From Porticoccaceae bacterium (lineage in GTDB: Bacteria; Pseudomonadota; Gammaproteobacteria; Pseudomonadales; Porticoccaceae), in the NCBI GenBank assembly GCA_024644595.1, contig JAHEHL010000002.1, forward strand, positions 15,741-79,740: DNA of 64,000 bases, in the 5' to 3' direction. Made by a program: the position numbers and the translations under genes. How positions within the stretch are numbered: the stretch's first letter is position 1; each line of letters starts with the position of its first letter. The notes below the pieces were generated by a model, which did no database searches, had not been told where the DNA came from, and saw only the letters and a program-made list of their open reading frames with translations. Of the stretch, positions 1 to 64,000 are shown in pieces.

Positions 1-951
1 GGTGTTAATGCTGACCACAATCATCACCACCGCAATCACGGCATTAACCGCCAGATACCTGGTATCGGCAATGTAGTTCATCAACACGGCGCCGACCAGG
101 CGACCAATCATCGCTGCGCCCCAATAATAGGCCACCATTTCACCGGCATCTTCCACGCTCAAGCCAGCAATCGAACTCTCAGAGAAATAGTTAACCAAGA
201 AGCTGCCAATGGATACCTCACCGCCCACATAGAGGAAGATCGCCAGCGCACCCAGCACCAGATGGCGGTGGCTCCAGACCGACTCACTATTGTCGTCAGT
301 GTTTTCGACATGAGCCAGAACCGGCAATTTAATGCTGCGGAAAACCAAAGCCGCAGCAACCAACATACCGGCGATCATCAGATAGGGGCCCTGCACCGCT
401 GAGGCATCTGCTGCTACCACACCAAGAATCAGTGCAGCACCGATAATCGGCCCAACGGTCGTGCCCAGGGAGTTAGCAGCCTGCGCCAGATTGAGGCGAC
501 TGGCCGCTGTTTTCTCTGGTCCCAGTGCCGCAACGTAGGGGTTTGCAGCAACCTGAAGAATGGTGATACCACTGGCGAGCACAAAGAAGCCCAACAGAAA
601 CAGTGCATAGAGATGCAGACTGGCTGACGGGTAAAAAAGACAGCACCCGGCTGCAGTGGTCAACAGACCAATCACAATACCCTGCTGATAGCCGACTTTA
701 TCAATCAATCTGCCGGCAAAGGGCGAAACAATAAAGTAGGCGCCAAAGAAGCAAAACTGCACCAGCATCGCCTGAGTGTAATTGAGATCAAATGACTCCT
801 TTAGAAAGGGAATCAAAATATCGTTAAGAACGGTAATAAAACCCCAAAAGAAAAACAGGCAGGTCATCGCGATAAACGCAAATGTCTGCTTGCCTTGAGC
901 CTGACCCTCTACAACTGTTGCCGACGAACCATCGGCTGATGAACCTGCCAT
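1..951 (-). CDS. MFS sugar transporter, glucose/galactose (GluP/FucP-like) family; partial, C-terminus lies beyond the left window edge
   Basis: Absent from the ORF track because no stop lies in the window. Minus-strand ATG at 951-949. My own translation, MAGSSADGSSATVVEGQAQGKQTFAFIAMTCLFFFWGFITVLNDILIPFLKESFDLNYTQAMLVQFCFFGAYF..., stays open to position 1. The FWGFIT-LNDILIP-LK motif and hydrophobic periodicity are typical of this MFS family. Confidence 0.75.
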   Translation of the reverse strand, partial: MAGSSADGSSATVVEGQAQGKQTFAFIAMTCLFFFWGFITVLNDILIPFLKESFDLNYTQAMLVQFCFFGAYFIVSPFAGRLIDKVGYQQGIVIGLLTTAAGCCLFYPSASLHLYALFLLGFFVLASGITILQVAANPYVAALGPEKTAASRLNLAQAANSLGTTVGPIIGAALILGVVAADASAVQGPYLMIAGMLVAAALVFRSIKLPVLAHVENTDDNSESVWSHRHLVLGALAIFLYVGGEVSIGSFLVNYFSESSIAGLSVEDAGEMVAYYWGAAMIGRLVGAVLMNYIADTRYLAVNAVIAVVMIVVSINT

Positions 952-1068
952 GTGACCCCCTCTCTCAAAAAGTAGTAATACAGATTTATTGTTATTCGAT
1001 ACTTGCTCAAAGCAGCTTATGTCGCGGCACTCAGATGTTCAATCATTATTCGGTGAATGGGGCGCTCT

Positions 1069-1647
1069 CTACGATCGTGCGTTAAATGCCACCCAATCCT
1101 CTGGGCTATCGATATCCATCGCCGCGCAAGGTAAATCGAGTTGTAGCACCGCCTTACCAGGCTGGTTAAGCAAGGTTTTAGCGCCACTATCACCACTCAG
1201 TGCTGCAAGATGGGGGAACAGGCTTTTCGGAAACAGCGCCGGCACACCGCACTTGCCCGCATAATACGCCGCTACTGTGCGCTCACCATCAAAGGCGCCG
1301 ACCAACTTATCTAAATCGTCGCGATCCACCTCAGCCTGGTCCGCAAGAAGAATTAACACGCCGGCATAATCCTGCTCGAGACTGCGCACACCGGCAGCAA
1401 TTGATGAGCCCAGCCCTGAGCGCCAATCGCGGTTTAAAACAATCCTGGAAGCGGACACAGTTGGCTGAATGTGATCATGGTTAGCACCGAGAACCACATA
1501 GACATGGCCAGGGGAAACGGCATTAGCGCGATCAATACAGTGTTGCAGTAGCGACTTACCGTTGTGTACCAATAACTGCTTGGCCGAGCCAAAACGGGTG
1601 GCTGCGCCGGCAGCGAGAATCAAAATGGCGATTTTATCTGTCATCTT
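1069..1647 (-). CDS. MobA-like nucleotidyltransferase, probable molybdenum cofactor cytidylyltransferase (MocA-like)
   Basis: ORF 1069..1698, trimmed to the internal ATG (MTDKIAILILAAGAATRFGSAKQLL, an NTP-transferase N-terminal motif) so it no longer overlaps the upstream stop at 1673. It is the last gene of the Mo-hydroxylase cluster. Confidence 0.8.
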   Translation of the reverse strand, partial: KMTDKIAILILAAGAATRFGSAKQLLVHNGKSLLQHCIDRANAVSPGHVYVVLGANHDHIQPTVSASRIVLNRDWRSGLGSSIAAGVRSLEQDYAGVLILLADQAEVDRDDLDKLVGAFDGERTVAAYYAGKCGVPALFPKSLFPHLAALSGDSGAKTLLNQPGKAVLQLDLPCAAMDIDSPEDWVAFNARS

Positions 1648-1672
1648 GTCTGCCCGCTTGCCCGCTCGCTCA

Positions 1673-2695
1673 TTAGCACAGGGACTCAACGCTGCCATGA
1701 ATCACCCCACTCAAGGAGGCTGCGCTGGCACCGCGCAAGACAGCCTGGCATTCAGCCAAAATAGACAGTGCAATGCCCTCAGGGAGATCGGCACCTAAAT
1801 CGAGTCCGGCGGGCCCGGCAAGCGGAATGCTTAACCGCTGACGTGTCAGCTGCGCCAATTCCAAGACTTTTTGCAGACGAGATCGCGGGCCCAACAGCGC
1901 CAGATATTTAAGCGATGAGCCCTGTAAGACCTTGATTGCTTGAGCATCCAGCTCCAGGTTGTGACACATCACTACCGCCGCATCCCAGTGTGTCGCGAAC
2001 TTATCCTCAAGCAGTTGGTGAAGCGGCTGACGCAAAATGTGGTCAACCGAAAGAAAGTAATCCCGTCGCGCATTGGCCGGTCGTGAATCCCAAAGACTCA
2101 GCGTCCAACCCAGATTTTTTGCCAACGCCGCGAGGGGCTGCGCATCGACACCGCCGCCGACAATCAGCAGATGTGGTGGTGGAGATAACGACGTTTGCAA
2201 CCAGCTCTGGCCGTCCTCTTCAATTAAATCAACGGTGCCGCGCTGACCTGTGGCCGCAGACCATTTCGTAGCAACGGCACCATCGCTGGCAATGAGCTGT
2301 TGATATTGCCCGACACCACCAGCAATCAAGTGGTTATAAACCTGACTCAGATGCAGGTAGTCGAGCTCCGCCAAAATCGGCTGCAGCAGAATATCCACGG
2401 TGCCACCGCAGCCAATCCCGAGCTGAAACGCGATATCGTCTTCATCGCTGCCATCGTATCTCAGGGTCAGGGAATTTTTGTGCTGCATAACACGCGCCGC
2501 CTGACGCTGGATATCAGCCTCCAGACATCCGCCACTCAGCAGACCAAACTGCTGGCCGAGATCATTAAACAGCATCATCGCGCCGGCTTTGCGATAACAG
2601 GGGCCCACGGTTTGATACACCGTACCCAATACCCAGAGGTGTTTGTCTCGGAGCGGATACCAGTGCTGCAAAAGCTGCATCAAATGACTATTCAT
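1673..2695 (-). CDS. XdhC/CoxI family molybdenum-hydroxylase accessory (cofactor insertion) protein
   Basis: 340-aa ORF. N-terminal XdhC domain (LLSGGCLE) plus a Rossmann-like C-terminal half (HLLIVGGGVDAQPLA). Lies directly downstream of the hydroxylase subunits. Confidence 0.8.
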   Translation of the reverse strand: MNSHLMQLLQHWYPLRDKHLWVLGTVYQTVGPCYRKAGAMMLFNDLGQQFGLLSGGCLEADIQRQAARVMQHKNSLTLRYDGSDEDDIAFQLGIGCGGTVDILLQPILAELDYLHLSQVYNHLIAGGVGQYQQLIASDGAVATKWSAATGQRGTVDLIEEDGQSWLQTSLSPPPHLLIVGGGVDAQPLAALAKNLGWTLSLWDSRPANARRDYFLSVDHILRQPLHQLLEDKFATHWDAAVVMCHNLELDAQAIKVLQGSSLKYLALLGPRSRLQKVLELAQLTRQRLSIPLAGPAGLDLGADLPEGIALSILAECQAVLRGASAASLSGVIHGSVESLC

Positions 2696-2728
2696 AGCGC
2701 TAAAACCAACCGCCCGATGACTGTTTAA

Positions 2729-4933
2729 TTAACTCAATCGCAGAGGCAAATGACGCAGACGCTGACCAGTGGCCTTGAACACCGCATTGGCAACAGCCGG
2801 TGCCAAAGGCGGCAGACCGGGCTCACCCACGCCTTCGGGATGTTCCTGACTCGCGACAATATGCACATCCACTGCCGGCGTCTCGGCCATGCGCAGCATC
2901 GGGTAATTATGGAAATTACTCTGCTCCACCACACCCTCTTTAAGCGTGATCTCGCCGTACAGAGCTGCCGTGAGGCCATAGATGATGCCGCCCTCTACCG
3001 CATCGCGGACAATCCCGGGGTTGACCACCGTACCGCAATCAATCGCAGCGGTGACTCGGTGCACAATAATCTTGTCGCCTTCAACAGAGACCTCGGCAAT
3101 CTGCGCCACAGCCGAGCCAAATGAGCTGTGCACGGCCAGCCCGTGGAAATGGCCCGCCGCCAACGGCTTGCCCCAGCCGGCTTTTTCAGCAACCAGTTGA
3201 GTCGCGTTTTTCAGGCGCGGATTGTTTTGCAGATTGGCCAGACGAAACGCGAGTTCATCGATACCGGCACGCTGTGCCAACTCGTCAATAAAGCACTCTT
3301 TAAAAAACGCATTCGACGAATTACCGACCGCACGCCAAAAACCGGTACGCAATCCCGGGTCTCGGGGGATATGCCGCACCTCTTTATTGGGCGTGTCGTA
3401 ATCGTTATAGATACCGTCGCCAGCGCTGGGGTCTGCCTTAAAACGTTTAAATACCGAGTAGCCAAACTTACTCAACCAATCGACAAAACCTTTGTTCAGA
3501 TAGTCCGGTGCAAGCACATCAACCCACTGATCGAGAACATGATCCATAATATTGGGCCCTACACGGCGAACCGACCAGGTCTCGATAATGCCCTGATCTG
3601 AGACTCCAGCCTGCATTCGCACCAGTGCCGGCGGCCGGTAGAAGTCGTTGCGCATATCATCCTCACGACTCCAGACCACCTGAATATTGCGTCCGGTCTT
3701 GCGCGCGATCTCGACTGCCTCCGCGACATCATCGCCGAGACCACGGCGACCGAAACCACCACCGAGAAAGGCTGGATGCATTTTCACTTTGTCGGCATCA
3801 AAATCACCGTAATAAACCGCCGCACCGGCAGACGCCTGAACCGACTGAGTGCCGACATAAACCGCACAGGAATCACCGTCAATCTCAACCGTGCAGTTGA
3901 GTGGCTCCATCGTCGCATGCGCCAAATAGGGCGCAAAGTAATCAGCGCTCACCCTGTGTTCGGCTTGATCGAGCAGCTTGTCGCCCTCGCCTTCCAAACA
4001 ACATTCCAACCCTTTTTCCGATGCATCGTTGAGTGTCTCAACAAACTCTTGGTAGAGGCTATCCGATGACCAGCCAGCCAACTCGGTCTGAGTCCAATTC
4101 ACCTCAATCGACTCAGCCGCCTTGCGCGCTCGCCAATAGCTGTCAGCTACCACGGCGACACCATGGCGTAATTCAATCACATCCACCACACCAGCTTGCT
4201 GCAACGCGGCCGTGCCATCAAACCGCTGCACCGCGGCTCCAACAACTGGCGCTCTCACCACCACGGCGCGATACAGGTTCTCCACCTCAGCATCGATACC
4301 AAAAATTGCTGTGCCGGTAGACTTGGCCAGCGCATCGAGTCGCGGTCGCTCACGACCAATCTGGTCAAATTGCTGCGGGCTTCGCAGCGGCGAATTTTCC
4401 GGCACCGGCAATGCCGCCGCCAGCGCAACAAATTCACTGTAGGCATAGCGCTGACCATCAGCCAGCACCTGACCATCGGCCAACAGCAATTTATCGACAG
4501 GTTGATTGAGCTGTTGCGCCGCCGCGTTGCGAATCGCCGCGGCGGCATCTGCTGCAGCCTGTCGAATTGGCAAAAACTGGGCGCGAGTCGCATTGCTGCC
4601 GCCCGTGGCCTGCATTTTCATTTCCGGATTCTTGTAATCCTCGTGCAGACTGGCATGACGCACCTCAATCAACTCAGGACTGACGCGCAACTCCTCGGCG
4701 ATCAGAGTGCTCAAACCATCGAGAATGCCCTGCCCCATCTCACTGCTGGGGAGATAAAAAATAACCTGATTGTCAGACGTAATCTGGATAAACGAATTGG
4801 GTTCAAATGCCCCAACCACCGGCGCGTAACCCACCGACTTTGCATGGCTGGTGGAGCACCCGACAATCAAGCCACTGGCGACCGCTCCGGTGGTAAGCAA
4901 AAAACGCCTGCGCGTAAGTGAGCGTGTATTCAT
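2729..4933 (-). CDS. Molybdopterin-binding large subunit of an aldehyde-oxidase/xanthine-dehydrogenase family enzyme (IorB-type)
   Basis: 734-aa ORF. N-terminus MNTRSLTRRRFLLTTGAVASGLIVGCS carries a twin-arginine motif plus a lipobox-like IVGC. Overlaps the small-subunit stop by 4 nt (4930-4933), suggesting translational coupling. Confidence 0.85.
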   Translation of the reverse strand: MNTRSLTRRRFLLTTGAVASGLIVGCSTSHAKSVGYAPVVGAFEPNSFIQITSDNQVIFYLPSSEMGQGILDGLSTLIAEELRVSPELIEVRHASLHEDYKNPEMKMQATGGSNATRAQFLPIRQAAADAAAAIRNAAAQQLNQPVDKLLLADGQVLADGQRYAYSEFVALAAALPVPENSPLRSPQQFDQIGRERPRLDALAKSTGTAIFGIDAEVENLYRAVVVRAPVVGAAVQRFDGTAALQQAGVVDVIELRHGVAVVADSYWRARKAAESIEVNWTQTELAGWSSDSLYQEFVETLNDASEKGLECCLEGEGDKLLDQAEHRVSADYFAPYLAHATMEPLNCTVEIDGDSCAVYVGTQSVQASAGAAVYYGDFDADKVKMHPAFLGGGFGRRGLGDDVAEAVEIARKTGRNIQVVWSREDDMRNDFYRPPALVRMQAGVSDQGIIETWSVRRVGPNIMDHVLDQWVDVLAPDYLNKGFVDWLSKFGYSVFKRFKADPSAGDGIYNDYDTPNKEVRHIPRDPGLRTGFWRAVGNSSNAFFKECFIDELAQRAGIDELAFRLANLQNNPRLKNATQLVAEKAGWGKPLAAGHFHGLAVHSSFGSAVAQIAEVSVEGDKIIVHRVTAAIDCGTVVNPGIVRDAVEGGIIYGLTAALYGEITLKEGVVEQSNFHNYPMLRMAETPAVDVHIVASQEHPEGVGEPGLPPLAPAVANAVFKATGQRLRHLPLRLS

Positions 4934-5451
4934 GACTCAACCCCCCTATTGGCGGGATCAAAGCTCTGCACAGCTGACTCCGCAAGAGCCCCTGAACGCA
5001 TCGCGGCAGCGCTTGATTTAATAGCTGCCTTAATTTTTCCGTAGGTACCACAACGACAGATATTGCCATCCATCGCAGCGTGAATCTCATCATCTGAGGG
5101 GTTGGGGTTTTTGCTCAGCAGCGCGCTGGCCGACATCAACTGACCAGACTGGCAGTAGCCACACTGGGGAACACTGTGCTCAACCCAGGCCTGTTGCAGG
5201 GGATGCATATTATTCGGCGTGCCGAGACCTTCGATGGTAGTGATAGCCGCGCCTTGAACAGCAGAGACAGGCAGAGTGCAGGTACGCAGCGCCTCACCAT
5301 TCACATGCATGGTGCAGGCCCCACAGAGACCCATGCCACAGCCGAATTTGCTGCCTTTAAGTTTAAAGTGATCGCGCACCACCCAGAGCAGAGGCGTGTC
5401 GGGGTCGAGGTCAAACGCCACAGCGCGGTTATTTAATTGGAAAGTAATCAT
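4930..5451 (-). CDS. (2Fe-2S)-binding small subunit of the Mo-hydroxylase (IorA-type)
   Basis: 173-aa ORF with both cluster motifs, CGMGLCGACTMHVNG and CGYCQSGQ. No signal peptide of its own. Confidence 0.9.
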   Translation of the reverse strand: MITFQLNNRAVAFDLDPDTPLLWVVRDHFKLKGSKFGCGMGLCGACTMHVNGEALRTCTLPVSAVQGAAITTIEGLGTPNNMHPLQQAWVEHSVPQCGYCQSGQLMSASALLSKNPNPSDDEIHAAMDGNICRCGTYGKIKAAIKSSAAAMRSGALAESAVQSFDPANRGVES

Positions 5452-5573
5452 TGCGAAACCGGATTTTTATTATTTGTCACAGAGTGCAGAACAATCCGGA
5501 AAACTTCAAGCGCGACACGGCGACAACCGTGACCGGCGGGAATCAACAATGGCGTTGTTCGACTGCGCGCAGA

Positions 5574-6191
5574 CTAGCCTTTGAGCATCGACTTCATCGC
5601 CTGCTTGAGCGCATTGTGCAGCGTGCGTATCTGCTGCAGATCGTCGGGATTGGTCATCCAGTGATAAACAATACCGCTGACCGACGTCGTGAAGTGATCG
5701 GCAAGCAGCTCCGCATCGACCGTGGATGGAACGTCCCCGGCACTGATGGCCTCAGCGATCCAACCCAACACATCGGCGCGGCGACGGCGGTGAATTCCCA
5801 GAATCACATTTCGCAACGCGGAGTCAGGGGCCAGAGAATCAAACCACAACCGATAGAACGCTTCGACATGAATCGGGGCATCTTCACAAAAAGCCAGGTG
5901 AGCATCCAGCGCCGCGGCAATGGCTTCATAGCCGCGCTTATTGTTGGTCACCGATGTCAACTCAGCCAGCCAGTCTTCTCCCACCGAGCGCAGCACAAAA
6001 TCAAACAGCCCGGCCTTGTTGCCAAATCGGTAACCCGCCAGTCCACGGGAATAGCCCGCCTTCTCGCCCACGTCTTTCAGCGTAAGTTGACCCGCGCCAT
6101 TTTCCACAATCAACGCAACCGCCGCCTCAAGCATCTTGGCATCGGAAATTTCTTTGCGCTCAATCTGGGTCAAACGCAGGGTTTTAGCCAT
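5574..6191 (-). CDS. TetR/AcrR family transcriptional regulator
   Basis: 205-aa ORF with an N-terminal HTH (LTLKDVGEKAGYSRGLAGYRFGNKAGLF). Starts 36 nt downstream of the icmF stop on the same strand. Confidence 0.85.
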   Translation of the reverse strand: MAKTLRLTQIERKEISDAKMLEAAVALIVENGAGQLTLKDVGEKAGYSRGLAGYRFGNKAGLFDFVLRSVGEDWLAELTSVTNNKRGYEAIAAALDAHLAFCEDAPIHVEAFYRLWFDSLAPDSALRNVILGIHRRRRADVLGWIAEAISAGDVPSTVDAELLADHFTTSVSGIVYHWMTNPDDLQQIRTLHNALKQAMKSMLKG

Positions 6192-6226
6192 TGGGATTAT
6201 CCTGTTTTGTTAACTCACCAGCCCGG

Positions 6227-9200
6227 TTACATGGACCGCCGATACTGGCCGCCGACCTCAAACAAGGCATTAGTAATCTGCCCCAGCGAACAACAGCGCA
6301 CCGCTTCCATCAACACCTCAAAACCATTGCCACCCTCTTTGACGGTGTCCTGAAGGCGCTTGAGGATTGCCGCAGACTCATCGCCATGGGTCGCCTGGAA
6401 CGCGCGAAGACGTTTGATCTGACTCTGCTTTTCCGTTTCAGTGGAGCGCGCCAGCTCAATGTCCACCGACTCGGGGTCAGCGTCGCTAAGGAAGGTATTG
6501 ACGCCGACAATGGGCAGCGAGCCATCGTGCTTTTTGTGTTCGTAAAAAAGTGATTCTTCCTGAATCTTACCACGCTGATAACCGGTTTCCATCGCACCAA
6601 GCACACCGCCGCGATCGGAGATTTTCTCAAACTCCTGCAGCACTGCCTCTTCAACCAAGTCAGTCAGCTCATCGATCACAAAGGCGCCCTGATTGGGGTT
6701 TTCATTTTTTGCCAGACCCCACTCCTGATTAATAATAAGCTGAATCGCCAGCGCCCGGCGAACCGACTCCTCGGTAGGAGTGGTAATCGCTTCATCATAG
6801 GCGTTGGTGTGCAAGCTGTTGCAATTATCGTAGATCGCAATCAGCGCCTGCAACGTGGTGCGGATATCATTAAAGTTCATCTCCTGGGCATGCAGGGAGC
6901 GACCCGAAGTCTGAATATGGTATTTCAGTTTCTGGCTGCGCGAGTTGGCGCCATAGCGATCACGCATAGCCACAGCCCAGATGCGCCGAGCGACACGGCC
7001 CATCACTGTGTACTCTGGATCCATACCATTGGAGAAAAAGAACGATAGGTTCGGTGCAAAATCATCGATGCGCATACCTCGCGCTAAATAAGCTTCCACA
7101 AAGGTAAAACCATTGGAGAGGGTAAAGGCCAACTGCGAGATCGGGTTAGCGCCTGCCTCGGCGATATGATAGCCAGAGATCGACACCGAATAGAAATTGC
7201 GAATCTGTTGATCGATAAAATACTGCTGCATATCACCCATCATGCGCAGGCTGAACTCAGTCGAAAAAATACAGGTGTTCTGGCCCTGATCTTCCTTGAG
7301 AATATCCGCCTGAACGGTGCCGCGCACCCGCTGTAAGGTATTGCTGCGCAGGCTATGGTATTCATCGGCACTGGGCTGGCGACTGTGTTCAGCAACAAAC
7401 TGCTCAAGCTGCTGATCAATAGCGGTATTCAGGAACATCGCCAAAATAGTCGGCGCCGGGCCATTAATCGTCATCGATACAGAGGTGCTGGGATGACAGA
7501 GATCAAAACCGTCGTACAGCGCCTTCATATCATCCAGCGTACAGATCGACACCCCGGCATTGCCGACCTTGCCGTAAATATCCGGCCGCTCGTCGGGATC
7601 AAAACCATACAGCGTGACCGAATCAAAGGCAGTAGATAAACGCTTGGCAGGAGAGTGCTCGGAGAGCGCTTTAAAGCGGCGGTTGGTTTTAAAGGCATCG
7701 CCCTCGCCGGCAAACATACGCGCCGGATCTTCGCCTTCACGCTTAAACGGAAACACCCCCGCAGTGTAGGGAAACTCGCCCGGTAAATTGTCACGCATCA
7801 GCCACTTGAGCAGTTCGCCGTGATCCTCAAAGCGCGGCAACGACACCCGCGGAATTTTATTGCCCGACAGCGACACGCTGTTTAATTTGGTGACAACCTG
7901 TTTGCCATTCGGCAGCAGGTCAATTTTTTCATCGCCAGAATAGGCTTCTACCACAGCAGGCCAATTGTCGAGCAGCGTGCTGGCCTTGCTGTCCATGGCC
8001 TGTCTGCGTTCAGCAATCAATACATCGATCGTTTGCGGCGCATCGCTGCCGTTCTCCAATAACATCGCTTTGGTTGCCGCCAGCTGCTGCTGTTGGCGAG
8101 CCAGTTTTGCCTGCTGTTCAACCTGCTGATGATAACCGCGCTGAGTGGCGGCGATCTCGGCCAGATAGCGCTGACGATCGGCCGGCACAACCACGGTTTT
8201 TTCCGATGGTGTACGGCGATCCACTTTTGCCAGATGCTGTTCAAAGCTACGCAGACCACGGGCCTGCAAGAGGTTCAGCAGCTCCTGATACGCAGCCGTC
8301 ACGCCATCATCGTTAAAGCGCGAAGCGATGGTGCCAAACACCGGCATCTGCTCCGGATTTTGATCCCATGCCTCGCGATTGCGCTGCACCTGTTTACAGA
8401 CATCACGATAGGCATCATCACTGCCCTTACGGTCAAACTTATTGATAATCGCCAGTTCGGCATAATCGAGCATATCGATTTTTTCCAGCTGGCTCTGGGC
8501 ACCAAACTCTGGTGTCATCACATAGATTGGCACATCCACATAAGGCACGATGCCGGCATCGCCCTGACCAATACCCGGCGTTTCAACCACCACCAAATCA
8601 AAATCACCAAGGCGCAGTGCGCAGACAATATCTTTCAGCGCCGCCGGCACTTCACCGGTGGCACCGCGGGTGCCGATTGAACGCATATAAATAGATGGGT
8701 GATAGATTGCATTCATGCGAATCCGATCACCGAGCAGTGCGCCGCCGGTTTTACGCCGAGTCGGGTCGATCGCCAGCACCGCAATCTTGAGCTGGTCGGC
8801 ACTGTCCTGTCGGAAGCGACGAATCATCTCATCGGTTAGTGACGACTTACCTGCACCACCGGTGCCGGTAATACCCAGAACCGGCACCATGGCACTGAGA
8901 AATTGAGCCTGTTCGCGAAGCGATTTCTGCTGTTCTTCATTGAGTTCATCACGCTCAATCGCCGTGATTAAACGGGACAGGTTTTTGCGTCCGGCAGCAC
9001 CTGAGAGCGCATCGGCATTAACCTTGATGTCACTGTAGGTACCCAGCGAACAGCGCGCGATCATATCCTCGATCATCCCAACCAAACCGAGATTTTGCCC
9101 GTCGTAGGGCGAGTAAATACGCTCGACACCGTATGCCTCAAGCTCCTTGATCTCAGCCGGCACAATCACCCCACCGCCACCGCCAAAGATTTTTATATGC

Positions 9201-9508
9201 TCGGCACCGGCCTCTTTTAACAGATCAACCGCATACTTAAAGTACTCGACATGGCCGCCCTGATAGGAGCTGATGGCGATGCCCTGGGCATCTTCCTGCA
9301 GGGCAGTTTCCACCACCTCAGCCACCGAGCGATTGTGCGCCAGATGGATAACCTCAACCCCGGCGCCCTGAAGAATGCGGCGCATAATATTGATTGCTGC
9401 ATCGTGGCCATCAAACAGGCTGGCAGCGGTAACAAAACGCAGAGGAATGCCCTTTTTTTGCTCAGGATTGGCCGGTGAGGCGGTATTTGGAACGGCTGAG
9501 ATACTCAT
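6227..9508 (-). CDS. icmF: Fused isobutyryl-CoA mutase (B12-binding domain, MeaB-like G-protein and mutase barrel)
   Basis: 1093-aa ORF. N-terminal B12-binding region ([13 protein letters not shown]), central P-loop GTPase ([13 protein letters not shown]) and a C-terminal methylmalonyl-CoA-mutase-like catalytic domain. This three-part architecture is diagnostic for IcmF. Confidence 0.9.
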
Positions 9509-9550
9509 AATATTGACTCATTAGCGAAGTAATACGGCGAGTTTAATAAT

Positions 9551-9573
9551 CTTGCTTGTTACATGCAAGTAAG
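9551..9573. promoter_or_regulatory. Imperfect inverted repeat upstream of icmF, candidate TetR-type operator
   Basis: CTTGCTTG-N7-CAAGTAAG, with 7 of 8 arm positions complementary, about 43 bp upstream of the icmF start codon. Function is inferred only. Confidence 0.3.
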
Positions 9574-9575
9574 TT

Positions 9576-9604
9576 AAATAAAAAACAATCCCGCAACTGC
9601 GGGC
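9576..9604 (-). terminator. Rho-independent terminator after the Hsp70-like gene
   Basis: The minus strand reads CCCGC-AGTT-GCGGG followed by ATTGTTTTTTATTT, about 35 nt after the stop at 9638. Confidence 0.6.
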
Positions 9605-9637
9605 ACTGCGAGCCTGCTTGACGGGTCGCTGAATAAT

Positions 9638-11071
9638 TTACCCGCCGACAGGCTGTTCGGCGACAGTCGAGCCAAAGCCGTGGTAGTCAGCGATGGCCAG
9701 ACCCGCAGCCACACTGGTGAACGGATCATGCTCAACCACCTTTCCAGGGAACTGATTGTCGAGAATATCTTTCACCGCAGGAATTAATGAAGAGCCGCCG
9801 GTACGTAGCACCAGATCGATATCGCCCGCCACGACGCCCGCTTTATCGAGAATAAGGGTAATCGCCTGTTCCAGCTCAAACAACAGATCGGAGATCATCA
9901 GCTCGAACTCCCAGCGCTCGAGTGTGACTTCAATGTCGATCTCCGGAATATCTAACACTGCGTAATCGGCAACCGAAAGCTCGGCTTTAAAGACTTTGAT
10001 CGCCTCAAACACCTGGTAGCTGTAATTCTGTTTAATCAGATCATAGAGTCGGCGGAATTTGATCGAGCCCTCATCGGCCTCTTCCATGCGCAGCATCACA
10101 GGAGCGGTGTATTTGTTCTGATTGAGCATATAACTGATCGGCCAATTGATCAGCAGCTCTTCAAAATCGGCAAACGGAAAGAGCGTATCAACCTCGGATC
10201 CATCGACAGTCCGCCGCCAGCGCTCTCCTTTGCCTAGCAGTGGAAACACTAGCTCGCGAAAAATACACTGATCAATCTTGTCACCACCCAACGCAATGCC
10301 ATGGGTGGCCACCACGTTAAAGTCACTGCCTTCACGGCGCAGAATACAAAAATCCAGAGTGCCGCCACCGAAATCAACGGTCAACATCAGCTGGTCACGG
10401 CTGTGGGGATGGTTGTACAGATAACTAATCGCCGCTGCAGTGGGCTCCGGACAGAACGTTTGCTCGACAATGCCGGCATGACGATAGGATTCACTCAGCC
10501 TCTCCAGGGCGACATTATTGCGCCCCTGCTCCAGCCCCTCAAAGTTGACCGGATGACCAATACAGGCATGACTGCTGTCAGCAACACTCAGCTGCAACGC
10601 TTTGCGAATGCCAACTAAAATCGGCGTAACCAATGCCACCAGGCGAAAGGGGCGCGAAAAAATAACCGTTTTATCGCTGGCAGTATTACCCAGCAAACGC
10701 TTGGTGCCGCGAAACAGTCGCCCCGGCAGCCCGGCATCATTAAATGCCTGGCCGAAAACCTTGCTGGTCTCGGATTCACTGGCAGGTCCATCTGCCGTAC
10801 CGGCAGAGGTTCGCGCCTCACCGATCAACTCGGCACTGAGCTCGACCTTGCGGCCCTGATTATCACTGATGTAATCGTCGATAGCAGGCTGGCCGATAGT
10901 CGAGAAAAAATCCCGATCAATATAATTGGCCGACGGCATAATCGGATTGAGCTGGCTCAACTGAACCAGCTTCACGCGTTCACCATCAAAAACCGCAGCG
11001 GCACTGTTACTGGTGCCAAAGTCGATACCAATGCCGTGTTTGAGTGGCAAATCAGAGCTGTTTTTTTGCAT
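9638..11071 (-). CDS. Hsp70-family ATPase (YegD-like, non-canonical DnaK paralogue)
   Basis: 477-aa ORF with actin/Hsp70 ATPase motifs GIDFGTSNSAAAV, DFGGGTLDF and LRTGGSSLIPAV. Too short to carry a full DnaK substrate-binding domain with lid. Confidence 0.8.
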   Translation of the reverse strand: MQKNSSDLPLKHGIGIDFGTSNSAAAVFDGERVKLVQLSQLNPIMPSANYIDRDFFSTIGQPAIDDYISDNQGRKVELSAELIGEARTSAGTADGPASESETSKVFGQAFNDAGLPGRLFRGTKRLLGNTASDKTVIFSRPFRLVALVTPILVGIRKALQLSVADSSHACIGHPVNFEGLEQGRNNVALERLSESYRHAGIVEQTFCPEPTAAAISYLYNHPHSRDQLMLTVDFGGGTLDFCILRREGSDFNVVATHGIALGGDKIDQCIFRELVFPLLGKGERWRRTVDGSEVDTLFPFADFEELLINWPISYMLNQNKYTAPVMLRMEEADEGSIKFRRLYDLIKQNYSYQVFEAIKVFKAELSVADYAVLDIPEIDIEVTLERWEFELMISDLLFELEQAITLILDKAGVVAGDIDLVLRTGGSSLIPAVKDILDNQFPGKVVEHDPFTSVAAGLAIADYHGFGSTVAEQPVGG

Positions 11072-11254
11072 GAAAGAAGATCACAGAAAGACCAAAGATA
11101 GGCCTATTTTAGCCTAATTGAGTCGCCTAGATTAGCGATAATTACATTGATTTAGCCCGCAATCGAGAAAAATATCACCCCCACAAAAGAACCAAAAGCC
11201 TGTAAACTTAGAAAAAATTCTGGTCCATAAAAACAATAACCACAGGGATCCTCC

Positions 11255-12526
11255 ATGCTCCGCTCAATTGCCCCAGGTGCTCTACAGCAGCGCCACAAAC
11301 TCGTCATGCTCTCAATGGTGGCCGTATTTATTTGCTATATCGACCGCATCGCCATGTCTGTCACTATTATTCCCATGGCCGAACAATACGGCTGGGGCCC
11401 CGAGACACAGGGACGCGTATTGTCATCATTTTTTGTCGGCTATCTGCTGCTGCAAATCCTTGGTGGCACCCTGTCAGATCGTTTTGGCGGCAAAGTCGTG
11501 CTCGGTGTTGGCGTCTTGCTGTGGTCACTGTTTACTGTGTTGACTCCCCTTGCGGCGTCGTTTGGGCTGGCCATACTGATTCTCAACCGGATATTCATGG
11601 GCATGGGCGAAGCCGTTACCTACCCCTCAATTTACAGCCTGCTGGCACGCTGGGTGCCGCAATCCGAGCGCGCTCGAGCAATGGGTGCCATTAATAGCGG
11701 CATTCCGCTGGGCACCGTAGTTGCATTGGTTATCACACCGCTTATTGTTCAAGCCTATGGATGGGAAATGGTGTTTTACAGTTATGGCTTACTTGGCGTG
11801 CTGTGGTTTGTATTCTGGCAATCGACCTCCTCCGAGCCTAGCACTCATCCGCACATCAGCCCTGAAGAATTGGCCCACATTCAAGCAGAAGGCGAACCCA
11901 GCAAAGCCGAGACCGCACCGCCGATACTGCAGCTGTTAAAAAGCCCCGCCGTATTAGCCATCATGGTCGCGCACTTCTGCAATAACTGGTCGCTATTTCT
12001 ACTGCTGACCTGGCTGCCGACCTTTATTAACAAAGGGCTGGGCGTGGATTACGCCTCAGTCGGTTACTTCACCATGGTGCCATTTATTATCTCGGTGCTG
12101 TTCTACAATATCTCCGGCAATATCGCCGACCGCATGATTAAGGGCGGTATGGCTGTAGTTAAAGTGCGCAAAATCATGCAGTCCGTCAGCCTCGGCGGTA
12201 TGGCCGCAACCATGATGGTGGTGGGGTACGCCGAAAGCGTGTGGGTCGCCATCGGGATTATGACCCTCGGCAATATTCTCGGCTCCGCAGCCATCGGCGG
12301 ATTTGTGGTCAACCATATGGATATTGCACCCAAATATGCCGGCACGCTGATGGGCATTACCAACACCATGGCCGCGATCCCGGGCATTATTGGTGTCTAT
12401 GCCGCAGGCTACATTCTCGAAGCAACCGGTTCATGGGTCATGGTGTTCCAGCTAGCCGGTGCGGTATCGTTGTTTGGCATGCTGTTTTATCTGATATTTG
12501 CCAGTGCTGACAAGCAGTTTGATTAG
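11255..12526 (+). CDS. MFS transporter, anion:cation symporter (ACS)-like
   Basis: 423-aa ORF with about 12 hydrophobic segments. GGTLSDRFGGK loop between TM2 and TM3. Confidence 0.8.
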   Translation: MLRSIAPGALQQRHKLVMLSMVAVFICYIDRIAMSVTIIPMAEQYGWGPETQGRVLSSFFVGYLLLQILGGTLSDRFGGKVVLGVGVLLWSLFTVLTPLAASFGLAILILNRIFMGMGEAVTYPSIYSLLARWVPQSERARAMGAINSGIPLGTVVALVITPLIVQAYGWEMVFYSYGLLGVLWFVFWQSTSSEPSTHPHISPEELAHIQAEGEPSKAETAPPILQLLKSPAVLAIMVAHFCNNWSLFLLLTWLPTFINKGLGVDYASVGYFTMVPFIISVLFYNISGNIADRMIKGGMAVVKVRKIMQSVSLGGMAATMMVVGYAESVWVAIGIMTLGNILGSAAIGGFVVNHMDIAPKYAGTLMGITNTMAAIPGIIGVYAAGYILEATGSWVMVFQLAGAVSLFGMLFYLIFASADKQFD

Positions 12527-12641
12527 AGGCCTCAAGGCGAAACGCAGCGACATGGAGAGATCCCTCAACTGCGCTCCGGATGACAGGTTTTGTAAAACAT
12601 GCTCAAATAAGGCTTAGAACAAAAACAAAAAGAATCTCACT

Positions 12642-13472
12642 ATGAAAGTCACCCCCTACTCGGAAAACTGTGGAGCCGTGGTCAGCGAACTTCAGCTTGC
12701 CACCCTAGACGACAACCAACTGGCAGAACTGCGCGCCGTGTTTGCCGAATACGGGCTGTTGTTTTTCCGTGATCAGGACTTGCCACCACAGGAACATCTG
12801 CGTTTTGCCCAGCGCTTTGGCACTATCGTGGTGAATAAATTTTTCAAGACCAGCGAAGAGTCACCACTGATCGCCGAAGTGCGCAAAGAGAAAGACCAGC
12901 AGACCAATATTGGTGGTGGTTGGCACACCGACCATTCCTATGACGAGATTCCCGCACTGGGCTCAATTCTGGTTGCGCGAACGCTGCCAACTAGCGGCGG
13001 TAACACGCAGTTTGCCAATCTGGCCGCGGCCTACGACGCCATGCCCGACGACCTCAAAAAACGCATTGAAGGACTGCGCGCAATTCACTCCAACAAGCAC
13101 CTATATGGTGAGAACGGCCTCTACCGACTAACTGATCTGGCCAGCCAACTGGGCGGAATGGATCGTGTTGGCGATGCCACGCATCCGGTCGTCATTCGCC
13201 ACCCAGAAAGTGGTCGCAAAGTGCTCTACGTCAATCCCGGACACACAATTCAATTTGAGGACTGGGACTTTGCCGAAAGCCGCAAGCTACTCGACGAACT
13301 CTATATGCATGTCGCACAGCCACAATTCACCTGCAGCTTTAACTGGCTGCCCGGCTCCGTCACCTTCTGGGACAATCGCTGCACCTGGCATCAGGCGGAC
13401 AATGATTATCAAGGTCAGATGCGACTGATGCACCGCATTACCTTGCAAGGCAGTGAGTTAGCAGCGGCGTAA
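12642..13472 (+). CDS. TauD/TfdA family Fe(II)/2-oxoglutarate-dependent dioxygenase
   Basis: 276-aa ORF. GGGWHTDHSY provides the HxD iron ligands, and a distal His lies in a WDNRCTWHQA-type motif. Confidence 0.85.
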   Translation: MKVTPYSENCGAVVSELQLATLDDNQLAELRAVFAEYGLLFFRDQDLPPQEHLRFAQRFGTIVVNKFFKTSEESPLIAEVRKEKDQQTNIGGGWHTDHSYDEIPALGSILVARTLPTSGGNTQFANLAAAYDAMPDDLKKRIEGLRAIHSNKHLYGENGLYRLTDLASQLGGMDRVGDATHPVVIRHPESGRKVLYVNPGHTIQFEDWDFAESRKLLDELYMHVAQPQFTCSFNWLPGSVTFWDNRCTWHQADNDYQGQMRLMHRITLQGSELAAA

Positions 13473-13499
13473 CCTTGCCGATACTGGCATAATCCCTCT

Positions 13500-13670
13500 A
13501 TGCCAACCATGCGTAAAAAATCTGACCTGCCGAGCAAGATCTGCCTGGCCTGCGAGCGCCCATTTGTCTGGCGCAAAAAATGGCAGCGCTGCTGGGACGA
13601 AGTGCGATACTGCTCCGTGCGTTGTAAATCTGACGCCCGAAAATCATCTATTAAAAGTCCCGACCTATGA
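13500..13670 (+). CDS. DUF2256-type small zinc-ribbon protein (56 aa)
   Basis: Below the ORF-track size cut-off. My own translation is MPTMRKKSDLPSKICLACERPFVWRKKWQRCWDEVRYCSVRCKSDARKSSIKSPDL. It has CxxC...CxxxC motifs, and its stop overlaps the next start in ATGA (13667-13670). Confidence 0.7.
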   Translation: MPTMRKKSDLPSKICLACERPFVWRKKWQRCWDEVRYCSVRCKSDARKSSIKSPDL

Positions 13671-14674
13671 CCTCTTCACCCGCCCCGCAAAACACTCTCA
13701 ACGCTGATATTGTGATTATTGGCGCCGGCCTTGCCGGACTCAGTGCGGCCAACAAATTGCATCAGGCAGGCCTTGAGGTACTGGTTATCGATAAAGGTCG
13801 TGGCCTCGGTGGACGTCTGGCTGGCAGAAGAATTGGCGACGCCACGTTTGACCATGGTGCGCAGTTTATGACCGCCAGAGACCCGGACTTTCAAACCCAT
13901 GTCGCAGAGTGGATCAATGCCGGCGTCGCCGAAGAGTGGTACAGCAGCTATCCCGGGCAGGCAAATGGCCATCCACGCTATCGCGGCGTGCCCACCATGA
14001 CGGCTATCGCGAAATATCTGGCTATCGATATCGATGTCCGCCGCGCGACACGCGTTGAAAGCATCGATCAGCACGGGCAGACCTGGCTCTGCCGGCTCGA
14101 CAGCGGTGAAACAATCAGCTCAAAGGGTTTGCTAATCACCTCGCCAGTCCCGCAGACCATCGACCTGTTGGCCTCAGGGAATATTAAGATCTCTGCCAGC
14201 CATCGCGCACGTCTGGAAAAAATTGCCTATGAAAGCTGCATTGCAGTAATGGCAGTGCTCGATGGCCCGACCTCAATCGCGGCGCCAGGCGCCATCGCCT
14301 TCGACACCGGGCCAATCGCCTGGATCAGCGACAACCAGCAGAAAGGTGTCTCCAATATTCCCGCGGTGACCATTCATGGCAGTGGCGCCTTTAGCGCCGA
14401 GCACTTTGAACAGGACCGCATGCAGGCAGGTCAGCAGTTAATCGATGCCGCGGCAGCGTATCTTGGCGACGCCAGGGTCACCGAATATCAGGTGCATGGA
14501 TGGCGTTACAGTAAACCCTCAGTGGTTGACGATCACGCCTGTCTGTTATTGAGCAAGGCGACGGCACTGCCGCCACTTGCACTGGCCGGCGACGCCTTTG
14601 CCGGGCCGCGCTTTGAAGGCGCAGTGTTGTCTGGCTGGGCTGCCGCTGAGAGCTTGGTTGCCGAGTTAACGTAA
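13667..14674 (+). CDS. NAD(P)/FAD-dependent oxidoreductase (amine-oxidase/renalase-like fold)
   Basis: 335-aa ORF with the dinucleotide-binding motif DIVIIGAGLAGLSAA...VLVIDKGRGLGGR. Confidence 0.75.
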   Translation: MTSSPAPQNTLNADIVIIGAGLAGLSAANKLHQAGLEVLVIDKGRGLGGRLAGRRIGDATFDHGAQFMTARDPDFQTHVAEWINAGVAEEWYSSYPGQANGHPRYRGVPTMTAIAKYLAIDIDVRRATRVESIDQHGQTWLCRLDSGETISSKGLLITSPVPQTIDLLASGNIKISASHRARLEKIAYESCIAVMAVLDGPTSIAAPGAIAFDTGPIAWISDNQQKGVSNIPAVTIHGSGAFSAEHFEQDRMQAGQQLIDAAAAYLGDARVTEYQVHGWRYSKPSVVDDHACLLLSKATALPPLALAGDAFAGPRFEGAVLSGWAAAESLVAELT

Positions 14675-14731
14675 ACCGATCCTAATTGGCTATACTGGGC
14701 GCTCAATTTTAACCACCAATAGTCATCCATT

Positions 14732-15304
14732 ATGTCTGATCTTCATGCCCGCAGCGGCTCTGCCTGCGAACTCTGCGCCAACACTGAAAACCTGAGTGCC
14801 TATGCGGTACCACCTGATAGCGACGGCAGCACTGAGCAATCACTGTTAGCCTGTAACAGGTGCCAGGATCAAATCAACAATCCAGATAATATCGACATCA
14901 ATCACTGGCGCTGCCTCAATGACAGCATGTGGTCGCAAGTGCCCGCCGTGCAGGTTGTGGCGTGGCGTATGTTGACCCGCCTCAGCGCCGAGGGCTGGCC
15001 GCAGGAATTGCTGGAAATGCTCTATCTCGACGATAAGACCCTGGCTTGGGCAAAGGCGACGGGCGAAGGCCAGTCTGACGCTGACACAGTAGTGCACAAA
15101 GACAGTAATGGCGCCGTGCTCAGTGCCGGTGATACAGTGACGCTAATCAAGGATCTGGATGTAAAAGGCACCAGCTTTGTCGGCAAACGCGGCACCGCTG
15201 TGCGCAATATTTCACTGGTTCAGGACAACCCCGAACAGATAGAAGGCCGAGTCAACGGCACACAGATTGTGATCTTAACCAAGTTTGTAAAGAGGGCGAA
15301 CTAA
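14732..15304 (+). CDS. phnA: PhnA-domain zinc-ribbon protein
   Basis: 190-aa ORF. N-terminal CELC...CNRC zinc ribbon and a conserved PhnA C-terminal domain (KDSNGAVLSAGDTVTLIKDLDVKG...IVILTKFVK). No phn operon is nearby. Confidence 0.8.
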   Translation: MSDLHARSGSACELCANTENLSAYAVPPDSDGSTEQSLLACNRCQDQINNPDNIDINHWRCLNDSMWSQVPAVQVVAWRMLTRLSAEGWPQELLEMLYLDDKTLAWAKATGEGQSDADTVVHKDSNGAVLSAGDTVTLIKDLDVKGTSFVGKRGTAVRNISLVQDNPEQIEGRVNGTQIVILTKFVKRAN

Positions 15305-16038
15305 TGGCTTCAACAGAACAAGAACTGCGCGTTCAACTCGCAGCATGCTATCGCATTTTTGACTATCTCGGCTGGTCAGAGATGATCTACAACCATATCA
15401 CCGTGAAACTGCCCGGTGACAAAGAGCACTTTTTAATCAATCCCTACGGCTTGCACTACAGTGAGGTGACCGCCTCAAACCTGGTCAAGGTCGATATCGA
15501 AGGCAATATCGTTGAGCCAACAGACTACGCCGTTAATCCGGCAGGCATCCTGATTCATACCGCCATTCATGCTGCACGACATGACGTAAAATGTATTACC
15601 CACACCCACACTTCTGCCGGGATGGCCGTAGCCTGTTCCGAAGAGGGGCTGCGCAGCGACAACTTCTATTCCGCGCTGTTACACAACCGCATTGCCTATC
15701 ATGACTTTGAAGGCATCACCGTAATGGATGATGAAAAACCGCGCCTGATCGCCAATATGGGCGACAAAAACATGCTGATTTTGCGCAACCATGGCCTGCT
15801 GACCTGCGGTCGGACAATTGCTGAAGCGTTTTATAACATGTGGGCAATGCAGCGCTCTTGCGAGATTCAGGTCGCCTGCGATGCAACCGGCCGACCACTG
15901 ATACCGGTGGCAGATGAAGTACTCGCGCGGTCAGAGCAGCTGATGCTAAAGCAGGGAATGGGCAACCCTGTCGGTGAGCTGGAGTTCAACGCACTGGTGC
16001 GCACAATGGACAGAATCGATCCGTCATATAAGGACTAG
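15304..16038 (+). CDS. Class II aldolase/adducin family protein
   Basis: 244-aa ORF with metal-binding His cluster ITHTHT. Its start codon begins at the last base of the phnA stop codon (1-nt overlap at 15304). Confidence 0.8.
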   Translation: MASTEQELRVQLAACYRIFDYLGWSEMIYNHITVKLPGDKEHFLINPYGLHYSEVTASNLVKVDIEGNIVEPTDYAVNPAGILIHTAIHAARHDVKCITHTHTSAGMAVACSEEGLRSDNFYSALLHNRIAYHDFEGITVMDDEKPRLIANMGDKNMLILRNHGLLTCGRTIAEAFYNMWAMQRSCEIQVACDATGRPLIPVADEVLARSEQLMLKQGMGNPVGELEFNALVRTMDRIDPSYKD

Positions 16039-16062
16039 GGGAAGGCAGGCTAAACAGCGACC

Positions 16063-16096
16063 GTGTTGGGGCACGTCGATACACACGCCCCAACAC
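16063..16096. terminator. Bidirectional hairpin between convergent genes
   Basis: GTGTTGGGGC-N14-GCCCCAACAC, a perfect 10-bp stem, between the aldolase stop (16038) and the acyl-CoA dehydrogenase stop (16110). Confidence 0.6.
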
Positions 16097-16109
16097 AGGT
16101 TCTACATCT

Positions 16110-17252
16110 CTACTTCATTAAGTCACGCGAAATAATCAGCTTCATAATCTCATTGGTACCACCATAAATACGCTGCACGCGCGCATCGGCGAAAGCACGC
16201 GCAACCGGGTATTCCCACATATACCCCCAGCCACCGTGCAACTGCAGACATTCATCAGCTACCCGACACTGCAAGTCTGTGGTCAATAGCTTCAGCTTGG
16301 ATGCCGTTACGGTGTCCAGCTGGTCTTCAATCAACAGCTCGGTACAGCGATCCAAGAAAACCTCTGCGGCGCTGACTTCTGCGGCCAGTTCAGCAAGCTT
16401 GAATTGTGTATTCTGGAAAGAACTTATCGTCGTGCCAAACGCCTTGCGGTCTTTGACATAGTCGATGGTCGACTGCAGCACACCCTGACACATACCGTTG
16501 GCGCTGACCGCAATAGACAGTCGCTCCTGTGGTAAATCCTGCATCAGATAGATAAAACCGCGGCCCTCTTCACCCAACAGATTCGCTTTCGGGATTCTGA
16601 CATCCTGGAAAAACAGTTCTGACGTATCCTGAGCCTTCATACCCAGCTTTTCGAGATTTTTACCCTTTGAGAAACCTGGCGTTCCGGCTTCAACCAAAAA
16701 TAAACTAATCCCTTTCGAGCCGGCATTGACGTCCGTTTTGGCTACCACGATCACCAGACCAGATTTCTGACCATTGGTAATAAAGGTCTTGGAACCATTG
16801 ATAACCCACTCATCACCGTCGAGAACCGCGGTGGTCTTGGTTCCCTGCAGATCAGATCCAGCACCGGGCTCGGTCATCGCAATTGCAGTGATCAACTCAC
16901 CGCTGACACAGCGGGGAAGGTAGCGCTGCTTCTGCTCTTCACTGCCATAGCGAACTAAATAAGGCACCGCGATATCCGAGTGCAACGTCCAGCCAAGTCC
17001 ACTGCAGCCCGCGCGACAAACCTCTTCATTAACAATGGCGTTATATCTGAAATCGACACCGACGCCGCCGTACTCTTCAGGAACAGTCGGTGCAAGAAAG
17101 CCCTGCTCACCGGCCTTCAACCAGATTTCGTCGCTGACCATGCCATCTTTTTCCCACTGCAGATGATGGGGAACAGCTTCGGTCTCGAGGAACTTGCGCA
17201 CAGAGTCGCGGAACATATCGTGGTCGGAATCGTACAGCTTGCGTGGAATCAT
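16110..17252 (-). CDS. Acyl-CoA dehydrogenase
   Basis: 380-aa ORF of typical ACAD length, with characteristic segments (TEPGAGSD, GGWGYMWEYPVARAFADARVQRIYGGTNEIMK). Confidence 0.9.
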   Translation of the reverse strand: MIPRKLYDSDHDMFRDSVRKFLETEAVPHHLQWEKDGMVSDEIWLKAGEQGFLAPTVPEEYGGVGVDFRYNAIVNEEVCRAGCSGLGWTLHSDIAVPYLVRYGSEEQKQRYLPRCVSGELITAIAMTEPGAGSDLQGTKTTAVLDGDEWVINGSKTFITNGQKSGLVIVVAKTDVNAGSKGISLFLVEAGTPGFSKGKNLEKLGMKAQDTSELFFQDVRIPKANLLGEEGRGFIYLMQDLPQERLSIAVSANGMCQGVLQSTIDYVKDRKAFGTTISSFQNTQFKLAELAAEVSAAEVFLDRCTELLIEDQLDTVTASKLKLLTTDLQCRVADECLQLHGGWGYMWEYPVARAFADARVQRIYGGTNEIMKLIISRDLMK

Positions 17253-17283
17253 AATTGGGTTCTCATTCTGTTTCGGTTGCTTT

Positions 17284-17303
17284 TAACGAACAACTTTTCG
17301 TTA
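17284..17303. promoter_or_regulatory. Inverted repeat upstream of the acyl-CoA dehydrogenase gene, candidate operator
   Basis: TAACGAA-N6-TTCGTTA, 32-51 bp upstream of the start at 17252. Function is inferred only. Confidence 0.25.
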
Positions 17304-17416
17304 GGTTGCACTAGCCGGTAATTATGCGCGATTGTGCATAGGCAAAACGCCATCGGCATGACAATTAGGGGCCTTTTGGTGACCACAGCGTTCCCATCTC
17401 CGGAGATAAAACGGCA

Positions 17417-17728
17417 TTAGACTATCTGGCCAACCCCAATAAAGACTAGCATCCCAGCGCCAATCGTCCAGTAAATATTGCCCGTTTTCCAGGCAGCGGC
17501 TATGGCTGCGGCCCCGCCCCAGAGATAGGGATTGGCAAGCGTTAACTGCAACTGACCACCACGCACCAACAAAATCGGCGCCAAAATGGCTGCCAAAACA
17601 CCCGGACCACTAAAGCTCAACAACAGGCGCATATTCGGCCCCAGGCGGATGGGTAATCGTTTTATCAGAAACAGATAGCGGGTGCCAAAGGTAACACAGG
17701 CAAGCAGCAAGATCGTCACAATGGTCAT
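17417..17728 (-). CDS. azlD: AzlD family branched-chain amino acid transport protein
   Basis: 103-aa, entirely hydrophobic ORF overlapping the azlC stop by 4 nt. Confidence 0.75.
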   Translation of the reverse strand: MTIVTILLLACVTFGTRYLFLIKRLPIRLGPNMRLLLSFSGPGVLAAILAPILLVRGGQLQLTLANPYLWGGAAAIAAAWKTGNIYWTIGAGMLVFIGVGQIV

Positions 17729-18426
17729 GCCAGCCCCCTTAACTTGCTGACAGTGAAACCGGCAGTCATCGCCAGCAATGCCGCACAGATCAGCCCTAAC
17801 TCAAAGTCCCAGAGGGTAAAGAGAATGGAGCTCACGGCTCCTGTGACCGCAGCGGCCAACATGGCGAGGGACTTGATACCCGGAACCACCAGCGCGATAA
17901 AGGTCGCGGCAATGGCAAAATCGAGGCCCAGATCAGTCAGATCCGGCAGCGAAGCACCCGCGACAATGCCGACAAAGGTCCACAAATTCCACGCTAGGTA
18001 AAAACTGCCGCCGGCAGCCAAACCGTAATAGAGTCGCACTTTGCCGGTGTAGGCACGGCGATGGCCGGACAGCGCAAACAGTTCATCGGTCAACAAAAAT
18101 CCCAGCGGAACTCGCCAGCGCAAAGGATGCTGAATCATGCGTTCACGCAGCGAAAGGCCATAGAGAAAATGCCGCGAACTGATCACAAACGCCGTAAATA
18201 AGACGGTTAGCAATGAACTGTTATCAGCGATTAACTCAACGGTGACAATCTGCACCGCGCCGCCGAAAATAATCCCGGAGAACATTTGCGCTTCAAGCCA
18301 GCTAAAGCCGCGTTGCACAGCCAGCGAGCCAAACAAAATACCCCAGGGCAAAACCGCCAAACTGAGCGGCAACATATCCACAATACCGCGAATTGTGGCG
18401 AGTTTAACCATACGAGATTTTTGCAT
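17725..18426 (-). CDS. azlC: AzlC family branched-chain amino acid exporter component
   Basis: 233-aa polytopic membrane ORF, paired with azlD in the canonical order. Confidence 0.8.
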   Translation of the reverse strand: MQKSRMVKLATIRGIVDMLPLSLAVLPWGILFGSLAVQRGFSWLEAQMFSGIIFGGAVQIVTVELIADNSSLLTVLFTAFVISSRHFLYGLSLRERMIQHPLRWRVPLGFLLTDELFALSGHRRAYTGKVRLYYGLAAGGSFYLAWNLWTFVGIVAGASLPDLTDLGLDFAIAATFIALVVPGIKSLAMLAAAVTGAVSSILFTLWDFELGLICAALLAMTAGFTVSKLRGLA

Positions 18427-18475
18427 CAGGCGCCGTTCTTTTTACACTTATCCAAACCCGTAATTCTAGTGCAAA

Positions 18476-19192
18476 TTACACAAATTTGCGCAGCAGCCAA
18501 GTTGGAGTCAGATCGACCAGTCGCGCCACCACGCCCCAGCGCTTGGTGATAAAGATATGATTCTTCTTTTTCAGCAACCCGCTAACCATCTGCGCCACAC
18601 CCTTTTCAACGGGTGCTGTCCATATCGGCGTGCCCTGCACCATAGGTGTCTTAACAAAACCCGGCTCAATCGTGGTGATGGTGATCGGCAGCCCAGACCG
18701 GATAGCCCGAGAACGCATCCCGGCAAGATAATTTGAAACAAATGCCTTGGTAGCATGATAAGTCAGGGTTTTAGCCCCAAACAAATGTGCGGCAACCGAC
18801 GAGATACCGGCCAAGTGCCCAGCGCCGCGCTGGGTAAAGTGAGCCATCGCCACCAGCGACAGTGCAGCAAACCCGCGAACATTAACGTCGATCATTTCAC
18901 GCTCAACCACCCAATCGAGATCGCGCTCAAACAATCCAACACCGGAGCTGAGAACAATCAGTTCAACATCACCCATTCGCGCAATCAGGTCCTCCAGCTC
19001 GCGCTGGGACTGCTCCGCATTGGTAACATCGGTCCTCTGCACAAAGTGCTTGCCGGGCAACTGCTCAACCAGCTGATTTAAAAGCTCCTCGCGACGCGCC
19101 ATCACACCAAGCTGATATCCTTTAGCCGCCAACTGCACGGCAAGCTCCCAACCCAGACCCGAACTGGCACCAACAATAATCGCTTGCTTCAT
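18476..19192 (-). CDS. Short-chain dehydrogenase/reductase (SDR)
   Basis: 238-aa ORF. IIVGASSGLG cofactor motif and catalytic YHATK (YxxxK). Confidence 0.85.
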   Translation of the reverse strand: MKQAIIVGASSGLGWELAVQLAAKGYQLGVMARREELLNQLVEQLPGKHFVQRTDVTNAEQSQRELEDLIARMGDVELIVLSSGVGLFERDLDWVVEREMIDVNVRGFAALSLVAMAHFTQRGAGHLAGISSVAAHLFGAKTLTYHATKAFVSNYLAGMRSRAIRSGLPITITTIEPGFVKTPMVQGTPIWTAPVEKGVAQMVSGLLKKKNHIFITKRWGVVARLVDLTPTWLLRKFV

Positions 19193-19340
19193 AAAATTTT
19201 CCTCGGTGCTGCGTTAAACAGCTTATGGTTATTGTGTTAAACAACCGCGGACCGCGGCTTAAAGGCAGGTAGTGTAACGAATAAAAGGAGATCTAGTCTG
19301 TTAAAAACGTAATCGACAGGCAGGCAGAAAAAAACAGCGA

Positions 19341-20009
19341 CTAAAAAATCGGCTGCAAGGCAGGCTCTTCAGGGTCGTGCCAAGCCAGCAGATATTCCAC
19401 CCGCCCGTCTGCCATCAAACGACTTTTATCAATTTCCAGATAACCGAGAAAATCATTGAGATCCCGCTGCGAGTGAGGATACACCGGCATCGGCTCACCA
19501 TCGCGTGGACACTGGGTGAGGCTGCTGTCACTCATCAAACCGTAACATGAGTGCGGCAACTGACAGCGCGCGTTGAGCACCCCAAGACCAAAGCCGCGAG
19601 TATATCGGCCAACATTCGGCTTAAGCGCCTCGGCAAAGGCCTTTAATAACCTGCCATCGAGATAATTAAAAAAGTCCCAAAACAGACAGATATCGATAAT
19701 CATGTGCTGCTCCAACCCCAGCCCACGGCGAAACTGCAACACCAGCTCACTGTGACTGGCGTCATCGCCGATATCGGCAATAAAAGGTTCGGAATAGAGA
19801 TCGACAAAAAGTAATTTGCTTTTGAACTGACTAAACAGATCGACGGTGGCGGCCATAGCCATTCCCATATCGAGAACAACTATCTGCCGATCGTCGGGAA
19901 GAGAGGTAAACAGAGACGCCGCAAGATTACTGCGAAGCTGGGTGCAAAGTGCGTAGGTCTCGACCGCCTCGGACCTCGCTATCGCATTCGCACCAACCTC
20001 TTTAAGCAC
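19341..20009 (-). CDS. Hypothetical protein with a degenerate methyltransferase-like core
   Basis: 222-aa ORF with a GTG start. VVLDMGMAMAATVD then LLFVDLY resemble SAM-MTase motif I and post-I, but the Gly-rich loop is lost. Starts 52 nt downstream of the bactofilin gene on the same strand. Confidence 0.5.
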   Translation of the reverse strand: MLKEVGANAIARSEAVETYALCTQLRSNLAASLFTSLPDDRQIVVLDMGMAMAATVDLFSQFKSKLLFVDLYSEPFIADIGDDASHSELVLQFRRGLGLEQHMIIDICLFWDFFNYLDGRLLKAFAEALKPNVGRYTRGFGLGVLNARCQLPHSCYGLMSDSSLTQCPRDGEPMPVYPHSQRDLNDFLGYLEIDKSRLMADGRVEYLLAWHDPEEPALQPIF

Positions 20010-20061
20010 AGCGCTTACCCTTTCACTTTTTTATTATTGATCCGATTAAACTAAACGCGGC

Positions 20062-20589
20062 TCAGGATGCCTTCGATGTTTCGCTATCGGCACCCACAGG
20101 GAACAGATCGGCTTTGCCGTTCACAACCGCTTTGACCGGAGACTCAGCTGTTGCGGGCTCATCAGGATCCATCTCAATGCTGCCTTTAAACTTGGCACCA
20201 TCTTCGAGAGTGACGCGAGGTGCGTCAATATTGCCGAGCACATTGCCCGTATTGGCAATAATAACTTTCTCGCCACCTGAAATATCGCCCTGCACATTGC
20301 CCTCAACGCGCACCACTTTGGCGACAATATCAGCTTTTAACTGTCCCGATTTTCCTATCGTTACTTCATGCTCTTTAGCGGTAATTGTGCCAAAAACATT
20401 TCCTTCGACAACCAGATCTTCGCCACTGGTAATTTGACCTTCGATAACAACTGTTGAACCAATCATCGCTTTTCCTCCAACGGAATAAGGAGACTTTACA
20501 GACGCCTCGCCATTAAATTTCTCACCTGAAACAGATTGAGATGTGCCAACTTCCTTGGCAAATGGAAACTCTTTTTTACGATTAAACAT
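20062..20589 (-). CDS. Bactofilin (DUF583/CcmA family polymer-forming cytoskeletal protein)
   Basis: ORF 20062..20634 trimmed to MFNRKKEFPF. Repetitive beta-helix segments (VIEGQITSGEDLVVEGNVFGTI..., VRVEGNVQGDISGGEKVIIANTGNVLGNIDAPRVTLEDGAKFKGSIEM). Confidence 0.8.
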   Translation of the reverse strand: MFNRKKEFPFAKEVGTSQSVSGEKFNGEASVKSPYSVGGKAMIGSTVVIEGQITSGEDLVVEGNVFGTITAKEHEVTIGKSGQLKADIVAKVVRVEGNVQGDISGGEKVIIANTGNVLGNIDAPRVTLEDGAKFKGSIEMDPDEPATAESPVKAVVNGKADLFPVGADSETSKAS

Positions 20590-20703
20590 TACAAATACCA
20601 ATCTCAATTTTAAAACGGCCGACCATGCTATCAAGTTATGCGCAGATCATCCAGTCTAACCACCTGATTTATATTGAGAAAATATCCACAAAAATTTAAA
20701 AAA

Positions 20704-22638
20704 TTAGCTCTCGAATTGTTCGATTTGCTGCTGCACATCAAACCACTCTTCTTCTATCTGGGCGATTTGCTTTTTAAGATCAGCTTGCATCGAAAGCTGC
20801 TGTTTTAATTTCATTTTATTATCGTCGGAATATATTTCACCATCTGCCAGCGACGTTTCCACACCACCTAACTGTGTTTGCAGTTTTTCAACTTTTGATT
20901 CCAGTTGTGACGATTTTTGGGTCAAGGGTGCGAGCAGCTTGCGCGCATCTGCTGCCTGTTGGCGTTGTCGTTTTTTATCGTCAGCGGTTAATTTTTCAAC
21001 CTGTGCAGAATCGTCACTCGGCGCAATAGTATCTGCTGACTGCGCACCCGCAACCAGCGGCACGCGATTAAAGTTCTTCAACCACTGTTGATAATCTTTT
21101 AAATCGCCATCAAACTCCTTCACCCTACCGTCGGCCACCAGATAAAACTCATCGACTGTGTTGCGCAGCAGATGACGATCGTGGGAGATCACAACCAATG
21201 CGCCTTCATAATTCTGCAGCGCCATGGTCAGCGCCTGACGCATTTCCAGATCCAGATGATTGGTCGGCTCATCAAGCAACAATAAATTGGGCTTCTGCCA
21301 GACAATTAAGGCCAGCGCAACACGGGCTTTTTCACCACCGGAAAATAGTTTGATCGGCTCAAGCGCGCGATCACCATGAAAATCAAATCCACCGAGAAAA
21401 TTGCGAAGTTCCTGATCGGTCGCTTTGGGACTAATTCGCTGCAAATGCAAAAATGCACTTGCCTGCAAGTCTAAAACTTCTAATTGGTGTTGCGCAAAAT
21501 AACCAATTTTTACGTTGTCGCCATAAACTCTCTCGCCTTGCAGCAACTTTAGATCGCCCGTCAGTGTCGAAATTAATGTCGACTTGCCAGCACCATTTGG
21601 ACCAAGTAATCCGATTCGAGAGCCGGGCTGCAAATCAAAATTAACCTGCGACAAAATGGCTGTTTCTTGTTTATAGCCAAGCGTTGCCTGGCTTAAATTT
21701 GCCAGGGCACTGTGAGCTTGTTTTGCTGCAGAAAAATTAAAATAAAACGGCGAGTCAATATGAGCCGGCGCGATGTCTTCCATCCGCTGCAATTCTTTTA
21801 AACGGCTCTGAGCCTGTTTCGCTTTTGACGCCTTATAGCGAAACCGCGCAACAAATTCCTCAACATCTTTACGACGTTTTTGTTGTTTTTCAAAACTCGC
21901 CTGCTGCAACGCAAGACGCTCAGCACGAACACGCTCAAAGGTTGAATAGTTGCCCTTGTAAGCATTTATTTTGCTGTGCTCAATATGCACAATTCGCTCG
22001 GCAACATTATCGATAAAATCGCGATCGTGAGAAATAATTAGCAGCGTTCCCGAATAGCTCTGCAACCACTGCTCCAACCACAGCGTGGCATCCAAATCGA
22101 GGTGATTAGTCGGCTCATCTAACAACATTAAATCAGATGGGCTCATCAGCGCCTGTGCCAAATTCAGGCGAATCCTCCAGCCACCGGAAAAACTGTTCAC
22201 GGGTCGCTCTATCTCTGACTGTGCAAACCCCAAACCATGCAATAGCTGTTCGGCCCGGTAGCGCGCATCAAAACCGTTGGCGGCATCGAGCTTTTCATAT
22301 TCCAGCGCCAGACGATTGTGATCCTCATCGAGCAGCGCCTGCTCAATCGCCCGTTCAATCTTTCGAATCAGCGGATCGCCATCGAGTACAAACTCGACCG
22401 CACTGTGCTCAGAGTTGGCCAACTCCTGAGCCATATGGGCGATACGCCAGTCCGCGGGAATATACAACTCGCCTGCATCCGGGCCAATCTCGCCCATCAG
22501 CAGTTTAAACAGAGTCGACTTGCCGCAGCCATTGGCGCCAATAATACCGATATGCTGTCCAGGATGGATAACCAGCTCGGCATCCTGCAACAGCACCTTG
22601 GTGCCACGTCGCAGCTCGATATCAGTTAACGTAATCAT
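20704..22638 (-). CDS. ABC-F family ATPase (YheS-like)
   Basis: 644-aa ORF. Two ABC cassettes (GANGCGKST and GPNGAGKST), no transmembrane domain, an inter-domain linker and a C-terminal coiled-coil tail. Confidence 0.9.
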   Translation of the reverse strand: MITLTDIELRRGTKVLLQDAELVIHPGQHIGIIGANGCGKSTLFKLLMGEIGPDAGELYIPADWRIAHMAQELANSEHSAVEFVLDGDPLIRKIERAIEQALLDEDHNRLALEYEKLDAANGFDARYRAEQLLHGLGFAQSEIERPVNSFSGGWRIRLNLAQALMSPSDLMLLDEPTNHLDLDATLWLEQWLQSYSGTLLIISHDRDFIDNVAERIVHIEHSKINAYKGNYSTFERVRAERLALQQASFEKQQKRRKDVEEFVARFRYKASKAKQAQSRLKELQRMEDIAPAHIDSPFYFNFSAAKQAHSALANLSQATLGYKQETAILSQVNFDLQPGSRIGLLGPNGAGKSTLISTLTGDLKLLQGERVYGDNVKIGYFAQHQLEVLDLQASAFLHLQRISPKATDQELRNFLGGFDFHGDRALEPIKLFSGGEKARVALALIVWQKPNLLLLDEPTNHLDLEMRQALTMALQNYEGALVVISHDRHLLRNTVDEFYLVADGRVKEFDGDLKDYQQWLKNFNRVPLVAGAQSADTIAPSDDSAQVEKLTADDKKRQRQQAADARKLLAPLTQKSSQLESKVEKLQTQLGGVETSLADGEIYSDDNKMKLKQQLSMQADLKKQIAQIEEEWFDVQQQIEQFES

Positions 22639-22647
22639 AGCGCGCGC

Positions 22648-24489
22648 TTATTCAAGGCCGAGGAAGCCACCGGACTGGTGGCTCCAGAGGCTGGCATAGA
22701 GGCCATTTTTGACCAATAACTGTTGATGACTACCCTGCTCAACAACCACTCCCTTATCAAACACGATCAGGCGATCCATTGCGGCAATGGTCGACAGGCG
22801 GTGGGCGATAGCGATCACCGTTTTACCGCCCATCAATTGATTGAGACTCTGCTGAATAGTCGCCTCAACTTCTGAATCGAGCGCAGATGTGGCTTCATCA
22901 AGCACCAAAATTGGTGCATCTTTTAACAGCACCCGCGCGATAGCAATGCGCTGACGCTGACCACCAGACAGGGTTACACCGCGCTCGCCAACATGGGCGT
23001 CATAGCCACGGCGGCCTTTGTTATCGCGCAAACTGAGCACAAAGTCATGGGCCTGAGCCTGTTTCGCCGCGGCAATCATCTGCTCTTCTGTGGCCTCGGG
23101 GCGCCCAAACATAATATTTTCGCGCACCGACCTGTGCAGCAGCGAGGTGTCCTGGGTGACCATGGCAATTTTGTTGCGCAGACTATCCTGTGAAACATCG
23201 CGCAGGTCCTGCTGGTCGATTTTCAGGGCACCGCTCTGAACATCAAAAAACCGCAACAACAGATTCACCAGCGTCGACTTGCCGGCACCACTGCGACCGA
23301 CAATGCCAACTTTTTCGCCAGGGGCAATTGTCAGATTCAGGTCTTTAAACACCTGTTCTGGATTATCTTGATCCTGATTGTAAGCAAAGTTGACCTGATC
23401 AAACTGAATCTCACCGCGTTCAACCTGCAGAACAGATGCTGATTCAGTGTCAGTGATCGCGTGGGGAATCGAGATGGTATTGATGCCATCCTGTACCGTG
23501 CCGATATTTTCAAACAAACTGGTGATCTCGTACATAATCCAGTGTGACATACCGGTCAGTCGAATCGCCAGACTCATCACCACCGCCACCGCACCGGGCG
23601 TAACCGAGCCGCTTACCCAGAGATGAATGCCAAGTGCCGCGGTGCTGAACACCAGCAGCATGTTCAAAGTCCACAGCGAGATATTAAGCTTGGTCACCAA
23701 ACGCATTTGCGGATGCACGGTATCGAGAAATTCGCTCATACCCTCTTTGACATAAGCCGACTCACGGGCACTGTGAGAAAACAGCTTGAGCGTCACAATA
23801 TTGGTATAGCTGTCGACAATACGCCCGGTCATCAGTGAGCGCGCATCGGCCTGGCGCATGGCAATATGCTTCATACGCGGCACAAAAAAGCGCTGAATCG
23901 CAATATAACCCACCAGCCAGATCGCCAGCGGCAGGCACAAGCGCGGGTCGGCGCTGGCCACCAGAATCAACATGGTGGTGAGGTAGATCACCACAAACAG
24001 AATCACGGTGAGCAACTTCATCACCGTATCGCGCACAGCGAGCGCAGTTTGCATCACCTTGGTGGCAATGCGCCCACTAAATTCGTTCTGAAAAAAACCA
24101 TAGCTCTGATTAAGCAGATAGCGGTGCGCCTGCCAGCGCACCGTCATGGGGAAATTGCCCATCAGTGTTTGGTGCACCACCAGCGATTGCAGCGCATTGG
24201 CCAGCGGAATCAACACCAGCATAAATACCGTCATGGCCAGCAGCGTGGGCCAGGAGTCGGCATAAAATGTCTCGGGATCACTGGTCGCCAACCAATCCAC
24301 CACCTGCCCGAGAATTCCAAACAGCATCGCCTCACCCACTGCCGTAAAGGCCGTCAGCACGGCCATCAATATCAGCCAGCGCTCCATACCACGGGTGTAA
24401 TAACGACAGAACTGATAGAGTCCACGGGGTGGGCGTTGTGGTAAATGACTCGGAAAAGGGTCGACCAGACGTTCAAAAAAACCGAACAT
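22648..24489 (-). CDS. ABC exporter, fused permease/ATPase (MsbA-like type I exporter)
   Basis: 613-aa ORF. N-terminal 6-TM domain followed by an NBD (GRSGAGKST, LSGGQRQRIAIAR, LVLDEATSALD). Confidence 0.9.
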   Translation of the reverse strand: MFGFFERLVDPFPSHLPQRPPRGLYQFCRYYTRGMERWLILMAVLTAFTAVGEAMLFGILGQVVDWLATSDPETFYADSWPTLLAMTVFMLVLIPLANALQSLVVHQTLMGNFPMTVRWQAHRYLLNQSYGFFQNEFSGRIATKVMQTALAVRDTVMKLLTVILFVVIYLTTMLILVASADPRLCLPLAIWLVGYIAIQRFFVPRMKHIAMRQADARSLMTGRIVDSYTNIVTLKLFSHSARESAYVKEGMSEFLDTVHPQMRLVTKLNISLWTLNMLLVFSTAALGIHLWVSGSVTPGAVAVVMSLAIRLTGMSHWIMYEITSLFENIGTVQDGINTISIPHAITDTESASVLQVERGEIQFDQVNFAYNQDQDNPEQVFKDLNLTIAPGEKVGIVGRSGAGKSTLVNLLLRFFDVQSGALKIDQQDLRDVSQDSLRNKIAMVTQDTSLLHRSVRENIMFGRPEATEEQMIAAAKQAQAHDFVLSLRDNKGRRGYDAHVGERGVTLSGGQRQRIAIARVLLKDAPILVLDEATSALDSEVEATIQQSLNQLMGGKTVIAIAHRLSTIAAMDRLIVFDKGVVVEQGSHQQLLVKNGLYASLWSHQSGGFLGLE

Positions 24490-24596
24490 TTAAAATCCTA
24501 TTTTTAAATTCTATGATGAGGCGATCAGGTTAATACTCGTCACACTGATGTGCGGCCGCCATAATAACAAGATCCAGCCCCTGTCAGGAGAAACAA

Positions 24597-27383
24597 ATGA
24601 CTATTCGAACTGCTTTATTTGCGCCACTCGTTTGCCTTGCGCTTATCCTCTGTCTGCCAGCCGTGGCTGCGATCGATCTTGAAGCAGAGCGAATGATTGA
24701 CCATCTCGCCAAACTCGAGTTTGATAAACTCGGCAGCCCGCAAATAAAAAGCGACTCAATCAAACCGGTGCTGGCCCCCGCAGATCGCCCTCATCAGCTG
24801 CTGGTGATCGCAGTCGAATTTCCTGAGCTCGGTTATGACCGCTTTGCCGGCGACAAAAATCAGAACAGCAAAAATCGCAACTACCTGCAAAAACTATTAT
24901 TCGGCGGCAGCGTCAAACGTCCCAATCCCGGCACCTTGTCGCACTATTATCGTCACCAGTCGAAGGGCCTCTATCACGTCACCGGCAAGGTCATGCCCAC
25001 GGCGGCAGTCGACAAACCGCTCTCTTATTATGGCCGCCCGATACAAAATGCTGATGGCAGCTGGCGCAATGACAACCACACCGACGAACTGGTCATCGAT
25101 GCACTGCGCTCCGCCTATAGTGACAACCCGGATTTCCCCTGGCACGACTACGACATCTGGGATCCACAAGACTTTGACGGCGACGGCAATCGCGCTGAAC
25201 CCGACGGCTATCTCGACCATCTGGTAATTGTCTATGCCGGTAAAGGTCAGTCCTCCTGCCAGGGCCTGTATAAGCTCAGCGAAAAATTTACGGTAAATGC
25301 CGATGAAAGTGTCTTTGACACCTTGCCCCAGGCCGAGCGCGACTGTGCAGATCGCATCTGGCCGCACCGCAGCTCACTCAATCGCGACCTCGGCAAAGGC
25401 CCAACCATCGAAGGTATGACCAATGGTCGCGGCGGCATCAAGATTGAAGATGGCCTGTGGCTCTACGACTACAATATGCAGTCGGAATACACCGAGGTCT
25501 CAACGTTTATCCATGAGTTTGGCCACTCATTGGGTCTGCCAGATATCTATGCCAGCTCAACCAACAACTCCACGGCGTCATGGGAAGCCATGTCATCGAC
25601 CAGCTCTCCAGAACCACAGGAACTCAGCAGTTGGTCGCGCATGGTACTCGGCTGGTTGAATCCATGCATCGTCAGACCACCAAGTTTTGGTGGTGACAAG
25701 CGCAGCTCGATGTATCTGAAAACCATGAATGACTGGTCCAACAAACCCGGCACTGAAACCAGCCGCGGCGTCTGCGATGCCAGTATGGTTATTCTGCCGC
25801 CCAAGATTCGAGAACTGAATCTTGGACCACTGGGAACAGCCCAGGGCAACTATGCCGCCTACTCCGGTCAGGGCAATGACCTGCATAACTTCCTCAGCCG
25901 CAGCTTTGACCTGCGCACAGTGGCCGCCGATCAGCCACTGACGCTCAGTTTTGACAGCTGGTTTAAAATCGAGTCGGATTGGGATTACCTTTATATAGAA
26001 GCGTCATCGGACGGCGGAGAATATCAACGCTTGCTGCCCACCGACAAAGACAACGCCGCCGACACCAATAGCAGCATGCCCTCGAAAAAGGGCCATGAGG
26101 GCGAAGGCTCGCTGCCCGGCTTTAGCGGACGCTCAGGAGATATGGATGGCGACGGCAAAGTAGAAACCGCGCAAGGCTGTGACCCGACAGCAAACACGGT
26201 TTTAGCAGAAGATCGACTGGCCAACAGTGCAGCAAACCCCTGTGAAAGCGCCCAGTGGATCCTGGTGGAATTTGACTTAGAGGCCTATCGCGGCAAACAG
26301 GTGAGCATTCGCTTCCACTACTTTGCCGACGGCGCAGCGGTCGAAGATGGCGCTCTGGTCGACAATATTGCCCTCCCCGCAATCGACTACCGCGAAGATT
26401 TTGAAAGCGGCGCCATCAAGGGCTGGAGCAGTCAGGGCTTCACTCTGAGCTCCGGCGAGCACCGCATTGCCGTGCCGCACTTCTATCTGCTCGAATACCG
26501 CGACCCCTACGCCAAATTCGACAAAGTCAAAAATTACGATGCCAGCATCGCCAAGCCCGGCTTTTCGTTTTACAAAGATGACGACGGCGAGATGAAAGCA
26601 TTTAGCGCCAACTACCGTCCCGGCGTATTGGCCTGGTATTACAACGGCGAATATCTCTGGAGTCAGAACGAACCAGCACAGTTTGGACCGGGCAATGGCT
26701 TCCTGTTACTGGTGGATGCCAACCCGCAGGAATTTAAACTGCCCAGCGTGCCAGAGCAGTATTATAAAAATCAGGACGGCTGGACCTTCTACGAATTTGA
26801 CGACCAAGCGCAGCCCTGGCTGCATGACAACTTTGTCGATGTTATGTGCCACCAGCGCCGCGAGGCATTCTACGCCAGCGATGTCACCGAACAAGATCGC
26901 CAGCGCTGTCGTCAATCACTGGTCAATGGCCTACCACCAGTCGAATCACTTAGCTGGGATGGCCGCCCACTTATGTATGGCTACACCCTCATCAACAGTC
27001 TACTGCCGGGCGCCGACCGGTTAAAATTTAAAGGCGTTTCAACACTGTTTGACCTGCGAATTCGCAAAGGCGAAACCCAGTATCGGCTCTATGATCGCTC
27101 GCTGCGCAACCGCCACTCGGGCGATGCGCCCTTTGCGCTAAAACCTTTCGAAAAAGGCGTATCAATTTATGCAGCCGAGGGACAACAGCTGGTTGAACAG
27201 AGCAGCAGTGCCTACCCGGCGGTAAGTGCATTTAGCGACGCGCGACCCAACCGCTACCAAAGCCCAAAACTGCCGTTTGGCGGCGCCAATATTCCTGAGG
27301 TGGGCATGAGCTTTAAACTCGGCGAGCCCTCAGAGAACGCGCCAAAAGAGGCTCAGGTAAAAGTGGTTGTCGACTGGAACTAG
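24597..27383 (+). CDS. Secreted M6 family (immune inhibitor A-like) zinc metalloprotease
   Basis: 928-aa ORF. Signal peptide (LVCLALILCLPAVAA), HEFGHSLGLPD zinc motif, large C-terminal extension. Confidence 0.8.
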   Translation: MTIRTALFAPLVCLALILCLPAVAAIDLEAERMIDHLAKLEFDKLGSPQIKSDSIKPVLAPADRPHQLLVIAVEFPELGYDRFAGDKNQNSKNRNYLQKLLFGGSVKRPNPGTLSHYYRHQSKGLYHVTGKVMPTAAVDKPLSYYGRPIQNADGSWRNDNHTDELVIDALRSAYSDNPDFPWHDYDIWDPQDFDGDGNRAEPDGYLDHLVIVYAGKGQSSCQGLYKLSEKFTVNADESVFDTLPQAERDCADRIWPHRSSLNRDLGKGPTIEGMTNGRGGIKIEDGLWLYDYNMQSEYTEVSTFIHEFGHSLGLPDIYASSTNNSTASWEAMSSTSSPEPQELSSWSRMVLGWLNPCIVRPPSFGGDKRSSMYLKTMNDWSNKPGTETSRGVCDASMVILPPKIRELNLGPLGTAQGNYAAYSGQGNDLHNFLSRSFDLRTVAADQPLTLSFDSWFKIESDWDYLYIEASSDGGEYQRLLPTDKDNAADTNSSMPSKKGHEGEGSLPGFSGRSGDMDGDGKVETAQGCDPTANTVLAEDRLANSAANPCESAQWILVEFDLEAYRGKQVSIRFHYFADGAAVEDGALVDNIALPAIDYREDFESGAIKGWSSQGFTLSSGEHRIAVPHFYLLEYRDPYAKFDKVKNYDASIAKPGFSFYKDDDGEMKAFSANYRPGVLAWYYNGEYLWSQNEPAQFGPGNGFLLLVDANPQEFKLPSVPEQYYKNQDGWTFYEFDDQAQPWLHDNFVDVMCHQRREAFYASDVTEQDRQRCRQSLVNGLPPVESLSWDGRPLMYGYTLINSLLPGADRLKFKGVSTLFDLRIRKGETQYRLYDRSLRNRHSGDAPFALKPFEKGVSIYAAEGQQLVEQSSSAYPAVSAFSDARPNRYQSPKLPFGGANIPEVGMSFKLGEPSENAPKEAQVKVVVDWN

Positions 27384-27397
27384 AAACAGGCAAACCG

Positions 27398-28084
27398 TTA
27401 AAACAGCGTTATCAGAGAATCACCGTCCTGCCAGGGCGGTGATTTTTTCATTGCCCTGACAAACAGCTCAGAGGCCAGATGCTCATCCAGCCAAGCGCGA
27501 AGCTTGGGATACGGTGACTGATCAAACCAAGCCTTATCAACAAAGGCAAACTGACGGACAAACGGAAACAGCGCGACATCGGCCAGGGTGATTTGCTCAC
27601 CGAACAGATAGCGCTTCGCACTGAGCCGCGACTCCAGCTGCGCCAAAAACAGCTCTCCCTGAGCCCGATAATAGTCCTGCGACTCGGCGGGAAACCGCTC
27701 CCAATATTTGTAGTGATCAAGCGCCGCTTTAAACTCGCCATCGTTGTGCGCAATCAACTCGTCTGTTGCCTCGCCAAACTCAATCCGGCGCCACTGCCGA
27801 GGATCGCTATCGGCCAGAGCCCAGTGCATAATATCCAGACTCTGATCGAGCACCCTGCCATCCGCCAACTGCAACACCGGCACCGTGCCCTTGGCAGAAA
27901 CTGCCAACATCGATGGCGGTTTGTCGCGCAGCACGACTTCACGCAGCTCGACGTTTATACTCGTGTATAACAGAGCCATCCGCGCACGCATCGCGTAAGG
28001 ACAGCGACGGAAAGAATATAAAATCGGCAGATTTGGAGACACAGTATTTCCAGTATTTGGCCAACACGGATTACAAAAAAACAT
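27398..28084 (-). CDS. Glutathione S-transferase family protein
   Basis: 228-aa ORF. Thioredoxin-like N-terminal domain (ILYSFRRCPYAMRARM, GTVPVLQL) and a helical C-terminal domain. Confidence 0.75.
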   Translation of the reverse strand: MFFCNPCWPNTGNTVSPNLPILYSFRRCPYAMRARMALLYTSINVELREVVLRDKPPSMLAVSAKGTVPVLQLADGRVLDQSLDIMHWALADSDPRQWRRIEFGEATDELIAHNDGEFKAALDHYKYWERFPAESQDYYRAQGELFLAQLESRLSAKRYLFGEQITLADVALFPFVRQFAFVDKAWFDQSPYPKLRAWLDEHLASELFVRAMKKSPPWQDGDSLITLF

Positions 28085-28163
28085 GACTAATCACGATAAC
28101 GAAAAATAATAATAACTCATGCATCACTAAAACATGTATCGCCAAAAAAGGTCCGGTAAAACT

Positions 28164-29411
28164 ATGTCTACTCCTGCAGCCCCCAAACCCTTCGATCTCA
28201 TTGTCTTCGGTGCCACCAGTTTTGTCGGCCAAATAATGACTACCTACTTAGTTCAACACCTGGGTGTCAACGGCGACATTGCCTGGGCCATCGCCTCGCG
28301 CTCAGAAAGCAAACTCGCCGAGTTAAAAGCCACACTCGGCGAAGCCGCCAATGACCTGCCGGTGCTGCTCGCCGATTCCCACAACGAAGCCTCACTGCAA
28401 AACCTCTGCAACCAGACCAGGGTGATTCTCTCCACCGTCGGACCCTATGCACTGTATGGTGAACTGTTGATTAAAAGCTGCGCCGAAAGCGGCACCGACT
28501 ACGCCGACCTGACCGGTGAAGCCCACTGGATCAAACAGATGAAGGACAAATATCAACAGACAGCACAGGCCAGCGGTGCCCGCATCGTCAACTGCTGTGG
28601 CTTTGACTCAATCCCCTCAGACATGGGCGTCTTCGCCATGCAGAAACAGGCACAGAGCCAATTTGGTCACCCCATGCCACACGCCAAACTGCGCGTCAAA
28701 GCCATGAAAGGCGGCGCCTCGGGCGGCACCATCGCAAGCATGATTGAAGCACTCAAAGCCGCCAAGGCCGACCCCGCCGTGCGCAAACAAATGGGCAATC
28801 CCTATCTGCTGTGCGGCAGCGACCACCAGTATTCCCAGCGCGGCCTGAGCGTCTCCAGACCCCAGTTCGACAGAGAGTTTAACAACTGGATTGCCCCCTT
28901 CGTAATGGAAGCCATCAACTCCCGCGTCGTGCTGCACTCCAACGCTCTGCTCGGCATGGCCTATGGCAAAAACTTCTCATACACCGAAGGCATGCTCACC
29001 GGCACAGGCTTAAAAGGCCGCGTCGCCGCCATCGCCTCAGCAGTCGGCTTTGGTTTGGTCGGCGTTTGCCTCTACTTCAACACCACCCGCGCCCTGCTGA
29101 CAAAATTTGTGCTGCCCGCCCCCGGCGAAGGCCCAAGCCCAGAAGCACAACTCAACGGCTACTTTGATGTACGCGTCCACGGCCGCGACGACCATGGCAA
29201 CAATGTCACCGTCAAAGTCACCGGCGACCGCGACCCCGGCTATGGCTCCACCGCCAAAATGCTCGCCCAAGCTGGACTCTGCTTGGCAGTGGATATCAGC
29301 AAAACCGATCACCCCGGCGGCTTCACAACACCCTCAGTAGCAATGGGCGATGCGCTGTTAAAACGGCTTGAAAGCCATGCGGGACTGGGTTTTGAAGTGA
29401 TAGAGATATAG
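28164..29411 (+). CDS. Saccharopine dehydrogenase-like NAD(P)-binding protein
   Basis: ORF 28134..29411, with the likely start at MSTPAAPKPFDLIVFGATSFVGQ (Rossmann GxxGxxG). About 415 aa, with a hydrophobic segment near the C-terminal third as is common in this family. Confidence 0.75.
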   Translation: MSTPAAPKPFDLIVFGATSFVGQIMTTYLVQHLGVNGDIAWAIASRSESKLAELKATLGEAANDLPVLLADSHNEASLQNLCNQTRVILSTVGPYALYGELLIKSCAESGTDYADLTGEAHWIKQMKDKYQQTAQASGARIVNCCGFDSIPSDMGVFAMQKQAQSQFGHPMPHAKLRVKAMKGGASGGTIASMIEALKAAKADPAVRKQMGNPYLLCGSDHQYSQRGLSVSRPQFDREFNNWIAPFVMEAINSRVVLHSNALLGMAYGKNFSYTEGMLTGTGLKGRVAAIASAVGFGLVGVCLYFNTTRALLTKFVLPAPGEGPSPEAQLNGYFDVRVHGRDDHGNNVTVKVTGDRDPGYGSTAKMLAQAGLCLAVDISKTDHPGGFTTPSVAMGDALLKRLESHAGLGFEVIEI

Positions 29412-29648
29412 AAGGTGTAGTGGCCTAATAAAACCGGACACCAACCTAGGTGGTAATAAATAGCCACTTTGGCTTGTGTTGGATAGGGATATATCGGACG
29501 AGTAAACGCAGGAGGAAAGCCCTTTTCTATTAGCTACCTATTGTCCGGCAGCTGAGAATCGCAAAGAAACGGCATCCAAAAACAAAACCACGCACTGCTT
29601 CGCGCTCAATTTTGAAGATTTTCCGGTAAATACAGGTTTCATAGACCT

Positions 29649-30200
29649 TCACCGATAAGTGGTGGAATTTCGGACAGGGCGTTTATTTTTCTTATACTCC
29701 AAGTGCACCGTGGATGGACTCGGGCGATTTACATTTATGCCAAAGCTGGTTTCTAGAACTTTAAGCATGGTTTCGATCTCGTCAACTTTGAATTGGCCGC
29801 CAATGCTGATGTCGGCGATTTCTGGGTCGATAATTTGAATGTCGAGCTTGGTGTAGCGGTTAACTTCGTCGATTACTTCGCTGAGTGGCTCCCCGGCAAA
29901 TAACAGCAGCCCCTTACGCCAGGCGAGCTGCTGGCCGAGGTCATCTTCTTTGAGCTGTTGAATTTGATTGCCGAAACCGGTGTCCGCTTGGGGGTTAAAG
30001 TCTACGCTTTGGCCCTTCACTAAATAGCCGCGATCTGACTGGCCTGTTTGTGGTTGAGCTGTTGGCGTCGTGTCTAATTCGGTTGTTGCTGGCAGCACTT
30101 TTGTCGCCGCGGCTAATGCGACTTTGCCTTCTGTGACGATTACTTTTAGCGCCTCTGGGTTTATGCGCACGGTAAAGGCGGTACCAACGGCGCGCACCAT
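29649..30200 (-). pseudogene. FecR-family anti-sigma/sensor remnant (periplasmic half only)
   Basis: The 183-aa ORF starts in the middle of a FecR domain (VRAVGTAFTVR...) and ends with the typical C-terminal module (VNRYTKLDIQIIDPEIADISIGGQFKVDEIETMLKVLE). The same frame upstream hits TAG after about 15 more codons, so the cytoplasmic and TM part is missing. No ECF sigma factor or TonB-dependent receptor gene is adjacent. Confidence 0.65.
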
Positions 30201-30701
30201 GCCGTCACCGGCTTTGACGAAGCGTGATGCCCACTGGCAACAGCTCTAGTGCCGTTGCTTCGAGGGTTGATTGATGGTTTTATAATCCGGCCCTGACATC
30301 CATACCGAGAGCATCTCACACTCCAAATCGGCGTCGTTTTTCGACCTATCGGGGGCTATAGTCGTGAAGAGATTACGCGTAGTTAACAGTGGGAAAGTTA
30401 TCTGACGCGGCCAACCTATTATCGTTTTTGGACACAGTAAATTGGCGCAGTTAAGCGATAAATAGGAAGCGAGAGATAACGGGCCTCGATGTTACAAAGT
30501 GGAAATCGGGCCCTTGAATAAAGTGCGATGTTTAGACATCGTCGAACTTCTTAGGGATATTTTTTTACAAAAAACAGATTTCCAAAACGTGTTTTTTATA
30601 GAAAAAATCTTGAGTAAATATTATTGGAATTTTCGACTTGTACTCGATGATCATCTAACGGTGGCGATAACAAGAGTGACGATTGGGGATTGGACTTGGA
30701 A

Positions 30702-30745
30702 CAAAAAAATCCCCGGTTGCGTTTGCAATCGGGGATTTTTGATTT
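30702..30745 (-). terminator. Rho-independent terminator of pnp (structurally bidirectional)
   Basis: AATCCCCG-N14-CGGGGATT is flanked by A7 on one side and TTTTGATTTTG on the other. On the minus strand the hairpin is followed by TTTTTTT, about 40 nt after the pnp stop. Confidence 0.75.
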
Positions 30746-30780
30746 TGCTTTAGGATGCTACCCTCAGGTAGCGCCTGAAC

Positions 30781-32934
30781 TTACTCTTCAGACGCTGGCT
30801 CTGCAGGGGCTTCCGCAGCAGGGGCTGTTGCTGTTTCTGGAGCAGTGCCTTCGTCCGCTTGAGCCTCTTTGATGGACAGTTTTACGCGGCCGCGGTTGTC
30901 GATTTCGAGAACTTTAACGCGAACATCCTGACCTTCGCTGAGGTAGTCGGTTACTTTGGCAACACGTTCCTGAGCGATCTGGGAGATGTGTACCAGGCCG
31001 TCTGTGCCGGGCATAAAGTTAACGAAGGCGCCAAACTCAACGATGCGCACGACTTTACCGTCGTAGATTGTGCCTGGCTCTGGGTCGGCAACGATTGCTG
31101 CAATCGCGTCCATGGCAGAGTTGAGGCCGTCGGTGTCTTCGGAGTAGATCTTAACTACGCCATCGTCGGTAATGTCGATGGTGGAGTTGTGCTCTTCACA
31201 GAGTCCTCGGATGGTTGCGCCACCCTTGCCGATCACGTCGCGAATCTTGTCTGAATCGATCTGCATAACACCCATGCGTGGAGCAGTCTCAGCGACTTCT
31301 GCACGGCCTGTAGCGAGAACTTTGTTCATTTCGCCGAGGATATGCAGACGTGCGTGCATGGCTTGCTCGAGGGCAATTTCCATAATTTCTTCGGTGATGC
31401 CTTCGATTTTGATGTCCATCTGCAGTGCAGTCACACCAGCGGCTGTACCAGCTACTTTAAAGTCCATGTCGCCGAGGTGATCTTCGTCGCCGAGGATGTC
31501 GGTGAGTACGGCAAAGCCAGCATCTTCTTTAACCAGACCCATGGCGATGCCTGCAACAGGCGCCTTGAGCGGAACACCCGCGTCCATCAGTGCAAGGCTT
31601 GAACCACAGACTGAGGCCATGGAGCTTGAACCGTTGGATTCGGTGATCTCGGAAACAACACGCATGGCGTATGGGAATTCTTCTGGTGAGGGCAACACGG
31701 CATTGATACCGCGACGTGCCAGACGGCCATGCCCAACTTCACGACGGCTGGTAAAGCCAATGCGACCTGCCTCGCCCACTGAGTAGGGAGGGAAGTTGTA
31801 GTGCAGCATAAAGGGGTCGTCGCGCTTGCCTTCGAGGGCGTCGATCATCTGTGCATCACGGGTTGAACCCAGTGTTGCGGCGACGATGGCTTGGGTTTCG
31901 CCACGGGTGAACAGTGCTGAACCATGAACCTTGGGCAAAATACCTACTTCTACGTCGATGGCGCGAACTGTCTTGGTGTCACGTCCGTCAATGCGTGGCT
32001 CACCACGAATGATGCGGCCGCGAACAATGTGCTTTTCAAGCTTTTTGAAGGCGTCTTTGATGTCTTCAGCTGATGGGCCAGTGTCTGTTGCGAGTTGCTC
32101 GGTGGCGCGATCGCGCAGGGCGTTGACCTTGACGACACGCTCTTGCTTGTCGACAACTTGATAGGCGGCGTCGAGTTCGGCACCAACCAGATCATTGAGC
32201 GCTGTTTTCAGCTCGACATTTTCTTCTTCTGCCTGCCAATCCCAACGTGGCTTGCCGGCTTCTGCCGTCAGCTGTTCGATAACGGTGATGACGGTTTGCA
32301 TTTCCTGGTGAGCAAACAGTACGGCGCCAAGCATGGTGTCTTCCGGCAGTTCGCTGGCTTCAGATTCAACCATCAGCACGGCGTCTTTGGTGCCGGCTAC
32401 AACCATGTCCAGTGATGACTCGGCGAGTTCACTGTAAGTTGGGTTGAGCAGGTAGCCTTGCTCTTCGGTGTAACCGACGCGGGCGCCACCAATTGGGCCG
32501 TTAAATGGAATGCCTGAAATAGACAGTGCAGCAGAGGTGCCAATCATGGCGGCGATATCAGGATCGATATTTTTCTCAGCTGACATAACAGTACAGACAA
32601 CCTGTACTTCGTTTTTAAAGCCGTTGGGGAACAACGGACGGATCGGACGGTCGATCAGGCGCGAGGTAAGGGTCTCTTTTTCATTTGGACGACCTTCGCG
32701 CTTGAAGAATCCACCGGGGATTTTACCCGCTGCGTAGGCTTTTTCGATGTAGTGAACGCCGAGTGGGAAGAAGTCCATTCCCGCTTTTGCTTCGCGTGCA
32801 CCAACCACTGTACAAAGTACTGAGGTGTTGTCGATTGAACAGAGTACTGCACCAGTCGCCTGACGAGCAATGCGGCCAGTTTCGAGCGTGACGGTGTGAT
32901 TACCGTATTGAAACTTTTTAATTAAAGGAGTCAT
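30781..32934 (-). CDS. pnp: Polyribonucleotide nucleotidyltransferase (PNPase)
   Basis: 717-aa ORF with two RNase PH domains, a KH domain, an S1 domain and an acidic C-terminal tail. Lies downstream of rpsO as in most bacteria. Confidence 0.97.
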
Positions 32935-32991
32935 TTTATTACCTTGGTATGTTTACCATTTTGCGCCTTCATATTTTTCCAATGTGTGCTG

Positions 32992-33038
32992 CTCGGGTTA
33001 CTCATAAATACCGGCTGGGTATGCATGAGTAACTCGAT
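32992..33038 (-). promoter_or_regulatory. Long imperfect hairpin in the pnp 5' leader (RNase III/autoregulation-type structure)
   Basis: CTCGGGTTACTCAT..ATACC-GGCTG-GGTAT..ATGAGTAACTCGAT forms about 17 paired positions, located 60-100 nt upstream of the pnp start. This position is analogous to the E. coli pnp leader stem. Confidence 0.5.
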
Positions 33039-33095
33039 CAGCGAGATTATGGAAGAATAGTCAGGCAATTAATTGACGTGTTCGTTAACAGCAGT

Positions 33096-33122
33096 GCGGC
33101 TCCACCTTTTGGGGGGAGCCGC
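33096..33122 (-). terminator. rpsO terminator/attenuator hairpin
   Basis: GCGGCTCC-N11-GGAGCCGC lies 12 nt after the rpsO stop. The weak T-tract is consistent with read-through into pnp. Confidence 0.5.
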
Positions 33123-33133
33123 ATCGTGAACAC

Positions 33134-33403
33134 TTATCGACGTAAACCAAGCTTCTTGATTAGCGTGGTATAACGCTGCATGTCTTTGCTCTTTAAGTAA
33201 TCGAGCAACTTGCGACGTTGGTTTACCATGCGAATCAGGCCGCGACGTGAATGATGATCTTTTTTGTGATCGCCAAAGTGGCCCTGGAGCTTGTTGATGT
33301 TTACGGTTAACAGTGCAACCTGTACTTCAGGGGAACCAGTGTCATTTTCACCAGTTCCGTGTTCAGCAACGATTACAGCTTTTTCTTCAGCACTTAATGC
33401 CAT
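33134..33403 (-). CDS. rpsO: 30S ribosomal protein S15
   Basis: ORF 33134..33418 trimmed to [16 protein letters not shown]..., giving 89 aa. Highly conserved sequence ([30 protein letters not shown]). Confidence 0.95.
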
Positions 33404-33528
33404 TTTCTTACTCTCCAATATGCGATTAAAGGAATTCAGGTCTGTCCGCGCATATTTACAGACAACCTAGTGAGCAAACCTGAGACACTTTGGTTTCAGA
33501 ACCGCTCGAAATTTGGGTCTTGCGGTGA

Positions 33529-34473
33529 TTATTGATTTTCAACAACCAGTCTTTTCGGGGCAGCTTTGCCTTCTTCAGTGACCGTGGCCACACCTAGAAA
33601 TGCGCCGCCTTCGCGAAAGACGCGCACTATATCGCCTTCTTGCCCGTTGCGAAAGGCCTGTGTGGACATTACTGGCTGTCCGAGTTGGAAATATTCGGCT
33701 GTTTGGGGTGACAAGGTTACGGCCATCCGGTCAGCTACGGCGATATCCATGGGCTTTAAAAGCGTGTCCAGCTGTTCCATTCCACCCTCTTCGAGCAATA
33801 CTTCGAGCGCGTCCAAGCTGAGCATATCCTTTTCGTGAAAGGGCCCTGCCAGTGTGCGGTGCAGCGCGCTGACATGGGCACCGCAGCCAAGCAGTTGACC
33901 GAGATCGTCAGCCAGAGAGCGAATATAGGTGCCTTTGCTACAGTGCACTTGCACATCCAGCTCAGCGACGGTGCCGGGGCGGAAATCGAGAATCTGGTAG
34001 TCAAAAATGGTTATGGCACGCGCTTCGCGCTCGACTTCGATGCCTTGGCGAGCAAGTTTGTAGAGCGGCTGTCCATTGTGTTTGAGGGCCGAATACATCG
34101 ATGGGATCTGTTTGATCTCGCCTTTAAAGCATTCTACTGCCTGTTCAATTTTCTGCAGGGTGATAGCCGATGCGTCGATGCGCGAAACTTCGTCGCCGTC
34201 GACATCTCCGCTCTCGGTGCGCACACCAAGACTGAAGGTGCTGCGGTAACCTTTTTCTGCGTCGAGCAAAAATTGGCTGAATTTGGTGGCTTCGCCGAGA
34301 CAGATGGGCAACAGCCCGGTGGCTAATGGATCGAGACTGCCAGTGTGGCCGGCTTTGTTGGCATCGAATAGTCGTCGCACGCGCTGCAGAGCATGGTTGG
34401 AGGAGAGTCCCAGCGGTTTATCGAGCAGGAAAATTCCATTGACCGGGCGGCCCCGGTTGCGACGTCGAGCCAA
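33529..34473 (-). CDS. truB: tRNA pseudouridine(55) synthase
   Basis: 314-aa ORF. GIFLLDKPLGLSS...GHTGSLDPLATGLLPICLGEATK includes the catalytic Asp motif. Confidence 0.95.
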   Translation of the reverse strand: MARRRNRGRPVNGIFLLDKPLGLSSNHALQRVRRLFDANKAGHTGSLDPLATGLLPICLGEATKFSQFLLDAEKGYRSTFSLGVRTESGDVDGDEVSRIDASAITLQKIEQAVECFKGEIKQIPSMYSALKHNGQPLYKLARQGIEVEREARAITIFDYQILDFRPGTVAELDVQVHCSKGTYIRSLADDLGQLLGCGAHVSALHRTLAGPFHEKDMLSLDALEVLLEEGGMEQLDTLLKPMDIAVADRMAVTLSPQTAEYFQLGQPVMSTQAFRNGQEGDIVRVFREGGAFLGVATVTEEGKAAPKRLVVENQ

Positions 34474-34475
34474 AC

Positions 34476-34892
34476 TTACTGTTCCTCGCCACCTGCCTGC
34501 GGGGCATCGTCGTCAGCTGCGGCCTGCGATGCTTTGTCGGCTGACATGGCGCGATCAATGAGTGCCGAGAGGTGCTGACCGCGACGGCCGCTCTCGTCAA
34601 AGATAAAGCTGATCTTGGGAACAATTCGCAACGTGATGCTGGACGCGAGTAGTTTGCGCAGGTAGCCGGAGGCACCATTGAGTGCGTTGATGGCTTCGTC
34701 TATCTGAGACTGGTCGCGCTCATCGACAAACGAGACAAACACTTTGCCATAGGCGAGGTCGCGACTGATCTGCACTTCATTGACATTGACCATGCCGACG
34801 CGCGGGTCGCGGACTTCGCTGCGTATCAGTGCCGCCAACTCCTGTTGTATGGCATCTGATACGCGTTCTGCGCGAGTAAATTCTCTTGGCAT
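34476..34892 (-). CDS. rbfA: Ribosome-binding factor A
   Basis: 138-aa ORF (RAERVSDAIQQELAALI...DPRVGMVNVNEVQISRDLAYGKVFVSF) in the conserved position between infB and truB. Confidence 0.95.
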   Translation of the reverse strand: MPREFTRAERVSDAIQQELAALIRSEVRDPRVGMVNVNEVQISRDLAYGKVFVSFVDERDQSQIDEAINALNGASGYLRKLLASSITLRIVPKISFIFDESGRRGQHLSALIDRAMSADKASQAAADDDAPQAGGEEQ

Positions 34893-34920
34893 AGTGGTAT
34901 GCGCTTATCGTGGTCTGTGC

Positions 34921-37482
34921 TTACAGCGTGCGCTGCACCTGAGTGACGTCGTAGACCTCAATCAGATCGCCGGGTTTGACATCGTTGTAGTCTTTCACGC
35001 CGATACCACATTCCATGCCGTTGCGAACTTCCTGTGCATCGTCTTTGAAGCGACGCAGCGACTCAAGTTCACCCTGATAGATCACCACATTGTCACGCAA
35101 CACACGGATAGGCTTGTTACGGAAAACGGTGCCTTCTGTCACCATACAGCCAGCAATTGCGCCGAACTTCGGCGAACGGAAAACATCGCGAACTTCTGCG
35201 ATACCAACGATTTCTTCGCGAGTTTCCGGTGCCAACATACCAGACAGGGCTTGTTTGACTTCGTCGAGGAGGTTGTAGATTACGCTGTAATAGCGCACTT
35301 CAACCTGTTCTTTTTCAGCCAGCTCGCGCGCGGAACTGCCGGCACGAACATTAAAGCCGAGAATAATCGCACCGGTTGTCAGTGCCAGGTTGATATCAGA
35401 TTCGGTGATACCACCCACACCTGAGGCAACAATATCCACGGCAACTTCAGAGGTGGCAAAGTCATGCAGCGCGGAATTGATGGCTTCTAATGAACCACGC
35501 ACATCGGTTTTGACAATCAGGTTAAGTTTGCTGACCTGCTCGGCGCCCATGTCGGTGAACATATTTTCCAACTTGGCGGCCTGCTGGCGTGACATGCGCT
35601 CTTGACGAGCTTTGGCATGACGCTGCTCAGCAATTTCTTTAGCTTTGCGCTCATCGGCAACAACAAAGAATTCATCGCCGGCGTTGGGGGCTTCGTCGAG
35701 GCCAAGTATTTCTACTGGTATCGATGGGCCCGCTTCTGTCGTTGGCTTTTTGGCTTCGTCGGTCATGGCGCGGATTTTGCCGACACTCTCTCCGGCAAGC
35801 ATAAAGTCGCCTTTGCGGAGTGTGCCTTGCTGAACCAGCGCCGTGGCAACTACACCACGGCCTTTGTCGACGCGTGACTCAACAATGACACCGCGAGCGG
35901 GAACATTGATCGGCGCAGTCAGTTCAAGCAATTCTGACTGCAGCAACACGGCTTCGAGCAGTTCATCGATACCATCACCGGTGTGGGCGGAGACTTTGAC
36001 AAACTGGGTGTCGCCGCCCCACTCTTCAGGGATCACGTCTTTGGCGGCCAGTTCATTGGTGACGCGCTCTGGATCGGCACCCTCTTTGTCCATTTTGTTG
36101 ATCGCGATAACAATCGGAACACCTGCCGCGCGGGCGTGCTGGATCGCTTCTTCCGTCTGCGGCATTACGCCGTCGTCGGCAGCAACAACCAAAATTACCA
36201 CGTCGGTACTCTTTGCTCCGCGTGCGCGCATGGCGGTAAATGCTGCGTGACCAGGGGTATCGAGGAATGTGACCATGCCCTTGGGGGTGTCGACGTGGTA
36301 GGCACCGATATGCTGGGTAATACCACCGGCTTCGCCTGAGGCAACACGGGATTTGCGGATATAGTCCAGCAGCGAGGTTTTGCCGTGGTCAACGTGACCC
36401 ATTACTGTGACAATCGGAGCGCGTGGCTCTTCTGTGCCCTCGCTCTTAATTTCTTCGAACTGCTTGGCCAGCTGATCTTCGATGCTTTCAATCTGCTCTT
36501 CGACGGGCTTGTGACCGAGCTCTTCAACAACCAGGAAGGCAGTTTCTTGATCAATCACTTCGTTGATAGATGCCATCACGCCCATTTTCATCAGCTGCTT
36601 AACCACAGCACCTGACTTGGTGAGCATTCTCTGGGCCAGCTCGCCAACGCTGATTTCTTCAGGAACGGGCACTTCCAGTACTTTCTTTGCAGTCGGCTTC
36701 TGGAAAGTATGCTTGTTATCAATTTTTAGTGGCGCAGGTATGCCTGATCGCAAGCGTGGAACCTTGCTCGCGGCTTCATCCTCTTCAAGCTCAAGGCGGG
36801 TCTTCTTTTTGCCGCCCTTGTTGAGTACTTTTTTGCCTTTTTTGCCGGGCTTGTCATCGTCATCATCAAGCGACTTGCCGTGGCGTCGGCCTTTTTCATG
36901 TACCGGGTCAGCAGCCACTGCAGGCTTGGGCGCTGGGGCCGCCTTGCCAGTACTTTTCGCTTCTTCTGCCTGGACTGCTACGATGGCTTCAGCCGCTTTG
37001 CGGGCTTCTTCATCCGCCTTGGCTTTGGCTTCTTGCTCGCTCTTGGTCTCTTCTTCGGCCTTGCGACGCGCTTCAATAGCCGCCTGACGCTTTAACTCGA
37101 CGTCATCAGTTGAGTAGGAAGAGGTTGCGGCGGCGTCTGTGCGGCGCGCCAGTTCTTCGGCCTCGGCATCAGCCTGAGCTTTAATCTCTTCATCGCTGCG
37201 CTTGATGTATGTGCGCTTTTTACGAACCTCAATATTGACGGTTTTGCGATTGCCCGATTTCAACGTGCTCAGCGTTTTGCGCTGCAAGGTGATTTTTTTC
37301 GGTTCACGCGCACTGTCGCCGTGCAGGCCCTTTAAATAGGCCAGCAGCGTTTGCTTCTCTTCATCAGATACGGGCGCGTCCTCAGACGCATGCGGCAGAC
37401 CTGCCTCTTTCATTTGCATAAGCAAACGATCGACAGATGCGCCTACGGTTTTTGCCAGTTCACTTACTGTAACTTGAGCCAT
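34921..37482 (-). CDS. infB: Translation initiation factor IF-2
   Basis: 853-aa ORF. Lys/Glu/Ala-rich N-terminal region and G domain ([25 protein letters not shown]). Confidence 0.97.
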
Positions 37483-37510
37483 CGGTTGTCCTCTATTACC
37501 ACCCGATTAA

Positions 37511-39004
37511 TTATTCACCTTGTTCTGCAAACCAAGGTGCCCGCGCAGTCATAATCAATGCCGCTGCGGTCTCTTCATCCATATCGTTTATATCCATCAG
37601 ATCATCAACAGCCTGCTCGGCCAGATCTTCCATGGTGATAATGCCTTTTCCTGCCAGCACAACTGCCAGCGCATCATTCATGCCATCCATTGTCAGCAGG
37701 TCTTCTGCCGGCGCAGCGTTGGCCAGTTGCTCTTCGCTCGCCAATGCCATGGTCAGCAGGGCATCTTTGGCTCGAGCGCGCAGCTCTTCGGCAATGTCTT
37801 CATCAAAACCTTCGATATCGCTCATCTCTTCGAGGGGCACGTAGGCCACTTCTTCAATGCTGGTGAAACCTTCTTCTACCAGCACGATGGCGACGTCTTC
37901 ATCGATATCCAGCGCATTCATGAGACTTTCAACAAAGCTTGAAGACTCTTCCTGCTGTTTTTCCTGAGCCTGATCAAGGGTCATAACATTAATGGTCCAA
38001 CCTGTCAGTTCAGAGGCGAGGCGAACATTCTGACCGCCTTTGCCGATGGCCTGGGCCAGGTTGTCTTCATTGACCGCAACATCCATTGAGTGGCTGTCCT
38101 CGTCAACAACGATCGACTCTACTTCCGCCGGGGCCATGGCATTGATGACCAGCTGTGCCGGGTTGTCATCCCACAGGATAATATCAATGCGCTCGTCGTC
38201 AAGATCTCCTGACACCGCCTGAACACGGGCTCCACGCATACCAACACAGGCACCAACCGGGTCGATGCGGGCATCTTTACTCTTGACTGCTATCTTGGCG
38301 CGTTGGCCTGGGTCGCGAGCGGCGCCTTTAATTTCGATGATGCCCTCTGAAATTTCGGGAACTTCGATTTGGAACAGCTGAATCAACATTTCCGGTGCGG
38401 CGCGCGAAACCAGCAATTGTGGTCCTCTGGTATCGTCGCGAATGCTGGTCAAGATCACGCGAGTGCGATCATTGATGCGGAAAATTTCACGGCCAACAAG
38501 CTCTTCACGGGGCAGCAGACCTTCAGCATTGTCACCAAAATCGACGATAATATGGTCGCGGGTTACTTTCTTGACGGTGCCGTTGAGCAACTCACCAATG
38601 CGGTGACGGAAACGGTTTACAATCAACTCTCGCTCAGCGTCGCGCACTTTTTGCACAATAACTTGCTTGGCAGTCTGGGCGGCGATGCGGCCGAAGGCGA
38701 TATTTTCCACTTGCTCTTCAAAGGTATCACCTACGGTGAGAGTAGGGTCTTGTTCGTGAGCTTCTTCGGTGGTGAACTCAGTACCCAGCTCGGCCAGCTC
38801 ATCGTCGGCAACCACTTGCCACCAACGGAAAGATTGGTAATCACCGGTTTTGCGGTCGATCACAACGCGGATATTGGCACCTTCTTCGTAGCGCTTTTTG
38901 GTCGCTGTGGCCAATGCCTGCTCAATTGCCTGGAAGATAATTTCCCGATCCACACCCTTTTCGTTGGATACGGCTTCAGCAACCATTAAAATTTCTTTAC
39001 TCAT
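37511..39004 (-). CDS. nusA: Transcription termination/antitermination factor NusA
   Basis: 497-aa ORF with S1 and KH domains ([18 protein letters not shown]) and acidic C-terminal repeats. Confidence 0.97.
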
Positions 39005-39023
39005 TGTTCAAACCTCACATGCC

Positions 39024-39479
39024 TCAGAATCGCGGCACCACATTTGCCTTGTCAATTCCTTCAATCGGAAACAGATACTCGGTATCTGCCACCACCAAAA
39101 CGATCTCATCTCCATCAATACCGACGAGACGACCTTTAAAATTACGTCTTCCATCATAGGGAAAGCGCAGCTTTAGCGAGATGTCTTCACCGACAAACCG
39201 CTGATATTGGTCAAGCTCGTAAAGCGGCCTGTCCATACCGGGAGAGGATACTTCTAAAACATACTCTCCACTTATTACATCTTCAACATCAAGCACACTG
39301 CTGGACTGTCGGCTGACGCGCTCACAGTCTTCAACACCGATACCCTCTTCGCGGTCAATATAGATGCGCAACACTTTGCGCTTGCCGCCGGTCTGCAATT
39401 CGATGCCCCACAATTCACAACCGAGTGCTTCAATAACGGGCTGCAGCAAGGCTTTTAATGTACTGTCGGCGACAGCCAT
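39024..39479 (-). CDS. rimP: Ribosome maturation factor RimP
   Basis: ORF 39024..39659 trimmed to MAVADSTLKALLQPVIEALGCELWGIELQ, giving 152 aa, with AGGAGA 6 nt upstream. The longer ORF would run through two terminator hairpins. Confidence 0.9.
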   Translation of the reverse strand: MAVADSTLKALLQPVIEALGCELWGIELQTGGKRKVLRIYIDREEGIGVEDCERVSRQSSSVLDVEDVISGEYVLEVSSPGMDRPLYELDQYQRFVGEDISLKLRFPYDGRRNFKGRLVGIDGDEIVLVVADTEYLFPIEGIDKANVVPRF

Positions 39480-39496
39480 AACTTCTCCTGACAAAC

Positions 39497-39524
39497 AAAA
39501 AATGGGCCGCTGGCCCATTTTTTT
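39497..39524 (-). terminator. Hairpin terminator/attenuator immediately upstream of rimP
   Basis: AAAAAA-TGGGCC-GC-TGGCCCA-TTTTTTT. On the minus strand the stem is followed by TTTTTTGTTTG. Confidence 0.6.
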
Positions 39525-39530
39525 ACTGCT

Positions 39531-39554
39531 AAAGAAAAGCCCCAAAATGGGGCT
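39531..39554 (-). terminator. Second hairpin terminator/attenuator downstream of tRNA-fMet
   Basis: The minus strand reads AGCCCC-ATTTT-GGGGCT followed by TTTCTTTAG. It sits in tandem with the 39497-39524 hairpin. Confidence 0.5.
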
Positions 39555-39733
39555 CCTCGATGTGCGCCGGACCCGACGCGAATTTTCCGGTAAAGCCTGT
39601 TGTGCAATGTTCCGCGCAACATCTGCTGCTACTCTGCTGATCTTAGCACAGCCAAACAATTTTGGCCCAATCAGCTAACTTCGTATCGGTATCTTTTTCT
39701 GCCAATTTCGCTACTCTAATGAGTAGGGAAAAT

Positions 39734-39810
<77 letters not shown>

Positions 39811-39858
39811 CCGACACAACGGCTTACTTTAAAACCGCCCTCCCTGGAGAGGACGCGC

Positions 39859-39887
39859 ATTATAGGTAGAGGGCAGTACAAGGTCAA
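39859..39887 (-). promoter_or_regulatory. Sigma70 promoter of the tRNA-fMet/rimP-nusA-infB operon
   Basis: The minus strand reads TTGACC, a 17-nt spacer and TATAAT, followed by the GC-rich discriminator GCGCGTCC. The -10 element lies about 48 nt upstream of the tRNA 5' end. Confidence 0.65.
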
Positions 39888-39913
39888 TAAACTATTGGAA
39901 AACAAACAACTTT

Positions 39914-40711
39914 TTATTTGCGGCTAGCTACGATCAGTTCGTAGGCGGTCTGAATTTCCTGAGTACGCTCGGTGGCAAGCTTAATCATGTCTTCTGGCAT
40001 GCCCTGGCCGATCAGTTTATCGGGGTGGTTTTCACTGATTAATTTTCGATAGGCACGCTTGATTTGCGTGTCTGTCTGACTCGGCTTAACGCCCAACGCC
40101 ATATAGGCGGCCTGCAACCTGTCTGCCGTGGGTGCTCGCTTGAAAGCGCCGCTGCCACCGCCGGTCTGGCGAAATTGAGACTGCGCCATAATCATGGCTA
40201 TCAACTGGTCGAACAGCGCGCCAGAGAAGCCGAGGCGACTGGCAACTTTTCGCAATACGGCCTGCTCTGCTTGATCGAGCTCGCCGTCGGCGACTGCCAG
40301 CGAGATCAGGTAGTTCAGTAGTGTGCGCTTGAGATTATTCTGACGCCCGCAGGTGGCCATAAATTTGTCCATCGTCGGATCAATGGAGAAACCACTCTGT
40401 GAACCCGCCTTGAACAGGGCGATCGCTTTTTTGCGGTGTTCTGCGGTGAGCCCCATTTTGCTCATTAGCGCTTCAGCATGGGAGATCTCAATTTCAGACA
40501 CCCTGCCGTCTGCCTTAGCCAGATGGCCCAACAGACTGAACACCGTGTCAAAGAAGACGCCTCTGACCTCGGCCTGTTGCTGAGCTGACATGGGCCGAAG
40601 TCCGCCCAGCCCCTTGTCAAATTGATGACCGATATAGACACCGATCAGGACGCCTATCGGACCAGCAACCGCCAGACCTATTAAGCCCGCAATGAGTTTT
40701 CCTGCCACCAT
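39914..40711 (-). CDS. djlA: Co-chaperone DjlA (membrane-anchored DnaJ-like protein)
   Basis: 265-aa ORF with an N-terminal TM helix, a TerB-like middle domain and a C-terminal J domain (AYMALGVKPSQTDTQIKRAYRKLISENHPDKL). Confidence 0.9.
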   Translation of the reverse strand: MVAGKLIAGLIGLAVAGPIGVLIGVYIGHQFDKGLGGLRPMSAQQQAEVRGVFFDTVFSLLGHLAKADGRVSEIEISHAEALMSKMGLTAEHRKKAIALFKAGSQSGFSIDPTMDKFMATCGRQNNLKRTLLNYLISLAVADGELDQAEQAVLRKVASRLGFSGALFDQLIAMIMAQSQFRQTGGGSGAFKRAPTADRLQAAYMALGVKPSQTDTQIKRAYRKLISENHPDKLIGQGMPEDMIKLATERTQEIQTAYELIVASRK

Positions 40712-40777
40712 CTTTTCTGCCTTCTATTTAATCGACTAATGATAGGCGCGCATTGTACGGGTTTCCGAGCCGTCGAG

Positions 40778-43168
40778 TTAGCCTGAGCGAACGGGCAAGT
40801 AAACAGATGGCTTTTGTTTGGGGGAGGTTTTTCGTTTGCACAACCGCAGTAGCCCGAACAACGCTAACAGCGCCAACGAGCTATCCGGAGATTTGCCATC
40901 ACCTATTGTGCAACCGCCACCTGAGGAGGGCTTGTCGGCGGGGGGAACAGCAGCTGGCGATGTAGTTTGGCCTCTGGTGGCCATTGTTGGCGGCTCGGAG
41001 GTTGTCTCGGAGAGCATCACCGCTATGCCGCTGGGGTCTGTCACAGTGCCGTCAGCGCGCCCATCAAGATCATCGGGGCCGCCGTCTTCTATATGGATCT
41101 CAAGACAGTTATCACCTGGTGTGAGGCCCCTGCTATAAAGCGCACTGCCGGGTTCGGGACAGGCGCCTTTGACCGCTTTGGCCGAGGCAACCCAGTTGTA
41201 GGCGTTGACAATGAAATTCTGCCAGCCAATATTGGTGTCTACGCAGGTCCGATAAACTGCCTGTTGCGGGATCGCCTCTGCTAAGGGAATTATGACGTCA
41301 TAGGATGAACCCGACTGCTTGCCCGTGACAGAAAAATCAAATAGACCGCTAGAGTATTGATAAGTCTGGTCCGGATCACAGACCAGGTTTTCAGTTTGCT
41401 CTTCCGTTAACGCAACGCTGTTGTTACCCATTTCAAACGTCGCTTCTCCAAGCTGAATTTCGGTGCCGACCTCTGTCTGCAAGAAAACATTGCCAGTTGG
41501 GGTAACCTCCGACAGGTAACGATCCTCACGATTATTCAGGTTGTCTAAGTAGTCAGGTATGCCGTCATCATCGGCATCGCCAAAGCCCTCTTCGACATCA
41601 ACAATACCGTCGCCGTCCGAGTCATCGTTAACAGCTAAGACCGGAGCTGACGGTAGCACTTCAAGTACAATTTTTTGCATTGTCGAAAGCATGGGGCTGC
41701 CGTTATCGCGGACACTCGCGCTGATGATTATTCCTTTAGCAGTGATCTGGGCGGGATCAAGGGCAAAGGTATTTTTGGTTATTTTCACAATCGGCAAGTC
41801 ATGGATCTCTGGAGCCCATTCAAACCAATGGCTGTCTTCGAGATTAAGATCGCTATAGCGAGCCTTAACACGGATCAAACCCCCGTCAGCCGTCACCAGC
41901 CTACCCTGACGCCCGTCCTGTTCAACAGTTAATGTCAGGGTGGGCGCAATATTCTCTTCAGTAATCGTTACTGTGCCTTCAGACGTTACACCGAGTACAG
42001 CATTTTCCGGCTCACCCAGACGGATCACAATGGTCTCATCAGGCTCGACCCACCTATCCCGCTCAATAGTCAGGCTAGCCTTACCGACTGTGCCCTGCTC
42101 AATCACCACCTGCAGGTCCGATAAGCTGAAGTCTTCTGCGTCGGCTGAACCTTCAATGATAAGCGGAATGGTTACCGGATATGCCGGGGCTTTACCGCTG
42201 AGAATAACGGTCACCTCATGCACCGTACCCTCTGTAACGATAACTGAAGGGGTTAGCTCAGCCAGCGGCAATATACGCAGATGTTGTATCTGACTCGCCG
42301 TATTGCCGGCTGCATCTGCTACAGACCACAGGATTTCATGGAGCCCGGATACGAATGGGCCTACGCTATTTGCCGACGGCAGCAGGTCAATGCCACTGTC
42401 ATCCGTCGCGGTGGCTTGACCAATATCCACAGCGGTTAAATGGCCAGTCGCCGCAACAGTTACATCCTGCGGGATTACTAACTCGGGTGGCAGCTCATCG
42501 AGAGTTGGATCGGAGCCCACTATGTACTCGTCAATATTAGATGCTCCGTCACCATCAAGATCAGACTCAGCGTCTGTCGGGTCATTGGGGTTAAGCCCAT
42601 GCTCGATCTCGTAGCTGTCGGGTAGTCCATCCCCATCACTGTCCACAGGCGCTGCTAGTCGCTCTGGCGCCAACTCCAAGACTGCACTCTGAGCTTCAAG
42701 ACTGTATCCATAGGGTAAAGAGGAGGCAGTAAAATTCACTTGGGTGCCGCTAAAACCACTCAAGGTGGTAAACGGCAGCACAGCTAATTGCGCTGGCATA
42801 CCGGTTTGTTGAGGCCATCCTGCACCCGCCAGGTCGGCCCAGGCAATTAGCAGATATTTATCGGTAGAGGGTTCGGCATCGTAGTCCTCTAAATCATTTT
42901 GCAGCTGAAAACCCTGCAGCTCCGCAGGCAATAACTGTTGCGGATCACCAGCGGTTAAGTCGGCGCTGTTAAAATGGATGCGCAATCCGAGACCTGGGAG
43001 CAAACGGTTTCCCGTTACACTATACGACAGTGTGAGATTTGCAGGCTGGTCGCTGGATAGACTAGAAGGAGAAAATAACCCAGTAACAGATTGTATTTGC
43101 CCAACAGCAGCTCCGGCATAGCCAGCACAGCTTAGAATCAAACCAAACACAACAACGAATCGAGTCAT
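40778..43168 (-). CDS. Large secreted multidomain surface protein with a Cys-containing C-terminal sorting-signal-like tail
   Basis: ORF 40778..43234, with the likely start at MTRFVVVFGLILSCAGYAGAAVG (signal peptide). Residue numbers below count from the ORF start at 43234. Read by eye: a cohesin-like beta domain (about aa 45-189); Asp-rich Ca-binding TSP3-like repeats (DSDGDGLPD, DLDGDGASN, DDSDGDGIVD, DADDDGIPD); an HYR-like module (about 250-323); a Calx-beta-like module (about 325-425); a C-terminal beta domain ending IEDGGPDDLDGRADGTVTDPSGIA; a Pro/Thr linker; and then SSGGGCTIGDGKSPDSSLALLALFGLLRLCKRK plus a 16-aa tail. Confidence 0.75.
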   Translation of the reverse strand: MTRFVVVFGLILSCAGYAGAAVGQIQSVTGLFSPSSLSSDQPANLTLSYSVTGNRLLPGLGLRIHFNSADLTAGDPQQLLPAELQGFQLQNDLEDYDAEPSTDKYLLIAWADLAGAGWPQQTGMPAQLAVLPFTTLSGFSGTQVNFTASSLPYGYSLEAQSAVLELAPERLAAPVDSDGDGLPDSYEIEHGLNPNDPTDAESDLDGDGASNIDEYIVGSDPTLDELPPELVIPQDVTVAATGHLTAVDIGQATATDDSGIDLLPSANSVGPFVSGLHEILWSVADAAGNTASQIQHLRILPLAELTPSVIVTEGTVHEVTVILSGKAPAYPVTIPLIIEGSADAEDFSLSDLQVVIEQGTVGKASLTIERDRWVEPDETIVIRLGEPENAVLGVTSEGTVTITEENIAPTLTLTVEQDGRQGRLVTADGGLIRVKARYSDLNLEDSHWFEWAPEIHDLPIVKITKNTFALDPAQITAKGIIISASVRDNGSPMLSTMQKIVLEVLPSAPVLAVNDDSDGDGIVDVEEGFGDADDDGIPDYLDNLNNREDRYLSEVTPTGNVFLQTEVGTEIQLGEATFEMGNNSVALTEEQTENLVCDPDQTYQYSSGLFDFSVTGKQSGSSYDVIIPLAEAIPQQAVYRTCVDTNIGWQNFIVNAYNWVASAKAVKGACPEPGSALYSRGLTPGDNCLEIHIEDGGPDDLDGRADGTVTDPSGIAVMLSETTSEPPTMATRGQTTSPAAVPPADKPSSGGGCTIGDGKSPDSSLALLALFGLLRLCKRKTSPKQKPSVYLPVRSG

Positions 43169-43323
43169 ACCATGTTCCATACGATAGATTTCCGTTGTTC
43201 CTATGACACTACAGTCTGATATAAAATTCAACAATGAATAATTATTTTTTTAATTAACCGTTAAAAAAGTCCCACAGTGTTATTTTTTTTAATCTCTAAT
43301 ACCAAAATGATAGTAGAAATATT

Positions 43324-43740
43324 ATGCGACGATTTTATTTTGATCCTATTTTTATAGGCTTATTTCTATCTCCTATTCCATTTTGGATGATTTTAAATAA
43401 TCACCCTTTTAACTTTAATGAAGACTTGCTTCTAACGTTGCTAACGGTGAGTGCTCTGTACCCTGTTGTTGAGGAAATTATTTTCAGGGGCACTATTCAA
43501 CAGTGGCTGGGGAGAAAATTTTGTGGCAGCCTGCTTAGACTCTCCACCGCAAATATCCTGACAAGCCTTCTTTTTACGCTTAGCCACCTGATTAATCATT
43601 CGCCCTACTGGGCGCTTTCGACTTTTATTCCCTCTTTAATTTTCGGTTTTGTAATGGATCGCTACAAAATCATCGCGGCGCCGATCATTCTTCATAGCAC
43701 TTATAACCTCGGCTATTTTCTTTCTTTTGGTATAAATTAA
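43324..43740 (+). CDS. Minimal CPBP family (CAAX/Abi-type) glutamic intramembrane endopeptidase
   Basis: 138-aa ORF with all three CPBP motifs: EEIIFRG (EExxxR), FTLSHL (FxxxH) and HSTYN (HxxxN). Four to five hydrophobic segments. The gene is strongly AT-rich and divergent from the 818-aa protein gene. Confidence 0.85.
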   Translation: MRRFYFDPIFIGLFLSPIPFWMILNNHPFNFNEDLLLTLLTVSALYPVVEEIIFRGTIQQWLGRKFCGSLLRLSTANILTSLLFTLSHLINHSPYWALSTFIPSLIFGFVMDRYKIIAAPIILHSTYNLGYFLSFGIN

Positions 43741-43754
43741 AAATCTATTTTTAA

Positions 43755-43780
43755 AATTACACTTGTATATAAGTGTAATT
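43755..43780. promoter_or_regulatory. Perfect 10-bp inverted repeat (26-bp palindromic site) between the CPBP and collagen-like genes
   Basis: AATTACACTT-GTATAT-AAGTGTAATT, 15 nt after the CPBP stop and about 125 nt before the collagen-like gene start. It could be an operator or an AT-rich terminator stem. Confidence 0.45.
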
Positions 43781-43862
43781 GCTATATCGATAAAGCTATT
43801 TGATCTAAAAACGACTATACATAAATAAATAATATTGTTAATTTGAAAACCGGTATTCATTT

Positions 43863-44996
43863 ATGGATATGTTCGTCTCACGGACTGAATGGAGGTTTAT
43901 CGCTGTGTTTAAAACTAGTTTCAGCAATAGTGCTGCGCATCGATTAGTTGTTCGATCGTCTTTTTTTATTTTTCTCATTGCCTGCCTGACAGCGCCACAA
44001 CAAGGCTTAACTCAAGCTAATGTTCAGCGCCCAGACGGTATCGCGATCTTAGATATTGATGCCTCTGGCAGCGTCGATGCATTCACTGATGGACTCTTAA
44101 TTCTGCGCTCGCTAATCGGTTTTAGTGACGCTGCTTTGACCCAGGATATATCTGACAACTGTGGCCAGTGTGACCCTGAGACCATTACTAATTACATTAC
44201 TCAATTAAGCACTCAATCAGTTGTCACAGCCGGTGTAAGTCAAGGAGAAGCTGGACCCCAAGGTGAACCTGGACCCCAAGGTGAACCTGGACCCAAAGGC
44301 GAACCTGGACCCAAAGGCGAACCTGGACCCAAAGGCGAACCTGGACCCAAAGGTGAAACCGGACCCAAAGGTGAAACCGGACCCAAAGGTGAAACCGGAC
44401 CCAAAGGTGAAACCGGACCCAAAGGTGAAACCGGACCTAAAGGTAAAACCGGACCTAAAGGCGAAACTGGCGCTACAGGCTTAACTGGCCCACAGGGTTC
44501 CTCTGGGTTAGCGGGTCCCGTCGGCCCCAAGGGAGAAACCGGACCCAAAGGCGAAACTGGCGCCACAGGCTTAACTGGTCCACAGGGTCTCACCGGATTA
44601 GCAGGTCCCGTTGGACCTCAAGGGGAAACCGGAGCCAAAGGTGAAACTGGGGCATCTGGCGAAGCTGGCCCCCGCGGACTTACAGGACCTGCAGGTAATG
44701 CCTATGCAGGAACTTGGTCGGGGTCGAATAGCTATATTGAAGGCCAAATGGTGCTGCATAATCATTTGCCTTACTGGGCACTTAGCGACAACAACTCTGT
44801 GGAACCAGGATCTGAGATCTCAAATTGTGCCAACTGGGACTCAGCTATTGATCTTAACTGGATAGGACTGGGGGGTGTTCCTTCAAGCAGCTGTGTTTGG
44901 AACGGTGGCACCAAGGCTAATTTCAGAGGTGATGATGAAACGGCATTTACTGCTTATGGTGCGCCTAACGCCGTCTTCGATATGGTTGAAGGTTAA
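43863..44996 (+). CDS. Collagen-like triple-helix repeat protein with an N-terminal dockerin/EF-hand-like motif
   Basis: 377-aa ORF. A better start is probably the GTG at 43905 (GGAGG 9 nt upstream), giving the signal-like N-terminus [38 protein letters not shown]. It then has [24 protein letters not shown], 51 uninterrupted Gly-X-Y triplets (aa 128-280), and a CBM5/12-like [22 protein letters not shown] segment. It ends at an in-frame TAA (44994-44996). Confidence 0.8.
44244..44702 (+). repeat. Tandem 9/18-bp coding repeats (Gly-X-Y)51
   Basis: Near-identical 18-bp units GGTGAACCTGGACCCAAA / GGTGAAACCGGACCCAAA encode GEPGPQ x2, GEPGPK x4, GETGPK x5 and GKTGPK. They are followed by a duplicated block of about 90 bp ([13 protein letters not shown](S/L)(S/T)GLAGPVGP(K/Q)). 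Confidence 0.95.
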
Positions 44997-45344
44997 GACA
45001 GCACTGTCAGTATTACCACCGGACAGAGCGTAACGCTTACCGGTCTGGCAGTTTATATTAGCGTTGGCGCAGGGCACAAAGCGATCTCTGGCGATTGGTA
45101 TTTTACCGCCGTCGTCAATGGAGCACCGACAGGTAGTAGCTGCGCGCCGACTGGCCACATTGTTGACCCAAGAACGGGTTCAGGGCATGTAATGACGTGT
45201 GATGTCGCACTTGAGGTTTCTGTTGCTGAAGGCTCGACTATTTCAATTCAGTCATACTGGAATGCTTCCAGGCATCGTAAAGACGACGTTCAAGGCGATA
45301 TTGACTGGGCAATAAACTACTCTCTGGGTCTGCCGCTTAACTGA
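44997..45344 (+). other. Stop-free in-frame continuation of the collagen-like ORF (115 codons plus TGA)
   Basis: My own translation after the TAA is DSTVSITTGQSVTLTGLAVYISVGAGHKAISGDWYFTAVVNGAPTGSSCAPTGHIVDPRTGSGHVMTCDVALEVSVAEGSTISIQSYWNASRHRKDDVQGDIDWAINYSLGLPLN*. It has no ATG near its start and so is not in the ORF track. The composition is beta-rich and looks like a globular domain. Confidence 0.6.
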
Positions 45345-45352
45345 GATGGTGC
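45339..45352. repeat. Direct repeat copy 1 (AACTGAGATGGTGC), duplicating the tRNA-Leu 3' end and flank
   Basis: Exact 14-mer also found at 45484-45497. This copy contains the TGA stop of the extended collagen-like frame. Confidence 0.85.
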
Positions 45353-45483
45353 ACACAAATTCGTCGGGAACGAATTTCGACAACTGCTTGTCAGTTGCCC
45401 GAAGGGTCCATACCAGGAAGGCATTGATCAACCCGGACTCTGCGCTAAAGCACACCGGGTTTTACTCGAATAACTCTGTGAAG

Positions 45484-45497
45484 AACTGAGATGGTGC
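45484..45497. repeat. Direct repeat copy 2 (AACTGAGATGGTGC), spanning the tRNA-Leu 3' terminus
   Basis: Covers the last 6 nt of tRNA-Leu (GCACCA on the minus strand) plus 8 nt of downstream flank. Confidence 0.85.
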
Positions 45498-45576
45498 CCA
45501 AGGCCGGACTCGAACCGGCACGGCTTTCGCCACTACCCCCTCAAGATAGCGTGTCTACCAATTCCACCACTTGGGC
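45492..45576 (-). tRNA. leuU: tRNA-Leu (anticodon GAG)
   Basis: The 85-nt minus-strand sequence is GCCCAAGTGGTGGAATTGGTAGACACGCTATCTTGAGGGGGTAGTGGCGAAAGCCGTGCCGGTTCGAGTCCGGCCTTGGGCACCA. It has a long variable arm (class II), anticodon loop TTGAGGG, and lies 25 nt after secG as in the E. coli secG-leuU operon. Confidence 0.93.
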
Positions 45577-45601
45577 ATTTCTCAAACGATTCTTACTTTT
45601 A

Positions 45602-45949
45602 CTACTGAGGGATTTCCAACTCTTCTACAGTGTTCTCCACTGCAGGAAGATCTGTCTCCAGCGCTGGCTCAACAGGAATGACCTCCAGCTCTGGTAACAA
45701 CACGCTGTCAACGACGGTTTTGTTTTTTGCAATAACAGCAAGGCTGATACTGGTAACAAAAAAGATGGTCGACAAAATCGCTGTCATGCGACTAAAAAAG
45801 TTCCAGCTTCCGGAGCTGCCAAAAACGGTTTGCGATGCACCGGAACCAAACGATGCGCCGGCTTCTGCGCCTTTGCCTTGCTGTATCAAAATCAAACCGA
45901 TCAATACTACTGCGATCAGAAAGTGAAAGATTAAAATAAAATTTTCCAT
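45602..45949 (-). CDS. secG: Preprotein translocase subunit SecG
   Basis: 115-aa ORF. VVLIGLILIQQGKGAEAGASFGSGASQTVFGSSG is the conserved SecG core. Confidence 0.93.
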   Translation of the reverse strand: MENFILIFHFLIAVVLIGLILIQQGKGAEAGASFGSGASQTVFGSSGSWNFFSRMTAILSTIFFVTSISLAVIAKNKTVVDSVLLPELEVIPVEPALETDLPAVENTVEELEIPQ

Positions 45950-45951
45950 GA

Positions 45952-46707
45952 TTATGCTTCTATCGATTTTGCAATATTCAAAAATTCATCCGCCTTCAAA
46001 GAGGCCCCTCCAACCAGTCCACCATTGATGTCTGGTTTTGCAAACAATTCTGCTGCGTTGTTCCGGGTTACGCTGCCCCCATAGAGCAAGGTCGTCGACC
46101 GGCCCGCTTCGCCAAGCTGTGTGCGGATGGCATGATGCACGTCCTGAGCTTGCTGTGGACTTGCAGTCTCACCCGTTCCTATCGCCCAAACTGGCTCATA
46201 GGCAACGACCCCGCGACAAACACTCGACAAACCAACCTCGGCAATGACCGCAGCAATTTGTGCCGCGACCACTTCCAGCGTCTCACCTTGCTGACGCTGC
46301 TGAAGTGTTTCCCCTACGCAAAGAATCGGTATTAATCCACCGGTCTGCGCGGCCTTAAATTTTTCAGCCACTGTCTGGTCGCTCTCACCCAGTACTGCGC
46401 GTCGCTCTGAATGGCCAACCAGAACATACTTGCAGCCCTGATCAACCAACATCTCGACAGACACTTCCCCGGTGTATGCTCCGCCGGGGTACTGCGAGCA
46501 GTTCTGCGCGCCGACACTGATATTGCCGTTGGCAGTGGCCGCAACAACGGCCGGGATATGCACAAAAGGCGGAAAAACGACCATTTCAGGACTCTCGTCG
46601 TGACCCGTTTCCTGGACCCAATGGCGACTCAACTGAGAGGCTAACGCTACACCCGATTCAGTGGTTCCATGCATTTTCCAGTTGCCCGCGATTAGCGCCT
46701 TACACAT
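45952..46707 (-). CDS. tpiA: Triose-phosphate isomerase
   Basis: 251-aa ORF. AGNWKMHG, VLVGHSERR and AYEPVWAIGTG motifs. Confidence 0.95.
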   Translation of the reverse strand: MCKALIAGNWKMHGTTESGVALASQLSRHWVQETGHDESPEMVVFPPFVHIPAVVAATANGNISVGAQNCSQYPGGAYTGEVSVEMLVDQGCKYVLVGHSERRAVLGESDQTVAEKFKAAQTGGLIPILCVGETLQQRQQGETLEVVAAQIAAVIAEVGLSSVCRGVVAYEPVWAIGTGETASPQQAQDVHHAIRTQLGEAGRSTTLLYGGSVTRNNAAELFAKPDINGGLVGGASLKADEFLNIAKSIEA

Positions 46708-46785
46708 CCTAGATACTCCCTTGAGAGCAGTGCCGCAAAAGGGCGCAAATCCTACCCGACTGTCGACGAAGATACAATAAGCAAA

Positions 46786-48153
46786 TCAGCTTTTCACAGT
46801 ACTGACACGGTGCTCGACAATTTCAGCGATCGCCTTGGCGCAGCTTTCAACCAGCGCGCTGTCTTCACCTTCGACCATTACCCGAATCAGTGGCTCGGTG
46901 CCTGAAGGTCGAAGTAATACGCGGCCGCGCCCGGCAAGCTTTTTCTCAGCATCGGCAACGGCACGATTAATGTCTTGGTCAGCGCTGATATCCATTTTCC
47001 GGGGCAGTCGTACATTGATCATTAACTGCGGCAGCTTGTTCATGCCCGCTTTTAATTCCCGCAGTGTCTTACCGCTATCAACAACGGCTCTTAACACTTG
47101 CAACGCCGAAACGATGCCGTCGCCTGTGGTGTTGAGATCGCTGCACAGCACATGCCCGGAACCCTCACCGCCGAGGGACCAGTTATTTTCTTTCATCGCC
47201 TCAACCACATAGCGGTCGCCGACTTTTGTGCGTGCAAAAGGAATGTGCATCTCCGCGAGGGCCAGCTCGAGGCCGAGATTGCTCATCAGGGTTCCGGCAA
47301 CACCGGTGCAACCGCCCTGCATGCGATGGCGGTGCTGGGCGATAATAAAGAGCAATTCGTCACCATCGACCAGTTCACCTTGATCATCGATAAACAGCAC
47401 GCGATCACCATCGCCGTCAAAGGCAATGCCCATGTGTGCCTGCTCGTCTAAGACTAAGGATGCTAGCGCAGCGGTATGAGTGGAACCACATTGATCATTA
47501 ATATTAAACCCGTTGGGCTGATTGCCTATGGTCAGGGTTGTTGCCCCCAACTCCTTAAATACTTTGGGGGCCACGTCGTAGGTGGCACCGTGAGCGCAGT
47601 CCAGCACCACTTTCATTCCGCTCAGGGAAAAGCCCGAGGGCAGGCTGCCTTTGCAAAATTCCACATAACGGCCGGCAGCGTCACTGATCCGGCGCGCTTT
47701 ACCGAGATGGTTTGAGTCATTGGTAATCAATGGTTGATCGAGCAGGGCTTCAATTTCCATCTCTACTTGATCGGGTAATTTGTAGCCATCGGCGGCGAAA
47801 AATTTTATGCCGTTGTCGTCTACCGGATTGTGTGACGCGCTGATAACAATGCCGGCGGCGGCTCGAAAGGTGCGTGTCAGATAGGCAATAGCAGGGGTCG
47901 GCATTGGGCCGAGCATATCCACATCGACGCCAGCGGCAATCAAACCGGCTTCGAGAGCTGATTCAAACATGTAGCCTGACACGCGGGTGTCCTTGCCAAT
48001 CAACACGCGTTTTTTGCCGGTAGCATTTTTTGTCAGCACTTTACCCGCCGCCCAGCCCAGCTTGAGAAAGAAATCTGCGGTGATGGGTGCTTCACCGACG
48101 CGCCCGCGAATGCCGTCGGTACCAAAATATTTTCGTTTCATCGAATTTGCCAT
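46786..48153 (-). CDS. glmM: Phosphoglucosamine mutase
   Basis: 455-aa [13 protein letters not shown] and the active-site sequence ISASHNP. The start could alternatively be the ATG 4 codons downstream. Confidence 0.95.
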
Positions 48154-49059
48154 TTACTGATTATCCTCTTCCTTAAATGCGCGGGTTGCCTGCCAAATAG
48201 TTAATGCCTGAACCGTTTCCAACACATCGTGAACACGCAAAATCAGTCCACTGTGGCTATTAACTTGAGCCTGTCTGGCAGCAACAGACTGAGCCATTAA
48301 TAGAGCCATAATAACACTTCCAACCAACCGGTTATCCATATTTGAATTGATCAGCTGACCAATCATGCTCTTGCGTGAAACCCCCAACAGCAAACTGTGC
48401 CCGGTGTCGACAAAGCGATCGAGTGCTGTGTTCAAAGCTAGATTGTGCCGCAGTGTTTTACCAAAACCAAAGCCCGGATCAAGCAGGATCTGATCGCTGC
48501 TGATGCCAGCGTCGACACAGACCTGTTTGCGCTGCTGCAAAAACTCCAGCACTTCGCTAACTACATCGATGTAGGACGGATTAGCCTGCATGGTGTCGGG
48601 CTGATTTTGCATATGCATCAGGCAGACCGGCAGACCACTGACAGCCGCTGCCTCAAGAGCCCCTGGCCGTTGCAGTGCACGAACGTCGTTAATCAGATTG
48701 GCGCCTGCGTGGGATGCCTCAGCAATCACCTCAGCGGTGCTGGTATCCACCGAAATCAGCGTATCAAATCTGCTGTTGACCGCCTGTACTGCGGGCAGTA
48801 CTCGATCCAACTCCTGCTGGACTGATACAGGTGAGGCGCCTGGCCGCGTGGATTCACCGCCAATGTCGATAATATCCGCGCCCTGTTCAAGCATCGATTC
48901 GACGCTCTGCAGGGTTTTATCCAGATCGATCTGTTCGCCGGCATACAGCCGTCCACCGTCAGAAAATGAGTCCGGCGTTACATTGAGAATGCCCATCACC
49001 GCTGGGCGGGACAGGTCGAGTGTCTTGCTGCCGCAGGTTAGAGTCTTTGCTCTGCTCAT
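48154..49059 (-). CDS. folP: Dihydropteroate synthase
   Basis: ORF 48154..49101 trimmed to MSRAKTLTCGSKTLDL. GILNVTPDSFSDGG and DIGGESTRPG motifs. Confidence 0.93.
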   Translation of the reverse strand: MSRAKTLTCGSKTLDLSRPAVMGILNVTPDSFSDGGRLYAGEQIDLDKTLQSVESMLEQGADIIDIGGESTRPGASPVSVQQELDRVLPAVQAVNSRFDTLISVDTSTAEVIAEASHAGANLINDVRALQRPGALEAAAVSGLPVCLMHMQNQPDTMQANPSYIDVVSEVLEFLQQRKQVCVDAGISSDQILLDPGFGFGKTLRHNLALNTALDRFVDTGHSLLLGVSRKSMIGQLINSNMDNRLVGSVIMALLMAQSVAARQAQVNSHSGLILRVHDVLETVQALTIWQATRAFKEEDNQ

Positions 49060-49137
49060 TGGGTTATTACCTGAGGGGTTAAAAGTGAAAAAGCCCCGCA
49101 ACCAATCTGGCAGCAGGGCTGGTTCTAATTGATTACA

Positions 49138-51045
49138 CTATAGCTCTTCTACAGGGCCGCCAATCGGGCCGTCTTTTTTGACTGGCTCTGAAGAATGGTT
49201 GCCTGCACCTTTATCTGTGTCGTTATCATCCCACTGATGCGGTGGACGCACTTTGCGTCGATTCATTAGATCATCGACCTGATCTGCATCAATGGTTTCA
49301 TATTCCATCAGCGCGTCTTTCATCGCTTCGAGAATATCACGGTTATCTTCGAGCAGTTTTTTCGCCTGGCTGTAAGCATCATCAAGAATCGTTCGCACTT
49401 CCTGATCAATCTCTCGCGAGGTATCTTCAGAATAATGCGCATTGCCACCGCCGGGCTGCTGTGACTCGTCCTCGCCGTAGAGCACCGGACCCATTTTTTC
49501 GGTCAGGCCCCACTTGGTGACCATATTGCGGGCCATTTGCGTGGCACGCTCGATATCATTCGAAGCACCAGTGGTCACCGCATCCAGTCCACCGACCAAT
49601 TCTTCGGCGATCCGACCACCAAACAGGCTGCAGAGCTGGCTGAATAGCTGACGACGACTCATGCTGTAGCGATCTTCCTCGGGCAGATACTGGGTTACAC
49701 CCAGCGCACGGCCTCGGGGAATAATGGTTACCTTGTGCACCGGATCGTGCTCCGGAACCAGTCGACCAATAATCGCATGACCCGCTTCGTGGTAAGCAGT
49801 ATTGGCTTTTTCTTTGTCCGACATCACCATGGAACGGCGCTCGGCACCCATCATAATTTTGTCACGAGCATTCTCGAACTCTTCCATGCCGACAACACGT
49901 CGATTACCGCGAGCAGCAAACAGCGCGGCTTCATTGACCAGGTTAGCCAGGTCAGCACCGGAGAACCCGGGTGTGCCGCGGGCGATCACACTCATTTCAA
50001 CACTTTCATCGATTGGCACTTTGCGGCCATGGACTTTGAGAATTTGTTCGCGGCCGCGAATATCCGGCAGGCTGACATAGACCTGACGGTCAAAACGGCC
50101 TGGCCGCAGCAGGGCTTTGTCCAATACATCCGGACGGTTGGTGGCGGCGATCACTATCACGCCTTCATTTCCTTCAAAGCCATCCATTTCGACCAGCAGC
50201 TGGTTGAGCGTTTGCTCGCGCTCATCATTGCCGCCACCCCAGCCACCACCACGGTGGCGGCCAACGGCATCAATTTCATCGATAAAGATGATACACGGTG
50301 CCTGTTTTTTGGCCTGCTCGAACATATCGCGGACCCGTGAGGCACCTACACCGACAAACATTTCGACAAAGTCAGAACCAGAGATGGAGAAAAACGGCAC
50401 TTTAGCTTCACCGGCAATAGCTTTGGCCAGCAATGTTTTACCTGTACCAGGAGGGCCTACCATCAGCACGCCCTTGGGAATGCGTCCGCCGAGGCGTTGA
50501 AATTTGGTGGGGTCACTGAGAAACTCAACTAACTCACTCACGTCTTCCTTGGCTTCATCGACACCGGCAACATCGGCAAAAGTGGTATTGATCTGGTCGC
50601 TGTTAAGCAGCTTGGCTTTGCTTTTGCCAAAGCTCATCGGGCCACCTTTGCCACCGCCACCACCCTGCATTTGGCGCATAAAAAAGACAAAAATGGCAAG
50701 GATCAATAGTATTGGGAAAGCGGCTACCAGTAACTGCGAGATCAGACTAGGGGTCTCTGGCTCTTTGCCGATAACCTTGACCTTGTGGTTGAGCAGGTCG
50801 CTCATCAGCCCTGGATCCTGAACATTGGGTCGCACAGTTTTGAACTTGGAGCCGTCGAGGCGCTGCCCTTGAATAATCAGGCCGTCGATAGAGACACTTG
50901 AGATACGCTCATTCTGCACTTCAGTAATAAAGTCTGAATAGACAACTTCATTGTCTTCCTGCTGCGGCGTGAAGCTGTTAAAAACAGACATAAGAATGGC
51001 AGCCAGAACCAGCCAGACAACAATATTTTTTACCAAATCGTTCAA
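49138..51045 (-). CDS. ftsH: ATP-dependent zinc metalloprotease FtsH
   Basis: 635-aa ORF. Two N-terminal TM segments, AAA+ Walker A GPPGTGKT, and the zinc motif HEAGHA. Confidence 0.97.
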
Positions 51046-51058
51046 GTTTATATCCTCG

Positions 51059-51679
51059 TTAATGAGCCGTTAGACCCTTGGCAACCATATACACTTCACG
51101 AGACTTTGATCTCGAGGCGTCAGGTTTTCGCACATTGACTGTATTAAACATTGTTCTGGCATGACGCACAAACTCATCAAAGCCTTCCCCCTGGAACAAC
51201 TTGGCAATAAAAACGCCATCCGGCTTCATTACCTGCGAGGCCAGATCAACCGCGAGCTCCACCAAATAGATAATTTGCGGCTGATCAACTGCCTTGCTTC
51301 CTGTTAAATTGGGGGCCATATCAGAAATTACAAGGTCTACAGGTCGATTATCGATCAACGCCATAAGTTCTTCGAAGACCGACTCTTCGGTAAAGTCGCC
51401 CTGAATAAAATCGACGCCGGCAATGCCGTCCATCGGCAACAGGTCAACAGCGTGAACTCGCCCTTCGTGGCCGACCAGCTCCATCGCAACCTGCGACCAG
51501 CCACCGGGTGCTGCACCCAGATCTACGACCGTCATGCCGGGGCGGATCAAACGCTCCTTGCCAATAATCTCGAGCAATTTATAACTTGCTCGGGAACGAT
51601 AGCCATCCCGCTGTGACTGTTGCACATAGGGATCTTTAACATGCTGTTTTATCCAGCTTCGATTTTTCGATTTCGCCAT
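51059..51679 (-). CDS. rlmE: 23S rRNA (uridine2552-2'-O)-methyltransferase RlmE (FtsJ)
   Basis: ORF 51059..51757 trimmed to [13 protein letters not shown] (207 aa). [16 protein letters not shown] motif. The longer ORF would overlap the divergent yhbY start. Confidence 0.93.
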
Positions 51680-51727
51680 GGGATTGTTTTCGCTAGAATG
51701 GCCGACCTTTAGAGTGAGTGGCACATT

Positions 51728-52030
51728 ATGACAACATCCAATGCGGATAAAAAACATTTACGCCGATTAGGCCACAATCTTAAACCCGTTGTGACGGTTG
51801 CCGGCAAAGGCCTCAATGAAAACGTCAGCAATGAAATCGAGCGCGCGCTCAGCGATCACGAGTTAATCAAGATAAAACTGGTCGCCGATGATCGCGATTC
51901 TAAGAAAGAATTGACCGAAACTATTTGTGCAAACCATGCAGCAGCACTGATCCAGTCCATCGGTCACACACTGCTGATCTACCGCAAGGCGAAAACGCCG
52001 GACCCGCGACTGTCTAACTTATTGCGCTGA
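51728..52030 (+). CDS. yhbY: Ribosome assembly RNA-binding protein YhbY (CRM domain)
   Basis: 100-aa ORF ([23 protein letters not shown]...HELIKIKL), divergent from rlmE as in enterobacteria. Confidence 0.9.
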
Positions 52031-52116
52031 TAGACGCTTTTTTTATGTCATAATCTGTGGCTCTTGCACCATGCTGGCCACGGCTTGCATGAACAACAGG
52101 GAGATAGGGACCAGAC

Positions 52117-53271
52117 GTGATCAGTCATCGCACAGTCAATTTTATTATCAGCTATATCGCTAAACCGTCTCTGGTCGGCCTGGCGGTTGCTGCTCTGTTG
52201 CTGTTTGTGTTTCCTGAATTTCGTCAACAAAATGCTCCTGATAACGCGTCTTCAATGGATCTCGACCATCGCGCCCAAGGCAATGAATGGAGCGGCCCGG
52301 TCTCTTACTCCCATGCTGTGGCGCGCGCTGCGCCGTCGGTGGTCAATATCTACACCCGCAAGATCACCAAGCCAACCAATCATCCACTGCTTAACGATCC
52401 CTATTTCAGGCGCCTGTTCAACAACCAGCAGCAACGCATCCAATCCTCATTGGGCTCCGGCGTTATCATGCAGGCGGATGGTTTTATGTTGACCAACAAC
52501 CATGTTATCGACGGTGCTGACCAGATTCTGGTATTGCTCTACGACGGCCGTGAAGCGGCTGCCGTGGTGGTTGGCAAGGATCCCGAGACCGATCTGGCGG
52601 TACTCAAAATCGAGGCCGATGATCTGCAACCGATCTCCGTGGGTGAGCCTTCTCAGGCCCGAATCGGTGATGTTGTCCTGGCGATCGGCAACCCTTACGG
52701 AGTCGGTCAGACCGTGACTCAAGGGATTGTTAGCGCCACCGGCCGCAATGGGCTGGGCTTAAATACTTTCGAAAACTTTATTCAGACTGATGCTGATATC
52801 AATCCAGGCAATTCCGGCGGTGCGCTGGTCGACAGCTATGGCAATTTGCTTGGCATCAATACCGCGATACTAAATCAGAGCGGTTCTGTGGGCATTGGCT
52901 TTGCTATTCCGGCTGACACCGCAGCGAAGGTTCTTCAGGATATTGTTAGTTACGGATACGTGGTCCGCGGCTGGCTTGGGATGGATGCCTTTCCACTGAC
53001 TGCAGTCATCGCCAAGCGCTTGAATCTGCCGCTGTCTCACGGACTGCTGGTGCGAGCCATCTATAATGGCAGCCCGGCTAATCTGGTCGGCATCCAGCCT
53101 GGAGATGTGGTGGTCACCATCAATGGCGAGCCGGTTACTGACCGCCAGAGCAGCATCAGTCAGATTGCCGATGTGGCGCCGGGTGCGCCGATCGAACTAG
53201 AGATCTGGCGCCAGGGCCAGACCTTTACTGTGACTGCGGTGGCCGGCATTCGCCCGACCAGCTCGCGTTAG
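52117..53271 (+). CDS. S1C serine endoprotease with one PDZ domain (DegS/AlgW-type)
   Basis: 384-aa ORF with a GTG start and an N-terminal TM anchor. Catalytic triad context TNNHVI, DLAVLKI, GNSGGALV. One C-terminal PDZ domain. Confidence 0.9.
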   Translation: MISHRTVNFIISYIAKPSLVGLAVAALLLFVFPEFRQQNAPDNASSMDLDHRAQGNEWSGPVSYSHAVARAAPSVVNIYTRKITKPTNHPLLNDPYFRRLFNNQQQRIQSSLGSGVIMQADGFMLTNNHVIDGADQILVLLYDGREAAAVVVGKDPETDLAVLKIEADDLQPISVGEPSQARIGDVVLAIGNPYGVGQTVTQGIVSATGRNGLGLNTFENFIQTDADINPGNSGGALVDSYGNLLGINTAILNQSGSVGIGFAIPADTAAKVLQDIVSYGYVVRGWLGMDAFPLTAVIAKRLNLPLSHGLLVRAIYNGSPANLVGIQPGDVVVTINGEPVTDRQSSISQIADVAPGAPIELEIWRQGQTFTVTAVAGIRPTSSR

Positions 53272-53283
53272 AAACCAGCGCAG

Positions 53284-54351
53284 CTAAACCGAGATAATCT
53301 CATCTAATGCATCAACCAGTTGCTGATTCTGCTGCGGCGTTCCCACCGAGATACGCAAGAACTGATCAATCCGCGGCGACTTAAAGTGGCGAATAATAAT
53401 ATTTTTCTCACGCAGGGCTTGGGCCAGAACCGCACCATCATGTTCGGGGTGACGGACAAAAACAAAGTTCGCCGCTGAGGGCAGCACAGCAAAGCCTAAA
53501 CGTTCGAGCTTGCCGACTAGCACTTCACGGCTGTCGATCACCTGCACACGCATGGCGTTAAAGTAATCGCGGTCGGTAAACGAAGCCACTGCCGCCGCCA
53601 GCTGAACATGCCCCAGTGGATAAGAGTTAAAGCTGTTTTTAATCCTCTCTAGCCCCTCGATCAACTGCGCAGAGCCCAGCGCATAGCCAATTCGTAAACC
53701 GGCCAGTGCCCGTGATTTGGACAGAGTTTGTACCACCAGCAAATTATCGTACTGGTCGATCAGGCTGACCGCACTGGCGCCCTCTTCGGCAAAATCGATA
53801 TAGGCTTCATCCACCACGACCACCGAATTCCGGTTGGCTTGGAGCAGCGCTTCAATCGCCGGCAAACTTACCAGACGACCGGTTGGTGCATTGGGGTTGG
53901 GAAAAATAATTCCGCCATTGGCCTGCCGATAATCATTGAGGTCGAGTGAAAAATCGTCGGCAAGTGGCACTTTGTTGTACTCGATCGAGTACAGGCCGCA
54001 GTAGACCGGGTAAAAGCTGTAGCTGATATCGGGAAACAGGATCGACTGAGGTTGACGGAAAAGTCCGTTAAATACATGCGCCAGCACTTCATCGGAGCCG
54101 TTGCCAACAAATACCTGAGCCGGCGTTAACTGAAAATACTCGGCCAGGGTTTGCTTAAATTGATCGGCATTGGGTGGCGGATAAAGGCGCAGGTCATCGT
54201 TTACCGCATCCCGCATTGCATCCATTACTGCCGGCGATGGTGGATAGGGGTTTTCGTTGGTATTCAACTTAGTGAGATTATTGATCGCGGGCTGTTCTCC
54301 CGGGGTATAGGGGTCAAGCCGGGTAACAAATTCACTCCAATATTTGCTCAT
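53284..54351 (-). CDS. hisC: Histidinol-phosphate aminotransferase
   Basis: 355-aa ORF in class II aminotransferase form, with the PLP-Lys context [16 protein letters not shown]. Lies downstream of hisD. Confidence 0.9.
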
Positions 54352-54365
54352 AACCAGATTCTGCC

Positions 54366-55703
54366 TTAATCGCGTATTCGATATTCCGCCGAGCGCGCGT
54401 GAGCGGTCAGCGACTCTCCGCGACCCAGCACTGATGCAACCTTTCCCAGTTCCGATGCACCGCGCTCGGAACAGAAAATCAACGAACTGCGCTTCTGAAA
54501 ATCATAGACACCCAGCGGCGATGAAAAACGCGCAGTGGCCGATGTCGGCAGAACATGATTTGGGCCAGCACAGTAATCACCCAGTGCTTCGGCGGTGTGA
54601 CGACCCATAAAAATAGCCCCAGCATGACGAATTTTTGGCAGCCAGGCTTCAGGGTCAGCAACCGACAGTTCGAGATGTTCCGGCGCGATGCGGTTAATAA
54701 TGTCCAGCGCATCATTTTCATCACGCACTTTGATCAGTGCTCCGCGACGCTCAAGCGACTGACGAATAATCTCTCTGCGCTCCATCTCGGGCAGCAAGCG
54801 GCTCATACTCTGGTGCACCGCATCGATATAGTTGGCATCCCAGGCAATCAATATCGCCTGGGCATCTTCATCGTGCTCCGCCTGTGAAAATAGATCCATG
54901 GCGATCCAGTCAGGATCGGTTTTACCGTCACAGACCACCAGGATCTCACTGGGCCCGGCCACCATATCCAGCCCCACCAGCCCAAACACCATGCGTTTGG
55001 CGGTGGCCACATAAATATTGCCCGGACCGACAATCTTATCAACTTTCGGCACGCTCTCAGTGCCATACGCCAGCGCGGCGATGGCCTGCGCACCACCGAT
55101 GCAAAACACACGATCAACTCCGGCAATCGCTGCCGCCGCCAGAACCATGGGGCTGAGCTCGCCATCCGGTGCTGGCACCATCATGATCAATTCGCTCACG
55201 CCGGCAACCCGTGCCGGAATCGCATTCATCAACACCGAAGAAGGATAGCTGGCTTTGCCGCCTGGCACGTAGATGCCAACCCGATCCAGAGGGGTGATTT
55301 GCTGACCCAGTGTTGTGCCATCTGCATCCTGATACTGCCAGGACGATTGCAACTGATGGCTGTGATAATCGCGAATCCGCTCGGCCGCAGCTTCAAGCGC
55401 CCAGCGAGTCTCTGCGTCAATGCTTTCAAAGGCATGCTGCAGCTGACCGCGATCAACCATCAGTTGGCCGATGCCTTCAACCTGTCTGCGATCAAAGCGG
55501 TTGGTTAACGCCACTAAAGCCCGATCACCATCACGCTTCACCTGCCCCAAAATCGCGACCACTGTCGCCTCGACATCGCTGTCCGAAACGCCCTCCCAGG
55601 CAATCAGTCGATCAAGACTTGCGGCGAAATTATTGTCACCACTGTTGAGCGCGTTGATGGTACAGCGAACGTTGTTATCGGGTGAAAGAGAGGAGTCGCT
55701 CAT
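54366..55703 (-). CDS. hisD: Histidinol dehydrogenase
   Basis: 445-aa ORF with conserved [22 protein letters not shown] and PNHVLPT segments. Confidence 0.95.
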
Positions 55704-56335
55704 CAGTTGTTCTCCAGCGCCTTTTTAAACGCATCGACAATTCCCTGAACTTCGTTAAATTTGGTTTTCATTGCCGCTTTATTGACGATCAATCGCGAGC
55801 TGATATCAGCAATTTCATCTCGCGGTTCAAGACCGTTAGCTTTTAATGTATTGCCGGTATCGACGATATCGACAATCTCGTGGGCCAGATCCAATATCGG
55901 CGCCAGCTCCATCGCTCCATAGAGCTTGATCAGATCGGCCTGACGGCCCTGTTGGGCATAAAACTGTCGGGCAACATTGATATATTTGGTCGCTACACGC
56001 AGCCGGCCAGACTGTGGTTTTGCACCCACCGGCGCGGCGGTCATCAGTTTGCAGCGTGCGATACCCAAGTCCAACGGCTCGTAGTAGCCATCGCCTTGGT
56101 GTTCAAGCAGCATATCCTTGCCGGCCACCCCCAGATCCGCGGCGCCAAACTGAACATAAGTGGCAACATCCGATCCTCGTAAAATAATAACGCGCACATT
56201 ATGGCAGTTAGTTGCAAACACCAGCTTACGGCTGGAAAAGACATCCTCCACGGGAACGATTCCAGCACTGGCCAATAGCGGTAAGGTCTCTTTTAAAATA
56301 CGTCCCTTGGTCAGGGCGATGGTTATCTGTGTCAT
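55703..56335 (-). CDS. hisG: ATP phosphoribosyltransferase, short form
   Basis: ORF 55703..56404 trimmed to [16 protein letters not shown] (about 210 aa). The short HisG type implies a HisZ partner encoded elsewhere. Confidence 0.9.
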
Positions 56336-56419
56336 TATCCTATCTGCTTTTTCACTTTCGTCGAGTAACTGATTTAGTGGTATTGAACTCTGTGCCGGCA
56401 TCAATAGCGGACACTGTGT

Positions 56420-57733
<1,314 letters not shown>

Positions 57734-57742
57734 TCAGGTCGT

Positions 57743-57982
57743 TTAGGCGTTGGCCTGCCACTCAGCGGGGGTGAAAATTTTCATATTGACAGCGTGCATA
57801 GCGCCGGAGGAAATCTCTTGCTGCAGGGCGGCATAGATCAGCTGCTGACGCTGCACTGCACGCTTACCCTCAAACATATCGCCGACCGCGATAATATTAA
57901 AATGGCTGCCCTCACTGGCAACCTGAAACTCGCAACCTGGCATTGCGTTTTCAAGCAGTACTTTTACATCTTCAGGATTCAT
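57743..57982 (-). CDS. ibaG: BolA family protein IbaG
   Basis: 79-aa ORF with the BolA fold signature (GSHFNIIAVGDMFEGKRAVQRQQLIYAAL). Lies immediately upstream of murA as in other Gammaproteobacteria. Confidence 0.85.
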   Translation of the reverse strand: MNPEDVKVLLENAMPGCEFQVASEGSHFNIIAVGDMFEGKRAVQRQQLIYAALQQEISSGAMHAVNMKIFTPAEWQANA

Positions 57983-58032
57983 AAACGACTCTTCAGTTGT
58001 TGCTTCGCCATCAAAGGCGAAGCGCGGAATAG

Positions 58033-58659
58033 TTAATCTGTCGACCAGTCACTGATGACTTTGTCGATATCACCCGCCGCACGCTGAGCGGCCTGATCAA
58101 ACTGATTGCGGAAGGTTTTACCCAGATTAATGCCATTGATGACCACATTGACCACCATCCATTCGCCGCTCTTTTTGCGCGCCATGCTGTACTCCAGCGG
58201 ATAGACGGCATCGGCACTGCGAATTTCCTGTTTGACGGTCAAGCGACGCTGGCCTGGTTCAACTGAGCCGGCTGGAAGCAACACAATTTCCTGATCTTCA
58301 TAACCGATCAAACCGCGGCCGTAGGTCTCAACCAGACCTGCGCGAAATGTCCTTGCGAAACGCTGACGTTGATCGGCGCTCGCTGTCCGGCCATAACCGC
58401 CCATAACATTGCGCGAAATAAAGCCAAAATCCACATGGCTGGCTAGTAGCGCATCGAGTCTTGTGAAATAGGCCTGCTCATTCGCGGGGTAACCTTCGCG
58501 GTAAGTAGCGATAATATCCAGCAGTGCCGTGGTAACCTGCTCAATCTGCTGATACGGATCCGCGCCACTCTTTTCCTGTGCCTGGACCGGTAGAGCGGCA
58601 ACGACACTCAATGCCAAGGCGAAAAACCATTTGGTAATAATCTTAAACTGTACGTTCAT
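58033..58659 (-). CDS. mlaC: MlaC/Ttg2D family periplasmic phospholipid-binding protein
   Basis: ORF 58033..58713 trimmed to MNVQFKIITKWFFALALSVVAALPVQA (signal peptide). VDFGFISRNVMGGYGR...FRAGLVETYG...GEWMVVNVVINGINLGKTFRNQF matches the MlaC pattern. Confidence 0.8.
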   Translation of the reverse strand: MNVQFKIITKWFFALALSVVAALPVQAQEKSGADPYQQIEQVTTALLDIIATYREGYPANEQAYFTRLDALLASHVDFGFISRNVMGGYGRTASADQRQRFARTFRAGLVETYGRGLIGYEDQEIVLLPAGSVEPGQRRLTVKQEIRSADAVYPLEYSMARKKSGEWMVVNVVINGINLGKTFRNQFDQAAQRAAGDIDKVISDWSTD

Positions 58660-58831
58660 GCGTTTATTTTCCTGATAAATCCTGTGCGACGCCACTTCTA
58701 CGTGCGCCGTCACCGAAACGATGCAAAAATCTACGGGAAGTTTGCTGACATTGTCGGTGCGGCACTATAACATCCCCGACCTTGTGAAGAAATAGAACTC
58801 ACCGCCCACACAGCGGTAATTTGGAGACACT

Positions 58832-59824
58832 ATGAGCGCACTTTTACTGCCTTTTGCGGGCCTGATTATCGGCGTTCTCGGACTGCTTTGGGGAGCGGAT
58901 CGATTTGTCGCAGGCAGTGCCGGCGCAGCGAGAAATTTTGGTATTTCACCGCTGGTTATTGGTCTTACCGTGGTCTCGATAGGCACCTCGGCACCGGAGA
59001 TTCTGGTCTCGATTAATGCCGCGCTGAGTCACGCAGCCGAGCTCGCCGTGGGTAATGCGCTGGGCTCTAACATGGCCAATATCGGCCTGGTTCTCGGCGT
59101 CACTGTTTTGATTGCACCAACACCTGTGCAAAAACATCTGCTGACTCAGGAAGGCCTTGTGTTGCTGGTTGTCACTGCGCTATCCGGCCTGATTCTGTAT
59201 GATAATTATCTCGGCTGGGGCGAAAACCTCGCGCTGATGGCGCTGGTCATTCCGCTGATCTATATCACCGTGAAATATAAAAAGAGCCACGTCAGCCCGG
59301 AAGAAGTAGCGGTTGGCGAAGACATTCCCGATATCACTATGGCAGCGGCGAGCCTCTGGTTTGTTTTAGGCCTCGCCGTGCTGCTGAGCAGCGCCCATGT
59401 CACGGTGTGGAGCGCCAAAACTATTGCCGAGGCAATGGGTGTCAGTGAACTGGTTATCGGACTCACTGTCGTCGCAATCGGCACCAGTCTGCCGGAGTTG
59501 GCGGCCTCTGCCGTGAGTGCCCTGCGCGGCCATCACGATATCGCGATTGGCAATGTGTTTGGCTCCAACCTATTCAACCTGATGCTGGTAATGTCGTCGG
59601 CCGGTATTATTTCACCGATGGCAATGTCCGCCGAAGTCTTTAACCGTGATTTTGTCAGTCTTGCAGCGTTGACTCTGCTGCTGTTTGTGCTGGTTGCATT
59701 CGCCCTGTTCAGCGCGTCGAGAACAAACACCAAGGCACGCTTGTCACGCTCTATTGGCCTGCTCTTGATCGGCGGCTATGTGCTCTATTACGTGGTGCTG
59801 TGGCCGGCCATTGTGGGTGCCTGA
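58832..59824 (+). CDS. yrbG: Calcium/sodium antiporter (CaCA family, YrbG-like)
   Basis: 330-aa polytopic ORF with duplicated alpha-repeats (GTSAPEILVSI... and GTSLPELAASA...). Confidence 0.88.
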   Translation: MSALLLPFAGLIIGVLGLLWGADRFVAGSAGAARNFGISPLVIGLTVVSIGTSAPEILVSINAALSHAAELAVGNALGSNMANIGLVLGVTVLIAPTPVQKHLLTQEGLVLLVVTALSGLILYDNYLGWGENLALMALVIPLIYITVKYKKSHVSPEEVAVGEDIPDITMAAASLWFVLGLAVLLSSAHVTVWSAKTIAEAMGVSELVIGLTVVAIGTSLPELAASAVSALRGHHDIAIGNVFGSNLFNLMLVMSSAGIISPMAMSAEVFNRDFVSLAALTLLLFVLVAFALFSASRTNTKARLSRSIGLLLIGGYVLYYVVLWPAIVGA

Positions 59825-59908
59825 TAACGGGCAGTTCTCCGTCCGCGCGTTTGCCTCTATAATGCCCTCACCAACATACCCAGCTCATTAAACTTAGCGA
59901 CCGATTCT

Positions 59909-60880
59909 ATGACGGCAACAGATTTTATCAGCTCAGCCCGGCGCACCATTCAGATGGAAGCGACGGCGGTCGAGCGACTACAACATCGCCTCGACCATAG
60001 TTTTGTGTTGGCCTGTGAAACGATACTTGCCTGCGAGGGTCGCGTAGTCGTCACCGGCATGGGCAAATCGGGCCATATCGGTAATAAAATTGCCGCCACG
60101 CTAGCCAGTACCGGCACGCCATCATTTTTTGTTCACCCCGCCGAAGCCTGTCATGGCGACCTCGGTATGATCACCAAAAATGATGTAGTCATCGCGATCT
60201 CCAATTCCGGAAGCACCGCGGAAGTGGTAACCATACTGCCGCTGATCAAACGCCTCGGTATTCCACTCATTAGCATGACTGGCGACGCCGACTCGATTCT
60301 GTCCAGAGCCGCTGTCAGTAATCTCGATGTCAGTGTTGACAGCGAAGCCTGTCCGCTCAATTTAGCACCCACCACCAGCACCACTGTGACTCTGGCAATG
60401 GGCGATGCTCTGGCTATTGCGCTGCTTGAATCGCGCGGCTTCAGCGCCGAAGACTTTGCCTTCTCCCACCCGGGTGGAGCTCTGGGCCGAAAACTACTGT
60501 TGCGGGTCGCGGACATTATGCACAAAGACAGTGAAGTACCACGGGTACTGCCAGACCAACCACTGCATCAGGCACTGCTGGTAATGACTGAGAAAGGCTT
60601 CGGCATGACCACAGTGGTCACCGAAGACGACAAGTTGCTCGGTGTTTTCACTGATGGTGATTTGCGTCGTATCGTCGACGCCAAGGTAGATATCAACAGC
60701 GCCACCATGGCTGATGTTATGTCACCCAATCCGAAAACGATCAACAGCGAAATTCTCGCCGCTCAGGCGCTGAAGATCATGGAAGACAGCTCCATCACTG
60801 CACTGATCGTCGAAGACGAAAATCACTCTCCGGTCGGTGTGTTGCATATGCACGATATTCTCCGTGCCGGCGTGCTTTAA
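59909..60880 (+). CDS. kdsD: Arabinose-5-phosphate isomerase KdsD
   Basis: 323-aa ORF. SIS domain (GMGKSGHIGNKIAATLASTGTP) plus tandem CBS domains. Confidence 0.93.
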   Translation: MTATDFISSARRTIQMEATAVERLQHRLDHSFVLACETILACEGRVVVTGMGKSGHIGNKIAATLASTGTPSFFVHPAEACHGDLGMITKNDVVIAISNSGSTAEVVTILPLIKRLGIPLISMTGDADSILSRAAVSNLDVSVDSEACPLNLAPTTSTTVTLAMGDALAIALLESRGFSAEDFAFSHPGGALGRKLLLRVADIMHKDSEVPRVLPDQPLHQALLVMTEKGFGMTTVVTEDDKLLGVFTDGDLRRIVDAKVDINSATMADVMSPNPKTINSEILAAQALKIMEDSSITALIVEDENHSPVGVLHMHDILRAGVL

Positions 60881-60898
60881 ACCACAGTGGAGAGACCA

Positions 60899-61432
60899 AT
60901 GAATCAGCCCAAGCAAGCAGTCACCGACGCCGCCAGACAGATAAAACTGCTGCTGCTGGATGTCGATGGCGTGCTCACTGACGGACGCCTCTACTACGGC
61001 AATAACGGTGAGGAGTTAAAAGCCTTTGATATTCAGGACGGGCTCGGCATCAAGCTGCTGCAGCGCGCTGGCGTGCAGGTCGGCATTATTACCGGCCGGG
61101 TATCAGCACTGCTGCAACGCCGCGCTGACGAGCTGGGCATGCAACCGGTCGTTCAAGGGCGTGAAGACAAACTCACCGCACTTCACGAACTGCTGCAAAC
61201 CTTGCCTGTGGAGATGCATGAGATTGCCTTTATCGGCGATGATCTGCCAGATCTAGCCGTGATCAATCGCGTTGGTCTCGGCATCACCGTTGCCAATGGC
61301 AATGCCGCTGTCGCTGCCTCGGCACTGTGGCAAACCAGCCGCAACGGTGGCAATGGTGCCGTTCGCGAAGCAGCGGAAATGATTCTCTCTGCGCAGGGTA
61401 AACTCGATGATGCACTGGCGGCCTATCAATGA
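60899..61432 (+). CDS. kdsC: 3-deoxy-D-manno-octulosonate 8-phosphate phosphatase KdsC
   Basis: ORF 60887..61432 (GTG start). The ATG at 60899, with GGAGAG 5 nt upstream, is preferred. HAD motif LLLLDVDGVLTDG. Confidence 0.9.
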   Translation: MNQPKQAVTDAARQIKLLLLDVDGVLTDGRLYYGNNGEELKAFDIQDGLGIKLLQRAGVQVGIITGRVSALLQRRADELGMQPVVQGREDKLTALHELLQTLPVEMHEIAFIGDDLPDLAVINRVGLGITVANGNAAVAASALWQTSRNGGNGAVREAAEMILSAQGKLDDALAAYQ

Positions 61433-61986
61433 TTCGACAGGGTCTTGTGATTGTTGTACTGGCCTTAATGGCCGGTGGATTTCTGCTGGTGTGGGACTCG
61501 CCACCAGAATCATTTATTCGCCAGACCACTAGTCCGACCGATGAAACCCCTCAAGCTGACAGCTATATGACCGCAGTCACCAGCCGCCGCTTTTCAGTAT
61601 TGGGTAATCAGCAGTTCAGTCTCAGTTCACCGCGAATTAATTTCTATGAGGGCCAGTCGACGCTGACCTTGGAGCAGCCGCAGTTTGTGAGCAACGGTGA
61701 TATTCGTTACCCCTTGCAGCTGAGCGCAGACCGCGGTGAGCTCGACAACGACAAACTCGACCTGCGGGGCACTGTCCGTGCCGAAATTACGACTGAAGAG
61801 GGTCCGGCACTGCTGACCACCGAACAGTTGAGCTATCTTATCGAAAGCGCTGTCGCCTCGACCGAGCAACCCTTCACGCTGACGCAGCCAAAGACTAACG
61901 TCTCCGGCACCGGCCTTAAAGCCGACTTGCGCAACGAAACCTTTGCCATCCAATCCAGAGTCAGGGTTACCCATGAACCGCAGTAG
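61429..61986 (+). CDS. lptC: LPS export system protein LptC
   Basis: 185-aa ORF with an N-terminal TM anchor followed by a beta-jellyroll domain. ATGA overlap with kdsC. In the canonical position. Confidence 0.85.
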   Translation: MIRQGLVIVVLALMAGGFLLVWDSPPESFIRQTTSPTDETPQADSYMTAVTSRRFSVLGNQQFSLSSPRINFYEGQSTLTLEQPQFVSNGDIRYPLQLSADRGELDNDKLDLRGTVRAEITTEEGPALLTTEQLSYLIESAVASTEQPFTLTQPKTNVSGTGLKADLRNETFAIQSRVRVTHEPQ

Positions 61987-62545
61987 ACCAAACCTCCCCG
62001 AGCTTCAATATTCGCTTTTAGCGTTACTGATGAGCATCCTCGCCGTTCTATTGCCAACGACGGCACTGGCACTGCCTGATGACCGCCGGCAGCCCATCTC
62101 TATCGAGTCTGATTATGCCGAGCGCAACGACCAAACAGGACAGACTGTCTACCGTGGCAATGTAGTGATCAGTCAGGGCAGCGTGTTGATCGAAGCCGAG
62201 CAAATTATTCTGCATTTTGAAAACAGCAAAGTCGTTCGCATCGAATGCGACGGCAAGCCGGCCAGCTATCAACAGACACCCGAGATCAACGCCCCAGTGA
62301 TGATTGCCCGCGCCGATCATATCGATTATCTGCCCGCCGACAACAGCATTGCCCTCAAAAGCAAAGCCATGCTCTCTCGTGACGGTACTATTATTCGTGG
62401 CGATTCCATCGATTACGATATCGACAAGCAAACTTGGAAAGCCAAGGGCAGCGATCTCGGCGAACAAAAGCGTATTCAGCTGGTGATCCCACCCTCTGCA
62501 CTGCAGACCGATAGCGAAACCCCGACCGAGGAGACCACGCTCTGA
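61973..62545 (+). CDS. lptA: LPS transport periplasmic protein LptA
   Basis: ORF 61943..62545 trimmed to [33 protein letters not shown] (signal peptide). OstA-like domain ([30 protein letters not shown]). Confidence 0.88.
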
Positions 62546-63270
62546 TGTCAACTTTACAAGCGCGCAATTTAGCCAAAGCGTATGGCAAGCGACCAGTGGT
62601 TAAAGATGTCTCCATGTCGGTCAAGCAAGGTGAAATTGTTGGCCTGCTGGGCCCCAATGGCGCCGGCAAGACCACCTGTTTTTATATGATTATCGGCCTG
62701 GTCGCTCAGGACAGTGGCTCGATCACTATTGATGGCGACGACATTACCGACCTGCCAATGCACGGCCGCGCACGTCGCGGACTGGGTTATTTACCCCAGG
62801 AACCCTCAGTGTTTCGCAAGCTCAGTGTCGAGGACAATATTCTCGCCATTCTTGAAACCCGAAAAGAACTCAACCGCAACCAGCGCATCCAGCGCGCAGA
62901 AGAACTTATGCGCGAATTCCATGTTTCACATCTGGCCAAAAATCAAGGCATCAGCCTCTCTGGGGGCGAGCGACGACGGGTTGAGATCGCTCGGGCATTG
63001 GCCGCTAATCCACAGTTCATTCTGCTTGATGAACCCTTTGCCGGTGTCGACCCAATCTCGGTAACCGATATCAAAATGATTATCCGCCATCTGCGCGATA
63101 GTGGTATCGGCGTCCTGATCACCGATCACAATGTTCGTGAAACTCTGGATATCTGTGAGCACGCCTACATTATTGGCGAAGGCCATGTGATCGCCGAAGG
63201 TACCACCGCTGATATTCTCAATAATAGCAACGTGCGGAAAACCTATCTGGGTGAAAATTTCACCCTCTAA
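62545..63270 (+). CDS. lptB: LPS export ABC transporter ATP-binding protein LptB
   Basis: 241-aa [27 protein letters not shown] and [12 protein letters not shown] motifs. Confidence 0.96.
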
Positions 63271-63376
63271 AGACAGGCTGGTCGCAGTAATCAACCCTTC
63301 AGGTGAATCGTCGATTGCCAGCAGCAATGAATTGGCACTAAAATTGCACTTCAAATTTTAATAATAACTCTCTGCT

Positions 63377-64000
63377 ATGCGCCAAGGCCTTCAGCTTAAG
63401 ATTAGCCAACAACTGACGATGACTCCTCAGCTGCAGCAGGCTATTAAGCTATTGCAGCTCTCAACTCTGGATTTGCGTCAGGAGATGATCGAACAGCTCT
63501 ATAGCAACCCGCTGTTGGAAATTGACGAAGATAACGAGCCCGCCACCAGCGGCGACGTCAACCAGACCACCAGTGAGAGCCACCAGGTCCAGCAAGCAGA
63601 ACAAAACAGCGAACAGACACCAGAGTATGAGTGGAACGACGAGATCCCAAAAGATCTGCCGGTCGACGCCAACTGGGACGATGTCTACAGCCCCCCCAGC
63701 GCAACAGCTGGCACTGGCGGCGAGGTCAATCTGGAGCAGGTCTATCAGGTTACCGAATCCTTTCAGGGCCATCTCGAATGGCAACTCAACCTGACACCGT
63801 TCTCTGATCGTGACCGGGAAATCGCCAACGCCTTTATCGACGCCATCGACAGCACCGGTTTTATTTCGGCCGAACTGACTGACATCACCGCTCACATTAA
63901 TTACGACGATCCTGAAGATGACCTACATGAAGACGAACTACTGGCAGTATTGCACCGACTTCAACAGTTCGACCCGCCGGGCGTCTTTGCCCGCAGCATC
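63377..64000 (+). CDS. rpoN: RNA polymerase sigma-54 factor (partial; continues past the right window edge)
   Basis: Not in the ORF track because no stop lies in the window. My own translation from the ATG at 63377 is MRQGLQLKISQQLTMTPQLQQAIKLLQLSTLDLRQEMIEQL..., the canonical RpoN region I. Lies downstream of lptB. Confidence 0.93.
   Translation, partial: MRQGLQLKISQQLTMTPQLQQAIKLLQLSTLDLRQEMIEQLYSNPLLEIDEDNEPATSGDVNQTTSESHQVQQAEQNSEQTPEYEWNDEIPKDLPVDANWDDVYSPPSATAGTGGEVNLEQVYQVTESFQGHLEWQLNLTPFSDRDREIANAFIDAIDSTGFISAELTDITAHINYDDPEDDLHEDELLAVLHRLQQFDPPGVFARSI

Follow-up and report, generated by a model that had tools for sequence, protein, structure and literature searches.

Two divergent genes in a 64 kb window (the whole stretch of DNA analysed here) raise the question of whether a large secreted protein and the small intramembrane protease encoded beside it form a dedicated enzyme and substrate pair for protein sorting, and if so, of which kind. 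The preliminary description had read the pair from two open-reading frames, 40778..43234 on the reverse strand (818 aa) and 43324..43740 on the forward strand (138 aa), both of which agree with the ORF list, and had proposed a sorting cassette, possibly of a variant class. We refer to the large protein as the client and to the protease as MrtJ. Features are collected in Table 1; tail residues follow the numbering of the 818 aa frame, whilst those of the modelled tail helix follow M23 numbering.

Table 1. Coordinates of the features of the client and mrtJ locus within the window
Feature	Position	Strand	Basis
Client gene, secreted adhesin-like cadherin/Ig-repeat protein with C-terminal JDVT-CTERM-type sorting signal	40778..43180	-	ORF and gene calls of relatives
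Predicted N-terminal Sec-type signal peptide (MTRFVVVFGLILSCAGYAGA/A)	43106..43168	-	sequence reading and modelled helix, residues 2-15
Choice-of-anchor U domain, ORF aa 623-739	41018..41368	-	NF041766
Pro/Thr-rich disordered linker ahead of the sorting signal	40928..41014	-	sequence reading and model
JDVT-CTERM-type tripartite sorting signal: SSGGGC (Cys775), spacer carrying the +9 Asp, helix rich in Leu, RLCKRK	40829..40927	-	NF033191
SSGGGC, ORF aa 770-775	40910-40927	-	sequence
Spacer TIGDGKSPDSS	40877-40909	-	sequence
LALLALFGLL	40847-40876	-	sequence
RLCKRK basic cluster	40829-40846	-	sequence
16-residue extension TSPKQKPSVYLPVRSG beyond the basic cluster, predicted cytoplasmic, non-conserved	40781..40828	-	sequence
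AT-rich divergent intergenic region, presumed site of both promoters	43169..43323		composition
mrtJ, 138 aa glutamic-type CPBP intramembrane protease, JDVT-CTERM system	43324..43740	+	NF033192
Gene for a protein with collagen-like repeats, downstream of mrtJ	43905..44996	+	Pfam Collagen, 91.9 bits

The client and its surroundings

The 818 aa frame of the client is the maximal one and opens on a TTG at 43234, an unlikely start. In six near-identical contigs from metagenomes, gene callers instead open an 800 aa protein at ATG 43180; either this ATG or the one at 43168 (796 aa) is probably the true start, the latter being implied by the spacing of 155 bp given in the preliminary description. Orthologues of the client have equivalent hydrophobic N-termini, with SSAQ at the end and no conserved Cys. 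A lipobox (LILSC) in the signal peptide was considered and set aside as unlikely, as the orthologues lack that Cys.

The AlphaFold model of the client (pLDDT 83.6) holds a chain of beta-sandwich domains, for which the top Foldseek matches are protocadherin EC1-4 and the Ig-like domains of PrgB. TSP3 repeats were also found, and the choice-of-anchor U domain scores 51.7 bits on its model (cutoff 32). The cadherin/Ig-like repeats together with the calcium-binding TSP3 repeats suggest a role in adhesion at the cell surface. The linker ahead of the tail is modelled with pLDDT <50 (model residues 723-761), and the tail helix at residues 764-780. Remoter homologues of the client passenger carry Cys-less, GlyGly-CTERM-like tails in place of the Cys tail.

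Between the two genes lie the 155 bp of the spacer, described beforehand as a very AT-rich divergent promoter region. The AT-richness stands (26.5% GC vs. 52.6% for the window), whilst the divergent promoter is a presumed one: a scan of the spacer for promoter and terminator consensus sequences returned nothing, including no sigma-70-like promoter. Alignment of the spacer with loci L007 and L008, along with a repeat search, showed poor conservation and no conserved operator, and an Rfam search gave nothing beyond two tRNAs and an S15 leader. Downstream of mrtJ, the collagen-like gene has a GGAGG ribosome-binding site ahead of its GTG at 43905, and its place next to mrtJ is conserved in the closest relatives (L001-L006, L008 and L009); in the window it is shortened by a nonsense change. 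More speculatively, this collagen-like lipoprotein may dock onto the anchored adhesin via a dockerin-like N-terminal module. A cohesin-like N-terminal beta-sandwich of the adhesin that would bind this module was considered; Pfam gave no cohesin or dockerin match, and in a Foldseek search with the whole adhesin, cadherin and Ig matches dominate.

The protease and the C-terminal signal

All three CPBP motifs claimed for the 138 aa protein are present, EEIIFRG, FTLSHL and HSTYN (EExxxR, FxxxH and HxxxN), and across 33 homologues the catalytic residues are conserved, with E50, E51, R55, H88 and N128 invariant and H124 nearly so. Compared with the CPBP subfamily models, the protein passes NF033192, the MrtJ equivalog (95.9 bits, cutoff 75, E 1.8e-27), whilst the next-best models, Mrt_core (61.8 bits), MrtP (60.3 bits) and MrtS (54.4 bits, cutoff 130), and also MrtX (41.9 bits, cutoff 180), remain under their own cutoffs; the general family PF02517 scores 69.7 bits. 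The AlphaFold model (pLDDT 92.6) has five helices, one N-terminal helix and a four-helix CPBP core, with the catalytic motifs in helices 33-65, 75-90 and 118-135. Foldseek of this model against the PDB found nothing below E=2, and a profile search of PDB sequences found no match at E<=10, so the likeness of MrtJ to MmRce1 is one drawn from Pfam and NCBIfam. The low GC of mrtJ might point to a recent horizontal transfer, but since synteny of the gene is kept throughout the family, this was deemed unlikely.

A Cys-tailed client with a dedicated CPBP protease next to it is the arrangement of the JDVT-CTERM/MrtJ system, which the preliminary description had named, a two-gene system described in silico by Haft 2023 from gene neighbourhoods and phylogenetic profiles (bioRxiv 10.1101/2023.06.07.544157). 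The pair is not a new class. The tripartite, Cys-containing tail is present after its Pro/Thr-rich linker as described, and amongst the sorting-signal models its best match, and the only significant family, is JDVT-CTERM NF033191 (cutoff 27), which gives 25.6 bits when the full protein is searched and 30.5 bits for its last 61 aa. The tails of nine relatives (orthologues, 1300 aa paralogues and L016) score 10.8-39.6 bits on the same model. MYXO-CTERM TIGR03901 (cutoff 20) is not reached, with 14.9 bits for the full client and 19.8 bits for the tail, and the PEP-CTERM (TIGR02595) and GlyGly-CTERM models give no match to the tail at E<=1, nor is there a P-E-P motif; the suggestion of a variant class, based on a helix that resembles PEP-CTERM, is not supported.

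The tail has the JDVT layout, in which a Gly/Ser-rich signature with a Cys comes first and a helix rich in Leu and a basic cluster come after it, and this Cys is kept in every orthologue and 1300 aa paralogue with a complete C-terminus. Asp784 lies at +9 from Cys775, where the JDVT signal has its Asp; across the 56 distinct tails collected here the Asp is at +9 in 29, a further 24 have it within +8 to +13, and the script placed none in the remaining 3. The published hallmark of a "nearly invariant DP" (bioRxiv 10.1101/2023.06.07.544157) is missing, as the client reads P-D-S-S with a Ser where the Pro is usual; Pro directly follows the Asp in just 9 of the 56 tails. Tails of the Porticoccaceae clade read D-[SGLI]-S-L, and the D-x-S-L form of the client is common to the Porticoccaceae/SAR92 orthologues; SPDSS is the JDVT Asp with lineage-specific neighbours. 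A second Cys, C799, within RLCKRK departs from the single Cys of JDVT signals and is not conserved amongst client orthologues. The extension TSPKQKPSVYLPVRSG lies outside the HMM match, is disordered in the model and is unconserved in orthologues. It had been singled out as atypical; extensions after the cluster range from 0-16 residues, with one 37-residue case that may stem from a different stop, and have a median of about 3; the client's is the second longest of 55 measured, and its closest orthologue (P0075) has 12. The extension thus seems long yet not different in kind from those of other JDVT-CTERM tails. The client tail is a lineage-specific variant of JDVT-CTERM. The full-length score below the cutoff, the missing Pro, the second Cys and the long extension were entered in our assessment against assigning the locus to JDVT-CTERM/MrtJ.

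Linkage of client and protease across loci

A tail HMM built here was applied to 7814 ORF tails from the window and 86 loci. It matched 29 of them, each with an MrtJ gene no more than 2.5 kb away and none elsewhere, and the pairing of client and mrtJ therefore exceeds chance. There is a single match in the 64 kb window, and it is for the window alone that the proposal of one enzyme for one substrate holds. The same divergent pair is retained in L007, L008 and L009, which are the closest relatives; in the 21 linked loci as a whole, client and mrtJ are co-directional in 13. In a rough NJ tree the tail sub-type follows the MrtJ clade, and in L064 two clients and mrtJ are found within a gspDEF...GHJKL operon.

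Adjacency is nonetheless not general. CPBP homologues do not always sit beside such a tail: 21 of 80 MrtJ loci have a client tail within 2.5 kb, and just 9 of 38 fully flanked loci have a client nearby, as against strict adjacency in 16 of 17 in the original JDVT survey (bioRxiv 10.1101/2023.06.07.544157), and strict adjacency thus fails across metagenome-derived MrtJ loci. In the SAR92/Porticoccaceae loci L010-L019, mrtJ occupies a shared djlA...secG position with no tail-bearing gene within 10 kb, and these orphan MrtJ proteins score 92-118 bits on NF033192 (one such locus, L018, belongs to the complete SAR92 genome CP179212.1); MrtJ at this position without an adjacent client is a new detail of the system. 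Homologous 1300 aa clients are found 2.6 kb from mrtJ (L087) or with no CPBP gene within 10 kb (L090). These observations lead us to a tentative suggestion, which we hold to be possible rather than probable, of a Porticoccaceae/SAR92 sub-type of JDVT in which the D-x-S-L tail often falls below the HMM cutoff and mrtJ is fixed at djlA...secG, with the client adjacent, nearby or unlinked. If true, MrtJ would not be strictly part of a two-gene cassette and might serve unlinked or several clients. The infrequent adjacency in fully flanked loci, the lack of a PDB match for MrtJ and the absence of T2SS genes from the window were also counted against the assignment of the locus.

Loci with mrtJ alone, the strong NF033192 scores of their MrtJ, and 1300 aa clients 2.6 kb from mrtJ or with no CPBP gene within 10 kb are also what would be seen if MrtJ were a housekeeping protease of the whole lineage that acts on other substrates or on several, with the adhesin as one client or as a mere neighbour with a plain helix anchor. 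However, the Cys signature is kept by all clients of the clade at any position, such tails occur only near mrtJ in the sampled loci, and the orphans are equally explained by unlinked clients elsewhere in those genomes; we consider this reading rather unlikely. It is far less probable still that the CPBP protein is unrelated and that a different sorting enzyme, with its gene outside this locus (rhombosortase/GlyGly-CTERM or exosortase/PEP-CTERM), handles the tail. The Cys-less tails of distant passenger homologues would fit such an enzyme, as would a very weak PEP-CTERM match of one 1300 aa paralogue tail (11 bits, E 0.65), but the client tail lacks any match to either model, its Cys is invariant in orthologues, and neither an exosortase-like Pfam domain nor a rhomboid-family gene is found among the annotated genes of the window and matching contigs. 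Similarly little credence is given to the 138 aa protein taking no part in sorting, whether as an Abi or bacteriocin-immunity-type protein or as a CAAX-like protease of generic type: PF02517 does span many such proteins, and MrtJ has 20092 relatives at E<=0.001, yet the specific MrtJ cutoff is passed, the other CPBP subfamily models score far lower with none at cutoff, and no bacteriocin genes are near mrtJ.

A proposed sorting route and its relatives

Taken together, the locus most probably represents the JDVT-CTERM/MrtJ protein-sorting system as it occurs in a marine gammaproteobacterium that is Porticoccaceae-like. The N-terminal signal peptide would direct the adhesin-like client into Sec export, judging from sequence, and the C-terminal helix is predicted to keep the client in the inner membrane with RLCKRK and the 16-residue tail in the cytoplasm, which would place Cys775 at the periplasmic face, 21 residues ahead of the first Arg. 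By analogy with Rce1, and with the hypothesis for MYXO-CTERM, the Cys is probably lipidated, and the EExxxR/FxxxH/HxxxN site of MrtJ would, as for its family, cut in the membrane just C-terminal of the Cys, removing the helix and tail. Experimental cleavage comes from the related MrtX/MYXO-CTERM pair only, in which MrtX, acting on TraA, cuts MYXO-CTERM in a Cys-dependent manner, E. coli included, and is required for surface display (PMC11980579); in the literature we found no experiment on any MrtJ and no processing demonstrated for MrtJ itself.

The window pair extends JDVT-CTERM/MrtJ to a marine Porticoccaceae lineage, which is of little import beyond annotation, and the published DP hallmark and the 27 bit cutoff miss some tails of this lineage. 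As a compact natural enzyme and client pair, it would be a handy model in which to test whether the Cys is lipidated, where cleavage falls and whether the T2SS is needed, though many such pairs exist.

Compared with the described JDVT-CTERM/MrtJ system (NF033191, NF033192), the window shares a small MrtJ beside a single large secreted protein, a gammaproteobacterial host and a tail in which a Gly-rich Cys signature precedes the +9 Asp, a helix rich in Leu and a basic cluster; it differs in the Ser for the near-invariant Pro, the second Cys, the 16-residue extension, a full-length score just below cutoff and the divergent orientation of its genes, and in its clade mrtJ is the fixed syntenic gene whilst the position of the client varies. 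MYXO-CTERM/MrtX (PMC11980579) resembles the pair in its homologous CPBP core, in a tripartite tail whose Cys is essential and in a proposed route from Sec through lipidation and intramembrane cleavage to the T2SS, whereas the 239 aa MrtX carries additional N-terminal helices, has dozens of unlinked clients and belongs to Myxococcota. The type II CAAX prenyl proteases Rce1/MmRce1 share PF02517, the catalytic motifs and a cut just past a lipid-modified Cys near the C-terminus, whereas Rce1 is an eight-helix enzyme whose substrates are cytosolic prenylated CAAX proteins, from which it removes just three residues. GlyGly-CTERM/rhombosortase, apparently used by distant homologues of the client passenger, likewise has a tripartite signal at the C-terminus of surface proteins that depend on the T2SS in marine gammaproteobacteria, but its enzyme is a serine rhomboid-type protease and its signature has no Cys. 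Synerg-CTERM/MrtS pairs a small myxosortase-family CPBP protein with a Cys-containing tail and has a T2SS-operon link in the literature, in a different phylum and with a shorter tail that has an invariant Pro.

MrtJ, its probable client and the sorting tail

Both open-reading frames of the preliminary description are present at their coordinates, although the larger one (here the client) probably does not begin at the TTG assigned to it: on six metagenome contigs that are nearly identical, gene callers chose the ATG at 43180 (800 aa), and the reported 155-bp spacing itself implies the ATG at 43168. The small protein belongs to the MrtJ family. It carries all three reported CPBP motifs (EEIIFRG, FTLSHL and HSTYN) and scored 95.9 bits against the NCBIfam equivalog NF033192 "JDVT-CTERM system glutamic-type intramembrane protease MrtJ" (cutoff 75), the remaining CPBP/myxosortase models scoring lower and each under its own cutoff, with a further 69.7 bits against Pfam PF02517 (Rce1-like). 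E50, E51, R55, H88 and N128 were invariant in 33 homologues and H124 nearly so, and the predicted structure (pLDDT 92.6) consists of one N-terminal helix and a four-helix CPBP core. Neither a fold search nor a profile search returned a significant PDB match for MrtJ, so its link to MmRce1 comes only from the curated HMMs. The large MrtJ-like family comprises, at 50% identity, 279 clusters at E ≤ 1e-30 and 1431 at E ≤ 1e-10, mostly of 125-200 aa.

Domain searches of the client recovered a choice-of-anchor U domain at 51.7 bits (cutoff 32) along with calcium-binding repeats of the TSP3 type. Its AlphaFold model, built on 32 homologues (mean pLDDT 83.6; residues counted from ATG 43168), places a signal helix and a beta-sandwich at the N-terminus, followed by a TSP3 linker and three Ig/cadherin-like domains; after the anchor-U domain come a disordered Pro/Thr linker (723-761), one helix (764-780) and a disordered end. 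The top PDB matches of this model were protocadherin EC1-4 and the PrgB Ig-like adhesin, which identifies the client, on its modelled fold, as an adhesin-like surface protein.

Features of the mrtJ-client locus and neighbouring sequence
Feature	Position (nt)	Strand	Remark
Client	40778..43234	-	818 aa from TTG
SSGGGC	40910-40927	-	tail; aa 770-775, counted from TTG
TIGDGKSPDSS	40877-40909	-	tail, after SSGGGC
LALLALFGLL	40847-40876	-	tail
RLCKRK	40829-40846	-	tail
TSPKQKPSVYLPVRSG	40781-40828	-	tail end, after RLCKRK
Client-mrtJ spacer	43169-43323		26.5% GC
mrtJ	43324..43740	+	138 aa
AT-rich palindrome	43755-43780		26 bp, AATTACACTTGTA/TATAAGTGTAATT, 12/13 positions complementary, no spacer
Collagen-like gene	43905..44996	+	ends at TAA (44994-44996)
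Start of collagen-like protein	43905-44240		lipobox-like signal FFIFLIAC, then dockerin/EF-hand-like module
Collagen units	44242-44696		18 nt each
Ribosomal S15 leader	33347-33469	-	upstream of rpsO; Rfam RF00114, 65.9 bits

JDVT-CTERM tails have a Cys signature with a single Cys, a nearly invariant Asp-Pro nine residues past it, a Leu-rich helix and an Arg cluster (Haft, bioRxiv 10.1101/2023.06.07.544157). The client tail matched the corresponding model, NF033191, at 25.6 bits within the whole protein and 30.5 bits as the last 61 residues alone (cutoff 27), MYXO-CTERM stayed under its cutoff of 20 (14.9 and 19.8 bits), and PEP-CTERM and GlyGly-CTERM models gave zero matches at E ≤ 1. The proposal of a variant class, made because the helix looked PEP-CTERM-like, is unsupported; SPDSS is the Asp-at-+9 position of the family with clade-specific neighbours. 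The 16 residues beyond the basic cluster, previously called atypical, are long yet of the same kind (median ~3 across tails, 12 in the closest orthologue), are not conserved in sequence and are predicted to be cytoplasmic. The client has two kinds of homologue, orthologues of 763-794 aa and a family of ~1300 aa whose members bear HYR, Big_1 and cadherin-like domains; the complete C-termini in both groups all close with GGGC-T-[VI]-x(5-10)-D-x-S-L-(Leu-rich)-RRR. When NF033191 was applied to ten relatives' tails, nine from the clade of the window scored 10.8-39.6 bits, so the curated model captures this clade only in part; a canonical DP tail scored 23.5 bits. Of 56 distinct tails, 29 have the Asp at +9 and a further 24 have it between +8 and +13, the script placing none in three, and Pro follows it in only nine. 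Distant passenger homologues (P0118-P0132, P0143, P0147) end in Cys-less GG...hydrophobic...RRR tails of GlyGly-CTERM appearance, for example GGGGEFDP in P0121; judged by these sequences, one type of passenger seems to go with more than one sorting signal, as the "choice-of-anchor" label implies.

Linkage of enzyme and client among relatives

The source organism is absent from the GTDB species representatives. In that set the nearest MrtJ proteins (57-59% identity) were in three uncultured Pseudomonadales/Porticoccaceae MAGs (loci L007-L009), followed by SAR92-clade MAGs (47-54%), with NusA identities of 91% and 86-87% to the same groups and client identity of ~50%; enzyme and client thus evolve much faster than housekeeping genes. 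The pairing is kept in these nearest relatives: L007, L008 and L009 all have djlA, then the client on the minus strand and mrtJ divergently on the plus strand, and the collagen-like gene follows mrtJ in L008 and L009, the L007 contig stopping ~1 kb beyond mrtJ. The client orthologue in L009 (5826-7910) is broken into two ORFs of 268 and 385 aa, a sign of a frameshift/pseudogene or of misassembly; metagenomes also contain an intact form of 774 aa (P0084).

In the loci sampled, such tails are restricted to MrtJ neighbourhoods. A tail HMM, seeded by pattern-searching every ORF of these loci and refined by iteration, matched 29 of 7814 ORF tails, every one ≤2.5 kb from an MrtJ gene and none outside these neighbourhoods. 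A client lay next to MrtJ in 21 of 80 loci (13 co-directional with the client upstream, eight divergent, including the clade of the window) and was present in nine of the 38 where MrtJ has 4 kb or more of sequence on each side; ten MrtJ genes lacking a client all scored above the NF033192 cutoff (92-118 bits). One client homologue (L087) is 2.6 kb from a 135-aa MrtJ, whilst another (L090) has no CPBP within 10 kb, so enzyme and tail persist in the client family as their linkage varies. A rough NJ tree of MrtJ cores, without support values, gave a DM/DF clade and a Porticoccaceae D-x-SL clade, most of the remaining enzymes going with DP tails, a grouping by tail type that fits possible enzyme-signal co-evolution.

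Ten SAR92/Porticoccaceae loci (L010-L019) carry a genuine mrtJ (92-118 bits on NF033192; ~10001-10411) between djlA and secG-tpiA-glmM, as in the window, with no JDVT-type tail-bearing gene within 10 kb of it; the neighbours vary, being TetR plus P450 or FAD oxidase genes.

Composition and neighbouring genes

The intergenic region, earlier described as an AT-rich divergent promoter, is AT-rich compared with the window (52.6% GC); a consensus scan of this spacer found no sigma-70-type promoter, so the promoter is putative. Across 43169-43904 both spacers flanking mrtJ have ~26.5% GC and mrtJ itself 38.8% (GC3 0.40). It is GC-poor relative to its own locus in L007-L009 too, not in SAR92 loci, and GC3 of the collagen-like gene is likewise low (0.37). 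The palindrome, 15 bp past the mrtJ stop and ahead of the collagen-like gene, may serve as an operator or form a weak hairpin.

Where the collagen-like gene ends at TAA, all six of the near-identical copies from metagenomes (L001-L006) carry TCA (Ser) and read 112 further residues, and the window frame stays open to ~45333; the stop reflects either one C->A nonsense substitution at 44995 or an error in sequencing. The number of collagen units varies among these copies (~10582-12039, proteins of 455-487 aa) and looks like repeat-length polymorphism within the population; another contig (L092) stops inside the gene. The dockerin/EF-hand-like module recurs at the end of unrelated proteins (P0145, P0174 and L009 10711..11748), and a putative cohesin/dockerin-type link to the adhesin is possible. 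Otherwise the window is made up of housekeeping genes (truB-rbfA-infB-nusA-rimP, tRNA-Met, djlA, tRNA-Leu, secG-tpiA-glmM-folP-ftsH, his and lpt genes, rpoN and others), and its S15 leader is ordinary.

Alternatives, mechanism and known systems

The preliminary description rightly proposed a dedicated enzyme-client pair, which by its NF033192 equivalog and NF033191 tail matches is the very JDVT-CTERM/MrtJ system it had named. Reading the 138-aa CPBP as an Abi-type protein with no relation to sorting is contradicted by that equivalog match, and cleavage of the tail by a rhombosortase or exosortase encoded elsewhere lacks HMM support and has against it the invariance of the tail Cys. MrtJ may also be an enzyme found throughout the lineage, whose clients are unlinked or several, with the adhesin only one among them; this is backed by the orphan loci and is compatible with the dedicated pair. 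In one locus (L064, 5874-10282 plus flanks), mrtJ and a tandem pair of JDVT-CTERM clients (572 and 627 aa) are inserted between gspD-gspE-gspF and gspG-gspH-gspJ-gspK-gspL. This goes against a single client per enzyme in that genome, ties the JDVT system to an operon for type II secretion and gives genomic support for a T2SS step.

Our literature search found no experimental paper on MrtJ itself. For its paralogue MrtX, Guo, Haft and Wall (PMC11980579) report cleavage of the MYXO-CTERM tail of TraA, which requires the tail Cys residues; surface display needs MrtX, which also works in E. coli, and they propose that Sec export is followed by Cys lipidation, through an enzyme yet to be identified, then by cleavage within the membrane on the distal side of the Cys and finally by T2SS transport. 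By analogy with the family (MrtX, Rce1 and MmRce1 experiments cited in PMC11980579), the client would take up an inner-membrane topology, its Cys would be lipidated before cleavage, MrtJ would cut just after Cys775, and T2SS export would be coupled with surface anchoring.

The pair belongs to the already known JDVT-CTERM/MrtJ system, whose enzyme Haft found through neighbourhood and partial phylogenetic profiling and renamed MrtJ, with typically one JDVT-CTERM protein per genome and the CPBP gene adjacent in 16 of 17 cases (bioRxiv 10.1101/2023.06.07.544157). To this our analysis makes modest additions: a low overall adjacency rate in metagenome-derived loci, an mrtJ that keeps its syntenic position and a client that does not, and, in this clade, a D-x-S-L form of tail that is missed in part by the DP hallmark and the model cutoff.
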